Part shown: piece by piece, positions 1 to 60,048 of the stretch | Layout of the letters: the number at the start of each line of letters is the position of its first letter | Position numbering within the stretch: the first letter of the stretch is position 1 | Assembly (NCBI GenBank): GCA_964565515.1 | Contig: CAZMFA010000001.1 | Location: 1 to 60,048, forward strand | DNA length: 60,048 nucleotides | Direction of reading: 5' to 3' | Origin: an uncultured Candidatus Saccharibacteria bacterium | GTDB taxonomy: Bacteria > Patescibacteriota > Minisyncoccia > UBA6257 > GWB1-50-10 | The notes under the pieces: generated by a model | What the model was told of the DNA's origin: nothing | The model's database searches: none | Seen by the model: only the letters and a program-made list of their open reading frames with translations | Translations under genes and position numbers: made by a program

Positions 1-116
1 GTCCCCTCGAGCGATATCGTGGGAGTCGTGCGGCTTCGCTTGTGGCCCTTTCAGGATATCGCTCTATTCGGCGCGCCGGCATACGGTACGTCGACGACTG
101 CCGGATAAAAAAACAC

Positions 117-1400
117 ATGAAACCGAAACAAAAAAATCACGAAGCAGCATGGGGAATCGCGGGAATGTCGGATATTTTGCCGAAGAATCAAGCCTATTGG
201 AGACAGCTCCTTGAGACCGGCAAGGCGGTCAGCGAACTCCACGACTTCAGTTTTATGGGGCTTTCCGCCGTGGAGCGGTATGAAATTTTCGAGAATGCGT
301 TCGGCAGCGATCGGGATATCCTCGAGCGCGAATTGTTCCCGTTGAAGGCGGGAAAGATGAAAGCGGCGCTCCGGTTCAGTTTTCGGGAGTCCGTCCTTCG
401 AAGCTTCATCGACAACAAATTGGCGTACTTTGCGTACCCCCTGAAGGTTTTCTATTTCGGTCCCGTCTTCCGCGACGTTCAAACCGATGAGTACTTTCTG
501 AAGCAGTTCCATCAATTCGGGTTTCAAGTGATCGGTGAAGCGGATCCGATATACGACGGAGAGGTCATCATCGCTCTCTACGATTTTTTCAAGAGCTTGA
601 GGCTCGCGAACGTCGTTTTAAAGATCGGCAGCTCCGGCTGCCATACGTGTCACGGGATCTTCAAGCATAAATTGCAGAATTACTATCGGGGAAGGTTGAG
701 AGATGTTTGCAAAACCTGCGCCAAGAATTTCGAAATCAATCCTTTTCTGCTCCTTTCGTGCAACGAAGAGAAATGCAAAGCGGCTCGGTCGGAAGGGCCG
801 ATCATTTTCGATTATCTTTGTCAAAGCTGCAACAATCATTTGAAGTCGGTGCTCGAGCTCGTCGAAGACAACGGCATACCGTATGAGCCGGACCCGAACA
901 TGGTTTCGACGGGTGACCTCAACAATCGGACGACCTTTGAATTTCGTACGCCCGAAATGCCGCACCCTTTAGCATTCGGCTGCCGGTACGATTATCTTTC
1001 CGAAGCGGTTTTCAAGCGGCAAATTCCGGCCGTCGGGGCGAACGTTGGGGTCGAGCGGGTCATGGAGGCGATGAAGCGGCAGAATGTGGAACCGCGTTTC
1101 AAATCGAAGCCGAAGGTCTTCTTCTTGGTCATCGGCGATCAAGCGAAGAAGGGGGCCTTAAAACTCATGAACAAACTCCGCCTCTCCGGCGTCGCCGTCG
1201 TTGAAATGGTCGGCAAGAAAACGCTGAAGGCTCAAATAAGGACCGCCGAGCGCATGGGCATCAAATTGGCGCTCCTCTTGGGGCAAAAGGAGGTTTTCGA
1301 CGGCACTGTTATCTTGCGGGATATGACTTCCGGGGTCCAAGAAACCATCTTAGTCGACAAGCTTGTGGAGGAGGTGAAAAAGAGGTTAAATAACGAATGA
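117..1400 (+). CDS. Histidyl-tRNA synthetase-like paralog (bacterial type, anticodon-binding domain present) with degenerate catalytic motifs
   Basis: ORF 42..1400. HisRS architecture: GMSDILP..W N-terminus, CxxC..NPxxLLSC insertion domain, and a C-terminal KVFFLVIGD..ALLLGQKE anticodon-binding domain. Core motifs have diverged: LRPEGT->LRFSFRE, FRYERPQxGRxRQFxQ->FRDVQTDEYFLKQFHQ, RGLDYY->TGDLNN, GGGRYD->FGCRYD. ATG 117 preferred; GTG 42 is possible. Confidence 0.7.
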   Translation: MKPKQKNHEAAWGIAGMSDILPKNQAYWRQLLETGKAVSELHDFSFMGLSAVERYEIFENAFGSDRDILERELFPLKAGKMKAALRFSFRESVLRSFIDNKLAYFAYPLKVFYFGPVFRDVQTDEYFLKQFHQFGFQVIGEADPIYDGEVIIALYDFFKSLRLANVVLKIGSSGCHTCHGIFKHKLQNYYRGRLRDVCKTCAKNFEINPFLLLSCNEEKCKAARSEGPIIFDYLCQSCNNHLKSVLELVEDNGIPYEPDPNMVSTGDLNNRTTFEFRTPEMPHPLAFGCRYDYLSEAVFKRQIPAVGANVGVERVMEAMKRQNVEPRFKSKPKVFFLVIGDQAKKGALKLMNKLRLSGVAVVEMVGKKTLKAQIRTAERMGIKLALLLGQKEVFDGTVILRDMTSGVQETILVDKLVEEVKKRLNNE

Positions 1401-1515
1401 CGGACGGATCCCGCGGGAAACCGCAAACTTATGAAAAAGATAATTGCCAACGAAGTCGAATTAACCGCGCATCATAGGCAGCTGCTTATGAAGAAGGCGT
1501 TTTGTTTCTAACGGA
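1401..1515. mobile_element. Copy A (degenerate) of the TIR element family: CCCGCGGGAAACCGC...GCGTTTTGTTTCTAACGG
   Basis: Shares AACCGCAAACTTATGAAA(A/G)AGATAAT and GGCGTTTTGTTTCTAACGG(A/G)ATG with copy B at 37617..37686. Sits between the hisS-like stop (ATGA at 1397..1400) and the HIT start at 1516. Confidence 0.5.
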
Positions 1516-1953
1516 ATGGATTGTTTGTTCTGCCAAATAGCGGCAAAGGGAATCCCGGCATACATCGTCTACGAGGACGATGCAGCACTCGGCATCTTGG
1601 ATGTCCATCCGCGTTCGCCGGGGCATACGATGGTGATCCCGAAAGTCCATGCCGAAAATATTTTGGACCTTCCGCCCGAGGCGGTGGGACCGGTTTTCAC
1701 GGCGGTGAAGAAGGTGGCGGACCTTCTTCGAAAGACCCTCCAGCCGGACGGTTTTACGATCGGCGTGAACCACGGCCGCGTTTCCGGGCAAACCGTCGAC
1801 CATTTGCACATCCACATCATGCCGCGATGGAACGATGACGGCGGAGGATCGATCCATTCCGTGGTCAACAATCCGCCTCAAGAAAGTTTGGAGGAAATGA
1901 AAGATAAAATAGTAAGGTCGAACAACGAATACCATCGAAGCAAAAACAAATGA
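1516..1953 (+). CDS. HIT (histidine triad) family nucleotide hydrolase
   Basis: CxxC N-terminus, HPRSPGHTMVIPK, and histidine triad DHLHIHIMPRW. Confidence 0.9.
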   Translation: MDCLFCQIAAKGIPAYIVYEDDAALGILDVHPRSPGHTMVIPKVHAENILDLPPEAVGPVFTAVKKVADLLRKTLQPDGFTIGVNHGRVSGQTVDHLHIHIMPRWNDDGGGSIHSVVNNPPQESLEEMKDKIVRSNNEYHRSKNK

Positions 1954-2168
1954 TAGAAGTTAAAAGAAGGAAAAACGAGAGTACGGGTTCGTTCTTGTAT
2001 CGGTTCAATAAGCGGGTTCAACAAAGCGGCGTCTTGAAGGAGGTAAGAAAGAGGAAGAGCTCCGGTCGTCCCGTGAATCGGAGGAGGAGGAAATTGTCGG
2101 CGGTCTACAAGAGCGCGAAAGCCCGCGAGGTGAAGAAGATGAGGAAACTCGGACATTCCGCGAAATAG
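1950..2168 (+). CDS. rpsU: 30S ribosomal protein S21
   Basis: 72 aa, basic; VKRRKNES..FLYRFNKRVQQSGVLKEVRKR matches the S21 pattern. ATGA overlap with the HIT stop. Confidence 0.85.
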   Translation: MIEVKRRKNESTGSFLYRFNKRVQQSGVLKEVRKRKSSGRPVNRRRRKLSAVYKSAKAREVKKMRKLGHSAK

Positions 2169-2173
2169 GAATC

Positions 2174-2635
2174 ATGGAACTTAAGGAACGGTTAAGTGGA
2201 GACTTGAAAGGAGCGATGAAATCGAGAGACGACTTCAAGGTCGGGACGCTTCGATTTCTCCTTTCGAGCATCCAAGCACGGGAGATCGAAAAGAGGGGAA
2301 AGGGCCTCGGGGGCCTGCTTACCGACGAAGAAGTTGTGGAAGTATTGAAAAAGGAAGCCAAGAAAAGGCGCGAATCATTCGAGATCTACATAAAGGGAGG
2401 GAGGAGCGACTTGGCGGAAAAAGAAAAGAAAGAATTGGAATGCATTCAATCGTACTTGCCGCCCGAAATGTCCGATGCCGATTTGGAAAAAATCGTCGAA
2501 GAAGCGCTCGCGAGCGTACAACCCGCCGGACCGAAAGATTTCGGCCGCGTGATGGGCGAGGCGATGAAGCGGGCCAAGGGAGCCGCAGAAGCTTCGCGGG
2601 TGCAGCAGTTGGTCAAGGAAAAAATGAATTCCTGA
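2174..2635 (+). CDS. yqeY: GatB/YqeY domain protein
   Basis: LKxAMKxRD..LRxLLSxIQ..E N-terminus, C-terminal GPKDFGRVMGEAMK, and the typical rpsU-yqeY adjacency. Confidence 0.85.
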   Translation: MELKERLSGDLKGAMKSRDDFKVGTLRFLLSSIQAREIEKRGKGLGGLLTDEEVVEVLKKEAKKRRESFEIYIKGGRSDLAEKEKKELECIQSYLPPEMSDADLEKIVEEALASVQPAGPKDFGRVMGEAMKRAKGAAEASRVQQLVKEKMNS

Positions 2636-2641
2636 ATTTCC

Positions 2642-3073
2642 ATGTCCACCTCGGTTGTTCCCGTCTTTTCCGAAAAAGGAAGATTTAAAAAGTTCGAAAG
2701 AGCCCTCCAGCGGACGGCTCTTTGTTCGTTAAAAAAGCTTCGGAAGGGGGGAATTTCGCTTGAGATATTCATCGTTTCGGACACGACGATGAAGTCCATA
2801 AACCGGAAATATCGGGGAAAGCCGAAGCCGACCAATGTCTTGAGCTTCGAAGTCCCCGTTCCGATGCCGCGGCCGGATCTCGGGCGAACCCAGTTTATCG
2901 GGGAAATATTCGTGGCTCCCGACTGGGCGAAGAAGAAAGGGGACGAGTTGGGTTTTTTGGTGGTTCACGGGATTCTCCACCTCTTGGGGTATACCCACGA
3001 AGGCGTAAAAGAGAGTATAATGATGAATAACTTGGAGCGGAAAATCTGGAATCAACTATGCCAAAAATCTTAA
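2642..3073 (+). CDS. ybeY: rRNA maturation endoribonuclease YbeY
   Basis: HGILHLLGYTHE zinc-binding H..H.....H motif; 143 aa. Confidence 0.9.
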   Translation: MSTSVVPVFSEKGRFKKFERALQRTALCSLKKLRKGGISLEIFIVSDTTMKSINRKYRGKPKPTNVLSFEVPVPMPRPDLGRTQFIGEIFVAPDWAKKKGDELGFLVVHGILHLLGYTHEGVKESIMMNNLERKIWNQLCQKS

Positions 3074-4275
3074 CCAGTCTCGATTTGGGGTCCTCGGAGT
3101 TCAAGGGCATCATTGCCGAAGAGAAAAAAGACGGACTATTGTCCGTCGTATCGGTTTTTAAACAACCGTCGGCGGGATTTCGAAAAGGAGTGCTCGTCGA
3201 TTTCGAAGAAGCAGCCGATGCATTGGAAAGACTTTTTGGAGATATTCAAAAAATGTACAAGCGGGCGGCTGAAAATGTTTTCGTGAACGTCCAAAGCGAG
3301 CACGTGAAGCCGCGACCTTCGAGAGGTGCGGTCGCCATTTCAAACGTACAACGGGAAATACGGAGCGAAGACATCGAGAAGGTGAATCAGCTATCACTTG
3401 CTTTCAAGGCGAGTCCCAACTCGTTCGTTCTCCACAATATCATTAAAGAGTATTTTGTTGATGACATTGGAGATATTCTGGATCCCCTGGGCATGCCGGG
3501 AAATCGCTTGGAAGTGGAAACCTTGATCATCGAAGGCGTTTCGTCGCAAATAAGTCCTTTGGTAAAGCTTTTTGATTCGATCGACGTTTCGATCGGCGGG
3601 CTGGTGTTTAGCCCGCTCGCTGCAGCGGAAGCCGTTCTTTCGAAGAAGCAAAAAAATTTGGGAGTGCTCCTCATCGATTTCGGTTTCGGAACTACGAATA
3701 TTGCCGTTTTTGAAGAAGGAAAAATCCTCCATGCAAAGACGATCCCCATCGGATCTTCGTATATCACGAATGACATCGCGATCGGCCTCAAGATCCCCAT
3801 CGAGCTCGCCGAAAAGTTGAAGGTGAGCTACAGTTCGGCAACGGCTTCGGGGGTCGGAAGACGAGACGTCATCAAGCTCGTCGATGTCGATGGTAAAAGC
3901 GAAGGCGAGGTATCGAGAAAATTCATGACCGAGATCATCGAAGTGAGAGTTGCGGAAATACTGGATTTAATAAATAATGAAATCAAGGCGATCGGCCGAA
4001 ACGTGCAGCTCCCCGGAGGGGTGGTCGCGACCGGCGGGGGGGTCAAGTTGTACAAGATGGACGAAATGCTTCGCGGAGAGATGAGGCTGCCGGCTCAAGT
4101 CGGGTTTCCGAACCTCTCGCGATTTGAAATCTTGAACCCGGCCCATAAGGAGATGATCGACGACCCGGAATTCGCGGTCGCGGTCGGCCTAATGCTTAAA
4201 TCCTCGGAAGAAAACGCGAGGCCGATCCAAAAAATAAGGTCAATTAAAGATTTTTTGAGGAATTTACTCCCCTAA
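3058..4275 (+). CDS. ftsA: Cell division protein FtsA
   Basis: Actin-like ATPase fold. LDLGSSEFKG phosphate-1 motif, IDFGFGTTNIAVF, ATGGGVKL; lies immediately upstream of ftsZ. Confidence 0.9.
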   Translation: MPKILTSLDLGSSEFKGIIAEEKKDGLLSVVSVFKQPSAGFRKGVLVDFEEAADALERLFGDIQKMYKRAAENVFVNVQSEHVKPRPSRGAVAISNVQREIRSEDIEKVNQLSLAFKASPNSFVLHNIIKEYFVDDIGDILDPLGMPGNRLEVETLIIEGVSSQISPLVKLFDSIDVSIGGLVFSPLAAAEAVLSKKQKNLGVLLIDFGFGTTNIAVFEEGKILHAKTIPIGSSYITNDIAIGLKIPIELAEKLKVSYSSATASGVGRRDVIKLVDVDGKSEGEVSRKFMTEIIEVRVAEILDLINNEIKAIGRNVQLPGGVVATGGGVKLYKMDEMLRGEMRLPAQVGFPNLSRFEILNPAHKEMIDDPEFAVAVGLMLKSSEENARPIQKIRSIKDFLRNLLP

Positions 4276-4276
4276 T

Positions 4277-5506
4277 ATGGCAAAGAGGACAAGAAAAGTT
4301 TCCAAAAGGAAGAGTGCGGTTTCGAGAGAAGGAAAGGTTAAAAAAATGGACGGCATCACGAAGATCAAGGTGGTCGGTGTCGGCGGTTGCGGCGGGAATG
4401 TCGTAACGCGAATGATGATGGGGGAGCGCCCGCGCGGCGTCGAATTCGTCGCCGTGAACACCGACAAGCAGGATTTGGATTATACGTTGGCGCATAAGAA
4501 GCTGTACATCGGAAAAGCTTTAACGCGGGGTTTGGGGGCCGGCATGAATCCGGAGATAGGGAAGCAAGCAGCCGAAGAAAACCGATCGGAAATCGGGGAA
4601 GTGCTCGAAGGGGCCGACATCATTTTTTTGGCGGCCGGGATGGGCGGCGGAACGGGAACCGGTGCGACGCCGGTCATCGCCGAGATCGCGAGAGAAAAAG
4701 GAATCCTAACGCTCGCGGTCGTTACAAAACCGTTTTCATTCGAGGGTACGCAACGAATGACCATTGCTCAAGACGGCATTAACCGCCTTCGAGAAAAAGT
4801 CGATTCGTTGGTCGTGATTCCGAACGATCGCATTTTTACCATCATTCAAAAAGATACGCCGGTCACGAAAGCATTCTCGTATATTGACGATGTCTTGAAG
4901 CAAGCAGTAAGAGCTCTCTCGGAACTCATTAATATGCCGGGGATCATCAATGTCGACTTTGCGGACATCAAATCGATTTTAAAAGAAGCCGGAACGACCC
5001 TGATCGGCATCGGCACTGCATCGGGGCAAGATCGAGGAATCAAAGCAGTGGGGTCCGCCATCAACTCGCCGCTTCTTGAAGTGACGCTTGACGGCGCGAA
5101 GGGAGTGCTCTTTTCGATCGCCGGCACGAGAGACTTGAGAATGTCGGAGATCAACGACATCGCAAAAGCAATCTCGGCAAATCTCGATTCGGGAGCGAAA
5201 GTCATTTTTGGAGCGTACCACGATCGGACGTTGAAAGATAAAGCGATCAAAGTGACGGTCATTGCAACCGGCTTCAACGGAATGTTTTCCGAAAAGCGCG
5301 CCGTACCAAACCTCTTTATGGTGAGCGAGCCGAAGGCGGGGGGAGAAAATCAAAGTAAGAGGGGAGAAGAACCGAAAAAACAAGCGAACGTCGAAGCGGT
5401 CGTTGAATTGGAAACGGAGGAATCGGAGCATCCGACGAAAGGAAACAAAGTGGAAAAACAGGAGCCGTGGGAAATACCCGCATTCCTCAGAAAAAAGAAA
5501 AAATAA
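4277..5506 (+). CDS. ftsZ: Cell division GTPase FtsZ
   Basis: GVGGCGGN, tubulin signature GGGTGTGA, NDR, and C-terminal IPAFLRKKK tail. An alternative start at ATG 4346 would remove a basic 23-aa extension. Confidence 0.95.
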   Translation: MAKRTRKVSKRKSAVSREGKVKKMDGITKIKVVGVGGCGGNVVTRMMMGERPRGVEFVAVNTDKQDLDYTLAHKKLYIGKALTRGLGAGMNPEIGKQAAEENRSEIGEVLEGADIIFLAAGMGGGTGTGATPVIAEIAREKGILTLAVVTKPFSFEGTQRMTIAQDGINRLREKVDSLVVIPNDRIFTIIQKDTPVTKAFSYIDDVLKQAVRALSELINMPGIINVDFADIKSILKEAGTTLIGIGTASGQDRGIKAVGSAINSPLLEVTLDGAKGVLFSIAGTRDLRMSEINDIAKAISANLDSGAKVIFGAYHDRTLKDKAIKVTVIATGFNGMFSEKRAVPNLFMVSEPKAGGENQSKRGEEPKKQANVEAVVELETEESEHPTKGNKVEKQEPWEIPAFLRKKKK

Positions 5507-5539
5507 ACTCGGAACTTCGTCAAATTTTCAGCTGAAAAG

Positions 5540-5568
5540 TCCGCCGGTGAGGCGGATTTTTGGTTTTT
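5540..5568 (+). terminator. Intrinsic terminator after ftsZ
   Basis: TCCGCC-ggtga-GGCGGA hairpin followed by TTTTTGGTTTTT. Confidence 0.6.
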
Positions 5569-5669
5569 CGAGTTATCCACTTCTGGGGGTTTCGGAACGG
5601 GTTTAAAATTATGGGTACCTCAAAAAAGTTTTAAAAAAAGTCGGTCCAAATTTTATTTTTTCAACCATC

Positions 5670-7913
5670 ATGTCATTTACATCGGTTCGGAAGCGAGAAG
5701 GTCAAGTCGTCCCCTTTGACGGGGAACGGATAGCGCGCGCAATCGCGAAAGCGATGAAAGCGACCGGGGAAGGGAGCGAAAAAAATGCTGCGGAAGTCTC
5801 GGAGAAAGTCGTGCGTTCGCTTGGAAAGAAGTTTCCTTCCGATCATATCCTCGGTATCGAGGAAATACAAGATACCGTCGAAGAAGAATTGATGGCTGCC
5901 GACTTTTTGCAGACGGCAAAGGCGTATATTTTGTACCGCGAAGAGCGGGCAAAGCTCAGAGAATCGAAAAAAGAGATCCCCGACTATGTGTACGACCTTG
6001 CTCGCGAGAGTAAAAAATATTTCCGGAACCCCCTGGGAGAATTCATTTACTACCGGTCCTATTCGCGCTGGCTTGAACAAGAAGGCCGCCGCGAAACGTG
6101 GATCGAGACCGTTGAGCGGTACGTGAATTTCATGAAAAAGAATTTGGGAAATAAAGTGACCGACGAAGAGTATGAGGAACTGAAGCAGGCAATCCTTCGG
6201 CAGGATGTCATGCCGTCGATGCGACTCCTGTGGGGTGCGGGACACGCGGCGGAAGTGACGAACGTCACGGCATACAACTGCTCGTTCATCGCGCCGGCGC
6301 GCCCAAGGGACTTCGGCGAGATCATGTACCTTTCCATGTGCGGGGCAGGTGTCGGATTTTCCGTCGAACACCAAAATGTGGAAGAGCTCCCCTTGATCAA
6401 ACGGCAGAGCGGCGAAAAACTTCCCGCGCATATCATTGACGACAGCAAGGAAGGCTGGTCCGATGCCCTGGTTTTGGGACTCGAAGCATGGTTCGACGGC
6501 AAGGATATCGATTTTGATTTTTCGAAGATACGACCGCAAGGTGCGCGCTTGAAGACCATGGGCGGCCGAAGTTCGGGGCCGGACCCCTTGCGCTCCGTCC
6601 TTGAATTCGCGCGGAGAAAAATACTGGCAAAGCAAGGACGGCGACTCTCGACCTTGGATGTCCACGATGTCATCTGCAAAATCGGGGAAGTGGTCGTGAT
6701 GGGCGGCGTGCGCCGGACAGCCCTCATATCGCTTTCCGATTTGGACGATAAGGATATGCAAACGGCGAAGTTCGGGCAGTTCTATCTTACGGAGCCGCAA
6801 CGGGCGATGGCGAACAACTCGGCCGTTTACAACGAAAAACCCTCGGCTGCCGTATTCCTCGAGGAGTGGCTATCGCTCACGAAGAGCGGCAGCGGAGAAC
6901 GGGGCATTTTCAATAGGGGAGGCCTCGAGCGGCAAATGCCCGAGCGCCGTTGGAAGAATTTCAAGGCTTACCATCCGACGTCGGGAACCAATCCATGCGG
7001 CGAAATCGTCCTCAGATCGAAAGAATTTTGCAATTTATCCGAAATTGTCGCCCGTTTCGAGGATACCGAAGAAACCTTGCTAAAGAAGGCACGCTTGGCG
7101 GCCATCTTGGGGACGTACCAATCGACGTTGACCAATTTCAAATATCTTTCCCCCGAATGGAAGAAGAATTGCGACGAAGAGCGCCTGCTCGGCGTTTCGA
7201 TCACCGGCCAGTGGGATTCACCGGCTGTTCGGAGCGCCGCGACGCTCAAGAAGTTGAAAGAAATGGCGGTCGAGACCAACAAAGTATATGCAAAGAAGTT
7301 TGGCATCAACCAATCGGCATCGGTGACGTGCGTAAAGCCTTCCGGAACCGTATCGCAGTTGGTCGACGCCGCATCGGGCCTCCACCCGCGCCACGCCCAG
7401 TACTACATCCGAAGGATACGCATTTCCGCGACCGACAGCTTATTCAAGATGCTCCGCGACCAAAAGATCCCGTTTCATCCCGAAGTCGGTCAATCGAGCG
7501 AAAATGCGACGACCTACGTCCTCGAATTCCCGGTGAAAGCGCCGGATCAATCGATCTTGAAGAACGACCTTTCTGCCATCGAGCAGCTCGAGTATTGGAA
7601 GATGGTCAAGGAAAATTACACCGAACACAATCCGTCAGTCACCATTTCCGTCGGCGAAAACGAATGGGTCGAAGTGGCGGATTGGCTTTACAAGAACTGG
7701 GACATGTTGGGGGGACTTTCGTTCTTGCCCCGGGAAGACTTTGTGTACCAGCTTGCACCGTACGAGGAAATCTCAAAGGAGCGGTACGATGAGTTGGTTT
7801 CCGCATTCCCGCAAGTCGACTTTTCTCAAATCCTCCTTTATGAACGGGAGGACGAAACGCAGGGCGCCAAGGAACTGGCGTGCGTCGGGGGGACGTGCGA
7901 GATATCGGTGTAA
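5670..7913 (+). CDS. nrdJ: Class II (adenosylcobalamin-dependent) ribonucleotide reductase with N-terminal ATP-cone
   Basis: ATP-cone (VRKREGQVVPFDGERI), active-site TNPCGEI...FCNLSE, and C-terminal redox tail CVGGTCE. Confidence 0.85.
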   Translation: MSFTSVRKREGQVVPFDGERIARAIAKAMKATGEGSEKNAAEVSEKVVRSLGKKFPSDHILGIEEIQDTVEEELMAADFLQTAKAYILYREERAKLRESKKEIPDYVYDLARESKKYFRNPLGEFIYYRSYSRWLEQEGRRETWIETVERYVNFMKKNLGNKVTDEEYEELKQAILRQDVMPSMRLLWGAGHAAEVTNVTAYNCSFIAPARPRDFGEIMYLSMCGAGVGFSVEHQNVEELPLIKRQSGEKLPAHIIDDSKEGWSDALVLGLEAWFDGKDIDFDFSKIRPQGARLKTMGGRSSGPDPLRSVLEFARRKILAKQGRRLSTLDVHDVICKIGEVVVMGGVRRTALISLSDLDDKDMQTAKFGQFYLTEPQRAMANNSAVYNEKPSAAVFLEEWLSLTKSGSGERGIFNRGGLERQMPERRWKNFKAYHPTSGTNPCGEIVLRSKEFCNLSEIVARFEDTEETLLKKARLAAILGTYQSTLTNFKYLSPEWKKNCDEERLLGVSITGQWDSPAVRSAATLKKLKEMAVETNKVYAKKFGINQSASVTCVKPSGTVSQLVDAASGLHPRHAQYYIRRIRISATDSLFKMLRDQKIPFHPEVGQSSENATTYVLEFPVKAPDQSILKNDLSAIEQLEYWKMVKENYTEHNPSVTISVGENEWVEVADWLYKNWDMLGGLSFLPREDFVYQLAPYEEISKERYDELVSAFPQVDFSQILLYEREDETQGAKELACVGGTCEISV

Positions 7914-7946
7914 GCGGATAAAAATAGAAATAAAGAGAGATAGAAG

Positions 7947-7971
7947 AATCCGGACCTTAGTCCGGATTTTT
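7947..7971. terminator. Bidirectional terminator between convergent nrdJ and the VIT1 gene
   Basis: AATCCGGAC-ctta-GTCCGGATT, A-rich before and TTTTT after. Confidence 0.75.
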
Positions 7972-7990
7972 AATAGAAAGAAAAGCTCTA

Positions 7991-8881
7991 TCAGAAACTC
8001 GATGCGGTCAGATGAAAAACGCCGCCGATCACATCGCCCAAGATGAATGAGGCGACTGCGGTTGAAAGCATGAGAATCGCCGCTTCTCCGAATTCGCGGA
8101 TGAATTTCCGGTCGAAGACGACGGAAGTATAAAACGTGAACGCCGCAAGGAGTATGATGCCGACCGACATCGAGACGGTGAATGCCGGTATCATGGAGCG
8201 AACGAGAAAGTAGGGAAGCGCAAGGAGGATGACGGACCCGAAATACGAGAAAGCCGTGACAAGGGCGGAAACGATCGCCGACTTTTCCGGATCTTGCTTG
8301 GCTTGAAGATAGGCTGCCGACCCCATCGATATGGCGGCCGAAAAGCCGACGATGGTCCCCGAGATACCGGCAATCAAGGTTGAGCGGGTGACGCCGAGGA
8401 AACCGGCGTGAACGCCGGTGATTTCGACAATCGCGTCGGCGAGGCCGAGGGCGATGAAGCCGATGTAGGAAACCCGCCGTTCTTTCAGTTCGCCGATGAG
8501 CGATTGTTCATGCGTTTTTTCGTCCTCAATGATTTCTTCCAGCCGTCCGCGATGCTCTTCGGGTATTTCCGCGAGCATTCGTTCATAGGTCGCAATAGAG
8601 TCCTTTTCGTGCGTCTCGAGGAGCTTGGTTGTGAAGGTGACGCCGAGGAGGTTTCTAAGGAGAACGGCTTCATGGAGACCTAAGAAGCGGGGTTTGACGT
8701 CGGTATCCGGGATGAGCGATTTCCAGAACTCATAGTGTGATTTTTCCTGGAGGGAAAGTTTTTCGAGGAGATCCCGGTTTTCCGGTTTCTTTTCACGGAG
8801 CGACAGCCGGTGATACACCAGGTGCTCGGTAAGCTCGTTTTGTGCGCGATCGAGATACTGTCGTTGCATGTTATGTATCAT
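7991..8881 (-). CDS. VIT1/CCC1-family iron/manganese transporter with N-terminal ferritin-like domain
   Basis: N-terminal E..H ferritin-like helices (EKSHYEFW, EDEKTHEQ). C-terminal TM core GLADAIVEITG, SMGSAAYLQ. Confidence 0.8.
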   Translation of the reverse strand: MIHNMQRQYLDRAQNELTEHLVYHRLSLREKKPENRDLLEKLSLQEKSHYEFWKSLIPDTDVKPRFLGLHEAVLLRNLLGVTFTTKLLETHEKDSIATYERMLAEIPEEHRGRLEEIIEDEKTHEQSLIGELKERRVSYIGFIALGLADAIVEITGVHAGFLGVTRSTLIAGISGTIVGFSAAISMGSAAYLQAKQDPEKSAIVSALVTAFSYFGSVILLALPYFLVRSMIPAFTVSMSVGIILLAAFTFYTSVVFDRKFIREFGEAAILMLSTAVASFILGDVIGGVFHLTASSF

Positions 8882-9183
8882 AAACCTTTTGCCGTTATCT
8901 CTTCGACGGCATCGAAATTGTCGCTATCTGCAAGCTTGTTTTTCCGCTCGAATCCGCACTTAGTACAGCGATGAAGGATAACGTATTCTTTGCCTTTTTT
9001 CTCGATGGCGACCGGTTCCATGAGACCCTGGCAAGTTTCCCGGCGATCGCCGGGGTTCACGTCGACGTGCCTGCTCCAGAGGCACTGCGGGCAGTGGTTG
9101 GTATAGCCGTTGCCGCGAACGGAAAAACCGCACGTGCCGCAGATAAAATCCTCTTTCGTTCGCTGAAACTTCTTACTCTCCAT
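8878..9183 (-). CDS. RNHCP domain protein (zinc-ribbon, function unknown)
   Basis: FICGTCG...GYTNHCPQCLWSRHVD..PGDR..C...HRCTKCG pattern. ATGA overlap with the downstream VIT1 gene. Confidence 0.75.
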   Translation of the reverse strand: MESKKFQRTKEDFICGTCGFSVRGNGYTNHCPQCLWSRHVDVNPGDRRETCQGLMEPVAIEKKGKEYVILHRCTKCGFERKNKLADSDNFDAVEEITAKGL

Positions 9184-9273
9184 TTTTCCCGACTTCTTTT
9201 TCCCCGACCCCTTTCCCGTTCGAATTCTGCCGGAAACACCTTGATTATTTTGTATTTAAAAATTCTTAGTCTG

Positions 9274-9346
9274 TGCCCCCAGCAGGATTCGAACCTGCGA
9301 CCCACTGCTTAAAAGGCAGGTGCTCTACCAACTGAGCTATAGGGGC
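9274..9346 (-). tRNA. tRNA-Lys (anticodon UUU)
   Basis: Reverse complement folds as a cloverleaf: acceptor GCCCCTA/TGGGGGC, D arm GCTC-AGTTGGTA-GAGC, anticodon loop CTTTTAA, T arm GCAGG-TTCGAAT-CCTGC. CCA is not encoded. Confidence 0.9.
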
Positions 9347-9357
9347 TCTCCCCGCTA

Positions 9358-9386
9358 TTTATACTAAAAACGGCAGTTTTTGTAAA
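9358..9386 (-). promoter_or_regulatory. Sigma70-like promoter for tRNA-Lys (TTTACA-N17-TATAAA on the minus strand)
   Basis: Hexamers read on the minus strand; the -10 ends 11 nt before the tRNA 5' end. Confidence 0.55.
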
Positions 9387-9390
9387 CCTT

Positions 9391-9419
9391 TTGACGCCCC
9401 GCTGTTTTTTTTGTAGTAT
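9391..9419 (+). promoter_or_regulatory. Sigma70-like promoter for tRNA-Asn (TTGACG-N17-TAGTAT)
   Basis: Divergent from the tRNA-Lys promoter. Followed by leader hairpin GCCGGTAAA-tga-TTTACCGGC (9426..9446). Confidence 0.6.
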
Positions 9420-9457
9420 GGTAAAGCCGGTAAATGATTTACCGGCAGGCAGGTAAT

Positions 9458-9713
9458 TCTCCGGTAGCTCAGCGGTAGAGCGGCTCCCTGTCGAGTAAGG
9501 CAGCGTTGCGCAGCAATGCGCAAATGAAAATCGGGCTAATTCGGGGAACTCTCGCAAGAGACAATCCCGAGCTAAGTTCTCGCCTATGGCGGGATAAATG
9601 TGTAGAGACTATATACCCGGGTCCCCACGTGGGACATGAGATAGTCCAGACCTTTTGGTGACAGAAGGACAACTGTAAGGAGATGGTCGTAGGTTCGATC
9701 CCTACCCGGAGAG
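9458..9713 (+). tRNA. tRNA-Asn (anticodon GUU) interrupted by a 184-nt intron between positions 35 and 36
   Basis: Exon 1 (9458..9491): TCTCCGG TA GCTC AGCGGTA GAGC G GCTCC CTGT. Exon 2 (9676..9713): TAA GGAGA TGGTC GTAGG TTCGATC CCTAC CCGGAGA G. The spliced loop CUGUUAA and discriminator G73 are as in bacterial tRNA-Asn. Confidence 0.85.
9492..9675 (+). ncRNA. Group I intron (IC3-like, no ORF)
   Basis: 5' splice site follows a U that pairs as U.G with the IGS GGCAG (9499..9503). P2 is TTGCGCA-GCAA-TGCGCAA. P4 is TCGGGG/TCCCGA, with A-rich J4/5. P5 is TCTC-GCAA-GAGA. P6 is CTCGCC-tat-GGCGGG. The core string GUGUAGAGACUA is present. P7 is GACTA/TAGTC, P8 is GTCCC/GGGAC, and the terminal G is at 9675. 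Confidence 0.8.
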
Positions 9714-9717
9714 CACT

Positions 9718-9810
9718 AAACCCCCGACCCCCGTCTGGGACACCCTCGGGTTTCCCATCAGCCGCACTTCCGTGCGGCTCCTTCCAAGATGGGGGTTTAG
9801 TTTTTCTTTT
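9718..9810 (+). terminator. Structured trailer and probable terminator after tRNA-Asn
   Basis: Outer stem AAACCCCC/GGGGGTTT (9718..9725 / 9791..9798) encloses the 8-bp hairpin AGCCGCAC-ttcc-GTGCGGCT, followed by AGTTTTTCTTTT. Confidence 0.4.
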
Positions 9811-9897
9811 GCGAAGCAAAAGAATGAAGCGGCGAGCCGGAGTATCGCAGATACCCGGAGAGCAAGCGAGTGAAATACAAAAGCGCCATCAGCGGCG

Positions 9898-9933
9898 TAA
9901 AAAAATAGCGGGAACCTTCGAGGGAAGGTTCCC
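9898..9933 (-). terminator. Intrinsic terminator of the 9941..10585 gene
   Basis: GGGAACCTTC-gagg-GAAGGTTCCC 10-bp stem; on the minus strand it is followed by GCTATTTTTTT. Confidence 0.8.
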
Positions 9934-9940
9934 GTTTCCA

Positions 9941-10585
9941 TTATTTTTTCTCCACCTCCATCCGCTTCATCTCGAGGATGAGTCGCATCCCTTCCTTGTG
10001 GAGAAAAAGCTCCATGAAGGGATAGATCAAGACCCCGTCCTTGTTGTAAACAAGGACGTTTCCGTCGATGAAAGGATCCCCAGCCTTGTTGGAACTCGAT
10101 ATCTTGTAAATCAGTGGGTGAAGTGGGTCCTGAGAAACGCGGAAGGTCACCGAGTCCTTCCAGAGCACGAAGTGATCACAGAGAGAATCGGGGCCGTCTA
10201 GGGAAAAGAATTCCCTCACGTCTTTCACGAAACGAATAACATCGCTCCGCAACGAATCTCTTTTCAACGGATTGAGCGGGAAATGAGGGGGGTCTATGAA
10301 TGAGTAGACGGTGGTATCCGAAGAGACCGACAGCCATTTCCTTCCGTCTTTGTTTCCCAGGAACATCTGAAAATCGTTGTTGCCTGAGGGGCCGACATCG
10401 ATTTCCCGGTAATCCAGATGGCTGGGTGCAATGCCGAGAAATTGGCTCGCCCAACCCAAGAACCCCGAAAGGGAAACCGTATACTCCGCGGTCAAAACCG
10501 TTGTATCGGCATTGGTGCGCTGGAAACATTTCTGCGGCCCGGACAAAAGGAAGAATCCCGAGAGTGTGAGGAAGAGAAGGTACAT
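9941..10585 (-). CDS. Hypothetical secreted or membrane-anchored protein
   Basis: N-terminal hydrophobic signal (MYLLFLTLSGFFLLSG), GGAGG Shine-Dalgarno 4 nt upstream, own terminator. No family recognised. Confidence 0.6.
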   Translation of the reverse strand: MYLLFLTLSGFFLLSGPQKCFQRTNADTTVLTAEYTVSLSGFLGWASQFLGIAPSHLDYREIDVGPSGNNDFQMFLGNKDGRKWLSVSSDTTVYSFIDPPHFPLNPLKRDSLRSDVIRFVKDVREFFSLDGPDSLCDHFVLWKDSVTFRVSQDPLHPLIYKISSSNKAGDPFIDGNVLVYNKDGVLIYPFMELFLHKEGMRLILEMKRMEVEKK

Positions 10586-10652
10586 AAAGCCTCCGTTTGT
10601 TTAACTACCAGAGTGCATTCTAAGCCCGTCGGACTCTTTCTTCAAGCCGTTC

Positions 10653-11003
10653 TCAAGTATTGCTCCTCGTGATCGTGATACTCGGGACGCCGTTCTTCCA
10701 GACGGCCGTTTTCTTGATGGTCACTTCCGTGGATTTTATCCTCTTGTCTTCGAGAATTTTCCCCGCGATGTCTTCGGCCAGGGCTTCGATGAGATAGCGG
10801 CTTGGCCCTTCGATGACTGCGCGGATTTTGTTGCGAACCCCGCTGTAGTCGAGTGTGTCGGTTATCTTGTCGCTCAAGCCGGCCTTCTTTGCGTCGAAGC
10901 TCAAGTCCGCTTCAATGAGGAACTCCTGCTCGACGTTCCGTTCATCGCCCCCGACGCCGTGCTTCCCGCGGAAGAAAAGACCGGTGATGCGTATGTGATC
11001 CAT
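10653..11003 (-). CDS. folB: Dihydroneopterin aldolase
   Basis: MDHIRITGLFFRGKHGVGGDERNVEQEFLIEADL...DTLDYS...IEALAEDIA matches the FolB pattern. Start moved to ATG 11003 (ORF track begins at 11108). TACAAT lies 6 nt upstream. Confidence 0.8.
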   Translation of the reverse strand: MDHIRITGLFFRGKHGVGGDERNVEQEFLIEADLSFDAKKAGLSDKITDTLDYSGVRNKIRAVIEGPSRYLIEALAEDIAGKILEDKRIKSTEVTIKKTAVWKNGVPSITITRSNT

Positions 11004-11026
11004 GGACTTATTGTAGCAAACCGAGG

Positions 11027-11069
11027 CAGTGAAGCCGGCTTCAGTAGTAATGGTATAGTGAAGGTATGG
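11027..11069. repeat. Left copy of a perfect 43-bp inverted repeat (partner at 12182..12224)
   Basis: CAGTGAAGCCGGCTTCAGTAGTAATGGTATAGTGAAGGTATGG is the exact reverse complement of 12182..12224. Contains the 14-bp palindrome TGAAGCCGGCTTCA (11030..11043). Confidence 0.95.
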
Positions 11070-11247
11070 GAAAACCGTCACCGTTATCGCACATCGCCTT
11101 TCGACCATCGTGAAAATGGACCGGACCGTCGTCGTCCAGAACGGTGCGATCGTGGCGGAAGGAACACGCCAGGATCTCCTGAAGCGGGAAGGCTTATACC
11201 GGAAACTTTGGAATATCCAGGCGGGGGGATTCCGCGATGCGGATTGA
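11062..11247 (+). pseudogene. 3' remnant of an ABC-transporter ATPase gene (MsbA/exporter type), N-terminus missing
   Basis: The frame opens right after a TGA inside the repeat and reads RYGKTVTVIAHRLSTIVKMDRTVVVQNGAIVAEGTRQDLLKREGLYRKLWNIQ..*. This is the H-loop and C-terminal tail only, with no Walker A/B or signature motif upstream. Confidence 0.75.
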
Positions 11248-11271
11248 CCCGCTTTGCCCCGATGTTAGAAT
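11244..11271 (+). promoter_or_regulatory. Promoter TTGACC-N16-TAGAAT, 6 nt before ATG 11278 (leaderless layout)
   Basis: Near-consensus hexamers; the -35 overlaps the stop of the ABC remnant. Confidence 0.6.
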
Positions 11272-11277
11272 ATCTCC

Positions 11278-11979
11278 ATGAATCCCAAGAAGGCGCCATT
11301 TCAGCAGCCGGAGATCGAAGGGCCGCTTGAGACCGCGGTTGAAAAAGCCATGCGCGGCGAAATAGCGTGGGAAGAAGAAGCCGAAGAGACACTCCCGCTC
11401 TATGATAAGGAAGCGGAAAAAATAAGCGAAGAGCTCAAAAATATCAAGGACGCCCCGAAGGAATATCGGGAGCTTTTGGTCCGGAGGTTCAAGGAACGGC
11501 TCAAGCGGCGTGTGGAGGGTCTGGCGGCGGTTCAGGCGGGCGCTATTGCGGCAATCGAAAAGAATCCTGACATTTCGAAGGATGCTCTCCTGGAATCAGT
11601 CAAGAAGCTCGGATCCCGGTACGGCATGACGAAGGATCAGGAGGAGACGGCGGAATCACTCGTCGATCTCTACGAATTGAGGCATAAAAAAATCGGGGAA
11701 ATACGGCAGCGGTATCCCAAGGATCGCGATCTTTTTAAGGTCTTGTTTGGGAGGAACTCCGAGGGGAAAGTCGAGATTATCGATGGTCCGATGACGTTTT
11801 ACGTGCGGTGCGAAAATCTCGACGATTACGCCTTTATTTGTAATCGGAAATTCCTGAACGGCGGGAATATCGAACCCTCGGACCGGGAGCGGGCAAGATC
11901 GACGCGGCTGCCGCGGAATCGCACGCCCTCGCGGATGAGCATTCTTTTCTTCGCCGGCAAGCCGCCCTTCGCCGAGTAG
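11278..11979 (+). CDS. Hypothetical protein (charged, helical N-terminal half); 3' end uncertain
   Basis: 233-aa ORF with a strong promoter. The last ~50 codons are antisense to the MGMT gene and may not be native. Confidence 0.5.
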   Translation: MNPKKAPFQQPEIEGPLETAVEKAMRGEIAWEEEAEETLPLYDKEAEKISEELKNIKDAPKEYRELLVRRFKERLKRRVEGLAAVQAGAIAAIEKNPDISKDALLESVKKLGSRYGMTKDQEETAESLVDLYELRHKKIGEIRQRYPKDRDLFKVLFGRNSEGKVEIIDGPMTFYVRCENLDDYAFICNRKFLNGGNIEPSDRERARSTRLPRNRTPSRMSILFFAGKPPFAE

Positions 11980-12185
11980 CCGGTTAGGGCCCCGTCCGCC
12001 GCGACCACGCGATGGCAAGGGACGATAGGCGCCTGAGGATTTGTTTTCATGAAATACCCGACGGCACGGGCGGCGCGGGGATTTCCCGCAAGACGGGCGA
12101 CTTGTCCGTACGTCGCGACTTTCCCCTTGGGGATTCGCCTCGCGATCGCGTACACTTTTTCGCGGAACGACGGTGTTTTTTCCAT
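11826..12185 (-). CDS. MGMT-family (O6-alkylguanine-DNA alkyltransferase DNA-binding domain) protein, copy 1
   Basis: IPKGKVATYGQVA..GNPRAARAVG...PCHRVV active-site motif. About 18-aa C-terminal extension relative to copy 2. TATAGT lies 6 nt upstream of the ATG. Confidence 0.85.
   Translation of the reverse strand: MEKTPSFREKVYAIARRIPKGKVATYGQVARLAGNPRAARAVGYFMKTNPQAPIVPCHRVVAADGALTGYSAKGGLPAKKRMLIREGVRFRGSRVDLARSRSEGSIFPPFRNFRLQIKA
12001..12091. repeat. 91-bp tract identical to 13459..13549 (inside MGMT copy 1)
   Basis: Exact direct repeat. Flanking coding sequence of the two paralogs is clearly diverged. Confidence 0.95.
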
Positions 12186-12224
12186 ACCTTCACTATACCA
12201 TTACTACTGAAGCCGGCTTCACTG
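12182..12224. repeat. Right copy of the 43-bp inverted repeat; divergent promoter region between MGMT copy 1 and the Nudix gene
   Basis: Reverse complement of 11027..11069. Includes the MGMT start codon (12183..12185), its TATAGT box, and the palindrome at 12208..12221, which abuts the TGGACA -35 of the Nudix gene. Confidence 0.95.
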
Positions 12225-12258
12225 GACAGGTGGCGGCCGGCCGAATACCATTTATTTT

Positions 12259-12957
12259 ATGGATAGAGATGTGCATGCGATCCAGGCCGGCATCATGAAA
12301 GAGCTCCTCCTCAAGAAAGAAGCGAGATTTTCGGAACTGAACGTCAATAAGGTGCCGACCGATCAGTTTACCTTTCACGTGCGGCAGCTTACCGAGCGCG
12401 GGATCATCGAAAAGATGGATGAAGGACAGTACCGTTTGACGGTTTCCGGGAAGGAGTACGCGAACCGTTTCGATATCGATTCGGGCCCGGTTAAATTCGA
12501 GCATCAAGCGAAGATCGGCGTCCTCGTCGTCGCGACGAGGAAGAAGGGCGGCAAAATCGAATACGTAATGCAGGAACGCCGCAAGCATCCGTTCTTCGGC
12601 TTTCGCGGGTTCATCACGGGGAAGGTGAAACTTGGCGAATCGATTGTCGAAACCGCAAAGCGGGAACTTCGGGAAGAAACCGGCCTCGCGGCCGACTGCG
12701 AGCCGAAGACCGTTTATCACGAACGCATCCTGTCGCGGGAGAACGATCTTCTGGAAGACAAGAATTTTTTCATCTTCACGGCCCCGAATCCCGTGGGCGA
12801 CCTCGTCGAGGAGTTCGACGGGGGAAAGAACCGGTGGATCCCGGAGAACGAGGTGCTCGAAGGGAATATTTTTTACGATATTGCCGATATCTTGAAGCTC
12901 ATTCGATCTGATCATTTCACATTTTCGGAAAGGTCGTATGTCGTCGATGAATACTAA
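12259..12957 (+). CDS. Winged-helix (MarR/ArsR-like) plus Nudix hydrolase fusion protein
   Basis: N-terminal wHTH (FSELNVNKVPTDQFTFHVRQLTERGIIEK). Nudix box GKVKLGESIVETAKRELREETGL. TGGACA-N17-TACCAT lies 7 nt before the ATG. Confidence 0.8.
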   Translation: MDRDVHAIQAGIMKELLLKKEARFSELNVNKVPTDQFTFHVRQLTERGIIEKMDEGQYRLTVSGKEYANRFDIDSGPVKFEHQAKIGVLVVATRKKGGKIEYVMQERRKHPFFGFRGFITGKVKLGESIVETAKRELREETGLAADCEPKTVYHERILSRENDLLEDKNFFIFTAPNPVGDLVEEFDGGKNRWIPENEVLEGNIFYDIADILKLIRSDHFTFSERSYVVDEY

Positions 12958-13325
12958 TGAAAAAGATTTATTACAACAAACTCATACGCGATCGGATCCC
13001 TGAGAAAATCACGAAAAACGGCGGACTGTTTAAGATTGAAAAACTCGATCAAAAGTCGTTCGAAAGGGAGCTTATAAAGAAAGTCGGCGAAGAAGCAACC
13101 GGCCTTTTGCACGCGAAGACCAAAGAAGAAATTGCTTCGGAACTCGGCGATATCATCGACGTCATCGAAGAAGTGAAAAAAGTGAAGAAGATTTCGCGCA
13201 AGGAAATCGAATCGGCGCAAAGGAAAGCGTACGATGTGAAGGGGGGATTCAAGAAAAAACTATTTCTCGTCTGGTCATCCGATACGGGCTATCGGACGAA
13301 TGAACGGCGCTATTCAGGGAAGTAG
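12957..13325 (+). CDS. MazG-like all-alpha NTP pyrophosphohydrolase (PRA-PH-like)
   Basis: YNKLIRDRIPEKI N-terminus and E-rich helices (EEATGLL, ELGDIIDVIEEV) typical of this small family. TAATG overlap with the Nudix gene. Confidence 0.6.
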   Translation: MKKIYYNKLIRDRIPEKITKNGGLFKIEKLDQKSFERELIKKVGEEATGLLHAKTKEEIASELGDIIDVIEEVKKVKKISRKEIESAQRKAYDVKGGFKKKLFLVWSSDTGYRTNERRYSGK

Positions 13326-13328
13326 GGA

Positions 13329-13643
13329 TTATCTCTTCCAGCGCGATTTTCGAAGGTCCACGCGGGCGCCGCGGAACGACACCCCTTCCTTGCGGAGTAT
13401 GAGCTCCTTTTTCTTCAATCCTCCTTCGGTTGAATAGCCGGTCAAAGCACCGTTCGCGGCGACCACGCGATGGCAAGGGACGATAGGCGCCTGAGGATTT
13501 GTTTTCATGAAATACCCGACGGCACGGGCGGCGCGGGGATTTCCCGCAAACCGCGCAAGATCGCCGTAGGTTGCAACCTTGCCTTTCGGTATCTTTTGAG
13601 CTATTTGGTAAACCTTTTCGCGAAAGGAAAATTCCTTTTTCAT
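13329..13643 (-). CDS. MGMT-family protein, copy 2
   Basis: IPKGKVATYGDLA..GNPRAARAVG..PCHRVV. Start placed at MKKEFSFREKVY by alignment with copy 1 (ORF track extends to 13697). Confidence 0.85.
   Translation of the reverse strand: MKKEFSFREKVYQIAQKIPKGKVATYGDLARFAGNPRAARAVGYFMKTNPQAPIVPCHRVVAANGALTGYSTEGGLKKKELILRKEGVSFRGARVDLRKSRWKR
13459..13549. repeat. 91-bp tract identical to 12001..12091 (inside MGMT copy 2)
   Basis: Exact direct repeat. Confidence 0.95.
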
Positions 13644-13702
13644 CTGTCGTTTCATTGTACTAAGCCCTTGACTGGAAAGCACGGAAGACGGTAGCATACG
13701 GA

Positions 13703-15223
13703 GTGACTTTGACTAACATGCAGCATTTGAAAGGACTCTTCGGGAGGTTCGGGAAATTTTTCATCGCCGCCGCTCTTCTTATCATCGCGGCTGCAATTTA
13801 TTTTTACGTTGCTTCGAGTGGAGCGCCGTCGTTCGGCGTGTATGCGGTCGCCCGGGGCGATCTTACGGAATCGGTTGACGTTTCGGGGAATGTAAGCGCC
13901 GATCACAGCGCCAACCTTTCATTCCAGGAAACCGGCCAAGTGGCGGCCGTTCCCGTCGAAGAAGGAGCGACGGTTGCGGTAGGCACTGTATTGGCCGAAC
14001 TTGACCAGTCGTCCCTTGCGGCGGCTGCGGAACAAGCAAATGCAGCGCTCGCCGCAGCTGAAGCGAAATTGAGCGGCATGGAAAACGGAACAAGGCCGGA
14101 GCAGATCACGCTCGACGAAGGAGCACTCACGAGCGCCGAATCATCACTTTCAGCGGCCCTCGAAAGCGCGTATGTCGCCGCGGACGACGCCATACGGAAT
14201 CAAACGGACAATCTTTTTTCCAATCCTACGAGCATGAATCCCGTCTTTTTGGTTGCTGCGCCCGACGCCCAGCTCGTCATCGATATCGAAGCGGAACGGC
14301 AACATATGACAACCATCCTCGACGGCTGGTATGTCGCTCAAGGTGCCACGAGTTCCAGTGTGGCGGGGGGATATCAAATTGCTTCCGCGGCGCTCCAAAA
14401 CATAGAGTCGTATTTGAATGCCGTTGCCCTTGCGGTAAACAGCGCCGTTCCGAACGGTACGGTGGCGGCTTCGACGCTCGCGACGTATAAAACGGACATC
14501 ATTGCGGCGCGATCGGAAATAACGGAAGCGAATACCGCCCTTTCGACTGCAAATGCAGCATTCACCGTTGCAGAAAATACCCTGGCGCTTGCCAAAGCCG
14601 GTTCGACGCCGGAAGATATCGCGGCAGAGAAGGCGGTAGTGCTCCAAGCGCAAGCAGCTGCAGCAAGCGCGGAAGTCGCCTTGAATCACGCGGTGCTCCG
14701 GGCACCCTTTGCGGGATCGATCAGCAATTTGAATGTTACGGTGGGCGAAGTCGTTTCAATCGGCACTCCCGTTGCAACGATCACCAATCCCAGCGGTATG
14801 AAGATAGAAACCTACGCTTCGGAGAACGACGTGGCACGTCTTGCGGTCGGCGACCAAGCGGCGGTAACCCTCGACGCGTACGGTTCCGGCACCACGTTTC
14901 CGGCGACGGTAACCGCCATCGCCGCCGCCGAGACGGAAGTAAACGGTGCGCCGGCATACGAAGTAACGCTCCACTTTACCGGGAACGACAATCGGATCAA
15001 AGACGGGATGACGGGAACCGCGCATATCGTGGCGGCAACCCGCGCGAACGCCCTCGAGGTTCCCACGCGGCTCATCCTTTCCGACGGCAATCGTTCCTTC
15101 GTTCTCGTGAAAAGCGGATCGGGAACGGAAAAACGGGAAGTTATAACCGGCTTGACGGGCGATAACGGGATGACGGAGATCGTTTCCGGCGTGTCGGCAG
15201 GCGACCAAGTAGTCAGCTTTTAA
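13703..15223 (+). CDS. HlyD/MacA-type periplasmic adaptor (membrane fusion protein) with long coiled coil
   Basis: N-terminal TM, lipoyl-like VxxGxxVxxGxVLAELD, Ala-rich coiled coil, C-terminal beta-barrel. Paralog of 44555..46126. Confidence 0.8.
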   Translation: MTLTNMQHLKGLFGRFGKFFIAAALLIIAAAIYFYVASSGAPSFGVYAVARGDLTESVDVSGNVSADHSANLSFQETGQVAAVPVEEGATVAVGTVLAELDQSSLAAAAEQANAALAAAEAKLSGMENGTRPEQITLDEGALTSAESSLSAALESAYVAADDAIRNQTDNLFSNPTSMNPVFLVAAPDAQLVIDIEAERQHMTTILDGWYVAQGATSSSVAGGYQIASAALQNIESYLNAVALAVNSAVPNGTVAASTLATYKTDIIAARSEITEANTALSTANAAFTVAENTLALAKAGSTPEDIAAEKAVVLQAQAAAASAEVALNHAVLRAPFAGSISNLNVTVGEVVSIGTPVATITNPSGMKIETYASENDVARLAVGDQAAVTLDAYGSGTTFPATVTAIAAAETEVNGAPAYEVTLHFTGNDNRIKDGMTGTAHIVAATRANALEVPTRLILSDGNRSFVLVKSGSGTEKREVITGLTGDNGMTEIVSGVSAGDQVVSF

Positions 15224-15227
15224 TCCC

Positions 15228-15872
15228 ATGGAAGAAAAAAATACCATTGAACGCAAAGGACGGAAAACCACTCTTATCATCGGAGTGATCGTCATCGCCC
15301 TTATGGTCGTCGGCGGTTCGACCTACTGGTATGTCGCTTCGAAGACGGTGTATATCGATCAATCGGTCATCGAAGCGCCCTTGATCGATCTCAGTCCCGT
15401 CAATTCGGGCATCCTCGAACAAGTTTTTGTGAACGTCGGCGACGAAGTTGCTCCGGGCACTCCGGTTGCGCGCGTGGGAGACGAAATTGTAAAAGCGAAG
15501 GTGGGCGGCGAAATCGTTTCCGTCGATAATAATATCGGCTCTTACGTGAATGTCCTTACGGGACAGGGGACCGTGGCCTCTATGGTCGATCCTTCAGAGC
15601 TCCGCGTGGTGGGGCATCTCGACGAAAATAAAGGGCTCGTGAACGTCAACGTCGGCGACCCGGCGACCTTTACCGTCGACGCGTTCGGCGGAAAAGTCTT
15701 CAAGGGCGTCGTTTCCGAGGTATCGCCGACCTCCCGGCAAAGCGACGTGGTGTTTGATATTTCGAGCCAGCGGCCGACCAATGAGTTCGACGTCAAGGTA
15801 AAATTCGATACGCAAAAATATCCCGAGCTCAAGAACGGCATGTCAGCGAGGATCTGGGTGTTCAAACAATAA
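15228..15872 (+). CDS. Short HlyD/EmrA-family adaptor protein
   Basis: N-terminal TM, IEAPLIDLSPVNSGILEQVFVNVGDEVAPGTPVA lipoyl-like hairpin, C-terminal barrel; lies upstream of an MFS pump. Confidence 0.65.
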   Translation: MEEKNTIERKGRKTTLIIGVIVIALMVVGGSTYWYVASKTVYIDQSVIEAPLIDLSPVNSGILEQVFVNVGDEVAPGTPVARVGDEIVKAKVGGEIVSVDNNIGSYVNVLTGQGTVASMVDPSELRVVGHLDENKGLVNVNVGDPATFTVDAFGGKVFKGVVSEVSPTSRQSDVVFDISSQRPTNEFDVKVKFDTQKYPELKNGMSARIWVFKQ

Positions 15873-17350
15873 TGAGCGATAAGTGGCGGTGGTGGGTTCT
15901 GGGGACGGTCATTTTCGGGACCTTTTTGGGGCGTTTGGATCAAACGGTGGTCAACTTGGCGCTTCCGAAGATCATCGGTGATTTTTCGATCTCCGTTTCG
16001 GCGGCCGCTTGGATATCGACCGCTTATATCCTGGCGAACGCGATCTTCGTCCCTATTTGGGGAAAGCTGGGGGACGTTGCCGGCCGGAAGAAGATCTATC
16101 TGATCGGCTTCATCGGCTTCATTGTCGCGTCAGGTCTTTGTGCGATTGCCTGGAATTTAACCTCCATGATCGTCTTTCGGATTATCCAAGGATTCGCCGT
16201 TTCTGCCGATTACCCAACGGCCATGGCGATCCTTGCCGTCACTTTTACCAATCCCAAAGAACGCGCCGAGGCTTTGGGGCTTTGGTCCGCCGCCTTTGCC
16301 GTTGCGTCGGTCTTCGGCCCGCTCATGGGGGGGCCCTTGATCGATAATTTCAATTGGCGGGCCGTCTTTTTTGTGAACATTCCGCTTGGGATCATCGGTC
16401 TCTTTCTCGCACTCACATTTATTAAGGAGTCCGTAGGAGAAAAACGGCAGACGCATTTTGATTGGTGGGGAGCATCGGCATTGGGTGCCGCGCTTTTTGC
16501 GCTCACCTTGGTCCTCGATCGGGGGCAGACGTGGGGATGGTTGTCGGCGGGGAGCATCGTTTCCTATGCCGCTTTTACGCTTTTTATGGGGCTCTTCATT
16601 GCAATCGAGTACCACGAAACCGAGCCGATCGTCGATTTGAAATTCTTCAAGATCAAGGCGTTCGTCTTTTCGCTTCTCAATACGTTCATTGTTTTCATGG
16701 CCATGATGGGAAGCGTCTTTTTAATCCCCATATTCGCCGAAACGTTCCTCGGATACGATGCGACGAAGACCGGCTACCTCTTTATTCCCATGGCCGTTTT
16801 TCTGATGGGTGCCGCCGCTTTGGGCGGTAAGCTTGTGGGGAAAGTGCAGTCCCGCTACGTCATCTTTTGGGGGACGATCATCGCGTCGATTGCATTTTTC
16901 ATGTTCGGCGGGATCGATCCGCGATGGGGGGCCTTGGCCATCATGGTGCCGATGAGCGTCATGTCATTCGGTTTGGGGTTCGGCATGGCTCAACGGACGA
17001 ACATCGTGGCAAGTTCGGTGCCGGAACGGGAAGTGGGAGAAGCATCGGCGATTCTCGCTCTCGTCAGAAACATTGCCGGTGCATTCGGCATCGCCGTTTT
17101 CAGCACGGTACTCGACAATGCGACGAATGCCAATGTCTTTGCGATCGCCCAAAACAGTTTCCTTCGGATCGTAAACCCGGAGAATCTCCAGCAATTCATC
17201 GGCCTTATTACTTTGAAGGCGGAAGTTGCGGGATATGCTGCGGTTTTCATAGCCGCCGGCGTCGTGATCCTCCTCGGATCCTTTACGGCGCTCTTAATCA
17301 AGCTGCCGCACGAAACGAAAGCAAAGGGAGAAATCGCAATGTTCGATTAA
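15872..17350 (+). CDS. MFS transporter, DHA2 (EmrB/QacA, 14-TMS) family
   Basis: LDQTVVNLALPKI, GKLGDVAGRKK motif A, about 14 hydrophobic segments. Confidence 0.85.
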   Translation: MSDKWRWWVLGTVIFGTFLGRLDQTVVNLALPKIIGDFSISVSAAAWISTAYILANAIFVPIWGKLGDVAGRKKIYLIGFIGFIVASGLCAIAWNLTSMIVFRIIQGFAVSADYPTAMAILAVTFTNPKERAEALGLWSAAFAVASVFGPLMGGPLIDNFNWRAVFFVNIPLGIIGLFLALTFIKESVGEKRQTHFDWWGASALGAALFALTLVLDRGQTWGWLSAGSIVSYAAFTLFMGLFIAIEYHETEPIVDLKFFKIKAFVFSLLNTFIVFMAMMGSVFLIPIFAETFLGYDATKTGYLFIPMAVFLMGAAALGGKLVGKVQSRYVIFWGTIIASIAFFMFGGIDPRWGALAIMVPMSVMSFGLGFGMAQRTNIVASSVPEREVGEASAILALVRNIAGAFGIAVFSTVLDNATNANVFAIAQNSFLRIVNPENLQQFIGLITLKAEVAGYAAVFIAAGVVILLGSFTALLIKLPHETKAKGEIAMFD

Positions 17351-18189
17351 GCGCGGTAACGCCCTCCGTGCCGTCGTATGAAACCCTCGCGGAGGAGTTC
17401 GTCGACGATGGGAACGAGATCCGCCTCCGGCTTTCCGGTTTCCCGCGAGAGCCCGGGAAGTGTGAAGGAAGAAGAAAGGAGGAGTTTCAACAGTTCGCCG
17501 CGGATTTGCCGATGCGACCCCTCGAAACGGGGTTGTTTCGCGTAATGCGCGCTCTTGCGGTTCGGATTTTTCCCCTTGGTGCCGAGCAGGGATCCGTAAT
17601 CCATAAGCGCAGAGTACCACCGGCGGGGATTTTTGCGGTCGAGCGTGAATTCTACAAGCGGCAGGATATCGCAATCGCTCACCGTTTTTTCGTCCTTAAA
17701 GAAGGCATCAATGAACGTCCGGCGGATGTTCGTTTCAATGAAGGGAACGGGAAGATTGTAGGCATAAGCAAGGATTGCCCCGGCGGTTGCCTTTCCAATC
17801 CCCGGCAGTTTTGAAAGCTCGTCCGGATTTCGGGGAAGTCGCCCGCCGTATTTCTCAACGACCTCCCGCGCCGTTTTTTGGAGATTGAGTGCCCGCCGGT
17901 TGTACCCGAGGCCTTGCCAAGTCTTAAGGATTTTCTTCGATCGGGCCTCGGCAAGGCTTCGCCACGAGGGGAATACCTTGAGGAATCGCGGGTAGTAGTA
18001 TGCGGCGCGGGAAACTTGGGTTTGCTGGAGCATGATTTCGGAAACCACGATGCGGTAGGGGGTGATATCCTTGCGCCACGGAAGATCGCGCCCGCAGGTG
18101 CGGTAAAAATCGAGGATTTTCCCTTGGAACGCCGCTTTTTGGCGGTTGGTCAGTTTAACGCCCTTCATGCTTGGTAAGCATTGTACCAT
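17347..18189 (-). CDS. MutY-like HhH-GPD adenine DNA glycosylase lacking the 4Fe-4S cysteines and the MutT-like domain
   Basis: RDLPWRKDITPYRIVVSEIMLQQTQV, HhH LPGIGKATAGAILAYAYN, catalytic Asp in ALMDYGS. No CX6CX2CX5C motif; the C-terminus looks wHTH-like. Confidence 0.75.
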   Translation of the reverse strand: MVQCLPSMKGVKLTNRQKAAFQGKILDFYRTCGRDLPWRKDITPYRIVVSEIMLQQTQVSRAAYYYPRFLKVFPSWRSLAEARSKKILKTWQGLGYNRRALNLQKTAREVVEKYGGRLPRNPDELSKLPGIGKATAGAILAYAYNLPVPFIETNIRRTFIDAFFKDEKTVSDCDILPLVEFTLDRKNPRRWYSALMDYGSLLGTKGKNPNRKSAHYAKQPRFEGSHRQIRGELLKLLLSSSFTLPGLSRETGKPEADLVPIVDELLREGFIRRHGGRYRA

Positions 18190-18257
18190 GTTTGTAACGA
18201 AGAAGGCGGCAGCGCGTATTCTTTATAACGCAAAGGTCGATAAGGTTTTTACCAACA

Positions 18258-18947
18258 ATGAGAAAGCTGATAACTATTGCAGGCGTCGCGGTGGGAGCGG
18301 CCATTTTGGCCTCGGCTTTGGTTGCGAGCGCAGAAACAGCGACCCCGACAACGGCAAGCAGTGTTCCTTCCCGGCCGCAGCCGATGATCCTTCAGGTGAA
18401 CGGCAACGGCAAAGTCCTCTTGAGAGGTACGATCGCTTCGATTTCAAGCGGCGTCCTTACGGTGAACGGCTGGGGCGGTGTTTGGACGGTTGACGTCGGT
18501 TCGTCGGCGGAAGTTTTGCCGGCAGCCGCGGGCAACGATCTCTCGGAGTTTAAGACGGGGGATTATGTAGGCGTTCAAGGAACGGTCTCGCAAGCCGCAC
18601 CGTGGACTATCGATGCGACGATTGTGCGCGATTGGACCTACCGCTCGGCGGTGAATGCGCAAGGAAAACAGAACGCCCAGGAAGCCCGGCAAATCATGAA
18701 TGCGAATCGCCCGCGTGATTACGTTGGCGTCGCTTCGAGCGTGAACGGAACTTCCTTTACCCTTACCGTACAAGGAACGGCGTATACCGTGAACGTTGCA
18801 TCTGGCGCGGAGATAGTGAACAAGAACTGGGTCACGATGCCGCTCTCGAGCATTCAATCGAACGATAATGTCCGAGTGTGGGGTGTTGCGTCAAGCAGCG
18901 CTATTACGGCTCAAATCGTCCGCGACGTTTCGATCCCCGCGAAGTAG
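18258..18947 (+). CDS. Secreted protein with two DUF5666-like repeats
   Basis: Signal peptide MRKLITIAGVAVGAAILASALVASA. Internal duplication (..G..LTVNG..WTVDV..AEV...GD.V.V.G...A..IVRD). Confidence 0.5.
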   Translation: MRKLITIAGVAVGAAILASALVASAETATPTTASSVPSRPQPMILQVNGNGKVLLRGTIASISSGVLTVNGWGGVWTVDVGSSAEVLPAAAGNDLSEFKTGDYVGVQGTVSQAAPWTIDATIVRDWTYRSAVNAQGKQNAQEARQIMNANRPRDYVGVASSVNGTSFTLTVQGTAYTVNVASGAEIVNKNWVTMPLSSIQSNDNVRVWGVASSSAITAQIVRDVSIPAK

Positions 18948-18977
18948 GTTTCGAAAACAAATCGAGTCCTTGTAGAT

Positions 18978-19000
18978 CCCCCCGCTATGCGGGGGGGTTT
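18978..19000 (+). terminator. GC hairpin after the secreted-protein gene
   Basis: CCCCCCGC-tat-GCGGGGGG followed by GTTT. Confidence 0.5.
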
Positions 19001-19027
19001 ACATTGTTACGGCTCTTGGAGGATAAT
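18998..19027 (+). promoter_or_regulatory. Promoter TTTACA-N18-GATAAT
   Basis: The -10 overlaps ATG 19026, which argues for ATG 19038 as the start of the next gene. Confidence 0.45.
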
Positions 19028-19037
19028 GAACCCCGTA

Positions 19038-19649
19038 ATGGAACGTTTCATGAAATACAGGAATTTGGTGATTTACCTTTGCGCATGCGCCTTCATAGGC
19101 GTCGTTTTTCTGACGATTTATGCAGCGGTTCAGCAGAGTTATCGGCAATCGGCGAACGACCCGCAAATTCAAATCGCCGAAGATGCCGCAGCGAGCTTGG
19201 ACGGCGGTGGCGCATTTCAATCGGTCATCCTTCCGACTCGCATCGATATTGCAACGAGCTTGTCGGTCTTTACAACCGTCTTTAACGATGCCGGCCAACC
19301 GATCGGCTCTTCGGGATACTTGCGTGGTGAAATGCCGACCTTGCCGCCCGGCGTCTTCGATCATGTCCGGTCAGAGGGCGAAGACCGTTTTACGTGGCAG
19401 CCGGAAAACGGTATCCGGGATGCGGTCGTCGTTACGAAATACAGCGGCGGATTCGTGATGGCGGGCCGCTCGCTCCGGGAAGTGGAAAAGCGCGAAGGCG
19501 CCCTTCTTGCCGAGGTGGTTACGGGATGGGCCATTTCGCTTATTATCGGCTTTTGTTGTGTGGCGGTGGCAATGATAAGGGGAAAAAGCATACCGACAAG
19601 GATGTGGATAACTCGTATTGTACGATATTTCCGGAAAAGCATAGAATAA
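19038..19649 (+). CDS. Hypothetical membrane protein (N- and C-terminal TM segments)
   Basis: ORF 18987..19649. The upstream ATGs lie inside the terminator hairpin or the -10 box. No family recognised. Confidence 0.5.
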   Translation: MERFMKYRNLVIYLCACAFIGVVFLTIYAAVQQSYRQSANDPQIQIAEDAAASLDGGGAFQSVILPTRIDIATSLSVFTTVFNDAGQPIGSSGYLRGEMPTLPPGVFDHVRSEGEDRFTWQPENGIRDAVVVTKYSGGFVMAGRSLREVEKREGALLAEVVTGWAISLIIGFCCVAVAMIRGKSIPTRMWITRIVRYFRKSIE

Positions 19650-19781
19650 TATCAGTACCAGCACAACTCAAGAACTATTTCCCCCTTCAAAAAGGGGGCG
19701 AAGAAACCGGAAAACGGTTTCACACTGAACGAAGAGGACTTCTTCCAAATCGTTCGCGAGGTTTTTAAAAACCCCGTCACA

Positions 19782-21011
19782 TCAACCTTCGATTGTGCCG
19801 GGGTTGTTTTTTTGTGCGTTCAATCCTCCCTTCAGGGAGGACTTTCTTTTTCGTATTTCTTCTTGGTAGAGAAAGTAACTTTTCCTCGGCTTTCGTTCCA
19901 TGGTTTTGGGATCGACGGCAACGAGGCCGTAATGATAGTTCATGCCCCGATCGAGTTCGAAGTTGTCGAAGATGCTCCAATGGATGTAGCCCTGCATGAA
20001 TGCAGCGCCCCTTCTTCTCGCTTCGAAGATGGCGTCGAGATGGGCCGTGAGGCTTCTTTCCCTCAGTGCATCGTCATCCGTGCAGGTTCCGTTTTCGATG
20101 ACATAAACGGGAAGTCCGCCGTATTTTTTGTGGAGGCGTTCGGCGAGCGGCATCAAAAGTTCGGGATTTATTTCGAAAAGGTCGTCGTGATCCTTGTCTT
20201 CCCGGTAGCCGACGGGATCAGTCTTTTTTGTGAAATCGAATGCCAAAGTGCCGTAATAATTCATGCCGATAAAATCCGCTTGCGGCATGAGCCGATTCCA
20301 AATATACGTGTTGGCGACAAAACTGCCGACGGCAGCGGCGATCAGCTCGTCGAAGCGCCCGTTCTTTGAGACGATCGGGCGCGCCACTTCCGAAAATCCA
20401 ATTTGAAGGTGCGGGTACCGTTCTTTCAATGCCCGGTATGCTTTACAATGCGCCTCTGCCATCGCCCGGATGGTCTTATAGGATCCGATGACGGAGTTTT
20501 TCCTCTTGGGGCGCAGGAAGGCTTCGATTTCGGCCAAGGAAACATACGTCGTTATCTCGTTGATCGTTATGACGTGGGAAGCATAGCGGCCGAACTCTGC
20601 CACGGCCTTTTCCGCGAAATCGAGAAAGGCGCCGATGTTCCTCCTTTTTTCCCAGCCGCCCATTTCGTCGAACCATACGGGATTTGCCAAATGGTGCAGT
20701 GTGAGCACGAGCGCAATATCGTTTTCCTTCAAAAAAGAAAACATCCGGTGGTAGCGGGCTACGGCATCCGGGTCGAGGGGAGTGAAAGGTGCATGCTGCA
20801 ACCTTGCCCAATCGACGGACGTCCTAAAAACGTCGACGCCCAGGTTCTTCACCAAGGCGTAATCGTCCTTCCATCGCGCGAGATGTTCTATGTTCTTGTC
20901 CACAACGGATCCGTCATGGGCTGTGAGTCCCTTCCAGTCGTTTTGCGGATTCTCTTCCGTTTGTGCCGCCGAAATGCTGACGCCGAAAACGAAGGAATGA
21001 GTATCGAACAT
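19782..21011 (-). CDS. Glycoside hydrolase family 1 (beta-glucosidase-like)
   Basis: Acid/base motif ITINE, nucleophile motif YVIENG, FRTSVDWARL, YIHWSIFDNFE. Confidence 0.85.
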   Translation of the reverse strand: MFDTHSFVFGVSISAAQTEENPQNDWKGLTAHDGSVVDKNIEHLARWKDDYALVKNLGVDVFRTSVDWARLQHAPFTPLDPDAVARYHRMFSFLKENDIALVLTLHHLANPVWFDEMGGWEKRRNIGAFLDFAEKAVAEFGRYASHVITINEITTYVSLAEIEAFLRPKRKNSVIGSYKTIRAMAEAHCKAYRALKERYPHLQIGFSEVARPIVSKNGRFDELIAAAVGSFVANTYIWNRLMPQADFIGMNYYGTLAFDFTKKTDPVGYREDKDHDDLFEINPELLMPLAERLHKKYGGLPVYVIENGTCTDDDALRERSLTAHLDAIFEARRRGAAFMQGYIHWSIFDNFELDRGMNYHYGLVAVDPKTMERKPRKSYFLYQEEIRKRKSSLKGGLNAQKNNPGTIEG

Positions 21012-21057
21012 GGCGTGTCATCCGCAAGTATACCGCAAACCGCGGAGGAATGGAATT

Positions 21058-21086
21058 TTGATACCTCGCCGCACTTGGTTTACAAT
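21058..21086 (+). promoter_or_regulatory. Promoter TTGATA-N17-TACAAT, 9 nt before ATG 21096
   Basis: Near-consensus hexamers and spacing. Confidence 0.6.
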
Positions 21087-21095
21087 AGAACCATC

Positions 21096-21707
21096 ATGCA
21101 AGGTTTATCTTTCACTGCTTTGGTGCCCTGGGTGATCGCCCATGGCTATTTTTTATTTTTTCTCGCCGCTCTCCTTGAGGGTCCTTTGGTGAATGCCGCA
21201 GCGGGGGTGGCGGCAGCGCTCGGCTATTTCAGTCTGCCGCTCATCCTCCTCATAGCGCTTGCGGGAGATTTGGTCGCCGACATAATAGCATACGCAGTGG
21301 GTTATTTCGGAGGTCGGCCGCTCGCCGAACGCTACGGACATTTCGTCGGTTTGACGGAGGAACGATTGAAGAGGTTTGAGTCGGTCATTCACCGGCATAC
21401 GGGGAAAGCCCTTCTTTTTTTCAAGCTTTCTCCCGTCATCCCTATTCCCGGATTGATGTTGGTCGGCGCTTTGCGGGTAGACGTGCGCCGCTTCATAAAA
21501 ATGTCGCTTTTTATATCCCTTCCCCAGGTCCTTTTTTTCACCCTCTTCGGCTTCTTTTCCGGTAAGGCGTATCAATATGTGAGCGGAACTATCTTGGGTG
21601 TCAGGGATGCACTTTTTACCGTCGGCTTCCTTATTGTGATCGTTTATTTGATCTCTCGGAGAATATCCCATCGCATTGCGAAGGATACGAAAGTGGAGGG
21701 GCAGTAG
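21096..21707 (+). CDS. DedA/SNARE-associated family membrane protein
   Basis: LAALLEGPLV...GDLVADIIAYAVGYFGGRPL...FKLSPVIP pattern. The upstream part of ORF 20403..21707 is antisense to the GH1 gene. Confidence 0.8.
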   Translation: MQGLSFTALVPWVIAHGYFLFFLAALLEGPLVNAAAGVAAALGYFSLPLILLIALAGDLVADIIAYAVGYFGGRPLAERYGHFVGLTEERLKRFESVIHRHTGKALLFFKLSPVIPIPGLMLVGALRVDVRRFIKMSLFISLPQVLFFTLFGFFSGKAYQYVSGTILGVRDALFTVGFLIVIVYLISRRISHRIAKDTKVEGQ

Positions 21708-21710
21708 CGG

Positions 21711-23240
21711 TTATACTTCGTCTTCCAACCACCCCAGCTTCTTCAATTGGCGGTAAGCACTTTGGAAAGCCGCAAGATTGCCCATAAGGTTCTTGGGTAT
21801 TTCGTATTTGCGAAACCCGGTCCTGAGCCACGTTGCCGGTTGCCGGGTATCGGGATCGAATACCTCGTATGCCCCGCCGGCGCCTTTGAAGAGTTTGGCG
21901 ACGTTGACGAGATCTTCAACCGCCCCCCTCTTAAAGCGTTCCCGCACTGCAGCATCCTCGTGTTCGAGGGCTATTCTGATCTTCACTTGTATGTTTTGAG
22001 CGGTGAGCCACGGCCAAACACCCCGGTTGTGGTATCCTCCCATGCCGATCAGTCTCAAGATGGGATACACCCTGTTCTTGGGGTAAGGAGGATAGAAATT
22101 TTTCAATCCGGAATTACTGCGGAGGTAAGTGTCCATGGTTTCCTCGACTTTGGCCGCCTCTTGGACCGGCAAAATATAGAGCGATCCGAAGATCGATGCA
22201 GCGGCATCGATGCGAGACTCTCCTTCGGCGCTCCTGAAGTAGTGATGTTCCGCGTCGTAGAGTTTTTCCATAATGCCGTTCTTTACCTTGAGATACCACT
22301 CTCCGTAAAAGGCGGCCCGGTCCGGGCGGTTCAAGCCCGTGGACATGAATCGCATCATTTGCAGCGCGCGCGCCTGCCAAATGTTTACGGTGCTGATTTT
22401 TTTCCCTCCGCGGATGAGGCTGTCGGCCCAATCGGGATTTGATTTACGCGAAATCTCGAGCCCGTCCGCGGGATCGGTTCTCGACAGGAACTGCTGCATC
22501 GCTTTTTCTATCGAGCTGAAGCGGCTTTTGACGAACTCCCTGCCCTTGGGGGAGTGTATGAAAAGTTCGCCGGTCGTAATCGTGATGGTCGGTATCGTAT
22601 CGTCGGCATTGCCTCCTTGCTCGCCTTCGTAAACGGGCTTTTCTTTTTTTCGGTCTATGAGATCGATGCCGATTTTCTTAAGCCAGCTTAATTTGAAGCC
22701 GGTGATCGCCTGCACGATGTGCTCGGCGAGAAAACGTTTTCGTTCGATGCGGTAGGGGAGGGAGCCATCCTCCTTTTGATATAAGAAAGCGGTTTCCAGG
22801 GAGTCGATGACCGCCGTATCGTTGTTTTCGGCGAAAAAGTTTCCTCCGGCATGGGCAAGATCCCGCAGCCACAAAGTGTTGTAGAAATTGTCGTTTTGAT
22901 CGCCGGTCGGAAATATGCCGAAGTTGCTTTGGTAGCATGCGTCGAGATTCTTCAGGGAATGCCCGATCTCCGCCCGGAGGATTTCCCGCTCTTCCGGCGA
23001 AACGGTGATGACACCCCCCATCCTTTCTTTAGGGAATCTCGTGGCTTGGAGGAGATCCAGCTTCGATTCCAAGTCTTTTTCTTTGTTTTCGGGGGGAATT
23101 TCTTTTTCGGCGTGTTTTTCTTCTGGCTGCGGAGTCGTTTCTTTCTTTTCTTCCAGCCGCTCTTTTTGCCCAGTTTTTTCGGACTTCTCTTCTCCGTCGG
23201 GTATTTCCGGTCCCTCGAATCCTTCAAATTTCCTCAGCAT
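21711..23240 (-). CDS. (alpha/alpha)6-barrel glycoside hydrolase (GDE_C / GH100 neutral-invertase-like) with E/K-rich N-terminal tail
   Basis: NTLWLRDLAHAG and GGYHNRGVWPWLTAQ motifs. Confidence 0.55.
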   Translation of the reverse strand: MLRKFEGFEGPEIPDGEEKSEKTGQKERLEEKKETTPQPEEKHAEKEIPPENKEKDLESKLDLLQATRFPKERMGGVITVSPEEREILRAEIGHSLKNLDACYQSNFGIFPTGDQNDNFYNTLWLRDLAHAGGNFFAENNDTAVIDSLETAFLYQKEDGSLPYRIERKRFLAEHIVQAITGFKLSWLKKIGIDLIDRKKEKPVYEGEQGGNADDTIPTITITTGELFIHSPKGREFVKSRFSSIEKAMQQFLSRTDPADGLEISRKSNPDWADSLIRGGKKISTVNIWQARALQMMRFMSTGLNRPDRAAFYGEWYLKVKNGIMEKLYDAEHHYFRSAEGESRIDAAASIFGSLYILPVQEAAKVEETMDTYLRSNSGLKNFYPPYPKNRVYPILRLIGMGGYHNRGVWPWLTAQNIQVKIRIALEHEDAAVRERFKRGAVEDLVNVAKLFKGAGGAYEVFDPDTRQPATWLRTGFRKYEIPKNLMGNLAAFQSAYRQLKKLGWLEDEV

Positions 23241-23290
23241 AGCCTCATTATAGGTTGTGAGAAAGGCGCGTCAAATGATAAGATGGGGAG

Positions 23291-24406
23291 GTGAGAATAG
23301 CCTTTTTCATAGCAACGATCAAAAAGCAAGACGGCGCCGTTCGGGTCCTTCTCGATCTCGTTCGAGAAGCCAAGCGGCACGGAATCGAGAGCATCGTCGT
23401 CACGGGATGGACGAAGGATCCTGAAAACGTGCCGGTACCGACCATCGTAGTCCCCTCAATGAAGTTCCCCCTGTATCCCGAATACCGTTTTCCCGTGCGC
23501 GGGGAGCGGAGCTTTGAAAAGGAGTTGGACGCTTTCCATCCGGATATCCTCCACATCCACAGCCCGGATACGGGTGCGTGGTCCGCGCTCAAGTACGCGA
23601 AGAAGCGGAAATTGCCGGTCGTCGCGACCCATCATACCGATTTTCCCAAGTACCTTTCGTATTACCACCTTAATTTCTTGGATGCGTTCGTGTGGTCCCT
23701 CTTAAGAAGCCTTTATAATCGGGTTGACGTCGTCACGACGCAATCGGATGTCGTGGCTGCGGACCTCCGAAAACACGGCGTAAAAAATATCGTAACCATA
23801 GGATGGGGGGTGGATCTCGAGCGATTCAATCCGCGTTTCCGTTCCGATGTGTGGCGCCAAAGCATTCTTCGCGGGGAAGCGTCCTCGGTGGTCCTGTGCG
23901 TTTGCCGCCTCACGTGGGAGAAGGATTTAAGAACGCTCTCGGCCGCTTATGCACTCCTTAAGGAAAAGCGGCGGGACTTCCGAATGGTCGTCGCGGGGGA
24001 CGGACCGGCGCGCAAGGGGTTCGAAGCACTTATGCCCGGCGCGGTCTTCACGGGTCGTTTGGAAGGTCCCGAACTTTCCCGCGTGTACGCTTCTTCCGAC
24101 ATTTTTCTCTTTCCATCGACGACCGAAACGTTCGGCAGCGTCACGCTTGAAGCAATGGCTTCGGGGGTGGTTCCGGTGGTCGCGAATGAGGGGGGATCGA
24201 AGTCGGTGGTCCAAAACGGCGAGGATGGTTTTCTCGCGCGGCCGAAGGATGCCCGCGATTCTTCCGAAAAGGTGGATTTCCTCCTCGATCACCCCGCTGT
24301 GCTGCAAAAGATGAAGGATGCGGCGATGCGGTCGGCGCACGACTCATCTTGGTCGGCAACCTTTGAAAAGTTTTTGTCGGAGTATCGGCGCCTTACCGAA
24401 CGATGA
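23291..24406 (+). CDS. Glycosyltransferase family 4
   Basis: GTG start, MRIAFF N-terminus, PSTTETFGSVTLEAMASGVVPVVANEGG..VQNGEDGFL (E-x7-E motif). Confidence 0.85.
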   Translation: MRIAFFIATIKKQDGAVRVLLDLVREAKRHGIESIVVTGWTKDPENVPVPTIVVPSMKFPLYPEYRFPVRGERSFEKELDAFHPDILHIHSPDTGAWSALKYAKKRKLPVVATHHTDFPKYLSYYHLNFLDAFVWSLLRSLYNRVDVVTTQSDVVAADLRKHGVKNIVTIGWGVDLERFNPRFRSDVWRQSILRGEASSVVLCVCRLTWEKDLRTLSAAYALLKEKRRDFRMVVAGDGPARKGFEALMPGAVFTGRLEGPELSRVYASSDIFLFPSTTETFGSVTLEAMASGVVPVVANEGGSKSVVQNGEDGFLARPKDARDSSEKVDFLLDHPAVLQKMKDAAMRSAHDSSWSATFEKFLSEYRRLTER

Positions 24407-25164
24407 AACCGGAAATCCTTCGGACGATTGTCGGCGTCGTGATAGCGATTCTTGCAATCGTAGTAATCGCGTACTATGGATTTTTCGCCGCGCCGGTAAA
24501 GCAAAAACTGGTTACCGGGCCCGCGATCGTCGTGAGGTCCATCGACGAAAACGGGCCCGGGTATTCGATCGGCGGATCGTATCCGGAAATTGCGGAAGGA
24601 ACGAATGCGGCTGCATTCAATGCCTCTGTGGAAGGGATTGTGCAAAGCGAAGAAAACGATTTCAAGCAGAATGTGAGTGACGTTGCCGTTCCCGGCGGGA
24701 CGAGCACGCTTGATATCCATTCGTCAGTTGTCGCGACCTCGAGTAATTTTGTGAGCATTCTTCTTTCCACCGATGACTACTTTGTGGGTATGGCGCACCC
24801 GTCGCACGCCATGGCTTCCGTGAACTTCGATCTCGCATCCGGCCGCGCTATCGCCTTGAGCGACCTTTTCGCCCCAGGTTCCGATTATCTCTCTGTCATC
24901 GCCGATTACGCCATGAACGATATCACGAAACAGATTAAAAACGGCACATACTTTTCGACGCTGGAGTATGTTGCCCAAAGCGGAGGATTGGCGGCGGACC
25001 CTGCGAACTTCGAGGTGTTCAATATCACGCCGGCCGGACTCATTATCCGCTTTCAGGAATATCAAGTCGGGCCGTACGCTTCCGGGCCGACATCGACGAC
25101 GATCCCGTGGGGCGAGCTCTCGGGAATTCTGAATCCCGTGGAGCCGCTTTTGCATCTCTTTTAA
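24403..25164 (+). CDS. DUF4163/DUF3298 domain membrane-anchored protein
   Basis: N-terminal TM; YFVGMAHPSHAMASVNFDLASGRAIALSDLF matches the DUF3298 core. ATGA overlap with the GT4 gene. Confidence 0.6.
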   Translation: MKPEILRTIVGVVIAILAIVVIAYYGFFAAPVKQKLVTGPAIVVRSIDENGPGYSIGGSYPEIAEGTNAAAFNASVEGIVQSEENDFKQNVSDVAVPGGTSTLDIHSSVVATSSNFVSILLSTDDYFVGMAHPSHAMASVNFDLASGRAIALSDLFAPGSDYLSVIADYAMNDITKQIKNGTYFSTLEYVAQSGGLAADPANFEVFNITPAGLIIRFQEYQVGPYASGPTSTTIPWGELSGILNPVEPLLHLF

Positions 25165-25219
25165 AAGGGCGGAGATTCGAGTACTATAGACCCCAGCACA
25201 AAAAAACTGGAGGTGTCAT

Positions 25220-25699
25220 ATGTTTGAGAATCAAATTCTCATTTCACTTATTGTTCCTTGTTCTCTTTTGGGGATCACGCTTGGGTGGGCCTTGAAGGGG
25301 ATAGCGGACGAATATTCCAAGAAGATAGGGGAAGAAATACCTTCCCGACCGTTGTCGTCGCTTGCCGTAGGATCGATCTTTCTTCTTCTCCTTATTCTTG
25401 TTATGTTTCCCGTCGGGAATTCGCTTTTGGATGAAAATCAAGAAAGCGGAAGATTGAAGGATTTGAAGGGCAACAGCGATTTTCTGATTCCTGAAAGGGA
25501 GTATCAAATCGTTCGGGCGCAAACCATCGCAGTACCGGCGACGAACGACTCGCTCATCGTGGCGGACGTCGAGGGAACGGCAGAGGTGTTTTCTTTGAGA
25601 ATCGCTGTTCCGTCGGAAAGCTGGTTCGTAAAGAAAACCGACCGTACCTTTAAGGTAGTGCGGTCATCAATGGGAAGTGTCTTCGTGGGGGAGCATTAA
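25220..25699 (+). CDS. Hypothetical membrane protein
   Basis: GGAGG Shine-Dalgarno 5 nt upstream, two TM segments, terminator downstream. Confidence 0.55.
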   Translation: MFENQILISLIVPCSLLGITLGWALKGIADEYSKKIGEEIPSRPLSSLAVGSIFLLLLILVMFPVGNSLLDENQESGRLKDLKGNSDFLIPEREYQIVRAQTIAVPATNDSLIVADVEGTAEVFSLRIAVPSESWFVKKTDRTFKVVRSSMGSVFVGEH

Positions 25700-25716
25700 G
25701 GATAGCAATAAGACAA

Positions 25717-25754
25717 AAAGCCGTTCACTGTCAGCTGAACGGCTTTGGTTTTTT
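25717..25754. terminator. Bidirectional intrinsic terminator
   Basis: AAAGCCGTTCA-loop-TGAACGGCTTT with an A-run before and GGTTTTTT after; lies between convergent genes. Confidence 0.85.
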
Positions 25755-25765
25755 AAGATTTGTAC

Positions 25766-26344
25766 CTAGCGGAGTGCGTCGACGATTGCCGCGGTCTTTC
25801 GGACAAGGCCGATGCGGGGGAAAACTTTCGTCATGGTCGCCGCATGTTCCTCGAAAGTTTGCGCAGCCGAGGCGTCTTCCGCGAAGATTTGACGGTAGCC
25901 GTACTCGTAGGCGAACCGGGCCGTCGATTCGACGCCGATATTGGTCGAAATGCCGCAAAGGACGATGGTCGAAATGCCGCGCCTTCGAAGCTCGAGGTCG
26001 AGCTCGGTTCCGTAAAAAGCCCCCCATTGATGTTTCGTAATGACGAAGTCGCCGGGTTTCGGGCCCATTTCCGGGACGATTTCGGCCCAATCGGGCGCGG
26101 GCGGCGTCGAGGGAGTCATTGTTCTGTCGGCTATCGGATGGAGCGCGTCCAAGCCGTCCGGCGAAGGCGTGACGCGAACGAGGAAGACCGGCATCCCGTT
26201 CTTCCGGAAGGCATCGGCCAACAAGGCCGCATTCTTGACGACGTCGAGAGCAGTATAAGGTGCCGTCGGCCTCCCGACAATCCCTTTTTGGAGATCGATA
26301 ACGACGAGCGCCGTCTTTGATTTTTCGATGGGTATAGTATCCAT
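25766..26344 (-). CDS. Isochorismatase-family cysteine hydrolase
   Basis: ALVVIDLQKG, KHQWGAF, catalytic Cys in VLCGISTNIGVEST. Confidence 0.85.
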   Translation of the reverse strand: MDTIPIEKSKTALVVIDLQKGIVGRPTAPYTALDVVKNAALLADAFRKNGMPVFLVRVTPSPDGLDALHPIADRTMTPSTPPAPDWAEIVPEMGPKPGDFVITKHQWGAFYGTELDLELRRRGISTIVLCGISTNIGVESTARFAYEYGYRQIFAEDASAAQTFEEHAATMTKVFPRIGLVRKTAAIVDALR

Positions 26345-26348
26345 ATAA

Positions 26349-27272
26349 TTATTTTGGCAGTTCGACTTTTGCCGTTTGTTCCATTCGTTCGAATACCTTA
26401 TAAGCGCCGGGGTGCGCGTTTTTGATTTCTTCCTCGACGCGGGGAACGAACTTGCCGTTCGCGAGATAGGGATAAAACTCGTCCCAATGCATCGTGGCGA
26501 AAACGGTGTGCCACCCGTATGATCCGATATCGGCCGGATCCAATTTGTCTTTAAGGAACGACTCTTCGGTCAATCCGAAATTGGAGTCGGGATTCACCGG
26601 AATCGGCGCGTGGTTCACGATGTCCTCGTAGCCGGCTTTCAAGCTGTCGAGATCTTTTTCGTCGAGGCTGTTCATGGCTTCGTGGATCCGTTCGTGGAAA
26701 AGAACCTCCTTAAATTTCGGAGCGTTTTTAAAGAGCGCGTCATTCAAAACGATCACATCCTTCGAGGAAAAGATTTTGACGAGGCTGTCCGTCTCTGTTT
26801 CCGGAAGGTGCAGCTTAGTAAGGTTGTCTTTGAAGGTTTCGATCCGCTCCGGCGTATCGAGGAGATTCTTTTTCAAGAACCCTCCTGATGCTTCCATGCC
26901 TTCTTTCGCGTTTGCCGGGTCCATGGTCCGGTAAAAGGCCCCCATGACCGTCGAGTCCGCAATGTATTCATTGTGCCGCAGATATTTCTCGAGTTGCTCC
27001 CTTTGGTCGATCGATCGTTCGACTTTCGTCGAATCGTGATCCGCTGCTTTTTCTTGAGCTCTTGCTTCCGGGGCTCCCAAGGCGAGTGCGGTAAGGATCC
27101 CCCAAAGGGCGAGCTTCCGGAGTTTGCTGTTCCTCGCGATCTCGTTTTTTTCCTTTTTGACCGTTTCCACCGCGTCGCTTTCCATCGCCTCGGCATATGT
27201 CCCGAGTTCATTGGGTTCGATTTCCCTTGATTCCTCTCGATTTTCGCGGAAGTGCATCATTTCAAAATTCAT
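26349..27272 (-). CDS. Hypothetical membrane-anchored protein with HExxH motif
   Basis: One TM (LALWGILTALALGA) after a ~55-aa charged N-terminus. LFHERIHEAM is a possible zincin motif. No family recognised. Confidence 0.5.
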   Translation of the reverse strand: MNFEMMHFRENREESREIEPNELGTYAEAMESDAVETVKKEKNEIARNSKLRKLALWGILTALALGAPEARAQEKAADHDSTKVERSIDQREQLEKYLRHNEYIADSTVMGAFYRTMDPANAKEGMEASGGFLKKNLLDTPERIETFKDNLTKLHLPETETDSLVKIFSSKDVIVLNDALFKNAPKFKEVLFHERIHEAMNSLDEKDLDSLKAGYEDIVNHAPIPVNPDSNFGLTEESFLKDKLDPADIGSYGWHTVFATMHWDEFYPYLANGKFVPRVEEEIKNAHPGAYKVFERMEQTAKVELPK

Positions 27273-27523
27273 TGTTTCGCTATTATTTCATCGAGCTCCT
27301 CTTTAACCAGCTTTTGGAACACTTTCGGGTCGTCGCTCGCAAGCCGTTTCTTCGTTTTGAAGCTTTCGGTGTAGTTTTCGAGGGCATACGAGGAGAAATT
27401 CAACTCTTCAAAAAAAACGAGCTTTTGTTCGCTCGAAAGGTGGGGGAGTATGAATTCTATCCACACGCTTTTATCCGCATAGGGAAGCCGTGAGCTTGCA
27501 ATGAGTTCCTCGAGCATTTCCAT
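27269..27523 (-). CDS. Hypothetical small acidic protein (84 aa)
   Basis: GGAGG upstream; 4-nt start/stop overlap with the downstream gene. Confidence 0.5.
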   Translation of the reverse strand: MEMLEELIASSRLPYADKSVWIEFILPHLSSEQKLVFFEELNFSSYALENYTESFKTKKRLASDDPKVFQKLVKEELDEIIAKQ

Positions 27524-27601
27524 GAATTATAGTCCTCCCTGAGGTATAATAAAAGAAAGGCCGATTCTGGGACTTGCGTCAGCGAGTCCTCCAATAAAAA
27601 T

Positions 27602-27751
27602 ATGTGGAAACAGTGGGTCAACTTCATTGTCGGCGTGGTCATTGTGATCATGGCCCTCACATCTTCCATGTCCGAAACCTATTATCTGATAGGCGGTATC
27701 ATCGTCGCGGTGCTCTCGATTTGGGCCGCTCTCGGGAAGAAGGGCGCGTAA
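27602..27751 (+). CDS. Small membrane protein (49 aa, two predicted TM helices)
   Basis: MWKQWVNFIVGVVIVIMALTSSMSETYYLIGGIIVAVLSIWAALGKKGA. Not in the ORF track (shorter than 60 aa). A strong terminator follows immediately. Confidence 0.5.
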   Translation: MWKQWVNFIVGVVIVIMALTSSMSETYYLIGGIIVAVLSIWAALGKKGA

Positions 27752-27771
27752 GTTCGGCGTGCGGAAGGGTT

Positions 27772-27808
27772 TCCCGCCGATCGATGGATCGGCGGGATTT
27801 GTTTTTTT
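27772..27808 (+). terminator. Intrinsic terminator
   Basis: TCCCGCCGATC-gatg-GATCGGCGGGA followed by TTTGTTTTTTT. Confidence 0.9.
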
Positions 27809-27829
27809 AAATTCGGGAAGGTATCATAA

Positions 27830-28504
27830 ATGGGCATGAAATCAAAAAGCGCATTGACCTGGGGGATCGTTATCGTAGCAGTCGTCGGTATCGTGTACGG
27901 GCTCGTCGAGCTTGCAAAAACTTCGCCGGCTAATCAAGCGAACGTCCAGGCGGGCGCCGGTCTTATTCCGCCGATAGCAGCGGCGGATTGGACGGAGGGG
28001 AATCCAAATGCCTCAACTACGCTCATCGAGTACGGCGATTTTGAATGTCCGGTGTGCGCGGTTTACGCGCCGGTTCTCGATCAATTGATGAAAGACTTCA
28101 ATGGAAAGGTGTATTTTGCGTATCGCTATTTCCCACTTGAAACAATCCATCCGAATGCGAGCATTTCCGCAGCGGCCGCGGAAGCCGCCGGAGTGCAAGG
28201 CAAGTTCTGGCCGATGCACGATTTGCTTTTCCAAAATCAAAATACGTGGTCCGGTGAAAGCCAAGCAGATGCGGAGAAAACATTCGAAACCTACGCTTCG
28301 CAATTGGGGTTGAACGTGAGTCAATTCGGCGCGAACATGAGTTCGGCGACGACAACTTCCAAAATCCAAGGGGATTATGAAAACGATTTGAAGCTGGGGT
28401 TGACGTATACGCCGACATTCGTTTTGAACGGAACAGTCATACAAAATCCGACGAGCTATGACGCTTTCAAGCAAATCATCCAACAGTCCCTCGGCGGTCA
28501 ATAA
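27830..28504 (+). CDS. DsbA-family thiol:disulfide oxidoreductase (membrane-anchored)
   Basis: N-terminal TM; thioredoxin-fold active site GDFECPVCA. Confidence 0.85.
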   Translation: MGMKSKSALTWGIVIVAVVGIVYGLVELAKTSPANQANVQAGAGLIPPIAAADWTEGNPNASTTLIEYGDFECPVCAVYAPVLDQLMKDFNGKVYFAYRYFPLETIHPNASISAAAAEAAGVQGKFWPMHDLLFQNQNTWSGESQADAEKTFETYASQLGLNVSQFGANMSSATTTSKIQGDYENDLKLGLTYTPTFVLNGTVIQNPTSYDAFKQIIQQSLGGQ

Positions 28505-28943
28505 GATCGTTGTCGCAATCCTCGTCCTTGCGGCGTTGGGGTTCATCGACGCTTCGTATCTTACGGTTAGCCACTATTTTTCGATCCCGCTCCCGTGTTC
28601 CATTGTGAACGGCTGCGAGAAGGTGACGACAAGCGCTTACTCGACCGTCTTCGGCATTCCGCTGGCGCTTTTCGGGGCGGCATACTACCTGGCGATGGTT
28701 TTCCTTTCGGTCTTTTCCCTCGATTGGAAAGATGAACGAACGATGAGGGTCGTGGCGGCTCTCGCGACCGCCGGCTTTCTTGTTTCCCTCGGTTTGGTTT
28801 CGATTCAGCTTTTCGTCCTTGCTTCGATCTGCCTTTATTGCATGACGTCGGCGCTCGTAACGACGATCATTTTTCTTCTAAGCATCCGCTTTTTCCCTCA
28901 CCAAAGAAAGGAGGATAAGGGAAATAAAGCTCGAGAGTATTGA
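28458..28943 (+). CDS. Vitamin K epoxide reductase (VKOR) family protein
   Basis: Loop cysteines PCSIVNGC and the CLYC active site in TM4. The start is uncertain (47-nt overlap with dsbA if ATG 28458 is used). Confidence 0.8.
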   Translation: MTLSSKSSNSPSAVNKIVVAILVLAALGFIDASYLTVSHYFSIPLPCSIVNGCEKVTTSAYSTVFGIPLALFGAAYYLAMVFLSVFSLDWKDERTMRVVAALATAGFLVSLGLVSIQLFVLASICLYCMTSALVTTIIFLLSIRFFPHQRKEDKGNKAREY

Positions 28944-30035
28944 AAAGACGAACGGCACTCTCGGATCCACCGTTTGCCACAAGAATCCCGCGAGGAGCGA
29001 AGCGGGAAGCCCTACGAGGCCGACCAGCATGCCGAAAGTTCCCAAGGAACTTGCTCGAACATCCTGCGGTGTAAGATCGGCAACGAGGGTCTTGATGTTT
29101 CCCCGGTAAGCTCCGTAAAAGAGTCCGTAGCAAAAGAAGGCGGCGAGAAAGCCGATGAGTGAATGCGAGACGGCAAAGAGGAGGTTTGTGGCGACGAAAA
29201 AAAGATAGGAAATCATGATCACCGAACGGCGGTTCCTGCGGTCGGCGAGCTTTCCGAATGGTACGGCGGAAGCCGCCGCGGTAACGAGAAAAGCGGCATA
29301 CAAAAAGGTCACCGTTTCAATGGGGAAGCCGCTTGTTTTGGTGACGAGGATGTAAAAAGAATCGGAAAACGTGCCGAGTGTAAAAATGAGCGAAGCGAAA
29401 ATCAAGAGTTTGAAATCGCGATTCAGCGAACGGAGGGAAAGCGAAAAAGGGCGCTGCCCCTCTGTGCCGTGCGAATCCTTGATGAAAAAAAGGATAAGCA
29501 GGGAGCCGATGAGTGAAGGCACGGCGGCCAAGAGGAAAAGCTGCCGGTAGGTGAAGTAGCCGATCAAGATGATCGATGCCATGAGGCCGAGGAGTGCGCC
29601 GATTCGGTCGGCTGCTCGGAGCATGCCGAAAGCAGTGGCGCGGGAATCGTGCTTTTTTATATCCGCCACGGCCGCATCGCGCGGCGCGTCCCTCATTTTG
29701 CCGCCGCGATCCAAGACCTTCCCCGGTATGAGCTGCCAGGTCGCCTGGGACATGAAGTAAACGACTCGGCCGAGCGCCGCTGCAAGGTATCCGCTCCATA
29801 TAAAAACCTTCCGCCTCTTGATCCGGTCGGAGATCATTCCCGACAAGGCCTGGGAAATCGAGGCCAGGGCATCGCCCAAGCCGTCGACAAGGCCCAAAAA
29901 GGTGGTTGAAGCACCGAGAACGCTGGTTAAGAATATCGGCCAAATGACGGTAATAAGGTAATGGCCGATGTCGTTCAAGAGTGAAGCCGCAGCAAAAATC
30001 CAAATCGTCCTCCGGTTTCGATTTTCAGTTTCCAT
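28878..30035 (-). CDS. MFS transporter
   Basis: About 12 TM segments, GMISDRIKRRK motif A-like loop. 66-nt convergent overlap with the VKOR gene. Confidence 0.8.
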   Translation of the reverse strand: METENRNRRTIWIFAAASLLNDIGHYLITVIWPIFLTSVLGASTTFLGLVDGLGDALASISQALSGMISDRIKRRKVFIWSGYLAAALGRVVYFMSQATWQLIPGKVLDRGGKMRDAPRDAAVADIKKHDSRATAFGMLRAADRIGALLGLMASIILIGYFTYRQLFLLAAVPSLIGSLLILFFIKDSHGTEGQRPFSLSLRSLNRDFKLLIFASLIFTLGTFSDSFYILVTKTSGFPIETVTFLYAAFLVTAAASAVPFGKLADRRNRRSVIMISYLFFVATNLLFAVSHSLIGFLAAFFCYGLFYGAYRGNIKTLVADLTPQDVRASSLGTFGMLVGLVGLPASLLAGFLWQTVDPRVPFVFSILSSFISLILLSLVREKADA

Positions 30036-30061
30036 CAGTTCTTTTATAATATCAGAACCCC

Positions 30062-31552
30062 ATGAAAGAGGATACGAAAGAGTGGTTGGAAGAAAATCCG
30101 ACCTTGAAGAGATTTGAAAAGAAACATCCCGTGCTTGCAGCGTTCCTCGGGAAGCGACTTTCGAAAAACAAACCCTACGGACGGAAATTTACGGGGGGGC
30201 TGCTTTTAAGCTTAGTCCTTTTTTTCATTTTTCTTGAAATAACCTTCGACGTCGTTTCCCGAGAATCTGCGGCGCTCGACCAAAGCATCACCAACTTCAT
30301 TTATACCTTCAGGAATCTGTCGTTCGCCAAATATTTTTTACTGTTCACTGATTTAGGCGACGTTCAAGGCGTCCTCGTCTTTGCGGTCGTCCTCGTTCTC
30401 CTTTTCCTCGCGCTGGGGAAGAAGCGGGAAGCACTGTTTTCCGCTTTTACCCTCCTCTTCGGCGAAGTCTCGTACGCCGTCATTAAGTTCCTCATCGCGC
30501 GTCCGCGGCCGGGCCTTTGGTATGCGCTCGTCCCGCGGAGCGGCTTTTCGTTCCCGAGCGGACATTCGGTCGGCTCGGTCGTTTTTTACGGGTTCGGCTG
30601 CTACCTCATCTCGAGGATGGTGAAAAAAAGGTCCGCGAAGGTGTTCTGGTGGTTCCTTGCAGTATTCATTCCCTTGAATGTCGGTCTCTCGCGGATCTAC
30701 TTGGGCGTCCATTGGACTTCCGACGTTTTGGGCGGTTGGACGCTCGGCCTTGCGATCGCCATTCTTTCCGCATTCCTCATGAAAGAATTGGAGGGGAAGA
30801 AGCCGATGGATAAGGTCCCGGTTTTTCAAAAGCAGTCCATTTATCGGATAACGGCGGGGCTTTTGGCGCTTGCGGTCATGTTCATCGTATATTTCTACGA
30901 CAATAATCCGCTCGAATACAAGGTTCCTCCTCTGCCTGCGAGCCCGGTTGTGGTCTCGGCAACGTCGAGCATCGAAAACCTCGTCGCGGAAAGCGGTTTT
31001 CCGAAGTTTTCTGAGTCGATCGCCGGCGATCCCATGGAACCCATGAGTCTCATTGTCGTTGGATCCGAAGCAAACTTGGAACAAGCGTTCTTGAGCGAAG
31101 GCTGGGTCATTGCCGATCCGCCGACGCTGGCGAATTTCATAAAGCTCGGTCTTGCGGCAATCGAAGGGAAGCCGTACGCGGCCGCACCCGCTTCGCCATC
31201 CTTCTTGAATGCCTTGCCCCAGCTCATAACCTTCGAAAAGAATGTCGGCGGCACCTTCATCGTTCGACATCACACGAGGTTTTGGCAAACCAAGTTCCTC
31301 TATGCCGGCCAGCCGGTGTGGGTTGCATCGGCGAGCTTCGACAGCGGCCTTACCAGTTATTTGGTTTACCACCAAATCAGCCCGGCAATCGACACGGAGC
31401 GCGATTACATAGCAAGCGATCTTTTGAAATCGGGCCTTGTTACAAGCGAATCGGAAGTGCAGCTCGTTCCCCCCATGATGGGAGAAAATTTTGCCTCGCA
31501 ACCCTTCTTCACGGACGGCAAGGCGTACATCATGTTTCTCAGGAATTCCTAA
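30062..31552 (+). CDS. PAP2-family phosphatase fused to an LssY-like C-terminal domain
   Basis: PAP2 motifs KFLIARPRP, PSGHS, SRIYLGVHWTSDVLGG. The C-terminal ~200 aa (HHTRFWQT..PVWVASASFD) resemble LssY_C. Confidence 0.75.
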   Translation: MKEDTKEWLEENPTLKRFEKKHPVLAAFLGKRLSKNKPYGRKFTGGLLLSLVLFFIFLEITFDVVSRESAALDQSITNFIYTFRNLSFAKYFLLFTDLGDVQGVLVFAVVLVLLFLALGKKREALFSAFTLLFGEVSYAVIKFLIARPRPGLWYALVPRSGFSFPSGHSVGSVVFYGFGCYLISRMVKKRSAKVFWWFLAVFIPLNVGLSRIYLGVHWTSDVLGGWTLGLAIAILSAFLMKELEGKKPMDKVPVFQKQSIYRITAGLLALAVMFIVYFYDNNPLEYKVPPLPASPVVVSATSSIENLVAESGFPKFSESIAGDPMEPMSLIVVGSEANLEQAFLSEGWVIADPPTLANFIKLGLAAIEGKPYAAAPASPSFLNALPQLITFEKNVGGTFIVRHHTRFWQTKFLYAGQPVWVASASFDSGLTSYLVYHQISPAIDTERDYIASDLLKSGLVTSESEVQLVPPMMGENFASQPFFTDGKAYIMFLRNS

Positions 31553-31686
31553 TTTTACATGTAAAAAAGCTAAGTGCTCGCCGAACATGCCCACTCAGGC
31601 TGTCTCCGGGGTGACACCCAAGTCTTAGCCTTCGTGAGTATGTCCGGCTCGCTTTTTATAAAAGTCCCGGTTTTCCACAAGCGGCA

Positions 31687-31714
31687 TTGACTTAGGTATG
31701 CGCTTTGGTACAAT
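31687..31714 (+). promoter_or_regulatory. Strong sigma70-like promoter TTGACT-N16-TACAAT
   Basis: Lies in a 420-nt non-coding gap. The -10 ends 7 nt before ATG 31722. Confidence 0.7.
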
Positions 31715-31720
31715 GGAGAC

Positions 31721-31866
31721 AATGCAAAACGGGAGACAAAGTTCGATTTTGTTCGTCTCGATTAGCCTCCTCCTTAGGAAGGGGACTTTGCGTTTTGCAA
31801 TGGAGTAGGAAGAACGTGCAATCAAAACCCAAAGCCCCCGACCGAAAGCCGGGGGCTCTTCGTTTT
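31721..31866 (+). ncRNA. Candidate structured RNA (riboswitch-like leader, sRNA or leader-peptide attenuator) ending in an intrinsic terminator
   Basis: P1 TGCAAAACG/CGTTTTGCA (31723..31731 / 31791..31799) encloses two hairpins (GAGACAAA..TTTGT..GTCTC and CCTCCTCC-tta-GGAAGGGG). It is followed by AGCCCCCG-loop-CGGGGGCT + CTTCGTTTT (31833..31866). It also contains a 28-codon ORF, 31722..31808. Confidence 0.45.
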
Positions 31867-31971
31867 AGAGCCTGGGATTTGTTCATCGGCGAAGTGGATA
31901 CATCCCAGGTCCGAAGGTCGGAGCCCTGGGTAAGCACTTAAACAATTCCATATATCAGAAAGGAGTCAGCG

Positions 31972-32412
31972 ATGCTGAACACATCGGGATTCACCAAGAT
32001 CATTTCCGCCATGCCCGGTGGCATAGGCGAACAGATCCTCCGGGAAATCGCGTTTCCCGCCAAAAAGCCGAATAACGAGAGGACGCTCGAGGTCTCGTAT
32101 CACGACGGCGTCCAAAAATGTTCCGTCGTAACGAGAGACGGCGATACGCTCGGGTTCACGCTCAAACTCGGGGTAAGGGAAGGCCTTTTTATCGAAGAAG
32201 TAAAGGGATCGCGGTTTTCCTACCGAGCTTCCGATGGCGTACTCCGAGTGGGAGAACGCTTGCCACCCACGAAAGTCGCGGAAGTTGCCAACTATCTGGT
32301 CGGCCAGTATGTCATCGGTCAATGTCATCGGAAGAGGCATCGGAACAGGTTGAAGACGTGGAGAGGATGGAGAGTCATGCAGAATGAAGGACTGGTTTCT
32401 GCTGCCAAATGA
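31972..32412 (+). CDS. Hypothetical protein (146 aa)
   Basis: AAAGGAG Shine-Dalgarno 7 nt upstream and a strong terminator downstream. The longer antisense ORF starts inside that terminator and is rejected. Confidence 0.6.
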   Translation: MLNTSGFTKIISAMPGGIGEQILREIAFPAKKPNNERTLEVSYHDGVQKCSVVTRDGDTLGFTLKLGVREGLFIEEVKGSRFSYRASDGVLRVGERLPPTKVAEVANYLVGQYVIGQCHRKRHRNRLKTWRGWRVMQNEGLVSAAK

Positions 32413-32469
32413 CAAGACGACAAGAAGAGTTTCTCCAGGCCGGAAAACATCCGGCGGAGGCATCAGAAG

Positions 32470-32507
32470 AGAGTTGCACAACACAACAGTGCAACTCTTT
32501 CTTTTTT
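32470..32507 (+). terminator. Intrinsic terminator
   Basis: AGAGTTGCAC-loop-GTGCAACTCT followed by TTCTTTTTT. Confidence 0.9.
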
Positions 32508-32521
32508 AAGAAGGGTGCCAG

Positions 32522-32551
32522 TTGCATTCGGAGGCGTCCCCGGTGTAAAAT
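32522..32551 (+). promoter_or_regulatory. Promoter TTGCAT-N18-TAAAAT, 9 nt before ATG 32561
   Basis: Hexamer match and spacing. Confidence 0.5.
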
Positions 32552-32560
32552 GGCTCCACT

Positions 32561-33184
32561 ATGACCTTTTCTTATTTTAGGAAGAGCACGTTCTCTCTCT
32601 CCGAGACGTTGAAAAACGTCAAAACCGCCGCCGAGGAAGCAGGTCTCAAGATGTTGGGCGACGTTGAGCTGAGGGAGCCGAAGGGATACGCAGTCCATGT
32701 TTCTGAGGCGAACTGGATGAGTACCATTATCGCTGCCGACCCCAGTGTCGTGGCCTTTTTGCCGTCAGTCATCGTCGTTTTTGAACAAGGCGGGAAGGTT
32801 ATGGTCGGCGCCGGCCGCGGATCGCTCCTCGGGGGCGTTACGCAAAACGTAGAAATAGCGCGCGTCGCCGAAGACGTCGAAAAAAAGATGAAGGAAATTG
32901 TAAACGTCGCCGCCGGTGCGGGCGACTTAAAGCCGACGAAGATCAAGGTCTATTCGACGACCACCTGCCCGTACTGCAAAATGGAAAAAGCGTGGCTCGA
33001 CGAGAACAAGATCGCCTATGAAAATATCATGGTCGACGTGGATCGCGCGGCGGGAGAAGAAATGGTCCGGAAGACCGGCCAAATGGGCGTACCGGTCACG
33101 GAAATCAACTATGAGGATGCCGAGCCGGACTATATCGTCGGATTCGACAAGCCGCAGCTCGCTCAAATTTTGAATATCAAGTAG
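32561..33184 (+). CDS. DUF302-like domain fused to a glutaredoxin/NrdH-like domain
   Basis: C-terminal [28 protein letters not shown] thioredoxin-fold. The N-terminal ~125 aa resemble DUF302. Confidence 0.6.
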
Positions 33185-33185
33185 T

Positions 33186-33707
33186 ATGGAAAATAATAAA
33201 AAGAAAAATATCGCCCTCGGCGCAGTCGGCATCGTCATCCTTGCGATCGTTGTCGTCGTTCTTGCGGGGAAGAAGGGGAATGTGCCGGGCGTTCAAACCA
33301 CGAGCCAGTCGGCTGCAGGAAATCAAACAGGTCAAAATCAAACAACAACTATGGAAACACAAAACTTGCCGGATGGCCTTCAAATCACCGACGAGACGGT
33401 GGGGACCGGGACGGAGGCCATTCCCGGCGACAGGGTCACTGTAAACTATGTAGGGATGCTTGCGGACGGTACAGTCTTCGATGCGTCGGCAAATCACGGG
33501 AATCAAGGTTTTACATTCCCTTTGGGTGCCGGCCAGGTCATCAAGGGATGGGATGAAGGGGTTTCGGGCATGAAGGTCGGAGGAAAGCGGAAGCTGGTTA
33601 TCCCGCCCAACTTGGCGTACGGGGCGAACGGCGTTCCGGGCGTCATTCCCCCCAATGCAGCTTTGACGTTCGAAGTGGAACTTCTCTCGGTGCAACCTCA
33701 GGGATAA
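33186..33707 (+). CDS. FKBP-type peptidyl-prolyl cis-trans isomerase, membrane-anchored
   Basis: [21 protein letters not shown]...[36 protein letters not shown]. Confidence 0.9.
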
Positions 33708-33726
33708 CGGAGCCGCCGCTCCTTCC

Positions 33727-35004
33727 ATGAAGTCCTCTCTTTTTAAAAAGGTAAAGAACATCGGCAGCAAAGTGGGGCCGGGGATCATAACCGGCGCAGC
33801 CGATGACGACCCGTCGGGGATTTTAACGTACCTCCAGTCGGGGTTTTTGTACGGCTTCAAGATATTGTGGCTTGCGTTCCTTGCGTTGCCGTTCATGATC
33901 TCGGTTCAAGAAATGGCGGGCCGCATCGGGTATGTTACGGACCACGGCCTCGTGCGCGTCGTGAAGGATTACTATTCGAAGATTCTCCTCTACTTCATTG
34001 CCGTCATCTCCGTCATCGTGATAACTATGAATATCGGCGCAGATCTTCTTGCCGTGGGGACGGTCCTCGAAACGCTCGTGCCCTTGGGCGTCGCGCTGTG
34101 GGTTCTTATTGCCGCACTTGCGATCCTCTTTTTTACGGTTTTCCTTTCCTATCCCCGATTTGCAAGCGTTTTGAAGTGGCTCACGTTGTCGCTTTTCTTC
34201 TATGTCGCGACGGTGTTTTTTGTCCACATCGATTGGGGAAGCGTCTTTCGGGCGACGCTTGTTCCCGTTTTTCTGCCGGACAAGGATTTCATCATGCTTG
34301 TCGCCGCCTTTTTCGGCACGACCATTTCGCCGTACTTGTTTTTTTGGCAGGCAGACGAGGAAGTGGAAGATCGGGACGAAGAAAAGAAGGAAAGGAAATT
34401 GAAGCGGTTCCTCGTCACGAAAAACGAATTGAAACACTTGCGGCGCGATACGGCACTCGGCATGGTTTTTTCGGAATTGATTACATGGTTCATCCTCGTT
34501 TCGGCGGGAGGATTGGCGGCCGCAAAAGGTTCCGCGGTCATCGCGACATTCAAGCAAGCGTCGAGTGTCTTGCGGCCGCTTCTCGGCCCCTACGCATTCG
34601 TCATCTTCAGTATCGGAATTATCGGCACGGGGCTCTTGGCCATTCCGGTCCTTGCGGGGAGTATCGGCTATATGCTTGCCGAGATATTCGATTGGCGGGA
34701 AGGGATGAATAAAACGTGGCGGGAAGCGAAAAGTTTCTATTTGGTGATCGCCTTGTCGACGCTTGCGGGCGTTTGTATGACAGCGCTCAAGATCGATCCT
34801 ATTGCCGCCTTGATCTATACGGCGGTATTCTACACGATCATCACGCCGCCGATCGTTCTGGTCATCCTCCGGATCGCGAACAATCGTTCGATTATGCGTG
34901 AAAAGACGAACGGAATCGTAGCAAACGTCTTTGGGGGACTTACTTTCGTGTTCGCTTTGGCGGTTGCCGTTGCCTATCTCGCGAGCGTACTGGGCTGGAT
35001 ATAG
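33727..35004 (+). CDS. NRAMP-family divalent metal transporter
   Basis: GPGIITGAADDDPSGI N-terminal motif and about 11 TM segments. Confidence 0.8.
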   Translation: MKSSLFKKVKNIGSKVGPGIITGAADDDPSGILTYLQSGFLYGFKILWLAFLALPFMISVQEMAGRIGYVTDHGLVRVVKDYYSKILLYFIAVISVIVITMNIGADLLAVGTVLETLVPLGVALWVLIAALAILFFTVFLSYPRFASVLKWLTLSLFFYVATVFFVHIDWGSVFRATLVPVFLPDKDFIMLVAAFFGTTISPYLFFWQADEEVEDRDEEKKERKLKRFLVTKNELKHLRRDTALGMVFSELITWFILVSAGGLAAAKGSAVIATFKQASSVLRPLLGPYAFVIFSIGIIGTGLLAIPVLAGSIGYMLAEIFDWREGMNKTWREAKSFYLVIALSTLAGVCMTALKIDPIAALIYTAVFYTIITPPIVLVILRIANNRSIMREKTNGIVANVFGGLTFVFALAVAVAYLASVLGWI

Positions 35005-35020
35005 AGCGAGAATCAACCGG

Positions 35021-35052
35021 AAATAAAAACCCCCTCCGATTGGCGGAAGGGG
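35021..35052 (-). terminator. Intrinsic terminator of the 35082..35417 gene
   Basis: Hairpin CCCCTTCCG-ccaat-CGGAGGGGG on the minus strand, followed by TTTTTATTT. Confidence 0.7.
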
Positions 35053-35081
35053 TCAGGAGATGAGTGATAGGATGGGCATGG

Positions 35082-35417
35082 CTATAGCTTGCTTCTCGGC
35101 AGATAGACCACGGCCCGAGTCGGTGGAGCGGAAATAGCTTCGCGATTTTCTTTTCCGTAGGTTCGAACTCCGAGAGCATCCTTAAGGCTCGCGAGTGTGT
35201 GAGGTCCGTGATTTGCGGGGACTCTTATGTCGGGAGTCGCCATCACGAGGTATGCTTTCGCATTACTCGTCGCCGTGAGCATTATGCCCGATGATGTCGA
35301 GTTGAACGTGAAGCCGACGCGTGAGGATGCCGGCGCCGATATTCCAGCGAATGCAAGAGAAGAGCTGAACACCACTCCCGCAATCAAAGTGCCGGTCCCG
35401 AGAAGTTTTTTTGTCAT
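35082..35417 (-). CDS. Small secreted hypothetical protein
   Basis: Signal peptide MTKKLLGTGTLIAGVVFSSSLAFA; own terminator. The start is trimmed from ORF 35082..35489. Confidence 0.5.
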   Translation of the reverse strand: MTKKLLGTGTLIAGVVFSSSLAFAGISAPASSRVGFTFNSTSSGIMLTATSNAKAYLVMATPDIRVPANHGPHTLASLKDALGVRTYGKENREAISAPPTRAVVYLPRSKL

Positions 35418-35519
35418 GGTCGTTGTTTTTTTTTTCGGCCTTTTGACGACGCCATGGCGACGTCTGTAAGAGGATACGCTTGCCCGCATTTAATGTTACA
35501 ATGTAGTATATTCTTAACT

Positions 35520-36857
35520 ATGACACACAAGCTAAAACCGCAATTGTCTTCCGGATTCAAGGATTATCTTCCCGAAGAGGAGAGGAAAAGGAACAAGATG
35601 CTCGATACCATAAAGAGGAACTTCGAGCTCTTCGGGTTCGTGCCGCTCGATACGCCGGGAATTGAAGAAGAGCGGATGCTGACGGGCGGGGATCCGGAGT
35701 TCAAGAAGCAAATATTCAAGATCAAGGAAAGCGACAAGAGCGAGAGCCTTGCGCTCAGATTCGACCTCACGGTCCCTCTGGCGCGGGTCGTCTCGATGTA
35801 TCCGAATGAAATAACCTTCCCTTTCAAGCGGTATCAAGTCGGCAAGGTATGGCGGGGAGAACGAGCGCAAGCAGGCCGATTCCGGGAATTTTTACAGTTT
35901 GATGCGGATATCGTGGGGTCGGGGAGCCTTTTGGCGGATGCGGAAATCGTGGCGCTCATGAATCAGGTCATGGTATCCCTCGGATTCCAAAATTTCCTGG
36001 TGAAGATCAATAATCGCAAAGTTCTCGGCGGATTGCCGAAGTATGCCGGGTTTCCGAAGGGGAAACTGGATGCCGTCCTCCGCGCCGCGGATAAGTGGGA
36101 TAAGGTCGGCGCGAGGGGCGTCCTCGGGGAGCTTACTTCGAAGACCGCCGCCCTCTCGAAGGAGGAAGCGCGCCGCGTCATGGATTTTTTCAGCATCAAA
36201 GCATCGAGCAATCGCGAGCTTTTGAAATCAGCGCGTACGCTTATGTCGACTGATGATGCGGAAGCGGGATTCGCCGAAATGGAAGCGTTGATCGATCACC
36301 TTGCTTCCTTGGGGGTTCCGGAAGATAAATGGACATTCGATTTCGCGACGGTGAGGGGTCTTGCCTACTACACCGGTTTCGTTTTTGAAACGATTTTGAC
36401 CGATTTGCCGGAAGTGGGAAGCGTCTTTTCGGGAGGGCGGTACGACAATCTCATCGAGCATTTGGGCGGCGGGAAGCTCCCGGCGGTCGGCGTCTCGGTT
36501 GGCGTCGATCGGATGCTTTACGCAATGGAAAAGCTCGAAGTTTCTTTCGGCGGCGGAGGAAATGTGCGGACGATCGTACTGCATTTCGATGAAGGGGCGG
36601 TCGCTTTGGCGGCGCGGGCGGTTTACGAGCTCCGCAAGAACGGAATTCCTTCCGAAATTTACCTTGGAAGGGAAAAAACATTGAAGGGGCAACTCGCGTT
36701 CGCGGTGAAGAATAACTATGCCGTCGCGGTCTTGGTTGGCGATCGGGAAGCTTCAACGGGCACCGCGACGATCAAGGATCTCAAGTCATACCAGCAGACC
36801 GAAGTTGCCATCGAACGTTTGGCTTCGTCGGTCGGGAAGATTTTGGGCGGACGATAG
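35520..36857 (+). CDS. hisS: Histidyl-tRNA synthetase (intact motifs)
   Basis: GFKDYLPEE, motif 2 WRGERAQAGRFREFLQFDADIVG, RGLAYYTGFVFE, GGRYDNL, and an anticodon-binding domain. Start at ATG 35520, 7 nt after TATATT. Confidence 0.9.
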   Translation: MTHKLKPQLSSGFKDYLPEEERKRNKMLDTIKRNFELFGFVPLDTPGIEEERMLTGGDPEFKKQIFKIKESDKSESLALRFDLTVPLARVVSMYPNEITFPFKRYQVGKVWRGERAQAGRFREFLQFDADIVGSGSLLADAEIVALMNQVMVSLGFQNFLVKINNRKVLGGLPKYAGFPKGKLDAVLRAADKWDKVGARGVLGELTSKTAALSKEEARRVMDFFSIKASSNRELLKSARTLMSTDDAEAGFAEMEALIDHLASLGVPEDKWTFDFATVRGLAYYTGFVFETILTDLPEVGSVFSGGRYDNLIEHLGGGKLPAVGVSVGVDRMLYAMEKLEVSFGGGGNVRTIVLHFDEGAVALAARAVYELRKNGIPSEIYLGREKTLKGQLAFAVKNNYAVAVLVGDREASTGTATIKDLKSYQQTEVAIERLASSVGKILGGR

Positions 36858-36862
36858 TCTCC

Positions 36863-37504
36863 ATGGAAAAGAAAGAAGCATTATCCGAGATACGAAAGGA
36901 ACTCGAAGAAAACGAATCGATGCCTCTCTGTGAGTCGAATTTGGTTTTCGGCGAAGGAAGTCCGGATGCCGCGATCATGTTCATCGGCGAAGCACCCGGA
37001 TTTTATGAAGACAAAGAAAAGAGGCCGTTTGTCGGCCGGGCCGGAAAGCTGCTCGATCGGCTGATCGGCGATATCGGCATGCGGCGCCCGGACGTTTATA
37101 TTACGAACATCGTGAAGCGGCGGCCTCCGGAAAACCGCGACCCGTTTCCCGAAGAACTTTCGGCGTACCGGCCGTATTTGACGAGGGAGATCGATGCCGT
37201 CGACCCCAAGATCATCGCGACCTTGGGGAGATTTTCCATGAATTATTTCCTGCCGGACGGAAAAATTTCGCGGGATCAAGGGAAGGTCTTTTGGTGGGGG
37301 GGGAAAATCCTCGTTCCGCTTTATCATCCGGCAGCGGCGCTCCGATCGACGTCCGTTTTAGGCGACCTCGAGAAGAGTTTTAAAACTTTGAAAGCGGTCG
37401 TTTTGAAATACGACGAACTTTTGCGGCAAAAGAAGGAAAAGCCGGAACCTTCCTCGGCGAAGGCCTCGGAAGATGACAAGGAGGAACAAGCCTCGCTTTT
37501 TTGA
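36863..37504 (+). CDS. Uracil-DNA glycosylase, family 4 type
   Basis: FIGEAPGFYEDKEKRPFVGRAGKLL and LYHPAAALR motifs. Confidence 0.85.
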   Translation: MEKKEALSEIRKELEENESMPLCESNLVFGEGSPDAAIMFIGEAPGFYEDKEKRPFVGRAGKLLDRLIGDIGMRRPDVYITNIVKRRPPENRDPFPEELSAYRPYLTREIDAVDPKIIATLGRFSMNYFLPDGKISRDQGKVFWWGGKILVPLYHPAAALRSTSVLGDLEKSFKTLKAVVLKYDELLRQKKEKPEPSSAKASEDDKEEQASLF

Positions 37505-37538
37505 CCTTTGCCGACTCTTAGTTATCCCCAGATTTAAA

Positions 37539-37590
37539 GGCCCCCCGCTCTCCTCGAATTTTTGAAGGAGGGCGGGGGGCCAAAGTTTTG
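37539..37590 (+). terminator. Very stable 16-bp GC hairpin after the UDG gene
   Basis: GGCCCCCCGCTCTCCT-loop-AGGAGGGCGGGGGGCC followed by AAAGTTTT (weak U-tract). Confidence 0.55.
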
Positions 37591-37600
37591 GGGGAGGGGG

Positions 37601-37606
37601 TATAAT
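37601..37606 (+). promoter_or_regulatory. -10 box TATAAT, 6 nt before ATG 37613
   Basis: If the 70-bp element is removed, the same box sits 6 nt before the DUF763 start codon. Confidence 0.5.
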
Positions 37607-37616
37607 GGAGGGATGA

Positions 37617-37686
37617 ATCCCGTTAAAAACCGCAAACTTATGAAAGAGATAATCACCCATGAAAAAGGCGTTTTGTTTCTAACGGG
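37617..37686. mobile_element. Copy B (short, 70 bp) of the TIR element family, flanked by ATGA on both sides
   Basis: ATGA|ATCCCGTTAAAAACCGC...GGCGTTTTGTTTCTAACGGG|ATGA. The right end abuts the DUF763 start codon. Confidence 0.6.
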
Positions 37687-38874
37687 ATGAAGCGCGGCAT
37701 TGCCACATTCACACTCGACGAAGGAAAATGCCCTCCGTGGCTTTTTGAACGCATGGTGAAACTCGGCAGGGATATGATAAAGATCCTCATCGCCGAGTAT
37801 GGACCGGACGAATTCGTGCGGCGCATGGCGGACCCGGTATGGTTTCAGTCCTTAGGCACGGTTCTCGCGTTCGATTGGAACGCGTCCGGCCTCACGACGA
37901 TCTTGACCGCGGCCCTCAAGGAAGCGATCCGCCACGAGGAATGGGAACTCGGGGTATTCATTTGCGGCGGGAAGGGCAAGACCTCGCGGCAAACGCCCGA
38001 CGAGATTCTCCGATGGGGGGAAAAGATCGGCATGAGCGACAAAAAAACCAATGCTTTGGTTTACAACTCGAAGATGAGCGCGAAAGTGGACAGCGCGCTG
38101 GTCCAGGACGGCTTCCAGATCTATCACCACAGCTTCATGTTTTCGCGGAACGGCGCTTGGACCGTCGTCCAGCAGGGGATGAACACGGAAAACCAGACCG
38201 CGCGGCGGTATCACTGGTTTTCAGAAAACGTCCACGATCTGGTGTGCGAGCCGCATTCCGGCATAGCTTCCAAAAAATTCGACAAGGACGTCTTGAATAT
38301 GGTTGCGAAGCAGAGCGGCGGAAGCCGTAATATGTCGGTGGAGCTGGTCAATGCCAATTACAATACCCTCATGAAAGACGTGACGATTCTCCGAAAACAT
38401 TTCTCCCGGTATTCCAACATGATCGCTCTCGGCAACGGCAAGGAACAGCTGACGCTTCTCGATCTCGACCGGGGAGAGTTCAACTATCATCCGATGATCC
38501 ATGAGAATTTCACGATGAATAAATATTTGGATAAAGTTTTGCAGGAAGTTTCCTTTCAAAAGCCGGAGAATTACGAAAAGCTGGTCTCCTTGAAAGGCGT
38601 CGGGCCGAAAACGGTTCGGGCCTTGGCTTTGGTCGGTGAAGTCATTTACGGCGTGAAGCCGTCGTATGAAGACCCGGCGCGGTACAGTTTCGCGCACGGC
38701 GGGAAGGACGGTACGCCGTACCCCGTCGATGTCAAGACCTATGACGAGACGATCGCGATCTTGAAGCAAGCGGTCTCAAAGACCCGTTGGAATCAGAGTG
38801 AAAAGAAGAAGGCGGCAAATAAACTCGAAAATAATCAGGATTACCCCTCGAAGTGGGGAACGATGAGCTTTTGA
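37687..38874 (+). CDS. DUF763 family protein (contains a helix-hairpin-helix-like GVGPKTVRALAL segment)
   Basis: N-terminus GKCPPWLFERM...DPVWFQSLGTVLAFDWNASGLTT matches my recollection of DUF763. Confidence 0.65.
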   Translation: MKRGIATFTLDEGKCPPWLFERMVKLGRDMIKILIAEYGPDEFVRRMADPVWFQSLGTVLAFDWNASGLTTILTAALKEAIRHEEWELGVFICGGKGKTSRQTPDEILRWGEKIGMSDKKTNALVYNSKMSAKVDSALVQDGFQIYHHSFMFSRNGAWTVVQQGMNTENQTARRYHWFSENVHDLVCEPHSGIASKKFDKDVLNMVAKQSGGSRNMSVELVNANYNTLMKDVTILRKHFSRYSNMIALGNGKEQLTLLDLDRGEFNYHPMIHENFTMNKYLDKVLQEVSFQKPENYEKLVSLKGVGPKTVRALALVGEVIYGVKPSYEDPARYSFAHGGKDGTPYPVDVKTYDETIAILKQAVSKTRWNQSEKKKAANKLENNQDYPSKWGTMSF

Positions 38875-41204
38875 TCCACGATCTTCACCATCTCGGTCGC
38901 CTGCATCCAGACGAAGCACCAAATCCAAACGCCCACGACGTAAAGGAGAGGAATGCCGTTCATGAAAATGCCGATCCAAGCCATGAGGCTTGCGGCAACC
39001 TGCGTCAAGCTCGTCGCCCAAATGACTTGGGCACTCGGAAGGAACTTGTACCAGCGCTCTTTCGTGTGGGCGACATAAATCAGCATGTGGCCGGAAATCA
39101 TGAGCTTCAAAAAGAAGACCGTTTGAATGATCGCCCAGTCGAGATGAAAGAGGCCCTTCATGAGGAAAAAGAGGATCAAGCTGTTGAAGACTCCCGTGAG
39201 GCCGTAAAGTGATCCGAGCGTGAACCGCTCGGCAATTTTGATCTTTGCGGGCCGGCTGAAATTTTTGACCCGGTTGAATGCCAAAGAAATGATCGGAATA
39301 TCGTTCATAAGAGCGATTAAAATCAATTGAACCGGTGTCAGGGGATAGGTTTCGTAAATGAGTCCTAAAACGACGACCGTGATGATAAGCCGGAAGCTTT
39401 CCGAAATGCGGTAAATGGAATAACTGTAAAGGCGCGAGAAAATTTTCCGCGCTTCGATGAGCGCGTCCTTAATGACAGTAATGCCCTGCGAGAGGAGAAC
39501 GATGTCCGCGGCGCTCTTCAAAGCGTCGACGGCATTTTTGACGGCAATGCCGACATTCGCTTCCTTTATGGCGCCGAGATCATTCACGCCATCGCCGGTC
39601 ATCGCGACGATGTAGCCGTTTTTTTGGGCGAGTTTTGCAAGATTGAATTTGTCTTCGGGGAGTATTTGGGAGAAGGCGCCGATGCCGTCGAAGTAATCCT
39701 TGTCGGTCGAACTCCAATCGACGTCGTCGCGGGTCATGACGCGCCCGTCGAGCGAAAGTTCGGCAGCCGTCCTCCGACTGATGGCCATATTATCGCCCGT
39801 GAGCATTTTGACGCCGATGCCGTTTTCCCGCAGGAATCCGATGACATCCTTTGCGTCGAGGACGAGGGGATCGGAAAGCATAAGGATGCCGATGAGCTGC
39901 ATATCCCTTTCTTCGGTGCCGTCTTCGCGGATTGCAACGCCTAAAACCCGGTAGCCGTCATCGGCAGCTTTTTGAACGTCGGTTTCGTATTGCGATTTCA
40001 ACTCGCCATCCATGGTGCAGAGCCCTTCGATCACTTGCGGGGCGCCCACCGAAACGACCGTTTTCACGTTCTTGAACGAAGCAACGGCGGTCGATCGTTT
40101 TCGTTCCGAATCGGCCGGGGTGAGCTCGATGACGGAAAAATCGCGCGCGAGACCCATCGTTCCAGCCTTTTTGTTCACGGCGTTGTCGATGGAACTTTTC
40201 GTATCTTCCGGCGCTGCTGCGGAAGCGTAGTAGACGACATCCTCTTTTTCCCGGCCGCCGTAAGACAGAATGCCCGAGACGGTGATTTGATTGTTCGTCA
40301 AAGTTCCCGTCTTATCGGTCAAGAGCAAGTTGACGTTTGCGAGATCCTCGAGTGCCGAAAGCCGCCGTACGATCGTCTGTTTTTTCGCGAGTTCCAAGGC
40401 ACCGAGGCTGATGATGAGAGTCATAACGGTCGGCAGGCTGATCGGAATACCGGCGATCACCAGGCTCAAGTCGAGGACGACGATGTCGCTCAAGGAGACG
40501 TTTTGGAAAAAGAAGGCGGCAGAAACGATCACGACGCCGAGGAGCGCGATCGCCGTCAAGAACTTCGAAATGGTCAAGATGTCCTTTTCGAGGATGCTCC
40601 GCCGGCTTACCCGTTCGACGAGCGTGATGGTTTTGCCGAAGTTTGTCTTAACGCCCGTTGCCGTGACGGTCATAGTTCCCGACCCGGTCGCGACAAACGA
40701 TCCCGAGTACACCTTATCCTTTACGCCTTTATCTTTCGGCAGCGATTCGCCGGTCAAGACCGCTTCATTGACCGTGAGATTCTTCGCGTCGGACAAATCG
40801 CCGTCGGCAGGAATGATGTCGCCGACCATAAGGGTCACCGAATCTCCCGGAACCAGGAGGCGTGAATTGACCCACGTCCACGTTCCGTCGCGGAGCGTCT
40901 TTACTTGGAATTCCAAACTTTCCTTGAGTTTTTTGATGGCGTTGTCGGCCTTGTTTTCCTGCCAAAAGCCGATCACGAAGTTCAAGATCATGAGAAAGAG
41001 GATGAACCAAAAATCGAAGACCTTCCCGCTCCACAGGGAAAGAAGCGCCGCCGCAAGGAGCATGAGGGCGATGGGCGAGATGAGCCACTTCGCGACTTTC
41101 GCGAAGAAGCCGATCTTTTTTTCGGGTATTTCGTTCGGACCGTACTCCTTCAACCGTTTCTCGACTTCTTCCGACGAAAGACCCCCCAGCGTCAAGGTGT
41201 TCAT
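38841..41204 (-). CDS. P-type cation-transporting ATPase (type IIIA H+/Mg2+-like)
   Basis: TGES, phosphorylation site LTDKTGTLT, MLTGDN, hinge MTGDGVNDLGAIKEANVGIAV. 787 aa. Confidence 0.9.
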   Translation of the reverse strand: MNTLTLGGLSSEEVEKRLKEYGPNEIPEKKIGFFAKVAKWLISPIALMLLAAALLSLWSGKVFDFWFILFLMILNFVIGFWQENKADNAIKKLKESLEFQVKTLRDGTWTWVNSRLLVPGDSVTLMVGDIIPADGDLSDAKNLTVNEAVLTGESLPKDKGVKDKVYSGSFVATGSGTMTVTATGVKTNFGKTITLVERVSRRSILEKDILTISKFLTAIALLGVVIVSAAFFFQNVSLSDIVVLDLSLVIAGIPISLPTVMTLIISLGALELAKKQTIVRRLSALEDLANVNLLLTDKTGTLTNNQITVSGILSYGGREKEDVVYYASAAAPEDTKSSIDNAVNKKAGTMGLARDFSVIELTPADSERKRSTAVASFKNVKTVVSVGAPQVIEGLCTMDGELKSQYETDVQKAADDGYRVLGVAIREDGTEERDMQLIGILMLSDPLVLDAKDVIGFLRENGIGVKMLTGDNMAISRRTAAELSLDGRVMTRDDVDWSSTDKDYFDGIGAFSQILPEDKFNLAKLAQKNGYIVAMTGDGVNDLGAIKEANVGIAVKNAVDALKSAADIVLLSQGITVIKDALIEARKIFSRLYSYSIYRISESFRLIITVVVLGLIYETYPLTPVQLILIALMNDIPIISLAFNRVKNFSRPAKIKIAERFTLGSLYGLTGVFNSLILFFLMKGLFHLDWAIIQTVFFLKLMISGHMLIYVAHTKERWYKFLPSAQVIWATSLTQVAASLMAWIGIFMNGIPLLYVVGVWIWCFVWMQATEMVKIVDQKLIVPHFEG

Positions 41205-41275
41205 ATGTTTCCATTGTAATACTTTTTTCAGCAGCGGAAATATCGTGTATAGTGGTAATAGTGAAAAACGAAATA

Positions 41276-43225
41276 ATGAAAAATTTGAACCGCGAGCAAC
41301 GCGAAGCGGTCGAAACGACAGCAGGGCCCGTCCTCGTGATCGCGGGACCGGGGTCGGGCAAGACGCGGGTCATCGAATACCGTGTCTTGAACCTCATCCG
41401 ATCCGGTATCGACCCGAGAAAAATACTCCTTCTTACTTTCACGAAGCGTGCAGCACGCGAAATGCTCGCGCGGGCCGCTTCCCACGACGAACGGTGTGCG
41501 CTCGTTGAAGGGGGAACCTTTCATTCGTTCGCCTATAAGCTCCTCCGGGTATACGGCAGCGAATTGGGCCTTAAAAAGACGCTTTCCGTTCTCGATGAAG
41601 GAGATGCGGAAGAACTCATCGGAAAGATCCTGAATTCGTTCGATGTAAAAGAGAAGAAAGAAGCATTCCCGAAGAAAGATACCCTGAAGAATATGTTCAG
41701 CCTTTCAGTCAACAAGGGGCTGGATCTTCCGGACGTCGTCGACCGTTACTTTTCACACCTTGCCGATTTCGTGCCGGAGCTGTTATCGATCTTCGAGCGA
41801 TACCGGCTGCGGAAGAAGGAAAGCGGCTATGTCGATTTCGACGACTTACTTCTCTATGCACGGGACCTTTTGATGCTCAAAAAGACCGGGGAAGCGATCG
41901 CTTCGCGGTATGAATACGTCATGGTCGACGAATTCCAAGACACGAATCCCGTCCAAGGCGATTTGACGCACCTCTTGGGAAGGCGGACGGGGAATGTCCT
42001 CGCGGTCGGCGACGATGCACAGAGCATTTACGGCTTCCGGGGCGCTTCGCACAAAAACATCATGGATTTTCCGGAATATTTCCCGGGAACGAAACTCATC
42101 AAGTTAGAGGAGAACTACCGTTCGACGCAGTCGATCCTTGATCTGTCGAACGAGCTTTTGGCGAACATGGCGGACAAATTCAAGAAAGAGCTCGTATCCG
42201 CGAAGGGAAAGACGGGCGAGCGCCCGAAACTCCTCTATTTCGGAAATGTTGCTGACGAGACGGAATGGATCGCGGAAAAAGTCATTGCTCTTGCTTCGGG
42301 AGGCGTGCCCCTGAAGGAACAAGCGGTCCTTTTCCGATCGACGTACGTTTCCATCATGCTCCAAGCGGAACTTTCAAAAATGCGGATCCCGTACAAAGTT
42401 TTCGGCGGACTCCGGTTTTACGAAACGGCGCATGTGAAGGATTTTTTGGCATTCGCGAAAGTGATCGCAAACCACAAAGATGAAATAAGCTGGGGGAGAA
42501 TTTTGAATCTCTTGCCGGGTGTCGGGAAAAAAACAGCGGAAGCGCTTTGGGAAAAGATGGGCGGAGCGGATGACCTTGATCGGGCGCTGCCCGTTCTCGA
42601 AAGAGCGGGGTTCGCCGGCAGGAACGGGGGAGAGGTCTTGAGACTGAAGGAAGCGATCGCCGATGCCTCGCGCCTGAAAACCAACCCCTTCAATCTTTTG
42701 GGGAGAGTCCTGAATTTTTATTTGCCGATCTTCCGTGAAAAATTCGATGACTGGCCGACACGCCTCCAAGATCTCGAGACCATCAAAGATCTTGCGGAGG
42801 AGTACCACGAGCTCGACGCATTCCTTGCTGATCTCTCGATTGACATACCGGAGGGTCGCGACGAAAACGAGGAAGAGTTCTTGACGCTCTCGACGATTCA
42901 TTCGGCAAAGGGCCTCGAGTGGAATACGGTATACCTTTTGGGCGTTTCCGAAGGAACCCTGCCCTCGAAGCGGTCGATGGATTTTGATGAAGATGTCGAA
43001 GAAGAGGGGAGGTTACTCTATGTGGCGGTCACACGGGCCAAGGAGCAGCTTTATTTATTCTTTCACTTGGACGACGGCCGAAGTGCCTACCTCGGAAATC
43101 GGATTTCGCGGTTTTTGGAGCCGGCGAATGTCTTTGGGACGCTTTTTCACGAGGATCTTTCAGGATACGGTTTGAAGGACGAAGCGCGTTATAGTGACGA
43201 GGATGAGGGAATAGAGTTTGAGTAG
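41276..43225 (+). CDS. UvrD/PcrA/Rep-family ATP-dependent DNA helicase
   Basis: LNREQREAV, Walker A AGPGSGKT, VDEFQDTN, GDDAQSIYGFRGA, TIHSAKGLEW, LYVAVTRAK. GTG 41252 overlaps a TATAGT box, so ATG 41276 is preferred. Confidence 0.9.
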   Translation: MKNLNREQREAVETTAGPVLVIAGPGSGKTRVIEYRVLNLIRSGIDPRKILLLTFTKRAAREMLARAASHDERCALVEGGTFHSFAYKLLRVYGSELGLKKTLSVLDEGDAEELIGKILNSFDVKEKKEAFPKKDTLKNMFSLSVNKGLDLPDVVDRYFSHLADFVPELLSIFERYRLRKKESGYVDFDDLLLYARDLLMLKKTGEAIASRYEYVMVDEFQDTNPVQGDLTHLLGRRTGNVLAVGDDAQSIYGFRGASHKNIMDFPEYFPGTKLIKLEENYRSTQSILDLSNELLANMADKFKKELVSAKGKTGERPKLLYFGNVADETEWIAEKVIALASGGVPLKEQAVLFRSTYVSIMLQAELSKMRIPYKVFGGLRFYETAHVKDFLAFAKVIANHKDEISWGRILNLLPGVGKKTAEALWEKMGGADDLDRALPVLERAGFAGRNGGEVLRLKEAIADASRLKTNPFNLLGRVLNFYLPIFREKFDDWPTRLQDLETIKDLAEEYHELDAFLADLSIDIPEGRDENEEEFLTLSTIHSAKGLEWNTVYLLGVSEGTLPSKRSMDFDEDVEEEGRLLYVAVTRAKEQLYLFFHLDDGRSAYLGNRISRFLEPANVFGTLFHEDLSGYGLKDEARYSDEDEGIEFE

Positions 43226-43469
43226 TCCGGAGAAAACGCGTATACCTTTCAGAACCGCGGTTCCCGCGCTCCAGCGGCGCGAGCCCGCTGCTTCTCAGCT
43301 CTCTCGGCTGAACTCTGTCGGAAGAGGTTTCAAGATAACCGAACGAGCCGCATCGCCGAGCCAGCCCCCCGCCGAATGGCGAGTCGGGTGGTGAGGAGCG
43401 TGTAAGTGAAGGATTTTTAATCTCTGGAGACCCGGGTGAAGGAAAGAGGGGTGGGAGCGGAACGGGGTT

Positions 43470-43497
43470 TTGACAAGAAAGAGGGGGCTGGTAAAAT
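43470..43497 (+). promoter_or_regulatory. Promoter TTGACA-N16-TAAAAT, 8 nt before ATG 43506
   Basis: Consensus -35 with good spacing. Confidence 0.65.
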
Positions 43498-43505
43498 AAA
43501 GATGT

Positions 43506-43742
43506 ATGGCAAAAGTCACGATATATACCACCCCCACGTGCGTGTTCTGTCGGATGGCGAAAGCCTTTTTTCGATCGCACAATGTGGAGTATACCGAACT
43601 CGATGTCGCGAAGGATTTGAAGGCGCGGCAAGAGATGGTCACGAAGTCCGGCCAACTCGGCGTTCCGGTGATCGATGTCGAGGGAACTGTCGTCGTCGGC
43701 TTCGATCAAGCGACGCTCGCGAAACTCTTGAATATTAAATAG
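43506..43742 (+). CDS. Glutaredoxin/NrdH-like small redox protein
   Basis: 78 aa; TPTCVFCRMAK active site, GVPVIDV, VVGFD. Confidence 0.8.
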   Translation: MAKVTIYTTPTCVFCRMAKAFFRSHNVEYTELDVAKDLKARQEMVTKSGQLGVPVIDVEGTVVVGFDQATLAKLLNIK

Positions 43743-43748
43743 GTTCTT

Positions 43749-44474
43749 ATGGACCCGCTTCTCATACCGGCGTTTGCGGGCGGTGTCGTAACATTTCTCG
43801 CTCCTTGCACCTTGCCGCTTTTGCCGGCCTTTTTGGCTTTTATAAGCGGCGTGCCGATGACGGACCTCGCCGACAAGGAAAAGATGGAAAAGATGAAATC
43901 GAAGATCGTCGGGAATGCGATCTTTGCGATCTTGGGATTTTCGTTCGTGTTCGTCCTTTTCGGATCGGTCCTCGGCTTTCTCGGCGTGCCGCTCTTGAGA
44001 TATCGGCTTCTTCTCCTCAGGATCGGCGGGATCTTGATCGTGTTCTTCGGCCTTTTCATGGTGACGGAAGGCCGGTTCAAATTTCTTTCGTTCCTTTATA
44101 AAGAGCGGCGTTTGAAGGTAAGCCGATTGTTGAGGCCGGGAAATCCTTTCAGTTCCTTTATCTTCGGCGCGACATTCGGCCTCGGGTGGACACCGTGCAT
44201 CGGGCCGGTCTTGGGGGCGATCATGACCATGGCTGCGATAACCGGTGAAGCTGTGAGAAGCGCAGTGCTTCTCGGCGTGTTTTCTTTGGGGCTCGGCTTG
44301 CCCTTCTTCTTGGTGGCTCTCACGATCGCGTATGTTTCGGATTATTTGGCGAAAATCGAACGCTATTTGAATGCAATCTACTTCGTCGCCGGATTGTTCC
44401 TCGTGTTCATAGGGATTTTACTTGTGTTCGATTTGTTGCCGATCTGGACCAGCTTTTTCTACCAAGTATTTTAG
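43749..44474 (+). CDS. ccdA: CcdA/DsbD-family transmembrane thiol-disulfide electron transporter
   Basis: FLAPCTLPLLPAF and GWTPCIGPVLGAI cysteine motifs; 6 TM segments. Confidence 0.85.
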   Translation: MDPLLIPAFAGGVVTFLAPCTLPLLPAFLAFISGVPMTDLADKEKMEKMKSKIVGNAIFAILGFSFVFVLFGSVLGFLGVPLLRYRLLLLRIGGILIVFFGLFMVTEGRFKFLSFLYKERRLKVSRLLRPGNPFSSFIFGATFGLGWTPCIGPVLGAIMTMAAITGEAVRSAVLLGVFSLGLGLPFFLVALTIAYVSDYLAKIERYLNAIYFVAGLFLVFIGILLVFDLLPIWTSFFYQVF

Positions 44475-44554
44475 TAACCTTCCGAGTCTCGAGGGCCGCT
44501 CGGCTGCAGTTGGACGCTGAACGATGCAAGATGATAGAATAGGAGTGCATTCAC

Positions 44555-46126
44555 ATGAAAAATAAAGTAAGGGGGTTCTTTCGGTTCTTCAGGCGACCGC
44601 GAAACATCATTCTCGCGGTTATTGTTCTTGCGATCGCCGCCTTTTTTGTTTTTGGGGGCAAGAAACAGCAGGCAGCCGATCTCATTACGGTGAAATCGGG
44701 AACGATCACGCAAGATGTCGTCGTAACCGGCGACATTACGTCATCGGAAAACGTCGATCTGTCGTTCCAGCAATCCGGCACCGTCGCAAAGGTCAACGTC
44801 GCGACGGGTGACAAGGTGAACGTGGGCGATATCCTCTTGACCGAGGATTCGAGCGTGCTCCAAGCCCAACTTCAGCAAGCCGAAGCAAGCGTTGCGCAAG
44901 CTGAAGCAAATCTCGGCATTCTCCAAAACGGCGCAACGCCGCAGGCTGTCGCAGTGTCCGTTGCCGAAGTTTCGAATGCCGAAAGCGCCCTCCTCGGTGC
45001 TGGGAAAAGCGTCGTTTCGACCGTTCAAGACGCTTACACGAAGGCGGATGACGCGATCTACAATCAAGCCGACCAAATCTTTACGAATCCTCGGACAAAT
45101 CCGCAACTCATCTTTTCGGTACCCGATCAGCAGCTTGCCGTGAATATTCAATCGGAACGATCGGGCATCGAGTCCGATTTCAACGCATGGAACGCTTCGC
45201 TTTCCAATCTCACGGCAACGAGCGATCTTCCCGTTGCCCTTAAGGTGACCAAGGGATATTTGGACGACGTTCAAAATTTCTTGGCGGACGTCGCGTCGGC
45301 CTTGAATCTTGTGAGTCCTTCCGGAAGCACCTCGGCGACCAATCTCGATACCTGGAAGACCGACGTCGCTGCGGGGCGGGCGGAAGTCGTGACGGCAATC
45401 GGAAGCGTCGTCGCGGCGGAAAGCACGCTCAATTCAGATCAAACGGCGCTTGCGGTTGCCGAAAAACAATTGGCATTGAAGCAAGCTCCCGCAACGCCGG
45501 ACCAAATAGCGGCGGATGAAGCAGCCGTTTCTCAAGCGAGGGCCCAAGTGTCGCTCATTCAAGCGCAAATCAAGCAAACGATCCTCCGGTCGCCCGTCGC
45601 GGGCACGGTGACGAACGTCGTGCCGAAGAAGGGGGAAGTCGTGACCGCCGGAGAGACCGCCACCTCGATCATCGGGAGCAACAGCTTGGAAGTCGAAGCG
45701 TATGTTGCGGAATCGGATGTTGCGAAGCTCAAAGTGGGGGACCCGGTAACCCTCACACTCGACGCTCTTCCCGGCGAAACATTCACGGGGCATCTCTTTT
45801 CCATCGATCCTGCCGAGACCATCGTGAACGGCGTGGCCAACTACAAAGTCAAGGTCAGCTTCGACACCATGGACCCGCGATTCAAAAGCGGTCTCACGGC
45901 AAACCTTACCATCGAGACGCAAAGGAAGGACCATGTCCTTGTCATCCCCCAGTTTGCCATCGTTCAAAACGATCAAGGAACCTTTGCTATAAAAGTAGCG
46001 AACGGGAAGCAAGAACAAGTGCCGATCACGCTCGGAATTCAAGATCAAAACGGGAACGCCGAAGTTGTAAAGGGGCTCCAGGAAGGGGATCAGGTTTTGA
46101 ATGTTGGTTTGAACCCCCAAAGCTAG
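44555..46126 (+). CDS. MacA/HlyD-type periplasmic adaptor
   Basis: N-terminal TM, lipoyl-like domain, long coiled coil, beta-barrel; lies upstream of macB-like genes. Confidence 0.8.
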   Translation: MKNKVRGFFRFFRRPRNIILAVIVLAIAAFFVFGGKKQQAADLITVKSGTITQDVVVTGDITSSENVDLSFQQSGTVAKVNVATGDKVNVGDILLTEDSSVLQAQLQQAEASVAQAEANLGILQNGATPQAVAVSVAEVSNAESALLGAGKSVVSTVQDAYTKADDAIYNQADQIFTNPRTNPQLIFSVPDQQLAVNIQSERSGIESDFNAWNASLSNLTATSDLPVALKVTKGYLDDVQNFLADVASALNLVSPSGSTSATNLDTWKTDVAAGRAEVVTAIGSVVAAESTLNSDQTALAVAEKQLALKQAPATPDQIAADEAAVSQARAQVSLIQAQIKQTILRSPVAGTVTNVVPKKGEVVTAGETATSIIGSNSLEVEAYVAESDVAKLKVGDPVTLTLDALPGETFTGHLFSIDPAETIVNGVANYKVKVSFDTMDPRFKSGLTANLTIETQRKDHVLVIPQFAIVQNDQGTFAIKVANGKQEQVPITLGIQDQNGNAEVVKGLQEGDQVLNVGLNPQS

Positions 46127-46134
46127 CTCCTCGA

Positions 46135-46845
46135 ATGATCTCGGTCAAAAATCTCAAGAAGATATATCAAGACGACGGATCGGAAACACAAGCGCTCCGC
46201 GGCGTCTCGTTTGAGATCGAGAAAGGGGAATTTGTCGCGATCATGGGACCCTCGGGTTCCGGCAAGTCGACGCTTCTCCATATTTTGGGGTTTTTGGACC
46301 GGCCGACTTCGGGTTTCTATTCGTTTACGGGGAAGGTGATGGAAGAACTGAGCGATCTCGAGCTTGCGGAAATACGGAACGACGAGATGGGATTCATCTT
46401 TCAAGACTTCAATCTTTTGGGGAAGTTGTCGGTTTATGAAAATGTCGAGTTGCCGCTCCTTTACAACGACAAGATAGCGTCGCGCGAAAGGAAAAGCGCG
46501 GTCGAGCGTGCGGTCGAATCCGTCGGCCTTTCGGAAAAGATCGGCGTTGTGGCGGGAAATCTCTCGGGAGGGCAAAAGCAGCGGGTCGCGATCGCGCGGG
46601 CCCTCGTCAATAATCCGAACGTCATTTTTGCGGACGAACCGACCGGCAATCTCGATTCGAAATCGGGCGGGCAGGTCATGGAAATCTTGCGGCACTTGAA
46701 TGACGGAGGGCACACGGTGATCTTGGTGACTCATGAAACGTACACGGCGGAATTCGCCGAGCGGCTGATCCGCCTCAAGGACGGCGAAATTGAAAGCGAT
46801 GCGCCGGTCCATAACCGTCGGAAAATCGACGACTTTTTCAAATAA
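46135..46845 (+). CDS. MacB/LolD-type ABC transporter ATP-binding protein
   Basis: Walker [10 protein letters not shown], signature [15 protein letters not shown], Walker B IFADEPT, H-loop. Confidence 0.9.
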
Positions 46846-46850
46846 CATGA

Positions 46851-46970
46851 GTCCCGTTAGAAATCGCGTACGCAAATCATAAGAGAAAACATGAAAACCC
46901 AATCAGTCGAATATTTCAAAAATAATCTACGCAAAACGCGAGCATGCGTATGCGTACTATTTCTAACGGG
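46851..46970. mobile_element. Copy C (120 bp) of the TIR element family, flanked by ATGA on both sides
   Basis: ATGA|GTCCCGTTAGAAATCGCGTACGC...GCGTATGCGTACTATTTCTAACGGG|ATGA. Sits between the ABC ATPase and permease genes. Confidence 0.65.
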
Positions 46971-48215
46971 ATGAGGTTCAATGACGCATTCAAAACGGCG
47001 CTGCGGAACGTAGGACATTCGAAAATGCGCTCATTCCTCACGATCCTGGGAATCGTGATCGGCGTTGCGTCGGTCATCATTCTGATGTCCGTCGGCCAAT
47101 CGGCGCAGGATTATATCTTGAATCAAGTAAAGGGCGTCGGGTCCAATTTGATCTTCATCATACCGGGCGGCACGGGCGGCTCGAAGTTTTCCGCGCCGGC
47201 ATCGGAACGAGGGGTCTTGATCAAGACGCTCGTGGCGGGGGATGTTACGGCGCTCGAACGGGAGCCGACCATCGCGGCCGTCGCGCCGATCGTGAATGGG
47301 CAAGCGACCGTTGCTTACGGCAACAACGACACATCGGTCCCGTATGAAGGGGTGACGTCCGAATTTTTCCCGATGCGGAATTTCGGCGTCTCGGCGGGAA
47401 GGATATTCAATCAGTCTGACATCGATTCTTCGAATCGGGTCGTGATCCTCGGTTCGACCGTCGCAAAAACGCTCTTCGGCGGCGTGACCCCGGTCGGGAA
47501 GTTCGTTCGCGTGCAAAACGTTCCACTCCAAGTGGTGGGTGTTTTGACGGACGAAGGAGTGGGGCCGGGAGGGATCGATCAGAACAATATGGTTTTGATT
47601 CCCGTGACCGTTGCGCAAAACCAACTCCTTGGCATCAATTACTATAATTATATTTTGGTTCAGGCGAACAGCTCTTACGACATCAGTTTCGTGACAGCGC
47701 GGGTGAAGACGGTCTTGAGGCAAACGCATCACATTACAGATCCGGTGAAGGATGATTTCACGGTCGAAACGCAAGCCGACATCCTTTCCATTTTAGGGAA
47801 TATCACGTCCGTCATGACCATCTTCCTCACGGCGATCGCGTCGATCTCGCTCATCGTCGGCGGCATCGGGATCATGAATATCATGCTCGTATCGGTCGTC
47901 GAACGGACGCGGGAGATCGGTCTCCGGAAGGCGGTCGGCGCAACGACGGCGGACATCTTGCGCCAGTTTTTGATCGAAGCGACGCTCTTAACGCTCCTCG
48001 GGGGCATCGTGGGGATCTTGCTCGGCGGACTCGTGACTTTCGGGGCATACCTCGTGATCGCAAAGCTTTTGAATGTCGCATGGACGTTTGCCTTGCCCTT
48101 CGGCGCCGTCATACTCGGCGCCGGCGTCTCGATCTTGGTCGGATTGGTCTTCGGGTTTTATCCCGCACGCCAAGCTGCCCGCAAAAGCCCGATTGAGGCA
48201 TTGCATTATGAATAG
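46971..48215 (+). CDS. MacB-type ABC transporter permease (FtsX domain)
   Basis: N-terminus MRFNDAFKTALRNVGHSKMRSFLTILGIVIGV; MacB periplasmic domain plus a C-terminal FtsX 3-TM bundle. The ORF track start at 46944 lies inside the element. Confidence 0.85.
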   Translation: MRFNDAFKTALRNVGHSKMRSFLTILGIVIGVASVIILMSVGQSAQDYILNQVKGVGSNLIFIIPGGTGGSKFSAPASERGVLIKTLVAGDVTALEREPTIAAVAPIVNGQATVAYGNNDTSVPYEGVTSEFFPMRNFGVSAGRIFNQSDIDSSNRVVILGSTVAKTLFGGVTPVGKFVRVQNVPLQVVGVLTDEGVGPGGIDQNNMVLIPVTVAQNQLLGINYYNYILVQANSSYDISFVTARVKTVLRQTHHITDPVKDDFTVETQADILSILGNITSVMTIFLTAIASISLIVGGIGIMNIMLVSVVERTREIGLRKAVGATTADILRQFLIEATLLTLLGGIVGILLGGLVTFGAYLVIAKLLNVAWTFALPFGAVILGAGVSILVGLVFGFYPARQAARKSPIEALHYE

Positions 48216-48238
48216 GGGAGCGTATATACTAAAGTCCT

Positions 48239-48322
48239 ATGTGGTCACGGATGGAATTTTGGGTCTTCACCATCGTCGGGTTCGCCCTCGTCTATTACGG
48301 GTACACCCGCGTGTTGGGATAG
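48239..48322 (+). CDS. Possible 27-aa hydrophobic peptide
   Basis: MWSRMEFWVFTIVGFALVYYGYTRVLG. TATACT lies 8 nt upstream. There is no other support. Confidence 0.25.
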   Translation: MWSRMEFWVFTIVGFALVYYGYTRVLG

Positions 48323-48329
48323 GCTCGAA

Positions 48330-49871
48330 TTATCGCTCGACGAGAATTTTCTCTTTCTTCTCCCCCGCTCGGGGATGTTTTCGTTCTTCTTGCCTTCTTC
48401 TCGGTTCCCGGGGTTCGATGCCGAGTAATCGCTCTCTCAAAAGATTCACCAACCGGTCATCTTCTTTTCCGCGGAATGGTATGAAAAGTTTCATCCAGCC
48501 GGAAATTTCGTTCATTTGCGGATTCAAGCCGTTTTTTCTCGCTTGGTCCGCGATGGTCCAAAAGATTCCTCGTGCGTATTTCACGGGAAGATAAGAGAGG
48601 AGGTGGTCTTCGTTGGCCTCGAAGTATCCGTTGGCCTTCCTCCAAAGCGGCCGGTGGGTCCGCTCGTCCAGCGGAGCGTCTTCCGCGATGGCCAAAAGCG
48701 GAGCAGGCAGCTTTTCGGCTGTTCCCTCGACGAAGATTACTTTTCCGAATCGGCTGCCGAATGAATTTTTACCGGACTCGAGATATGCTTCGGCTTCCCG
48801 CGATTCTTTCATGTGTTTGTTGACCAGTTCTTGGAGTCCGCGCTTTTCAATAAACTCCCCGCTCAAGGGAGCTGAGGCTTTTTTGACGATGATGTCTTGG
48901 ACCTTTCGGTTCATCGCTTCGAAGTCCTGCGGCATATCGTCCATTTCGCCGGTCAGGAAATCGTTCATGACATTCAGAAGCTGCGCCTTGGAGAGCTTCC
49001 GATTGATTTTGAAGAGATTGATCTCTCGGTCGTCGAAAAAACCAATCTTCGCAAAGTCGAGCCATTTACCCTTCTCGATGAGATCGGCAAAGACGGCAAG
49101 CCCCATCATTTCAGCTTTTTCCTTCGGATCGAGGTGATCGAAAAATCCGCCTTCCCACAGCTTCTTGAACAAGAACCACGTCGTGCCGGTGGAAGAATAT
49201 TCCCGCTCGTTGAAATAGATCTCGAGCGCGTTCCGCAGATTGGGGACGGCGATCTCGTTTTCCTTCCCCGGCTCGAAGAAGCCGACGTTTTCCGGGCCGA
49301 TCGAAAAGCCCGCGTTTTCGATCATGATGTGCTGGATTTCATAGCCAAGCCCCGACGGTCTTCTGATCTCGTACCCGTGACGCCGTTCAGAATATCCGAC
49401 ATTGCCGGGGAAATAAAAGAAACCGTAATGATCCTTAAGCTCCTGCCGCGCTTGCTCAGCGGCATAAGGGGGTACGTCGGCGTTCTTGAGGGAGTCGACG
49501 ATGGATCCGAACACCGAAAGGTTGAAAGCGGCTCCCGCCCGCGGTATCTTGTCCCACTCCGGATCCGCGTTCAAGCGTTTCCTGACGCTTCCGAGGAGAA
49601 GTGCAGCTTCGGCGCGCTCGGCGATCCTTGGGGGAATTTCTTTGCCTCCCGGGATCTCCAGTTTTTTTCCTTGTACCTTCGCGCCGGCGGCTTTTGCGCT
49701 CCAAACATCAATCACCTCGTCGAATCGATCTTTGTCCTTTTGTTCTTTTCCATCCTTGTGCTTTTCATACTCGGCTTCCGCCGCCTCGTCGATCTTTTCC
49801 TTCTTCCTTTCCCTCCTTTTTTCGTTTTCCCTCTCCCTTTCCCAGTCGATGTTCCAAGGCGCTTTTTCCAT
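48330..49871 (-). CDS. Hypothetical protein (513 aa) with highly charged K/E/R-rich N- and C-termini
   Basis: Long uninterrupted ORF. No motif recognised. Confidence 0.6.
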   Translation of the reverse strand: MEKAPWNIDWERERENEKRRERKKEKIDEAAEAEYEKHKDGKEQKDKDRFDEVIDVWSAKAAGAKVQGKKLEIPGGKEIPPRIAERAEAALLLGSVRKRLNADPEWDKIPRAGAAFNLSVFGSIVDSLKNADVPPYAAEQARQELKDHYGFFYFPGNVGYSERRHGYEIRRPSGLGYEIQHIMIENAGFSIGPENVGFFEPGKENEIAVPNLRNALEIYFNEREYSSTGTTWFLFKKLWEGGFFDHLDPKEKAEMMGLAVFADLIEKGKWLDFAKIGFFDDREINLFKINRKLSKAQLLNVMNDFLTGEMDDMPQDFEAMNRKVQDIIVKKASAPLSGEFIEKRGLQELVNKHMKESREAEAYLESGKNSFGSRFGKVIFVEGTAEKLPAPLLAIAEDAPLDERTHRPLWRKANGYFEANEDHLLSYLPVKYARGIFWTIADQARKNGLNPQMNEISGWMKLFIPFRGKEDDRLVNLLRERLLGIEPREPRRRQEERKHPRAGEKKEKILVER

Positions 49872-49892
49872 ACTCTTATGATAAATAATCTG

Positions 49893-49901
49893 TGGTATAA
49901 T
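49893..49901 (+). promoter_or_regulatory. Extended -10 promoter TGGTATAAT, 6 nt before ATG 49908
   Basis: TGn plus a consensus TATAAT. Confidence 0.55.
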
Positions 49902-49907
49902 GGGAAC

Positions 49908-50153
49908 ATGGTAAATGTCACAGCGGGTTTCACGAATGGCTGGGTCGTTCTTGCTATCATTCTTTGGGTTCTTCCATGGAAAGGTGTTGCCTTATGGCGT
50001 GCGGCAAAATTGTCGCAGAAATGGTGGTTTATCATCCTCCTTATTGTGAATACGATCGGTATCCTCGAAATCCTCTATATCTTCATCTTTTCCCGGCCGG
50101 CCATGAAGCGGCAAGGGCTCCTCAGAACCGAAGAAAAGAAGGAGGATGCGTAA
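49908..50153 (+). CDS. DUF5652-like small membrane protein
   Basis: VLPWKGVALWRAAKLSQKWWFIILLIVNTIGILEILYIFIF. Only the last 82 codons of ORF 48897..50153 are used; the rest is antisense to 48330..49871. Confidence 0.65.
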   Translation: MVNVTAGFTNGWVVLAIILWVLPWKGVALWRAAKLSQKWWFIILLIVNTIGILEILYIFIFSRPAMKRQGLLRTEEKKEDA

Positions 50154-50646
50154 GGAGGTTTGGTACGGAGCAGCGGGGCTTGCTGCGGTTGCCCTTGCGG
50201 TCGCGGTCTTGAGTATGCCGGCCGACATCGTTTCCGACGATACCGACGCGGCGAAGGGGACCTCTGTCGTGAAGGTGTTCTTCGGTAACAAGAACCTCGA
50301 TCCGGGCGTATCTTGCAGAGAGGTGTTCCCGGTCTTGCGCACGATCCCGAAAACCGCCGCCGTGGGACGTGCGGCGATCGATGCATTGCTCCTTGGGCCG
50401 ACCGACGAAGAGCGGGCAGCGGGATATTTTACGAGCGTCAATGCCGGCGTTACGCTCCGAGACCTCCGGATCGCAAGCGGGACGGCCTCTGCCGACTTCG
50501 ATGAAGCGCTCGAAGCGGGAGTCGGCGGCTCGTGCCGGGTTGCCGCGATCCGGTCGCAGATCGCGCAGACACTTAAACAATTCCCAACCGTTCAGACCGT
50601 CGTTCTTTCGATCGACGGTCGAAGCGAAGATATTTTGCAGCCATAA
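50146..50646 (+). CDS. GerMN domain protein (membrane-anchored)
   Basis: VKVFFGN..........VFPVLRTIPKTAAVGRAAIDALLLGPT..E...GYFT and VVLSIDG pattern. Confidence 0.55.
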   Translation: MRKEVWYGAAGLAAVALAVAVLSMPADIVSDDTDAAKGTSVVKVFFGNKNLDPGVSCREVFPVLRTIPKTAAVGRAAIDALLLGPTDEERAAGYFTSVNAGVTLRDLRIASGTASADFDEALEAGVGGSCRVAAIRSQIAQTLKQFPTVQTVVLSIDGRSEDILQP

Positions 50647-50648
50647 CT

Positions 50649-51134
50649 ATGAAGAAAAAAAATAATAAGCCGCGTGTGGGGGAACGAGCTCCCGATTTCG
50701 AGCTCTTGGATCAAAAAGGGAAGGTTCATTCACTTTCCGCCTACGTCGGGGGGTGGGTCCTTTTGTATTTTTACCCGAAGGATGATACGCCGGGATGTAC
50801 GAAAGAAGCATGCTTGATTCGGGATTACTTCCCCGATTTCAAAAAACTCAAGGCGAAGGTGCTCGGGGTGAGCGTCGACTCCGTAAAGAGCCATGAAAAG
50901 TTCGCCGAAAAATACCAGCTGCCTTTCACGCTTCTCGCAGACGAAAAGAAAGAAACGGTGAAGAGGTACGGCGTATGGGGCAAGAAGAAATTCATGGGGC
51001 ACGAGTATGAGGGAACGCTCCGAACGTCGTTCTTGATCGACCCGCAGGGGAAGATCGCGAAGATCTACGAAAACGTGAAACCCGAAATCCACGCCGAGGA
51101 GGTCGTTAAAGACCTGAATGTCATAAAATCCTAA
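50649..51134 (+). CDS. bcp: Peroxiredoxin Bcp (thiol peroxidase)
   Basis: GGWVLLYFYPKDDTPGCTKEAC active site; GVSVDSVKSHEKFAEKYQLPFTLLAD. Confidence 0.9.
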   Translation: MKKKNNKPRVGERAPDFELLDQKGKVHSLSAYVGGWVLLYFYPKDDTPGCTKEACLIRDYFPDFKKLKAKVLGVSVDSVKSHEKFAEKYQLPFTLLADEKKETVKRYGVWGKKKFMGHEYEGTLRTSFLIDPQGKIAKIYENVKPEIHAEEVVKDLNVIKS

Positions 51135-51253
51135 TTTCAAAATACTAAATCCTAAATAAATTCCAATGACAAAAATTCTAAATTCAAAACGCCGAGTTTA
51201 TGATTTCGAACATTTGGATTTCGTTATTGTTTAGGATTTAATATTTTATTTAT
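51135..51253. promoter_or_regulatory. AT-rich intergenic spacer with AAATCC/GGATTT repeats
   Basis: TAAATCCTAAA (51146..51156) is inverted at 51230..51240. Further AAATCC/AAATTC/GGATTT copies are present. The spacer is far more AT-rich than its surroundings. Confidence 0.4.
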
Positions 51254-52900
51254 ATGGATTTAGCCGAAGAATTAAAAAAAATCATAAGAGGCGACGTGAT
51301 GTCTGACGAGCAAACCCTCGCCGACTACAGCCACGATTATTCCATTTTCAACGTGACGCCCAGCGTGGTCGTTTTCCCGAAGGACGAGGATGACGTCAAA
51401 AAACTTGTCCAATTCGTTGAAGAAAAGAAGAAGGCGGGGGAAAATGTGTCGCTGACCGGCCGATCGGCGGGAACTGATATGTCCGGCGGCCCCTTGAATG
51501 AATCGGTGATCGTCGAGTTCACGAAGTATTTCAACCACGTCCGAGAGATCAACGAAGAAAAGGGGTATGTCGTCGTGGAGCCGGGCGTCTATTTCCGTGA
51601 TTTGGAACATCAATTGCAAGCGAAACATCTGCTCTACCCGGCGTATCCGGCGTCGAAGGACCTGTGTGCCTTGGGGGGGATGGTGAATAACAATTCCGGC
51701 GGCGAGCTCACGCTCCAGTACGGCAAAACGGAAAATTTCGTCGAAGGGCTCCATATCGTCCTTGCCGACGGCAAGGAGCACTATCTCGAACCGCTTTCGG
51801 GCGCAAAACTCGAAACAAAGCTCAAGGAAGAAAGCTTCGAGGGGGACCTCTACCGGAAGCTGTATCGATTGATCGACGACAACTACGATGCGATCATGGC
51901 CGCGAAACCGAAGGTCAGTAAGAATTCGGCCGGCTATTACCTTTGGAATGTGTGGGACAAGGAGACCTTCGATATCACGAAAGTGATCGTTGGTTCGCAG
52001 GGAACCTTCGGGCTTTTGACGGCGGCGAGACTCAAGCTCGTACCGGCACCGAAATACACCCGCCTCGTTGTTATCTTCTCGAAGACGCTTGATCCGGTGC
52101 CGAATCTCGTGAATGACCTTTTGGCCCTGAAGCCCGAAAGCATCGAGTCGTACGACGACAAAACAATGGGTCTTGCGATCCGTTTTTTCCCGACGCTTAT
52201 GAAACTCATGAAGGGCGGTCTTTTGAAACTGATGTTCGAGTTCATTCCCGAGGTCGGCATGCTTATAAGGAGCGGGGAAGTGCCCAAGATGATCCTCCTT
52301 GTTTCCGTGACGGCGGACGACGAGAGGGAGTTGGAGCGGAAAGCTCAAGAGGTTGTCGCAGCAGCCAAGCGATACAAACTTTTGGTCCGGAACGTGAAGA
52401 GTGATGCGGAATCGCAAGAATATTGGACCATCCGCCGGCAAAGTTTCGCACTCATCCACAGTCACGTGAAGGGGATGGATGCCGCCGCTTTCATTGATGA
52501 TATCATCGTCGATCCGAAGTATATGCCCGAAATACTGCCGCAAGTGAATGCAATTCTCGATAAGCACAAGGACAAATTGGTGTATACGATCGCCGGGCAT
52601 CCGGGAAACGGGAATTTTCATATCATTCCGCTCGTGCATATGGACGATCCGGAAACGCGAAAGATAATCCCCGAAGTGACCGAAGCGGTCTACCGACTAG
52701 TTCTCAAATACGGCGGTTCCATCACGGCCGAGCACAACGACGGGATCATCAGAACGCCCTATCTCAAAGAAATGTACGGCGATGCTATCGCTTCGCTCTT
52801 CGCCGAGACGAAGAAGATTTTCGATCCCGATGGCATCTTCAATCCGGGGAAAAAGGTAGGGGACACGCTCACGTATGCCGCGGAGCATATGAAGAAATAG
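51254..52900 (+). CDS. FAD-linked oxidoreductase (GlcD / D-lactate dehydrogenase-like)
   Basis: FAD_binding_4 region VVFPKDEDDVKKLV...LTGRSAGTDMSGGPL. C-terminal GGSITAEHNDGI...IFDPDGIFNPGKK. Confidence 0.85.
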   Translation: MDLAEELKKIIRGDVMSDEQTLADYSHDYSIFNVTPSVVVFPKDEDDVKKLVQFVEEKKKAGENVSLTGRSAGTDMSGGPLNESVIVEFTKYFNHVREINEEKGYVVVEPGVYFRDLEHQLQAKHLLYPAYPASKDLCALGGMVNNNSGGELTLQYGKTENFVEGLHIVLADGKEHYLEPLSGAKLETKLKEESFEGDLYRKLYRLIDDNYDAIMAAKPKVSKNSAGYYLWNVWDKETFDITKVIVGSQGTFGLLTAARLKLVPAPKYTRLVVIFSKTLDPVPNLVNDLLALKPESIESYDDKTMGLAIRFFPTLMKLMKGGLLKLMFEFIPEVGMLIRSGEVPKMILLVSVTADDERELERKAQEVVAAAKRYKLLVRNVKSDAESQEYWTIRRQSFALIHSHVKGMDAAAFIDDIIVDPKYMPEILPQVNAILDKHKDKLVYTIAGHPGNGNFHIIPLVHMDDPETRKIIPEVTEAVYRLVLKYGGSITAEHNDGIIRTPYLKEMYGDAIASLFAETKKIFDPDGIFNPGKKVGDTLTYAAEHMKK

Positions 52901-52999
52901 GGGTCGGCGCTCAGTCGGCGCCTCCGTTCAGGCTGTCTCCAAGCCTCCGCCAGCTGGCGGACAAGTCTCGGTCTTCGCGGAGGTGCCGCCATCGCGCCA

Positions 53000-54307
53000 A
53001 TGAGGTTTATGTTTGATTTTAAGGTTATAAAAAAAGACAAGGATTCCCATGCCAGAGTTGGTGTCATTGAGACGCCGCACGGCGCGGTCGAAACCCCCGC
53101 CTACACGATGGTCGGTACGAATGCTGCCGTCCGAACGCTTTCGCCGGAGGACATCACGGAAACGAAGACGCAGATCGTCATTGTGAACACCTACCATATG
53201 TGGAAGGACTTGGGTGACAAACTCGAGATGTTCGGTGGCTTGCATGAAAAGATGAAGTGGCAAGGGCCCCTCATGACCGACAGCGGCGGCTTCCAGGTTT
53301 TCAGTTTCGGCTTCGGCCGGGAACATAAAGTTGGAAAGGTGGCGAAAAAAATTTCCGAAACCATGCCGTCTCGAGGCGGCTCTCGGAGCGCCGACGAGCT
53401 CGGTATTCGCGAAGCGAATTCGGCGGCGCGAGAGCGCAGGTCGGCTTCGGCCGCCGGAGCCGGAGAACGACCGGCGACGAGAGAGGATATAGTTTCGGAA
53501 ATAGGAGGAGAAAATTTGGTGAGGGTAACGGAAGAAGGGGTTTATTTCTACGACGGCGAAGAGCGATTCCTGAATCCGGAGCTTTCCATGCACATCCAAG
53601 GAAAACTCGGCGCCGATATCATCTTCGCATTTGACGAGTGCACGTCGCCCTTGAATGATTACGAATATACGAAAGAAAGCATGGAACGGACGCATCGCTG
53701 GGCTCTGCGTTCGCTCGATGCGAAAGAAAGGAAAGATCAAGCGCTCTACGGCATCGTTCAAGGAGGCGAATTCAAGGACTTGCGGGAAGAAAGCGCGCGC
53801 GTGATCGGGGGAATGGCATTCGACGGTTTCGGCATTGGCGGATCGTTCGGTAAATCGGAGATGCTTAATGTCCTCGATTGGGTGACCCCGCTCCTCCCCG
53901 AAGGGCGTCCGCGCCATCTTTTGGGCATTGGAAGGATCGGCGATATTTTTGAAGGGGTGGAACGGGGCATCGACACGTTTGATTGTGTGATTCCGACGAG
54001 AGAAGCGCGGCACGGATCATTGTGGACGAACCAAGGGCGTTTCGATATTCGCAAGGGGAAGTATGCGGGCGACAAAAGCAGGATTCGGGACGACTGCTTG
54101 TGTCCGGTTTGTTCGCGGAACATCTTAAGGGGTGAGCTGCACGCTCTTTTCAAAGCCAAGGATCAGGAGGCGGGGAGGCTCGCGACGATCCACAACGTTT
54201 GGTTCTTTAATGAGCTTCTCGCAAAAATCAGAGAGGCGATCAAAGAAGGAACATTCAAGGAATTGAAGGAAGAAACTTTTGCCGTCCTCGCCCGTTATAA
54301 TAAGTAG
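53000..54307 (+). CDS. tgt: tRNA-guanine transglycosylase (queuine tRNA-ribosyltransferase) with a ~70-aa insertion
   Basis: ETPAYTMVGT, TDSGGFQVFS, FDECTSP, LLGIGRIGDI, Zn site CLCPVC...H. An alternative start at ATG 53009 is possible. Confidence 0.9.
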   Translation: MRFMFDFKVIKKDKDSHARVGVIETPHGAVETPAYTMVGTNAAVRTLSPEDITETKTQIVIVNTYHMWKDLGDKLEMFGGLHEKMKWQGPLMTDSGGFQVFSFGFGREHKVGKVAKKISETMPSRGGSRSADELGIREANSAARERRSASAAGAGERPATREDIVSEIGGENLVRVTEEGVYFYDGEERFLNPELSMHIQGKLGADIIFAFDECTSPLNDYEYTKESMERTHRWALRSLDAKERKDQALYGIVQGGEFKDLREESARVIGGMAFDGFGIGGSFGKSEMLNVLDWVTPLLPEGRPRHLLGIGRIGDIFEGVERGIDTFDCVIPTREARHGSLWTNQGRFDIRKGKYAGDKSRIRDDCLCPVCSRNILRGELHALFKAKDQEAGRLATIHNVWFFNELLAKIREAIKEGTFKELKEETFAVLARYNK

Positions 54308-54314
54308 GAGACCC

Positions 54315-55160
54315 ATGAAAAAGATCATTTTTTATATCTTGTTCGTTTCAGGTATTTCTTTCGCCTCTTTTTCTTCCGCAGCGGTCCTTTCAATCTCCGT
54401 TTCCAATGCCTACCCCGTTCAAGGCGATACGATACGGGTTGCGGTTTCGGGGAGTGCGAGCGTGCCGAAAACCGCGACCGTGGGGAGCGAGACGACGAAT
54501 TTTTTTCCGTATGGAGGAAAATACATTGCAGCGCTTGGGCTGAAAGTGACGGCTCCGACCGGCTGGCAAAAAATAACAATGCAGTTCGCGGATGGTGCAA
54601 CAAGGACGAAATGGATCGACGTTCTGAAGAAAAAAATAACGGTGGAGACATTCACCGTTCCTCCGGAGATTGGCATGACGCCGACCGAATTGGTCCAAAG
54701 TTTGAATGATGAAAATGCGGAACTCGACAAGATCTTGAATACCGTGACGCCGCAATCATATATCACCGGTGCATTCGGCTTGCCCCTCGCGAATAATACA
54801 CACATCACCGATTGGTACGGGATTTTGAGGAAGATGGGGAGCGAGGAATTCTGGCATCTCGGCACCGATTTCGCGGCGTCGGGCGGGAGCGCGGTCGGCG
54901 CCATGCAGGCCGGCATCGTCCGGTTCGCGACGTCGACCGTTTCGTACGGCAATATGGTCGTCGTTGACCACGGGGAGGGGATTTACTCGATGTATCTGCA
55001 CCTCGCGAAGATTTTGGCAGCGGTGGGGCAGGAGGTGAAAAAGGGGACGGTCATCGGCCTCGTCGGCGATACGGGACTTTCGACCGGCGACCACCTGCAT
55101 ATATCAATGAAGGTAAATGGCATTTCGGTGGACCCGCTCCGCTTCGTGAAGGTTTTCTAA
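54315..55160 (+). CDS. M23-family metallopeptidase (secreted)
   Basis: Signal peptide; HLGTDFAA, VVVDHGEGIYSMYLHL, GDTGLSTGDHLHISM. GGAG Shine-Dalgarno 5 nt upstream. Confidence 0.9.
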   Translation: MKKIIFYILFVSGISFASFSSAAVLSISVSNAYPVQGDTIRVAVSGSASVPKTATVGSETTNFFPYGGKYIAALGLKVTAPTGWQKITMQFADGATRTKWIDVLKKKITVETFTVPPEIGMTPTELVQSLNDENAELDKILNTVTPQSYITGAFGLPLANNTHITDWYGILRKMGSEEFWHLGTDFAASGGSAVGAMQAGIVRFATSTVSYGNMVVVDHGEGIYSMYLHLAKILAAVGQEVKKGTVIGLVGDTGLSTGDHLHISMKVNGISVDPLRFVKVF

Positions 55161-55179
55161 GAGAAACCCGCTTTGAGTC

Positions 55180-56202
55180 CTACTTCGTGAAGTAGAGGAA
55201 CTCGAGGACGATGAGGACGAACCAGCCGATTTGGAGCACAAACCATGCGATGAGTTCCACCCACTCGGCCCGATCTTTCGTCGAAACCGAAAAGTTCTCG
55301 ACGAGGGATGAATAAATATCCTCAAGCGAGTCAAGTTTTTCTTTGACGTCCCTCCGCCACTCACTGATCTTGAGTTTGCGGCTTGCGAGGTCGTAAAACC
55401 GGGCTGAGTACCATTCACCAATGAGCTTAATGTCCCGTTCCAGCGACTCGAATGCCGAAATCCACGTGAGGCGCCGATCAAGGATGTCCTTGGCCGCGTC
55501 GGAGACGGCCTTCGTCGAAGAGAACCACTTCTTTTCGCCGAGTTTTTTCATGATGTCTTGGATGTTCGCGAGCTGGTTGTCCAAGCGCTTGTCGAGGATC
55601 CGGTGGCGGAGGAGCTGAAGATTGGCAAGCATCAAAAGTTCCACAGCTAACCCGAAGTCGCCCTCGACGTCGAAGAGGAAGGCACCGTCCCAATCGATGA
55701 TCGAGAGATCGTGTTTGGCGTATTTAATCTGTGCAGAAAGCGTGTACTCGACTTCCTTCGGATCGAGATTGATGGTCTCCGATTTAAGGAGCGAAGCTAT
55801 CGTCGAAGCATGGACCAAAAATTGCTCCGGGTCGCCGACATATCCGGAAATCTCGAAGATCGAATACATTTCGCTCATATCCTCGCTGCCGCCCCACTTT
55901 TTGACGATTCGGTAACTTTCTTCGTACAATTTCGTTTCCCAGTCGCTCGTTTGCTCGCGGTCGAAGATGTTTTTGAGCTCGATTGAAGCTTGAATGACGA
56001 GAATATAGGGGATATAGCCGAGGATCGAAAAGGTCACTTCGCTCCCGCCGATCTTCTTTTTTTCTTCGCCGACAGTCACCAAGTGGGGGACGGACGAAGG
56101 AAAATAGTGCGGAGAGCTTTTTTGCGTTTCGGACTTGAAAACCTTCCCCCTCACTGCCTTGGGAACCTCGGAAAGTACGAGGGTCACCAGTTGATTTTTC
56201 AT
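55180..56202 (-). CDS. Hypothetical protein with a C-terminal TM anchor (possibly RMD1/DUF155-like)
   Basis: 340-aa ORF, coiled-coil segment, terminal WFVLQIGWFVLIVLEFLYF helix. The family assignment is tentative. Confidence 0.5.
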   Translation of the reverse strand: MKNQLVTLVLSEVPKAVRGKVFKSETQKSSPHYFPSSVPHLVTVGEEKKKIGGSEVTFSILGYIPYILVIQASIELKNIFDREQTSDWETKLYEESYRIVKKWGGSEDMSEMYSIFEISGYVGDPEQFLVHASTIASLLKSETINLDPKEVEYTLSAQIKYAKHDLSIIDWDGAFLFDVEGDFGLAVELLMLANLQLLRHRILDKRLDNQLANIQDIMKKLGEKKWFSSTKAVSDAAKDILDRRLTWISAFESLERDIKLIGEWYSARFYDLASRKLKISEWRRDVKEKLDSLEDIYSSLVENFSVSTKDRAEWVELIAWFVLQIGWFVLIVLEFLYFTK

Positions 56203-56227
56203 GTGCCTCTATTATAAACTATATCCG

Positions 56228-57532
56228 ATGTTCAATAAAATCAGCCCGAAGAGATTACTTTTCATCATCGCGATCATCGCAGTGGCGGCTGGCATTTTTG
56301 ACTATCAGCCACTGTGGGGAACGATCTCGAATTTCCGGCCTTGGAATCTCGGTCTGGATTTGGCGGGAGGAAGCGTCTTGACGTATGATATCAATCTCTC
56401 AAAAGTACCGCCGGCAGATGAACAGTCCGTCGTGAACGGTCTTCGGGATGTCATTGAAAAGAGGGTGAACCTCTTCGGCGTTTCCGAGCCCAAGGTTTAT
56501 GTTGAAACTGTGGGGACGAACGAACGGCTGGTCGTGGAACTTGCAGGCATCAAGGATGTCAATCAGGCCATTCAAGAAATCGGCGCAACGCCGTTCTTGG
56601 ATTTTCGAGAGGTTCAAGAAATTCCAGCGACGTCGACGGGGGCACTTTCAACCTCTTCCACGTCGACCCTTGCCGGCCAAAACCTCGCCTTCATTCCGAC
56701 CGACTTGAACGGCAGATATGTTGTCGGAGCTCAAATGTCTTTCAATTCGGTGACCAATCAGCCCCAAGTGGACATCGAGTTCAATTCGGAAGGCGCAACC
56801 TTGTTTCAAAACTTGACGGCAAAGAATGTCGGAAAACCCATTGCAATTTTTTTAGACGGCCAGTTGATCGAAATGCCGGTGGTTCAAGAGACGATAACCG
56901 GCGGGAAGGCCGAAATAACGGGGAACTTCACGGTTCAAACCGCTCAAACGCTCGTTGAGCGGTTCAATGCCGGCGCCCTTCCGGCCCCCATCACGCTCGT
57001 GAATCAGCAAACGATAAGCCCCAACTTCGGGAAAAACGCGCTCGATACGGCGATCTTGGCAGGCGTCATCGGGACTTTAGCGGTCATGGTCTTCATGCTC
57101 TTGTACTACAAGAAACTTGGCATCTTCGCATCGGTGGCTCTCCTTATCTATATCGCCATCACGCTCGCCATTTTCAAGATTGTGCCGGTCACGATGACTT
57201 TGTCGGGAATCGCCGGATTCATTCTTTCGATTGGCATGGCTGTCGACGCGAACGTTTTGGTCTTCGAGCGGACGAAAGAAGAGCTCCAGCGCGGCTTGAG
57301 CCATGCTTCCGCAGTCGAGGAAGGATTCAAGCGGGCATGGACATCCATTCGGGATTCGAACGTGTCAACTCTCATTACATCGGCCGTCCTTTACTATTTC
57401 ACGTCGAGCTTCGTGCAAGGTTTTGCCTTATCCCTTTTTATCGGCGTTCTCGTGAGCTTGTTTTCGGCCATCACTACTACGCGAACGCTCCTCAGGGTTT
57501 TTGAGAGTCGCGAAAAGAAACAAGTGGCATGA
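56228..57532 (+). CDS. secD: Protein translocase subunit SecD
   Basis: LGLDLAGG, periplasmic domain, and C-terminal 6-TM region with GIAGFILSIGMAVDANVLVFER. Confidence 0.9.
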   Translation: MFNKISPKRLLFIIAIIAVAAGIFDYQPLWGTISNFRPWNLGLDLAGGSVLTYDINLSKVPPADEQSVVNGLRDVIEKRVNLFGVSEPKVYVETVGTNERLVVELAGIKDVNQAIQEIGATPFLDFREVQEIPATSTGALSTSSTSTLAGQNLAFIPTDLNGRYVVGAQMSFNSVTNQPQVDIEFNSEGATLFQNLTAKNVGKPIAIFLDGQLIEMPVVQETITGGKAEITGNFTVQTAQTLVERFNAGALPAPITLVNQQTISPNFGKNALDTAILAGVIGTLAVMVFMLLYYKKLGIFASVALLIYIAITLAIFKIVPVTMTLSGIAGFILSIGMAVDANVLVFERTKEELQRGLSHASAVEEGFKRAWTSIRDSNVSTLITSAVLYYFTSSFVQGFALSLFIGVLVSLFSAITTTRTLLRVFESREKKQVA

Positions 57533-57655
57533 ATCCCGTTAGAAATCGCGTACGCGCATCATCACGAAGAAACAATATGGATAAAGAACTAATAAAAATG
57601 GTCAAAGGCAATATACGCAAAGCGCGTTCCGCGTATGCGTACTATTTCTAACGGG
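57533..57655. mobile_element. Copy D (123 bp) of the TIR element family, flanked by ATGA on both sides
   Basis: ATGA|ATCCCGTTAGAAATCGCGTACGC...GCGTATGCGTACTATTTCTAACGGG|ATGA. The 14-bp perfect TIR is ATCCCGTTAGAAAT/ATTTCTAACGGGAT. Sits between secD and secF. Confidence 0.65.
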
Positions 57656-58552
57656 ATGAAATTTTTGAACGTCGTAGAAAACAGAAAATACTATTTATCG
57701 TTCGCTGCCGTCATTGTTGCGGCGAGCTGGCTCGGCGTTATCTTCCTCGGCTTGAAGCCCGGGATCGATCTTTCGGGGGGAACCGAGTGGCAAGTTGCGT
57801 TCACCAGCGGAAATGTTTCGGTCTCTGAGGTACAATCGGCGCTTTCGTCCGCGGGGCTTCGGGAGCTCGCGGTGAGGAGCCTCGGGCCGAACCAATTCGA
57901 CGTCGAAACGCCGGAAATGAGCGAAGCCGACCATCAAAAATATGCCGATGTATTGAAGGCGAAAATCGGAAACTTCAACGACGAAAATTTTTCGAGTATC
58001 GGCCCCACGGTGGGAAGCGAGCTGGCGCACAAATCGATGACCGCCATCATCCTCGTTTTGGTCGGGATTTCGCTCTATATCGCGTACGCTTTTCGGAAAG
58101 TTTCGGAGCCGGTCAAATCGTGGAAGTACGGGTTGATAACGCTTGCGACGCTCGTCCACGACGTTTCCATTCCAGCGGGTTTTTTGGCGCTCCTCGGATT
58201 TTTCAAGGGCGTTGAAATAGATACCAACTTCATCGTGGCGCTTTTGGTCATTATGGGCTTTTCCGTTCACGATACCATCGTTGTTTTCGACCGGATCCGG
58301 GAAAATCTTTTGGTGGCTCGGGGAAAGAAGACCCCGCTTGCGGAGGTCATCGATTACAGCGTCCGGGAAACGTTTGCGAGGTCTGTAAACACGTCCTTCA
58401 CGCTCGTCTTGGTCCTTGTTGCGCTCATCGTATTCGGTCCGCAATCCCTCTTTTATTTCATCCTTACGATACTGATCGGTACTCTTTTTGGCACCTATTC
58501 TTCCATATTCGTCGCGAGCCCCCTTTTGTACCTTTGGCAGAAGAAAGACTAG
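57656..58552 (+). CDS. secF: Protein translocase subunit SecF
   Basis: MKFLNVVENRKYYLSF N-terminus, GIDLSGGTEW, FSVHDTIVVFDRIRE. The ORF track start at 57635 lies inside the element. Confidence 0.9.
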   Translation: MKFLNVVENRKYYLSFAAVIVAASWLGVIFLGLKPGIDLSGGTEWQVAFTSGNVSVSEVQSALSSAGLRELAVRSLGPNQFDVETPEMSEADHQKYADVLKAKIGNFNDENFSSIGPTVGSELAHKSMTAIILVLVGISLYIAYAFRKVSEPVKSWKYGLITLATLVHDVSIPAGFLALLGFFKGVEIDTNFIVALLVIMGFSVHDTIVVFDRIRENLLVARGKKTPLAEVIDYSVRETFARSVNTSFTLVLVLVALIVFGPQSLFYFILTILIGTLFGTYSSIFVASPLLYLWQKKD

Positions 58553-58581
58553 TTGACTACTTTTTAACCTTGTGGTAGAAT
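58553..58581 (+). promoter_or_regulatory. Promoter TTGACT-N17-(TGG)TAGAAT
   Basis: Consensus -35, extended -10, 17-nt leader to ATG 58599. Confidence 0.65.
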
Positions 58582-58598
58582 GATTTTGCAATAAATTC

Positions 58599-59615
58599 AT
58601 GAAAAACGTGAATGCCATCATTGATGATATTCTTTTAATCTTACCGCCCAAACAGCGGCGGATCATTGCCGGCCGGTTCGGTTTGAAGAATGGAAAAGTG
58701 GAAACACTTCAAGAAATCGGCGACGAAATCGGCATCACGCGGGAACGGGTGCGGCAAATCGAAGAACAAGCGCTGAAAAAAATCCGGGAAAAGACGAAGA
58801 CGGACGGAAAGGAAATCGTCGATTTCGCGAAAAAACACCTCCTTTCGGCAGGCGGCGTGAAGTTGGACGAAGATTTTTTAAATGATGTTCTGTACGGCTT
58901 GAAGATCGACGCAAAGACGAAAAATGCGAAAGAAAAAGTGCGCTTCATTCTCTTGGTTTCCAACGATCCGATGTATTCGCGGGAAGACGATAAGATGAGC
59001 GCTTACTGGTATGCAACGAACGATGCGCGGAAGAAATTTCTCGAATTCGTGAACGATATGACGAAGTTTTTGACGACGAAAGACAAAACGGCGATCTTGA
59101 CGAATAAATTGTATCTCGGACAATGCAAGGATCTTGCATCGTGCCATTTTCTCTCCATCCCGAAACATTTCGGCACGAATATCTTTGGAGATTTCGGCCT
59201 TAAGAATTGGCCGGAAATAGAGCCGAAGACGATCCGCGACAGGGTCTATTTGGTGTTGAGGAAGCATGGAGCGCCACTTCACTTCACGGACATCGCCAAG
59301 TATTCGTATAAGTACGGGTTGGACAAAAAAGTCCCGCATGTCCAGACGGTGCACAACGAACTCATCAAGGACCATCGCTTCGTTTTGGTCGGGAGGGGAA
59401 TGTATGCGCTCCGGGAGCACGGCTTCGAGCCGGGAACCGTGAAGGACGTCCTGGTGGACCTTTTGAAGAAAAACGGGCCTCAAAAAGTGGGCAAGATCAT
59501 CGAACTCGTGAAGGCTCAGCGGTTAGTGAAGGAAAACACCATCGTTTTGAATCTCCAAAACAAAAATCACTTCCAGAAAACGGAGGACGGCAAATTCTTC
59601 GTGAAAGAAGCGTAG
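58599..59615 (+). CDS. Sigma-70 region 4 HTH protein with a C-terminal HARE-HTH-like domain
   Basis: LPPKQRRIIAGRFGL..ETLQEIGDEIGITRERVRQIEEQALKKIR. C-terminal ..HGAPLHFTDIAKY.......VHNELIKDHRFVLVGRGMYAL. Confidence 0.7.
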   Translation: MKNVNAIIDDILLILPPKQRRIIAGRFGLKNGKVETLQEIGDEIGITRERVRQIEEQALKKIREKTKTDGKEIVDFAKKHLLSAGGVKLDEDFLNDVLYGLKIDAKTKNAKEKVRFILLVSNDPMYSREDDKMSAYWYATNDARKKFLEFVNDMTKFLTTKDKTAILTNKLYLGQCKDLASCHFLSIPKHFGTNIFGDFGLKNWPEIEPKTIRDRVYLVLRKHGAPLHFTDIAKYSYKYGLDKKVPHVQTVHNELIKDHRFVLVGRGMYALREHGFEPGTVKDVLVDLLKKNGPQKVGKIIELVKAQRLVKENTIVLNLQNKNHFQKTEDGKFFVKEA

Positions 59616-59654
59616 TAATCACGCGGGAAACGTAGTATAATTTCCCGTAAGGGA

Positions 59655-60048
59655 ATGCTGAAAGATATCGTCGGCGGTTTTGGTGACATCTTGAAAGATC
59701 TCTTCTCGACCTGGGAGATTTGGCTTGCCATTCTCGTCGCCGGGCTCATTGGGTCGTTCTTGGTGCCCTTTACCGGCCTCACATCCATTGGGGAGGCCCT
59801 TTTGTATTTTCTCGAGTATACATGGTGGTTGTGGGTTTTTATCATCCTCTTCAATTTGTTCAAAGAATTGTGGCTCCATTACAAGCGGGAGATGTATAAA
59901 AAATCCCTGAAGTGGATTCTCCTCGAACTTCGAGTTCCTCGAAACATCCAAAAGAGCCCCCAAGCGATGGAACAGGTTTTGACGGCCATCCACGCGCTCC
60001 GGAACGCTCCGTCCGATTTCAAGGAAAAATACATCGAAGGAGAAGTAA
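59655..60048 (+). CDS. Hypothetical membrane protein, 5' part only (runs off the window)
   Basis: Open frame from ATG 59655 to the window end. Two TM segments, then LELRVPRNIQKSPQAMEQVLTAIHAL. TATAAT at 59636..59641. Confidence 0.5.
   Translation, partial: MLKDIVGGFGDILKDLFSTWEIWLAILVAGLIGSFLVPFTGLTSIGEALLYFLEYTWWLWVFIILFNLFKELWLHYKREMYKKSLKWILLELRVPRNIQKSPQAMEQVLTAIHALRNAPSDFKEKYIEGEV

Follow-up and report, generated by a model that had tools for sequence, protein, structure and literature searches.

A compact, IC3-like group I intron predicted to split tRNA-Asn(GUU) in a CPR/Patescibacteria bacterium

The split tRNA-Asn(GUU) gene

The tRNA-Asn(GUU) gene of this CPR/Patescibacteria bacterium is very probably split by a compact, IC3-like group I intron that would be removed by the standard group I pathway; its catalysis, autonomy and essentiality are inferred. 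The window, which is the whole stretch of 60,048 nucleotides that was analysed, carries the split gene at positions 9458-9713 on the + strand, with the interruption between anticodon positions 35 and 36. The intron (9492-9675, +) is 184 nt long and has no ORF. It was identified through Rfam RF00028, covariation and a minimum free energy (MFE) fold. The RF00028 (Intron_gpI) match lies at 9482-9668 (+) and scores 59.0 bits, where the gathering score is 50 (E 1.9e-12), and it extends over model positions 1-253 of 253. A first-pass annotation of the same DNA had placed a 184-nt group I intron at 9492-9675, splitting tRNA-Asn(GUU) at 35/36, and had named a search with this covariance model as a check. 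The full-model match above the gathering score bears out that proposal and its exact coordinates. When all of the window was scanned with permissive Rfam settings, no second intron or other credible non-coding RNA came up.

The 5' exon (9458-9491, +; 34 nt) contains the acceptor strand, the D arm, the 5' side of the anticodon stem and the loop nucleotides C32, U33, G34 and U35, the last of which is the U-1 of the splice site. The 3' exon (9676-9713, +; 38 nt) supplies U36, A37 and A38, the 3' side of the anticodon stem, the variable loop, the T arm, the acceptor strand and the discriminator G73. When joined, the exons form a canonical 72-nt tRNA-Asn(gtt) with the loop CUGUUAA, U1-A72 and a discriminator G, as called by ARAGORN on the spliced sequence. 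U1-A72 and G73 are identity elements for asparagine. The spliced sequence therefore shows the features by which a bacterial tRNA-Asn is recognised, namely a cloverleaf with anticodon GUU, U1-A72 and G73. The same canonical tRNA, loop and discriminator had been predicted at first pass, and the call on the joined exons agrees. The 3' CCA is unencoded, as the discriminator G is followed by CAC (9714-9716), and because of this the tRNA depends on a CCA-adding enzyme. No second tRNA-Asn was found elsewhere within the 60-kb window; as proposed at first pass, splicing would be essential if the genome had just this one tRNA-Asn gene.

Possible transcription signals were found on both sides of the gene. 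A promoter-like TTGACG-17-TAGTAT is located at 9391-9419 (+), some 39 nt upstream of where the tRNA begins, and a terminator-like hairpin followed by a T run is located downstream, at about 9776-9805 (+). Both are weak sites from a consensus scan alone, and they would be consistent with separate transcription of the gene. The window also has a perfect hairpin of 9 bp, GCCGGTAAA-TGA-TTTACCGGC, at 9427-9447. It follows the -10 element of the promoter-like site and precedes the 5' end of the tRNA, and it would thus belong to the 5' leader.

Anatomy and conservation of the intron fold

Intron nucleotide i corresponds to window position 9491+i, and all of the elements below are on the + strand. P1 (9488-9503) is formed by exon nucleotides C32, U33, G34 and U35 together with intron C1 (9488-9492), which pair with the internal guide GGCAG (intron G8-G12, 9499-9503) across the loop GAGUAA. 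The wobble that marks the 5' splice site is U35 (9491).G9 (9500). This pair is U.G in 89 of the 89 distinct family sequences, and all four exon pairs of P1, the wobble included, are invariant in them. The pair on the intron side covaries (CG 56, AU 6, GC 4, UA 2, UG 5). An exon ending in U, held by a U.G pair with the guide GGCAG, had been described at first pass and is seen here at U35 and 9499-9503. P2 (9506-9523) has 7 bp, 9506-9512 with 9517-9523 (intron 15-21 with 26-32), a GCAA tetraloop at 9513-9516 and compensatory changes in 7/7 pairs.

The 5' strand of P3, UCGGG (9531-9535, intron 40-44), pairs with CCCGG (9616-9620, intron 125-129), and the latter strand closes the P3/P7 pseudoknot. 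Three of the five P3 pairs covary and 99.6% of the alignment cells are paired. P4 (9541-9546 with 9565-9570, intron 50-55 with 74-79) is near-invariant and 99.3% paired, and it encloses J4/5 (AAC), P5 and J5/4 (CAA). P5 (9550-9553 with 9558-9561, intron 59-62 with 67-70) has a GCAA loop at 9554-9557, and 3/4 of its pairs covary. P6 (9571-9572 with 9600-9601, intron 80-81 with 109-110) is invariant, and P6a (9578-9583 with 9589-9594, intron 87-92 with 98-103) covaries at all six pairs.

P7 is made of the 5' strand GAGACUA (9605-9611; intron 114 and 116-120, with A115, or A9606, bulged) and the 3' strand UAGUCC (9642-9647, intron 151-156), with J8/7 (AUGAGA) just 5' of the latter; 99.6% of its cells are paired. 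The core string GUGUAGAGACUA is located at 9600-9611 and matches the Azoarcus and cyanobacterial seeds. The family shows no variation at G9605, the bulged A9606 or G9607-C9646, all of which are the same in the Azoarcus seed, and G9607-C9646 is predicted by homology to be the guanosine-binding pair. P8 (9621-9635) has 5 bp, 9621-9625 with 9631-9635 (intron 130-134 with 140-144), and covaries at 5/5 pairs. P9.0 (9648-9650 with 9672-9674, intron 157-159 with 181-183) covaries at two of three pairs and encloses P9 (9651-9657 with 9662-9668, intron 160-166 with 171-177), which covaries at all seven and is capped by a GUGA tetraloop at 9658-9661. The intron ends with omega-G at 9675 (intron position 184), a terminal G that had been noted at first pass, and the last intron column is an invariant G in the family alignment.

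The helices of the window consist of standard pairs throughout, except for one A-A mismatch in P9.0. The intron is compact and has P2 and GNRA loops L2 and L9. P2.1, P5abc, P7.1/7.2 and P9.1, as well as an ORF, are absent. These are the features of subgroup IC3, and the intron can be described as IC3-like, which is supported by the core string in common with the Azoarcus seed and by about 63% identity to it. GNRA-capped P2 and P5 helices, an A-rich J4/5 and the P3, P7 and P8 pairings had all been pointed out in the first-pass annotation, and every one of these details is present.

Without constraints, the MFE fold (193 nt) recovers P1, P2, P3, P4, P5, P6a, P8 and P9 at -67.1 kcal/mol (z = -3.3), and none of 200 shuffled controls folds as well as the intron. 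Conservation was explored in a MAFFT alignment of 90 family sequences (89 distinct), including the window. The alignment was not fitted to a structure, and the structure of the window was projected on it. In this alignment 94.7% of the cells are paired. The controls have fewer, with 77.8% after shuffling of the columns and 33-47% after the 3' partners were shifted by 1-3 columns. Compensatory changes were found in 34 of 56 pairs (12 helices), and the covariation score is 0.475 versus 0.155. P2, P6a, P8 and P9 show covariation at every pair, and P4, P6 and P7 are nearly invariant. The use of an exact 27-nt core pattern to gather the homologues forces invariance on the core columns, so that P4, P6 and P7 are uninformative in this respect. 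Covariation and the MFE fold give a group I core of P4-P6 and P3-P7-P8-P9 with the P3/P7 pseudoknot.

The tetraloops also show a pattern that is expected of tertiary contacts. L2 is a GNRA loop in 90/90 sequences and L9 in 88/90. When L9 is GYAA (GUAA or GCAA), P5 has CC:GG (65/65), and when L9 is GNGA, P5 has CU:AG (2/2). This pattern obeys what is said to be the classical GNRA-helix rule of Michel and Westhof. The window has GUGA in L9 and CU:AG in P5, where its nearest relatives, L002 and L092, have GUAA and CC:GG. Such a concerted change argues for selection on the three-dimensional fold in the lineage of the window. A second tetraloop-helix contact, L2-P8, is compatible with the sequences and is probably formed.

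Splicing pathway and alternative readings

The proposed pathway is that of other group I introns. Once the pre-tRNA is transcribed, the intron would fold from P1 to P9.0, and the P3/P7 pseudoknot would be stabilised by the L9-P5 contact and probably by the L2-P8 contact. An external guanosine held at the P7 G-C pair would attack at the phosphate that follows U35, where the U35.G wobble marks the site. Omega-G (9675) would then enter the same pocket, and the 3'-OH of U35 would attack the 3' splice site. The exons would be joined, restoring the anticodon loop CUGUUAA and the anticodon GUU, and the intron would be released. The 3' exon would probably be held by the anticodon stem and not by a P10 helix. 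The Anabaena tRNA intron is known to need pairing of its exons in the anticodon stem (Zaug et al. 1993, as cited in PMC3984707), and it is from that intron that the role of the stem is proposed here. A search for P10 gave nothing convincing: the L1 loop GAGUAA and the 3' exon UAA can form at most 1-2 pairs, and these are unconserved.

The architecture is that of the Azoarcus tRNA-Ile(CAU) intron, which is capable of robust autonomous self-splicing at 205 nt (PMC13168695). In addition, the conserved GNRA loops L2 and L9 with their covarying P5 receptor indicate tertiary stabilisation by RNA only, and no protein gene tied to the intron is conserved beside the locus. For these reasons it is unlikely that the intron is real and removed in vivo, but non-autonomous, with a protein cofactor or chaperone needed for want of peripheral stabilising domains. 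Some features do point in that direction. The intron is compact at 184 nt, with P5 of only 4 bp, P8 of 5 bp and none of the peripheral domains, and P10 is not evident. Small introns that lack peripheral domains can require high Mg2+ or the help of proteins.

The locus could also be imagined as a decaying relic, that is, a tRNA pseudogene with a dead intron, asparagine being decoded by another gene elsewhere in the genome. The mismatch in P9.0 would fit such decay, but the catalytic-core positions that are invariant in the family, as well as the helices, are all intact in the window, and the concerted compensatory change in L9/P5 implies ongoing selection on the fold. The syntenic relative L002 moreover has the very same exon sequences, although its proteins share only 76-92% identity with those of the window. 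CPR bacteria have small genomes, usually with single tRNA genes, which was counted against a relic as well. This reading is thus highly improbable.

An intron-less orthologue or a second copy was sought in metagenomes with a 48-mer that spans the predicted exon junction. The 48-mer was found as a contiguous, uninterrupted tRNA-Asn gene on seven metagenome contigs (L125-L131, including Hainich groundwater samples), with a GC content of 35-47% and without protein or DNA similarity to the window. These contigs are uninformative about the genome of the window. It appears that intron-free and intron-bearing forms of near-identical tRNAs coexist in nature.

The position of the junction decides the identity of the host, and among the shifted junctions only CUGU/c...g/UAA combines U-1 with a terminal intron G; it gives Asn(gtt) and places the intron after loop nucleotide 4. 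A tRNA-Thr(UGU) host with the intron between positions 33 and 34 deserves next to no credence: ARAGORN with -i gives tRNA-Thr(tgt) i(33,184) for the window and tRNA-Thr(tgt) for many homologues, and TG at both junctions allows the 2-nt shift, but this call, the same insert moved 2 nt to the left, was rejected because its intron would end in C and not in omega-G, its 5' splice site would fall at a U-A Watson-Crick pair and not at the invariant U.G wobble, the tRNA body shows the asparagine hallmarks U1-A72 and G73, and the Asn junction sequence is known from the contiguous tRNA-Asn genes.

The intron family, its hosts and known introns

The tRNA-Asn split by a group I intron, which is the preferred reading, has many counterparts. 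One genome per GTDB species was scanned with the core pattern AATCCCGAGCTAA-N(10-40)-GTGTAGAGACTATA, and at least 119 loci were found. Among the matches listed, nearly all of the loci with informative names are Patescibacteria/CPR metagenome-assembled genomes (MAGs), and the named hosts are Woese-, Gottesman-, Davies-, Roizman-, Levy-, Ames-, Curtiss-, Yanofsky- and Jorgensenbacteria and Saccharimonadales. Hosts were assigned by a junction rule consisting of CTGT, omega-G, the anticodon stem, the T arm and the acceptor stem. By this rule there are at least 90 loci, including the window, with 79 in tRNA-Asn(GUU) and 11 in tRNA-Asp(GUC), all at 35/36. The sample is biased and defined by the search pattern, and the counts are minimum values and no estimates of prevalence. 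The loci missed by the rule have 5' halves that are Asn-like or Asp-like. No Tyr or His host was found among the pattern-defined loci listed. Apparent Tyr(GUA), His and Ala hosts were present in the raw calls, and all of them became Asn or Asp once the junction was fixed. Another approach, in which all U/G junction pairs were enumerated and the products judged by ARAGORN, was too permissive and gave many spurious isotypes per locus.

The introns of the family are 178-227 nt long among the matches listed, the shortest having 178 nt, and 72 of 90 are shorter than 205 nt. The introns in tRNA-Asp have a mean identity of 0.76 among themselves versus 0.68 to those in tRNA-Asn. Eight pairs of loci were observed in which the intron subfamily occupies both tRNA-Asp and tRNA-Asn within one MAG (L069/L120, L083/L088, L067/L093, L006/L023, L004/L045, L024/L090, L082/L106 and L021/L118), and the Asp and Asn introns of the same genome are merely 66-74% identical. 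This low identity, together with the closer similarity of the Asp copies to each other, suggests an old move between tRNAs that share CUGU and not recent copying.

The genes in the window encode HisRS, FtsA, FtsZ, a class II ribonucleotide reductase (RNR), a VIT/rubrerythrin protein, an RNHCP protein and FolB. Relatives were compared with these by tblastn against the fetched loci. The amino acid identities are 92% for RNR, 83% for the VIT protein and 76% for the RNHCP protein in L002 (MAG WY5.bin131); 83% for FtsA, 79% for FtsZ and 84% for RNR in L097; and 78% for the RNHCP protein and 71% for FolB in L092 (Patescibacteria FK_Sedi_B_Bin.358). The FtsZ of a Jorgensenbacteria MAG shares 66% identity with that of the window, and the relatives place the window in a Patescibacteria genome. 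The sole match in an exact search with the FtsZ of the window was a 1.4-kb Logan contig of SRR12217121, which carries an identical gene. RNR, the VIT-like gene, the RNHCP gene, tRNA-Lys and the intron-bearing tRNA-Asn are syntenic in L002, L097 and L092, with 82-89% intron identity. Judging from gene order and intron position, which are kept in these relatives, the intron is vertically inherited at a syntenic locus. The tRNA-Lys(UUU) gene (9273-9346, -) is divergent and located 111 nt upstream of tRNA-Asn. This tRNA pair stands together with the RNR, VIT-like and RNHCP genes in L002 and L097.

Introns at this site have been catalogued before. Williams (bioRxiv 2020, 10.1101/2020.01.27.920355) describes a scan of about 80,000 bacterial genomes with Rfam and ARAGORN, by which the four classical classes (Leu.3Ug, Arg.5Ug, fMet.2Ug and Ile2.5Ug) were extended to 21. 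The seeds in its supplement include Pam37.Asn.4Ug, Wba81.Asp.4Ug and Mba143.Tyr.4Ug, which share one site. The Asn.4Ug class is defined computationally there, and the window has the properties of that class: a tRNA-Asn host, an intron after the fourth loop nucleotide, U-1 and omega-G. The first-pass annotation had named Leu(UAA), fMet, Ile(CAU) and Arg(CCU) as known bacterial hosts and had considered an Asn(GUU) host with a 35/36 insertion as apparently unreported. The latter claim is wrong in view of the class Asn.4Ug and of at least 79 further tRNA-Asn loci in public genomes. Within this class, which was catalogued by computation and is abundant in CPR bacteria, the intron of the window is an ordinary member. 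The locus leaves the known range of group I intron sites in tRNAs unchanged, and it adds one well-supported member to a large family of very small CPR group I introns.

The seeds differ in how closely they resemble the window. The Asn.4Ug seed, Pam37, has the same Asn(GUU) host, 35/36 site, U-1 and omega-G, but its intron is 273 nt long with extra insertions. Only about 49% of positions match in a global alignment, and because of this Pam37 is assigned to another intron lineage at the same site. In contrast, Wba81.Asp.4Ug belongs to the same subfamily as the window. It is locus L025 (CP011214.1), in the tRNA-Asp of Ca. Woesebacteria GW2011_GWF1_31_35. It has P1 CUGU/C with GGCAG, J3/4 CUAAUUCGGGG, GAGCUAA, GUGUAGAGACUAUAUACC, AGAUAGUCC, the helices and the 35/36 site in common with the window; the differences are the tRNA-Asp(GUC) host and a length of 196 nt versus 184 nt.

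The IC3 intron in tRNA-Ile(CAU) of Azoarcus sp. BH72 resembles the window in its anticodon-loop location, the lack of an ORF, the helices P1-P2-P3-P4-P5-P6/6a-P7-P8-P9 and the GNRA loops L2 and L9. The GUGUAGAGACUA / AUAGUCC core is also shared, and global alignment gives about 63% identity. However, the Azoarcus intron is inserted at 36/37 (Ile2.5Ug) and not at 35/36, and the intron of the window is 21 nt shorter. J3/4, P6 and J7/3 are CUAA, GC/GU and UAUA in the window versus AAA, GCC/GGU and GAC in Azoarcus. The cyanobacterial tRNA-Leu intron also has an IC3-type core, including GUAGAGACUA, an anticodon-loop location, U-1 and omega-G, but its site is 34/35, it is about 250 nt long and it belongs to another host lineage. 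That GUGUAGAGACUA is common to the Azoarcus tRNA-Ile and cyanobacterial tRNA-Leu introns had been proposed at first pass, and the seed alignment of Williams (2020) confirms it.

The length of 184 nt had also been singled out as lying below the 205 nt of the Azoarcus intron. This is numerically true, but it does not distinguish the locus, since the 72 family members noted above are shorter than 205 nt too, and introns of 194 and 196 nt are already found among the seeds of Williams (2020). Small size characterises the family as a whole and is not peculiar to this locus, and it would be a record only if self-splicing were demonstrated. No splicing test of any family intron was found in the literature searched. 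If the family self-splices, it would supply natural ribozymes that are smaller than the Azoarcus model by 10-15%.

It is possible, if somewhat doubtful, that this CPR intron lineage contains the smallest natural autonomous self-splicing group I ribozymes and that, fixed long ago and passed on vertically, it is therefore essential to the production of tRNA-Asn (and tRNA-Asp) in a large part of Patescibacteria. If that were true, the 4-nt CUGU target common to tRNAs with GUN anticodons would explain the spread between Asn and Asp by reverse splicing. The requirement for guanosine would also couple the decoding of Asn and Asp to the supply of GTP.

Genes of this kind are a problem for annotation. 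With default settings on the unspliced sequence, ARAGORN did not call the tRNA-Asn gene, and the neighbouring tRNA-Lys(UUU) was its sole call; tRNA-Thr(tgt) was obtained in intron mode and tRNA-Asn(gtt) from the spliced sequence. tRNAscan-SE 2.0 is not designed to detect group I introns in tRNAs (PMC8450103). In circularised genomes, tRNAs were found to hold group I introns and were hence hard to detect (Lui et al. 2021, PMC8172020). Since the standard finders miss or mislabel the gene, such genomes are wrongly scored as having no tRNA-Asn or an odd tRNA-Thr. Among the loci listed, the intron mode of ARAGORN sets the junction 2 nt too far 5', and it thereby turns about 30 Asn hosts into tRNA-Thr(tgt) and several Asp hosts into tRNA-Ala(tgc). 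In some loci (for example L007, L011, L012 and L014) the Thr.2 and Asn.4 junctions both have U-1 and omega-G, and the U.G wobble in P1 alone decides between them. The published class Thr.2Ug, whose seed Pgr210 also has P1 cuguc...GGCAG, may include such miscalls.

L004-L006, L008, L017, L020 and about 35 other loci come from MAGs that have this CPR-type intron and CPR-like tRNAs, but whose records bear the names 'uncultured Gammaproteobacteria' or 'uncultured Pseudomonadales' (TPA_asm; one example is OZ246397.1, a chromosome of 615 kb). It seems that these names are placeholders or wrong labels. In IMG/VR, four contigs classified as viral (L121-L124) carry the 27-nt core pattern, with flanks that do not fit the junction rule for tRNA-Asn or tRNA-Asp. 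They may represent group I introns carried by phages, or CPR DNA that was wrongly classified. In L124, an apparent 3' half of a tRNA is present downstream.

Follow-up and report, generated by a model that had tools for sequence, protein, structure and literature searches.

The DUF763 gene of the DNA analysed here (a stretch of 60,048 nt, hereafter the 60-kb window) poses the question of how a 70-bp sequence with inverted ends came to lie between its promoter and its start codon, and how the gene can still be translated. The gene occupies positions 37687-38874 of the plus strand and encodes a 395-aa protein (Pfam DUF763, E=3e-126) that is 83-91% identical to its homologues in Patescibacteria. 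Its open reading frame begins at 37687 with ATGAAGCGC. Positions 37601-37691 read TATAAT-GGAGGG-ATGAA, followed by the 70 bp, which start with T and end with A, and then by TGAAGCGC. A profile search of the window finds exactly four copies of this sequence, A, B, C and D, and the one at the DUF763 gene is copy B.

Anatomy of copy B

TATAAT (37601-37606, plus strand) is the predicted -10 box of the DUF763 promoter. It lies 6 nt (GGAGGG, 37607-37612) upstream of a left ATG, which is a leaderless layout, and both the box and its spacing are kept in four related loci (L001, L004, L006 and L131). A promoter and terminator scan around copy B was uninformative and did not report TATAAT; the box was missed because there is no -35 box at copy B. 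A first-pass annotation had attributed the same layout to many other genes. Of the roughly 55 other genes in the window, only about 5 have TATAAT-N6-8-ATG, for which "several" is the better word.

The sequence bears out that copy B sits between a -10 box and a start codon, as first annotated: TATAAT-GGAGGG-ATGA (the ATGA at 37613-37616) is followed by 70 bp with inverted ends, which directly after ATGA read CCCGTTAAAAAC and GTTTCTAACGGG. The length of 70 bp stands, but evidence from the family moves both ends one base to the right, to 37618-37687 on the plus strand. With these boundaries, the terminal inverted repeats are TCCCGTTAAAAAC on the left (37618-37630, plus strand), where the family core TCCCGTTAGAAAT is nearly invariant, and GTTTCTAACGGGA on the right (37675-37687, plus strand). 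The arms are 13 nt long and differ by one mismatch. A search for this two-ended pattern gives one match in the window and none in any of 100 shuffles, and the RNA form of copy B has a terminal stem with a folding energy of -20.3 kcal/mol (z=-3.4). Target site duplications (TSD) of TGAA, following the family rule TGNR, flank the element at 37614-37617 and 37688-37691 (both plus strand). Copy B itself is without a GIY-YIG domain.

The left ATG (37613-37615, plus strand) is the original DUF763 start codon, the start of the gene in the empty sites described below, and is now the start of a mini-ORF. The rebuilt DUF763 ATG takes its A from the last base of the element, the final A of the right repeat. 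That this base comes from the element is shown by family cases with a GTG start and by variants with C...G ends. The mini-ORF runs from 37613 to 37690 on the plus strand, just as first read. It comprises 25 codons (peptide MNPVKNRKLMKEIITHEKGVLFLTG) and a TGA that overlaps the DUF763 ATG within ATGA.

Orthologous loci confirm an insertion

Three syntenic Patescibacteria relatives have uninterrupted DUF763 starts of the form TATAAT-N6-ATGA, namely GTATAATGGAGGGATGAAACGC (L004), TATAATGGGGGAATGAAGCGC (L001) and TATAATAGAGGCATGAGACGC (L006). They match the empty site TATAAT-N6-ATG that had been reconstructed from copy B, and a profile search of the relatives' syntenic loci found no element copy. 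The opposite case, in which all relatives would share the same spacer with compensatory changes, is contradicted by these three loci. In the closest relative (L131, whose contig belongs to the assembly that also has the closest SecF relative, 94% identical), a full-length 108-bp element occupies the same DUF763 start codon, at the same ATGAA. Because L131 has this full-length copy, alignment identifies copy B as what became of a real insertion after an internal deletion of 38 bp. The orthologous sequences thus confirm that a 70-bp inverted-repeat element has been inserted into the DUF763 start codon.

Empty sites also exist for copy C (L004 and L006) and copy D (L121). Since relatives have empty sites for B, C and D, mobility is shown. 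In L120 there may be a footprint of the element. The proposal that the family is mobile and duplicates ATGA or GA holds in its first part only: the duplication at copy B is TGAA, 4 bp long, with the general pattern TGNR.

Copy A (1409-1516, plus strand) is 108 bp long, belongs to the subfamily of copy B and lies in the start codon of a HIT gene. Decay has affected the left repeat and the left ATG (now ACG), and its internal ORF MKKIIANEVELTAHHRQLLMKKAFCF (1431-1511) still stops at a TAA 4 nt upstream of the HIT ATG. Copy C (46852-46971, plus strand; 120 bp, TSD TGAG) lies in the start codon of a MacB-type permease. It carries two small ORFs in series, the second of which (46891-46974) stops at a TGA overlapping the permease ATG. 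Copy D (57534-57656, plus strand; 123 bp, TSD TGAA) is located at the ATGA junction of secD and secF, with a 40-codon ORF that leads from the left ATG (57529) to a TAA (57649-57651) 4 nt upstream of the secF ATG. About 1 in 14 gene starts in the window carries such an element.

A family of start-codon elements in Patescibacteria

A genome scan found the element at 112 loci at least, almost all of them in Patescibacteria; its pattern required a T after the terminal A and mostly sampled one subfamily. More than 110 copies were recovered, from about 65 Patescibacteria MAGs. Among the matches listed, the partner end lies 110-125 nt away in 100 of 117 pattern matches, about 90% of the copies are placed precisely within a start codon, and only one copy departs from the common orientation. 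The single reverse-oriented copy (L077) is an open in-frame fusion, and rare in-frame fusions are also seen in L048 and in copy A of L114.

The flanks reveal a common target. Among the copies listed, the left flank is ATG in 91 of 111 and the right flank TG in 107 of 111, the right-hand ATG opens a real gene in 106 of 111, and 4-bp flanks following TGNR are identical on both sides in 86 of 111. The last two bases of this 4-bp duplication differ from site to site. At position five of ATGNR, 104 of 107 listed copies have a purine; among background genes the figure is 50 of 82 (p=8e-11). Copies that were not selected by the scan pattern have the same flanks. The host genes are unrelated to each other.

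The elements are 70-124 bp in size and carry no transposase gene; 128 repeat pairs were counted in 0.94 Mb of loci. The repeats include several subfamilies (..AGAAAT.., ..AGAGAT.., CCCGGTAGTACAA.. and CCCTGTTAAAT..). Hairpins range from -20 to -55 kcal/mol across copies. The outer 14 bp are paired in 93-96 of the 96 copies listed, with a compensatory change in only 3 of 18 pairs of the family stem, and the interior has no common consensus structure, so that the terminal stem alone is shared. With terminal inverted repeats, a TSD of fixed length, small dispersed copies without a transposase and empty orthologous sites, the family shares these features with MITEs.

Rfam gave no match at the elements, with either gathering or E-value thresholds, and the family as a whole has no match in Rfam, Pfam or the literature. 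Full-text literature searches, including the repeat sequences as queries, returned no description. The family appears to be large, undescribed and confined, or nearly so, to ultra-small bacteria, the Patescibacteria.

The terminal reading frame is kept open

We counted an ORF as terminal if it had a TAA stop 4 nt before the host ATG, a TGA overlapping that ATG, or an in-frame fusion. Among the copies listed, an ATG-started terminal ORF is present in 91 of 100, against 36.3 expected from shuffles (z=11.8), which leaves about 9% without one; 52 of these 91 ORFs start at the host ATG (15.7 expected). Of 101 listed copies, 84 have 20 or more open codons in the frame that ends at the TAA; for the other two frames the numbers are 15 and 17. 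Read from the left ATG, 53 of 91 listed copies have their own stop before the host ATG. The left-ATG frame has a stop in 37 of 91 listed copies, so that a second restart inside the element would be needed there.

The usual mini-ORF stop is a TAA inside the right repeat. This, like the internal deletion of copy B, had gone unseen in the first-pass annotation. In copy B, the loss of 38 bp changed the frame, so that the overlapping TGA serves as the stop instead.

The frame is kept open without conservation of the peptide, since the three codon positions vary equally (entropy 1.52, 1.57 and 1.56 at positions 1, 2 and 3). The mini-peptides have no match in Pfam or NCBIfam, and no indexed protein shares three 5-mers with the consensus peptide, which argues against a long transposase beginning MNPVRNRGR. 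There is no Shine-Dalgarno sequence upstream of the rebuilt ATG, and the upstream stop lies within a few nucleotides of the downstream start (in copy B, the TGA overlaps the ATG). The hand-over by termination and reinitiation that was suggested for copy B gains statistical support across the family, and the mini-ORF probably passes ribosomes on to the host gene.

Longer members encode a GIY-YIG nuclease

Members of 276-278 bp share ends, target and orientation with the mini-elements and encode a UPF0213-type GIY-YIG nuclease of 83-94 aa. The protein matches Pfam GIY-YIG (PF01541, E=5e-17) as well as PDB 1ZG2, a UPF0213 protein. Three clear copies (L133 884-1160; L114 5098-5375 and 5781-6057) have clean boundaries of the form ATGAA, TCCCGTTAGAGAT...ATCTCTAACGGGA, TGAA. 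Each follows a -10 box, and the three lie at three different genes, each with the repeats and the TGAA duplication. In L114, a protein of 86-94 aa is encoded at 5776-6060. Long members and mini-elements have an asymmetric right subterminal TCCTAT in common; in nhmmer comparisons of the two, homology is confined to the ends. L150 has a second repeat family, which likewise borders a GIY-YIG gene; here the duplicated start is TATG. The link between the nuclease and the family is based on three clear copies in two MAGs and on two variant families.

The 60-kb window contains no GIY-YIG gene, and searches of viral contigs turned up no match to the GIY-YIG protein or to the right end. When 0.94 Mb of element-rich loci were searched for an autonomous partner, no two repeats were found to pair at a spacing of 0.3-6 kb. 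The only product of the longer members that carry these ends is the GIY-YIG nuclease, which belongs to no known transposase class, and a DDE-type partner was not found. UPF0213 proteins are not known to move DNA. We regard the GIY-YIG nuclease as a candidate enzyme of the family.

Proposed mechanism and alternative explanations

We consider it likely that copy B is a non-autonomous, internally deleted, mobile inverted-repeat element, equipped with a translational relay and with a candidate GIY-YIG mover. The TATAAT box would continue to drive transcription, with the 5' end of the mRNA at the left ATG or close to it. A ribosome would then initiate on this 5'-terminal ATG, read the 25-codon frame and melt the terminal hairpin, which otherwise would bury the DUF763 start. 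It would terminate at the TGA of ATGA and restart on the overlapping ATG, and the insertion would therefore cost the host little. Selection may remove copies that lack such a frame or have the wrong orientation. With less confidence, we propose that a small UPF0213-type GIY-YIG nuclease moves the family, and that its gene would be read from the captured host ATG and end at a stop in the right repeat.

A broader reading is that these elements form a new class of prokaryotic transposon, whose sole protein would be a minimal UPF0213-type GIY-YIG nuclease (83-94 aa). Such a transposon would target start codons, rely on the promoter and ATG of the host to express its nuclease, and return ribosomes to the host gene via the stop in its right repeat, and the 70-124-bp copies, including B, would be relay-protected non-autonomous derivatives. 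We give this reading somewhat less than an even chance. Alternatively, a conventional transposase, for example of the DDE type, may act in trans on the family, which would then be an ordinary MITE with the GIY-YIG gene as a passenger and with location and orientation due to purifying selection only. Terminal inverted repeats with a short duplication are a DDE hallmark, the TNNR target is weakly symmetric, and the one reverse copy (L077) indicates that insertion is possible in both orientations. We nevertheless regard a conventional transposase as unlikely: no long element bearing these repeats occurs in the roughly 0.94 Mb of element-rich loci, and GIY-YIG is the only protein found between such repeats, in three copies at three genes and again in the second repeat family. 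The sole transposase seen, of IS1595 type in L121, was rejected as a partner because its ends are unrelated.

The stable stems directly against the ATG could also mark an RNA processing or regulatory module, in which the hairpin is a nuclease site (e.g. for RNase III), an attenuator or terminator, or a stabiliser, and the ORF is incidental or a leader peptide. A UAUUUCU after the GC-rich inner stem and a small hairpin of variable sequence that recurs just inside the right arm fit such a role. However, no Rfam family matches, close relatives lack the element, and the outer stem is invariant rather than compensated, which deprives an RNA role of any support from covariation. Nor do the unrelated host genes form a regulon, and RNA processing leaves the upkeep of one specific open frame unexplained; we rank this possibility lower still.

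It seems very improbable that selection preserves a small protein with a function of its own, such as a toxin or signal peptide, as the product of the mini-ORF. Its frame is strongly kept open, with recurring termini MNPVRNRGR...SASYF and an NRIGFG-like motif, but the conserved termini are translated inverted repeats. Two near-identical copies (L064 and L069) differ only by amino-acid-changing substitutions, the copy B peptide is truncated and frame-shifted relative to that of L131, and Pfam, NCBIfam and the protein index hold no match. The flat entropy across codon positions led us to drop this reading. Finally, the sequence might be no insertion at all but a conserved leader that the DUF763 gene has inherited vertically; its position between promoter and gene speaks for this, and nothing further. 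The empty sites refute it, since three syntenic relatives lack the element while their flanks are otherwise conserved, and the same element lies upstream of unrelated genes.

The mobile element with its translational relay thus remains our preferred explanation for copy B. It appears to represent a low-cost mode of insertion in very compact genomes: the element enters at the gene start, rebuilds the ATG with its last base and hands the ribosome on through a disposable frame. For annotation, it matters that mini-ORFs are not called as genes and that true gene starts lie behind strong hairpins. The copies also form a natural series for studies of leaderless initiation and of termination-reinitiation. 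If the GIY-YIG link is true, it would give a role to the widespread UPF0213/YhbQ-like family and add a new enzyme class to the bacterial transposases.

Comparison with known systems

The closest parallels differ in target or in enzyme. Correia elements of Neisseria (CREE) resemble this family in length (∼100-150 bp), terminal inverted repeats, short TSD and many dispersed copies, as well as in co-transcription with neighbouring genes and presence/absence polymorphism between relatives. Correia elements duplicate TA and lie between genes in either orientation, and neither rebuilding of a start codon nor upkeep of an ORF is known for them. Unlike them, the present family targets the start codon (TGNR after A) in a fixed orientation and maintains a terminal ORF; its TSD is TGNR and its repeat core TCCCGTTAGAAAT.

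REP/REPIN sequences with their RAYT, and palindromic elements derived from IS200/IS605, are likewise short hairpin repeats that outnumber the presumed enzyme gene. However, they make no TSD, lie outside genes after stop codons, depend on HUH tyrosine transposases and have subterminal hairpins, whereas here a variable 4-bp TSD is present and the repeats are terminal. This duplication also led us to reject Xer/dif-like sites and IS200/IS605. Integron attC sites were rejected because their core motifs are in the opposite order, and translational bypass because there is no stop after the first codon.

The long members share the GIY-YIG catalytic domain with homing endonuclease genes (I-TevI, free-standing T4 Seg/Mob) and with UPF0213/YhbQ-type proteins (PDB 1ZG2). 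Like homing endonuclease genes, they are small selfish cassettes beside an undisrupted host gene. Homing endonucleases, however, enter one cognate allele via repair, have an additional DNA-binding domain and produce no inverted repeats or duplications. In contrast, the long members encode only 83-94 aa, have repeats and a 4-bp duplication, and occur at many different genes. Within the same phylum, non-intron insertions encoding GIY-YIG proteins have been reported in CPR rRNA genes, for which no inverted repeats, duplications or start-codon targeting are described (PMC11270868).

Palindromic mobile repeats in reduced genomes are also known as Rickettsia palindromic elements (RPE) and Coxiella QMITEs, which are tolerated because they are still translatable (PMC5896051). 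RPEs insert in frame into coding sequences and are translated along with the host protein, whereas the element described here lies in the start codon and has its own stop. The host protein is therefore unchanged, except in rare in-frame fusions (L077). As in known cases of termination-reinitiation coupling, with an ATGA or a closely spaced stop and start, the upstream stop overlaps the ATG or lies at most 4 nt from it, and the downstream start lacks a Shine-Dalgarno sequence and is buried in structure. Unlike in the usual cases, the upstream frame lies on a mobile element and has no conserved product, which would make the element a portable coupling device.

An insertion at the DUF763 start codon

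Copy B occupies 37618-37687 on the forward strand, at the start of a gene that begins at 37687 (ATGAAGCGC) and opens a 395-aa ORF assigned to DUF763 (Pfam, E=3e-126). Upstream, a -10 box TATAAT (37601-37606) is followed by GGAGGG and by a left ATGA (37613-37616), which precedes a 70-bp stretch with mutually inverted ends. Direct reading confirms the layout given in the first-pass annotation, TATAAT-GGAGGG-ATGA, the 70 bp and a second ATGA, and also its mini-ORF of 25 codons, which runs from the left ATG to the TGA of the second ATGA. The window has a single match to the two-ended pattern CCCGTTANAAAC...GTTTNTAACGGG, and 100 shuffles gave none. As RNA, copy B folds into a single terminal stem (-20.3 kcal/mol, z=-3.4).

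The host is a Patescibacteria (CPR) bacterium, and the best DUF763 homologues (83-91% identity) come from Patescibacteria MAGs whose contigs are syntenic with the window (HisRS-UDG-DUF763-ATPase). Orthologous loci without the 70 bp, which the annotation had proposed to look for, were found in three relatives, where the sequence 5' of DUF763 reads TATAATGGAGGGATGAAACGC (L004), TATAATGGGGGAATGAAGCGC (L001) and TATAATAGAGGCATGAGACGC (L006) and matches the reconstructed empty site. A metagenome scan built to detect empty and filled forms of the site yielded locus L131, which shares its assembly with the closest relative (SecF 94% identical). At the identical ATGAA, behind the same TATAAT, L131 has a 108-bp element, a full-length member of the A/B subfamily. 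The insertion is therefore older than the split between the window and L131 and younger than the split from L001 and L004. Relative to L131, copy B is a deletion derivative that lacks 38 internal bases; by sequence comparison, this loss came after insertion. It switched the frame from a TAA stop to the alternative TGA stop. The deletion also created GATAAT-CACCC-ATG (37650-37662), a possible secondary leaderless start, with a frame of 7 codons (MKKAFCF) that stops at the TAA before the DUF763 ATG.

Two further features of this locus were seen. A GC-rich hairpin at 37540-37583, 3' of the UDG gene and just 5' of the DUF763 promoter, is probably the terminator of UDG; L004 and L001 retain it, with compensatory changes. 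In L001, a diversity-generating-retroelement-like cassette (11290-14536; bAvd, RVT_1 and an FGE-sulfatase-like target gene) lies between DUF763 and a P-type ATPase; it is absent from the window, L004 and L006.

Copies in the window and their sites in relatives

Repeat finding, reading of the sequence and a profile search located exactly four copies in the window, all on the forward strand and each immediately 5' of a gene's ATG. Besides copy B, these are copy A (1409-1516), with a decayed left end, between a HisRS-like gene and a HIT gene; copy C (46852-46971), between an ABC ATPase and a MacB permease; and copy D (57534-57656), between secD and secF. One interior is common to A and B, another to C and D. 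Where the window has copy C, L004 has an ATGA overlap and L006 a 1-nt gap; where it has copy D, L121 has an ATGA overlap.

At the secD/secF junction of the closest relative (L120, 4703-4726), the sequence reads GGCATGAATACAAAAATGAAATTT, with TACAAA between two ATGAA copies, which could be a footprint of element excision or of near-total deletion. An IS1595-type DDE transposase adjoining secF in L121 (3913-4695, reverse strand) was discarded as a candidate, its ends being unrelated to the element. The window also holds two HisRS-like paralogues (42-1400 and 35454-36857), each 5' of a region bearing a copy, a tRNA (9274-9346, reverse strand) and a group I intron (9482-9668, forward strand), both scoring above the Rfam gathering threshold, and a 240-nt direct repeat with 77% identity (11895-12134 and 13353-13592).

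A family that inserts into start codons

The family around copy B is far larger and stranger than is visible from the window sequence alone. A genome scan with the right-end pattern sampled at least 112 loci. The matches listed represent ~65 genomes, all Patescibacteria MAGs except for six chance matches without a partner end, and include Kaiserbacteria, Paceibacterota, Parcubacteria, Lloyd-, Wolfe-, Giovannoni-, Sung- and Nomurabacteria and MAGs labelled Saccharibacteria. Among these matches, the partner end lies 110-125 nt upstream in 100 of 117, the modal element length is 117 bp and only L077 is reverse-oriented. The family consensus is ATGNR|TCCCGTTAGAAAT(C/A)GCGGACGC...GTCCGCGTCCTATTTCTAACGGGA|TGNR.

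Again among the matches listed, 91 of 111 copies have ATG as their left flank and three more have GTG, with several ATGs displaced by one base; both 4-bp flanks are identical in 86/111, and the right-hand ATG opens a long ORF in 106/111. The right flank is TG in 107/111, where the scan pattern fixed the T after the element's terminal base; copies gathered independently of this pattern have the same flanks. Many left ATGs follow a TATAAT/TATACT-type box by 6-8 nt, and others sit at stop/start junctions. Elements with GTG on the left nonetheless have ATG at the right junction, and variants ending in C...G have GTG there. This means that the duplication is 4 bp and that the rebuilt start codon takes its first base from the last base of the element. 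Directly after ATGN, 104 of 107 copies have a purine, compared with 50 of 82 ordinary genes of relatives (p=8e-11), so a real target preference, TGNR, extends beyond the ATG. The initial interpretation of copy B is supported with amendments: the duplication is not ATGA or GA but TGAA, as read from the family flanks, copy B arose by deletion, and the frame usually stops at a TAA.

A bare 28-nt hairpin at a gene start (L064 6387-6415, GTCCCGTTAGAAAAGTTTCTCTAACGGGATG) looks like an extreme deletion derivative, judged by its sequence. Near-identical copies in the same MAG (L064 3478-3601 and L069 2056-2179) have the left ATGCG in common, and the right flank in L069 is ATGAG; either the left flank was carried along in movement or gene conversion took place between the copies.

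Conservation of the stem and a protected reading frame

Almost no variation is seen in the outer 14 bp of the stem, and the few compensatory changes are confined to the inner stem, a pattern that speaks for recognition of a specific sequence and not for a generic RNA helix. The interior varies almost freely, with one frame protected. In 84 of 101 copies this frame, which stops at the TAA of ..TTTCTAACGGGATG, stays open over at least 20 codons (15 and 17 for the other two frames), and element lengths that are multiples of three are preferred (63:26:14). A terminal ATG-started ORF, counted if it had at least 15 codons and ended at this TAA, at a TGA that overlaps the host ATG or in-frame into the host gene, is present in 91 of 100 copies, compared with 36.3 expected from interior shuffles (z=11.8); of these ORFs, 52 begin at the captured host ATG (15.7 expected). 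Entropy is equal across codon positions (1.52, 1.57, 1.56), near-identical copies differ by amino-acid-changing substitutions, and the peptides had no match in our searches; together with the open frame, this means that selection preserves openness of the frame and not the peptide. Selection on openness also fits the open in-frame fusion in L077, the shift of copy B from TAA to TGA, and copy A, which keeps its terminal ORF where functional ends are no longer possible.

The host ATG region lies within a strong hairpin, the rebuilt ATG has no preceding Shine-Dalgarno sequence, and the protected frame ends beside it. The termination-reinitiation proposed for copy B most likely applies, on sequence grounds, to the whole family. 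The transcript would begin at or near the left ATG, and a ribosome initiating there, or, for copies C and D, one coming in from the gene upstream, would read through the element and open the hairpin. It would then terminate 0-4 nt from the host ATG and restart on it.

Long members encoding a GIY-YIG nuclease

The metagenome match L133 (unit at 884-1160) shows the same left end and, behind it, an 83-aa ORF whose stop is the TAA in the right repeat, with rpiB next. The ORF encodes a protein with a GIY-YIG domain (Pfam, E=5e-17), and the solved structure nearest to it is that of UPF0213 protein BH0048. A tblastn search over all loci found two more such units, both in L114 (5098-5375 and 5781-6057). 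All three are 276-278 bp long, are bounded by ATGAA|TCCCGTTAGAGAT...ATCTCTAACGGGA|TGAA, with the family's ends, TGAA duplication and orientation, and lie behind -10 boxes before three different genes with unrelated flanks. The encoded nuclease (83-94 aa, UPF0213-type) begins at, or just after, the captured host ATG. In both L114 copies it begins at this ATG (MNPVRDNNMCYVYV...); one frame stops at a TGA overlapping the host ATG, and in the other a frameshift gives an in-frame fusion with the host gene. These units share the asymmetric subterminal TCCTAT of the right end with the 70-124-bp mini-elements, and nhmmer found no interior homology between the two. We infer that the nuclease mobilises the family and that these units are its autonomous or parental forms, which is the least secure part of our account.

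GIY-YIG genes also occur in L150 (~440-770, minus strand of the locus), flanked by a different inverted repeat (CCCGGTAGTACAACTTC) with TATG duplicated at a start codon, and in L028 (5230-5560, reverse strand), flanked by a third variant, ACCCTGTTAAAT. From their sequences, these variants may belong to a wider superfamily of the same design.

Comparison with known systems

No Rfam family matches the element, and no description of it turned up in the literature searched. The closest published case, that of GIY-YIG ORFs within non-intron insertions of CPR rRNA genes, is one that its authors consider unlike homing (PMC11270868). The long members fall outside the behavioural definition of homing endonuclease genes. 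The element is not a Correia element, a Rickettsia palindromic element, a REPIN or an IS200/IS605 derivative; in structure it is a MITE. The element is an inverted-repeat mobile element, a variant of that known type, and there is a substantial chance that the family constitutes a new transposon class driven by a minimal GIY-YIG nuclease.

Follow-up and report, generated by a model that had tools for sequence, protein, structure and literature searches.

Among described systems, the closest to the repeats reported here are the bacterial MITEs, such as the Correia/NEMIS elements of Neisseria and the palindromic elements of Rickettsia. These are likewise short repeats that encode no protein, occur in many copies and combine inverted termini with a target duplication; they too can fold into hairpins in mRNA, are tolerated near or inside transcription units and originate by internal deletion. 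They differ in that each belongs to one genus, whereas the same termini occur here in many phyla, and in that their partner is a DDE insertion sequence, whereas here it is a 277-bp element with a GIY-YIG nuclease only; in addition, the insertions here fall on the start codon itself, which is rebuilt by the element's terminal base. REPIN/RAYT and the IS200/IS605-derived palindromes are likewise short intergenic hairpin repeats for which a single small nuclease-type mover has been proposed, but they have no target duplication and their HUH tyrosine transposase is encoded outside the repeat. Here, in contrast, a 4-bp duplication is present and the nuclease gene lies inside the termini, and in an all-against-all BLAST of ORFs of at least 150 aa from 120 loci, neither an HUH Y1 transposase nor any other protein recurred among the neighbors.

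The termini of piggyBac are short, inverted and begin with CCC (CCCTAGAAAG...), with a 4-bp TTAA duplication, and IS1380 has ends beginning with CC and a duplication of 4-5 bp. Both resemble the present elements in their CCC-type ends, short inverted termini and 4-bp duplication at a T..A tetranucleotide. They differ in size (1.5-2.5 kb against 277 bp), in target (TTAA against R-TNNR or ATGRR) and in encoding a DDE/DDD transposase, which is absent within or near the present copies. An IS1380 or piggyBac identity, proposed from the end sequences only, found no support and was rejected.

With respect to the nuclease, free-standing GIY-YIG homing genes (T4 Seg, I-TevI-type) are likewise selfish nuclease-gene units that lie between host genes and use host expression signals. 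Their products, however, have at least 200 aa with separate DNA-binding modules, whereas here the protein is a bare 86-aa catalytic domain; they also lack inverted termini, target duplications and MITE-like derivatives, and they act at the cognate allelic site only, whereas the present element fronts many unrelated genes. Homing endonucleases do not recognize their own mobile DNA (PMC1564403). The stand-alone Slx1-like/UPF0213 proteins (BH0048, PDB 1zg2; EF2693, PDB 1ywl; COG2827) share the fold and the minimal single-domain form, and they have been described as a minimal domain variant of unknown function (PMC1564403). The literature searched contained nothing linking the UPF0213/COG2827 group to inverted termini, duplications or mobility, and no published description of the element was found in the openly accessible full-text literature.

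Four insertions at start codons

The window, that is, the whole 60,048-nt stretch analyzed here, contains four copies of the repeat (A to D), each of which has as its last base the A that opens the ATG of the following gene. All four were recognized in the initial annotation, with coordinates 1-8 nt away from those given here, which follow the boundary definition Y + CCCGTTAGAAA...TTTCTAACGGG + R. Its observation that the right end abuts the ATG of the next gene was confirmed in 4/4 copies, and Pfam identified these genes as encoding HIT, DUF763, MacB permease and SecF proteins. A 15-nt terminus pattern matched five times in the window compared with none in 100 shuffles, and the paired-terminus pattern matched copies C and D compared with none in the shuffles.

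Copy D, which like all features described here is given on the plus strand, is a non-coding element of 123 bp that lies between secD and secF (57534..57656). Its inverted termini are perfect over 14 bp including one flanking base per end (ATCCCGTTAGAAAT / ATTTCTAACGGGAT, 57533-57546 / 57644-57657), and it ends with A57656, which supplies the A of the secF ATG. The target duplication is TGAA, located on the left at 57530..57533, where 57530-57532 double as the secD stop codon, and on the right at 57657..57660, where the TG completes the rebuilt secF start (57656-57658); A57529 and the following bases of the left duplication correspond to the original secF ATG. From this original start, a through-ORF of 40 codons (57529..57651) extends to a TAA in the right terminus, 4 nt upstream of the secF ATG. 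The secF gene in the window is annotated 7 codons too long, with its start placed inside copy D. We also note a 305-aa SecF call whose 1.2-kb Logan contig terminates within the element, and that assemblies break at the element repeats.

Copy C (46852..46971, 120 bp) lies between the genes for a macB-type ATPase and a permease, with the duplication TGAG at 46848-46851 and 46972-46975 and the permease ATG at 46971-46973. The ORF starting at the original ATG (46847-46882) ends after 11 codons, and an internal ORF of 27 codons (46891..46974) stops at a TGA overlapping the permease ATG. Copy B (37618..37687, 70 bp), whose left terminus has one mismatch, lies upstream of the DUF763 gene between TGAA duplications at 37614-37617 and 37688-37691. 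To the left of this insert now stand the original host ATG (37613-37615) and a GGAGGG motif resembling a Shine-Dalgarno sequence, and a through-ORF of 25 codons (MNPVKNRKLMKEIITHEKGVLFLTG; 37613..37690) ends in a TGA overlapping the rebuilt DUF763 ATG (37687-37689). A promoter scan 5′ of copy B did not find a full sigma-70 consensus; TATAAT and GGAGGG are visible in the sequence there as candidate signals. Copy A (1409..1516, 108 bp), between hisS and the HIT gene (ATG at 1516-1518), is degenerate, its left terminus reading TCCCGCGGGAAA and its right terminus CGGA in place of CGGG. The right duplication is TGGA (1517-1520), and its left counterpart has decayed to CGGA (1405-1408), so that the original ATG is now ACG; the sole ORF reaching the TAA of the right terminus is an internal one (1431-1511).

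Several readings in the initial annotation can be refined with these boundaries. Its mini-ORFs are present as described, with an ORF reaching the right end in all four copies, internal in A and C. Copies B, C and D are literally flanked by ATGA on both sides, as it had noted, but because the right-hand A belongs to the element, the true direct repeats are TGAA, TGAG and TGAA. The native ATGA overlaps to which it had pointed exist at 1950, 8878 (minus strand) and 24403. The proposed target, ATGA or GA, has to be replaced by a duplication of 4 bp (TGAA, TGAG or TGGA), and what is targeted is the start codon as such, not a stop/start overlap at gene junctions; there is no upstream gene at the junction of copy B, and the gene preceding copy C closes with a TAA 1 nt ahead of the ATG. 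The suggestion that the start codon is regenerated was correct, in that the element's terminal A and the duplicated TG rebuild the ATG.

Relatives whose SecF proteins are 83% and 80% identical have uninterrupted junctions that match the flanks in the window and contain a single TGAA or TGAG; at secD/secF, the empty site in the relative L242 reads gcATGAAATTTTTG. The comparison of relatives that had been suggested also yielded uninterrupted macB junctions in close relatives (ATGAGATTC), the empty site of copy C being present as ATGAGATTCAAC in L244 and L245. In the closest relative, the secD/secF site carries a 12-nt remnant, TGAA-T-ACAAAA-A-TGAA. The copies thus combine a length of 70-123 bp, the lack of coding capacity and 12-14-bp inverted termini with a fixed-length target duplication and with relatives in which the sites are empty. 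The sharp 4-bp duplication and the empty sites bear out the earlier idea of a MITE-like mobile insertion: the four repeats are true insertions of a miniature mobile element landing on start codons.

These data also bear on the possibility, which the initial annotation had raised against itself, that the copies are a conserved intercistronic RNA hairpin, a vertically inherited regulatory or processing signal and not mobile DNA. Copies B, C and D do fold well as RNA (z = -3.7, -6.0 and -4.2, respectively), although copy A, for which a hairpin had also been claimed, has none (z = +0.4), and the copies lie within operons at translation starts. However, the orthologous junctions of close relatives are without copies, the flanks are direct 4-bp repeats, the interiors are not conserved, the copies have no Rfam match, and in the long form described below the same termini bound a protein-coding gene. 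Since empty sites exist, we consider this explanation refuted, leaving it a negligible probability. Two other identities were rejected: a known RNA family or ribozyme, since the only Rfam hits in the window at gathering thresholds, a tRNA and a group I intron, lie elsewhere, and an integron attC site, since, relative to attC, the GTTAGAA / TTCTAAC cores are reversed in order and housekeeping genes flank the copies.

Family distribution and the coding form

A scan for the termini revealed short copies at at least 120 loci across many phyla, and the element is accordingly not lineage-specific. Two subfamilies can be distinguished by their terminal bases, a Patescibacteria-type T...A subfamily that includes the copies in the window and a C...G subfamily of other phyla. 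Among the matches listed, an exact 4-bp duplication was present in 74/122 short copies (5 bp in just 1) and at 46/112 long copies and absent in ∼25% of short and ∼40% of long copies, proportions that, like the others reported here, are no unbiased census because both scans selected intact termini and set lengths. Many copies without an exact duplication have inverted, not direct, flanking tetranucleotides (TTTA...TGAA), among the matches listed, and these are unexplained by a simple staggered-cut model. The T...A target at positions -1 to +3 is A 96%, T 97%, G 89%, A 76% and A 88% (n = 72), and that of the C...G subfamily is R, T (96%), N, N, R, again among the matches listed.

The initial annotation held that the elements are always at a start codon. 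This applies to ∼75-90% of the T...A subfamily, in which 41/55 short and 36/40 long copies among the matches listed abut the ATG of an ORF of at least 80 codons, but not to the C...G subfamily, with start-codon contact in only ∼20% of short and 6% of long copies. The window has ∼105 intergenic sites of the TGAA/TGAG/TGGA type compared with ∼25 suitable start codons, and 4/4 copies are at starts. The excess at start codons could reflect selection instead of targeting.

A longer, coding copy, for which the initial annotation had proposed to look, exists; its gene encodes a GIY-YIG nuclease and not a conventional transposase. This long form of ∼277 bp has the same type of ends as the short copies and was found at at least 120 loci; most long forms have GAGAT in their termini, among the matches listed, compared with GAAAT in the copies of the window. 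Its only gene encodes an 86-aa nuclease that matches the GIY-YIG superfamily (PF01541; E = 6e-19, cut-off 22.6 bits). This assignment applies to the long form at other loci, as neither a GIY-YIG gene nor homology to the nuclease was found within the 60-kb window. Among the listed elements of 253-309 bp, 89/121 encode an intact protein of ∼86 aa and 32/121 have broken ORFs. The catalytic Tyr, Tyr, Arg, His and Glu positions vary little or not at all in the alignment, in which Y3, Y5, Y16-T17, H30 and E50 are invariant and conservation of G18, R24/K25/R26 and N31 is 90% or more. The proteins of different copies are ∼30-60% identical at the lowest (61% by tblastn for L061 against L110), and the median dN/dS over 242 pairs is 0.21, showing that the gene is under purifying selection. 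The structural model (pLDDT 93) matches 1zg2, Slx1 and I-TevI, and it is closest to the UPF0213 protein BH0048 (E = 8e-10 and 35% identity by sequence), with the Slx1 nuclease domain as the second-best fold match. The protein has no obvious DNA-binding module apart from a basic C-terminal helix. A nuclease profile search returned 19,251 cluster representatives at E <= 1e-3.

The gene is closely fitted to its insertion site. In T...A copies among the matches listed, it is oriented towards the abutting host gene in 36/40 and away from it in 0, and in 18/33 its ATG lies 27 nt past the host ATG and in frame with it. The nuclease start is located 13-21 nt inside the element; the C-terminal SLTG is encoded by the terminus, and the stop is either the TGA of the duplication overlapping the rebuilt ATG or, encoded by the terminus itself, a TAA 4 nt upstream of it. 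With the reading frame joined to the host ATG and the stop at the rebuilt ATG, the element would therefore borrow the host's transcription, ribosome-binding site, start and stop. Many 95-aa versions of the nuclease, beginning with MNPVRD, are present among public gene calls. The nuclease is annotated with this extension, and gene calling has fused some copies to pilin-like proteins.

Such a gene could be the passenger of a conventional DDE transposon located elsewhere (e.g., IS1380/piggyBac-like or IS5-like) that mobilizes both forms in trans. Inverted termini with a fixed 4-bp duplication are a signature of DDE transposition, no DNA-joining GIY-YIG enzyme is known, and the ends of piggyBac and IS1380 look similar; the absence of a transposase from the 8-kb flanks is weak evidence, because one acting in trans need not be near. 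Against this, in 1.69 Mb of family-enriched loci with ∼300 copies, the termini enclosed no unit of 0.5-3.5 kb, in contrast to the at least 120 loci of the nuclease form, and the nuclease ORF is built into the termini, which encode its last residues and some of its stops. Its intactness and selective constraint across such divergent proteins are hard to explain for a passive passenger, and we regard the DDE explanation as unlikely, though it deserves to be taken seriously. Two leads towards a larger element were dismissed: solo termini proved to be chance one-mismatch matches beside ordinary genes, and an inverted pair of copies at L014 encloses a gene for a 686-aa secreted protein, not a transposase.

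Phages were rejected as carriers, since 2.9 million viral contigs contained 0 long forms and 3 short copies. A candidate for recent movement of an identical protein, P0169, was also discarded, as its 103 contigs all represent the same locus of one widespread organism.

Origin of the short copies

Short copies and the coding element share their termini in the same genomes, and among the matches listed, 19 contigs carry an intact long element together with at least one short copy. In L219, an 81-bp copy retains the 5′ ATGTGGTAT and 3′ AGCGCTTCCTATCTCTAACGGGA of its neighbor; L110 is a similar case of a deletion derivative, and one short-copy subfamily keeps a ...GFGR...ASYF* peptide resembling the nuclease C terminus. 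Deletion origin is demonstrated for these few copies only, because an nhmmer profile of the long form matched just the terminal 17-25 nt in most short copies, those of the window included. Copies C and D have a common subterminal sequence (ATCGCGTACGC..., ...GCGTATGCGTACTAT) that is absent from every nuclease-coding element, and their subfamily recurs in several genomes. Shared at different loci and in several genomes, this sequence shows that short copies spread as such.

Through-reading ORFs, which the initial annotation had noted in the window, are enriched in the family: in 22/42 start-codon copies, a frame opened by the host ATG extends to the right terminus, compared with 7.1 ± 2.2 after shuffling of the interior. 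The antisense-frame equivalents number 12/42 and 7/42 among the matches listed, and the other sense frames are uninformative as a control, since they are always closed by the TGA and TAG of the duplication and left terminus. Among the listed short copies with a recognizable 3′ end, the orientation is just 11:4.

These observations can be set against a second account, in which a homing-type endonuclease cuts empty start-codon sites, copying proceeds by recombination or microhomology-directed repair, and short copies are mainly decay products. The nuclease is indeed the only protein, as in free-standing homing endonuclease genes, and this account would accommodate the strict orientation bias of intact copies (36:0) and the decayed long forms, both among the matches listed, as well as the 12-nt remnant in the closest relative. 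Homing, however, requires the same allelic site and flanking homology, whereas related elements here front unrelated genes; it neither makes a 4-bp duplication nor needs inverted termini; and the subterminal sequence specific to the short copies C and D, at different loci and recurring in several genomes, is not what decay would leave. We consider homing improbable.

Proposed mechanism and implications

Taken together, these data suggest, with a probability that we put at roughly 0.7, that the copies in the window are MITEs of a widespread family of very small elements whose coding form is the 277-bp GIY-YIG unit. The family is characterized by 12-14-bp inverted termini of the form Y-CCCGTTAGA(A/G)A ... 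T(Y)TCTAACGGG-R and by insertion at R-TNNR with a 4-bp duplication, the site of the T...A subfamily, A-TG(A/G)(A/G), being a start codon. Upon insertion, the host ribosome-binding site and original ATG stay to the left of the element, and on its right the terminal A and the duplicated TG create a new ATG in front of an intact host gene. The nuclease gene faces this gene and in most T...A copies is in frame with the captured host ATG, which gives rise to the MNPVRD... proteins. Translation is probably coupled across the element, ribosomes being handed to the host gene by termination-reinitiation. Short copies would be products of internal deletion, about half of them keeping an open frame from the host ATG to the stop; a ribosome reading through it may open a hairpin that would otherwise pair with the A of the rebuilt ATG.

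We infer that the nuclease moves the elements, probably by recognizing the termini and making staggered cuts that are resolved by host repair or ligation. GIY-YIG nucleases are hydrolytic, and to our knowledge none is known to mediate transposition with duplication or to join DNA. The stronger claim, that this stand-alone 86-aa nuclease alone is the mobility enzyme of an unrecognized class of prokaryotic transposons, has in our judgment about even odds. If so, a size of 277 bp would be possible because the promoter, ribosome-binding site, start and stop are taken from the invaded gene.

If the nuclease does move the element, DNA transposition in prokaryotes would rest on GIY-YIG enzymes as well as on DDE, HUH, serine, tyrosine and Cas1 enzymes, and the lower size limit of an autonomous mobile element would drop from ∼700 bp to <300 bp, by far the smallest. 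A nuclease acting alone would then have spread across Patescibacteria, Deltaproteobacteria, Planctomycetota, Omnitrophota and other phyla, and part of the large stand-alone Slx1-like/UPF0213 family would acquire a function. Being compact and recognizing a short, defined DNA sequence, such a nuclease may serve as a tool. The element also accounts for annotation errors, namely, those of the SecF start, the MNPVRD extension of the nuclease and the pilin-like fusions. A groundwater study placed GIY-YIG genes among the predicted transfers from Patescibacteria to other bacteria (PMC12455944), and the family can serve to trace, and may itself mediate, gene transfer between the ultra-small Patescibacteria and other phyla. 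It would also represent a new kind of parasite fit to a compact genome, one that sits on the start codon, uses the host's initiation signals and returns the ribosomes to the host gene.

The short copies and their insertion sites

The four copies in the window, A (1409-1516), B (37618-37687), C (46852-46971) and D (57534-57656), have termini in common, which on direct reading of the sequence take the form (A/G)TCCCGTTAGAAA ... TTTCTAACGGGA. A 15-nt degenerate pattern of the terminus matched five times in the window compared to none in 100 shuffles, and a paired-terminus pattern matched copies C and D, with no match in shuffles. As judged with a repeat finder and by alignment, the copies form two subfamilies, A/B and C/D, with little in common except the ends. 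The initial annotation had each copy folding into a long hairpin; this holds for B, C and D, whose hairpin folding is far above shuffles (z = -3.7, -6.0, and -4.2, respectively), but not for copy A, which is decayed and without a hairpin fold. By all membership tests applied, the window copies are MITEs. They follow the genes for HisRS, uracil-DNA glycosylase, a MacB-type ATPase, and SecD and precede the Pfam-confirmed genes for HIT, DUF763, a MacB-type permease, and SecF, respectively, and in 4/4 copies the last base is the A of the downstream ATG. In public gene calls, SecF starts at an ATG at 57635, inside copy D (window 57635-58552; MRTISNG plus SecF, 305 aa), and the sole public contig with a 305-aa SecF call (L250, 1.2 kb) terminates 2 nt before that ATG. 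Since SecF is called from inside the element and a contig ends there, these repeats distort start calls and break assemblies.

Relatives were found by a SecF search (94%, 83%, and 80% identity), and their contigs were fetched. The secD/secF junction of L242, the 83%-identical relative, reads ...ccgcATGAAATTTTTGAACGTCGT, i.e., the window sequence minus the 123-bp element and one TGAA, and the macB junction in two further relatives (L244 and L245) reads ...ccATGAGATTCAAC, the empty site of copy C. These uninterrupted junctions show the copies to be insertions. The element termini were absent from the 14-21-kb loci of these relatives, and the copies were thus gained recently in the window's lineage. 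The ATGA reported previously on both flanks reflects a genuine direct repeat, but one of 4 bp and of TGAA type, the right-hand A belonging to the element: the site is A-TGAA before insertion and A-TGAA-[T CCCG...CGGG A]-TGAA after it.

The closest relative has at its secD/secF junction (L241 4700-4725) the sequence gcATGAATACAAAAATGAAATTT, or TGAA-T-ACAAAA-A-TGAA, with both TGAA copies and the element's terminal T and A and only ACAAAA between them. This may be an excision footprint, an in-place deletion or last remnant of the same insertion, or unrelated. In L242, an IS1595-family DDE transposase gene immediately follows secF (10913-11713), and an IS3-type pair (HTH plus rve) lies a few kb on (16979-18042); both are likewise found in L243, another fetched locus, and are absent from the window and L244.

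We define the element as one base (Y), a core, and one base (R), and we name subfamilies by this outermost pair. A scan of one genome per species with a two-gap pattern covering both termini gave at least 120 loci; the outer pair was C:G in 61 and T:A in 56 of the short copies listed. An exact 4-bp direct repeat lay directly outside 74/122 of the short copies listed and a 5-bp repeat outside only one, a sharp peak that is what transposition yields. Among the matches listed, the direct duplication was missing in about 25 to 40% of copies. Many C:G copies have inverted flanks, with TTTA or TTCA on the left and TGAA or TAAA on the right; copies of this kind without a direct duplication include those at L139, L149, L158, L169, L176, L200, L207, and L130. 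Several closely related elements (dS 0.06 to 0.3) differ in their flanks.

The window contains other features of note. A full-length match to an Rfam group I intron model at 9482-9668 (+) (59 bits versus a gathering score of 50) adjoins tRNA-Lys at 9273-9346 (-) and lies outside every ARAGORN tRNA; the ORF after it (9683-10201) has no Pfam match. A 59-nt inverted repeat (11027-11085 and 12166-12224, 90% complementary) surrounds a 233-aa ORF without a Pfam match, and a 240-nt direct repeat (11895-12134 and 13353-13592, 77% identical) is spaced by 1.46 kb. These two repeats may represent another mobile or duplicated unit.

A long form encoding a GIY-YIG nuclease

No recurrent transposase-like protein was found in the flanks of the copies. 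A longer copy with the same ends, which the initial annotation had proposed to look for, does exist as a coding form. The first two such units, one in an Omnitrophota and one in a Saccharibacteria genome, came to light among additional termini in the fetched loci and were 276 to 279 bp long with the same ends and a small protein each, and a metagenome scan for this length class gave at least 120 loci. Among the matches listed, the modal length was 277 bp, and 89/121 long units encoded an intact protein of ~86 aa.

This protein matches Pfam GIY-YIG (E = 6e-19). Variation at its catalytic positions is absent or nearly so, its median dN/dS is 0.21, and its structure model is of high confidence (pLDDT 93), with the UPF0213 protein BH0048 and the Slx1 nuclease domain as the closest solved structures, followed by I-TevI. 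Dunin-Horkawicz et al. described a minimal, stand-alone, Slx1-like branch of GIY-YIG proteins (PMC1564403), and the element nuclease falls in this branch; its nearest kin in the superfamily are the stand-alone Slx1-like/UPF0213 proteins. When 1.84 billion cluster representatives were searched with a profile, 19,251 matched at E <= 1e-3 and 3,993 at 1e-10. In public annotations, these relatives are labeled only "GIY-YIG nuclease family protein" or "putative endonuclease."

Three proteins from this search (P0262, P0247, and P0258) are gene calls of 223 to 600 aa in which the nuclease is fused in frame to proteins continuing with type IV pilin-like N termini, the fusion joints reading ...TG|FSTLEVVIAMAIL and ...TG|FTLIEILLALAIL. 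A genuine fusion would put the nuclease where a prepilin has its leader peptide.

Start codons, orientation, and reading through the element

We oriented long forms by the direction of the nuclease gene. Among the T:A long forms listed, the host start codon (that of the invaded gene) abuts the 3′ side in 36/40 and the 5′ side in none, and TGAA is the most frequent duplication (21 copies), with no instance of the reverse, TTCA. The final nuclease residues (...FLSLTG) are encoded by the element terminus, and the nuclease ORF closes with the TGA that the duplication supplies (GGA-TGA), which overlaps the rebuilt ATG; one subgroup instead has its stop at a TAA within the terminus, 4 nt upstream of the rebuilt ATG. 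The nuclease ATG is found 21 nt into the element, 27 nt past the original host ATG, in 18/33 T:A copies. Because the two are in frame, gene callers give 95-aa nuclease proteins starting MNPVRD. No Shine-Dalgarno-like motif was evident before the internal nuclease ATG in the sequences listed. From its sequence, the element appears to use the host initiation site and to give ribosomes back via the stop/start overlap. C:G long forms seldom abut genes (4/62 of those listed).

The previous claim that the elements always end at a start codon describes a strong rule in the T:A subfamily, where an ATG opening an ORF of at least 80 codons directly abuts 41/55 of the short copies listed, but it does not extend to the whole family, since among the C:G short copies listed a GTG opening such an ORF abuts only 13/60. 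Empty sites reconstructed from the matches listed read A(96%) T(97%) G(89%) A(76%) A(88%) for T:A and R-T-N-N-R for C:G elements. The window offers ~105 intergenic sites of TGAA/TGAG/TGGA type and ~25 suitable start codons, and the copies are at starts in 4/4 cases. Tolerance alone fails to account for the 4/4 at starts, for an A at -1 in 96%, or for the 36:0 bias in the orientation of intact copies. Short copies with a recognizable 3′ end are oriented only 11:4, which points to selection for nuclease expression, and not the insertion step, as the cause of the orientation bias. The excess at start codons may stem from an intrinsic ATG(A/G)(A/G) specificity and/or from selection, and the data fit both.

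Reading frames through the short copies were more often open than expected from shuffling. Of the 42 start-codon copies that retain the left ATG, 22 have a host-ATG frame that continues to a terminus stop or into an in-frame fusion, compared to 7.1 ± 2.2 (maximum, 14) when the interior was shuffled in 200 trials; the corresponding antisense frames were open in 12/42 and 7/42. Each of the three frames of the right terminus is workable, the outcome being a TGA overlapping the ATG, a TAA 4 nt before the ATG, or fusion in frame. Within the window, copy B shows this most clearly: the host GGAGGG and original ATG now sit 74 nt upstream, with a 25-codon ORF whose terminal TGA overlaps the start codon of DUF763. 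The mini-ORFs first noted in the window copies are present as described, but the host-ATG ORF of copy C ends after 11 codons, and in copy A only an internal ORF reaches the right terminus. As first noted, the peptides are unconserved between copies apart from the residues encoded by the terminus, and we rejected small-protein genes as an explanation on this ground.

Distribution, origin of the short copies, and mobility

The element family is very widespread. By database labels, hosts of the short copies listed include many Patescibacteria classes, Deltaproteobacteria, Pirellulales, and other Planctomycetota, as well as Omnitrophota, KSB1, WOR-3, Thermodesulfovibrionales, and others; some matches sit in contigs of 0.3 to 1.2 Mb. 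By the same labels, the T:A copies listed are nearly all from Patescibacteria and the C:G copies mostly from other phyla. Viral contigs contain almost no members of the family.

Elements are often adjacent or nested (L106 659-757, L110 3780-4164, L116 6598-7099, and L079 726-846), and a single tetranucleotide sometimes serves two neighbors; new insertions may favor sites next to resident copies. At L014, two inverted short copies plus outer flanks (2167-2258 and 4942-5033) enclose a 2.7-kb segment with the gene for a 686-aa secreted protein, and these flanks are found again elsewhere in the same bin, on further contigs (L011, L060, and L029). The segment could be a composite unit, or the region may have been duplicated.

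A derivation of short copies from long forms is seen in a few cases. On 19 metagenome contigs, an intact nuclease element occurs together with at least one short copy. An 81-bp copy at L219 retains the 5′ end of the neighboring long form, including ATGTGGTAT, and its 3′ end, AGCGCTTCCTATCTCTAACGGGA, and a truncated copy at L110 has its 5′ end in common with the long form. A subfamily-like group of short copies near C/D, with termini ...AAATCGCGGACGC ... GCGTCCTATTT, occurs in several Patescibacteria genomes, and some of its members retain a ...GFGR...ASYF* peptide resembling the nuclease C terminus. For most short copies, the nhmmer match to the long-form profile is limited to the terminal 17 to 25 nt. 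Copies C and D, at different loci, have a short-copy-specific subterminal sequence in common, and short copies have therefore spread as such and not merely arisen by decay in place.

Taken together, we consider the GIY-YIG nuclease to be probably the mobility factor of these elements (at a probability of roughly 0.7), because it is the sole gene ever found between these termini, is interlocked with them, is conserved over deep divergence, and co-occurs with deletion derivatives, and because no larger element bounded by these termini was found in 1.69 Mb. As for its enzymology, our guess is that a nuclease multimer would recognize the termini, perhaps stem-paired given the Slx1-like fold of the nuclease, and would cut R|TNNR with a 4-nt stagger, after which host ligation or repair would finish the insertion. 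Membership tests placed the family outside DDE insertion sequences, homing endonuclease genes, REPIN/RAYT or IS200-type elements, and all Rfam families. A description of such an element was not found in the openly available full-text literature; one study does no more than name GIY-YIG genes among its predicted transfers out of Patescibacteria into other bacterial groups (PMC12455944). On the basis of these failed class tests and the literature covered, we rate the element family as new, with a putative enzymology centered on its nuclease.
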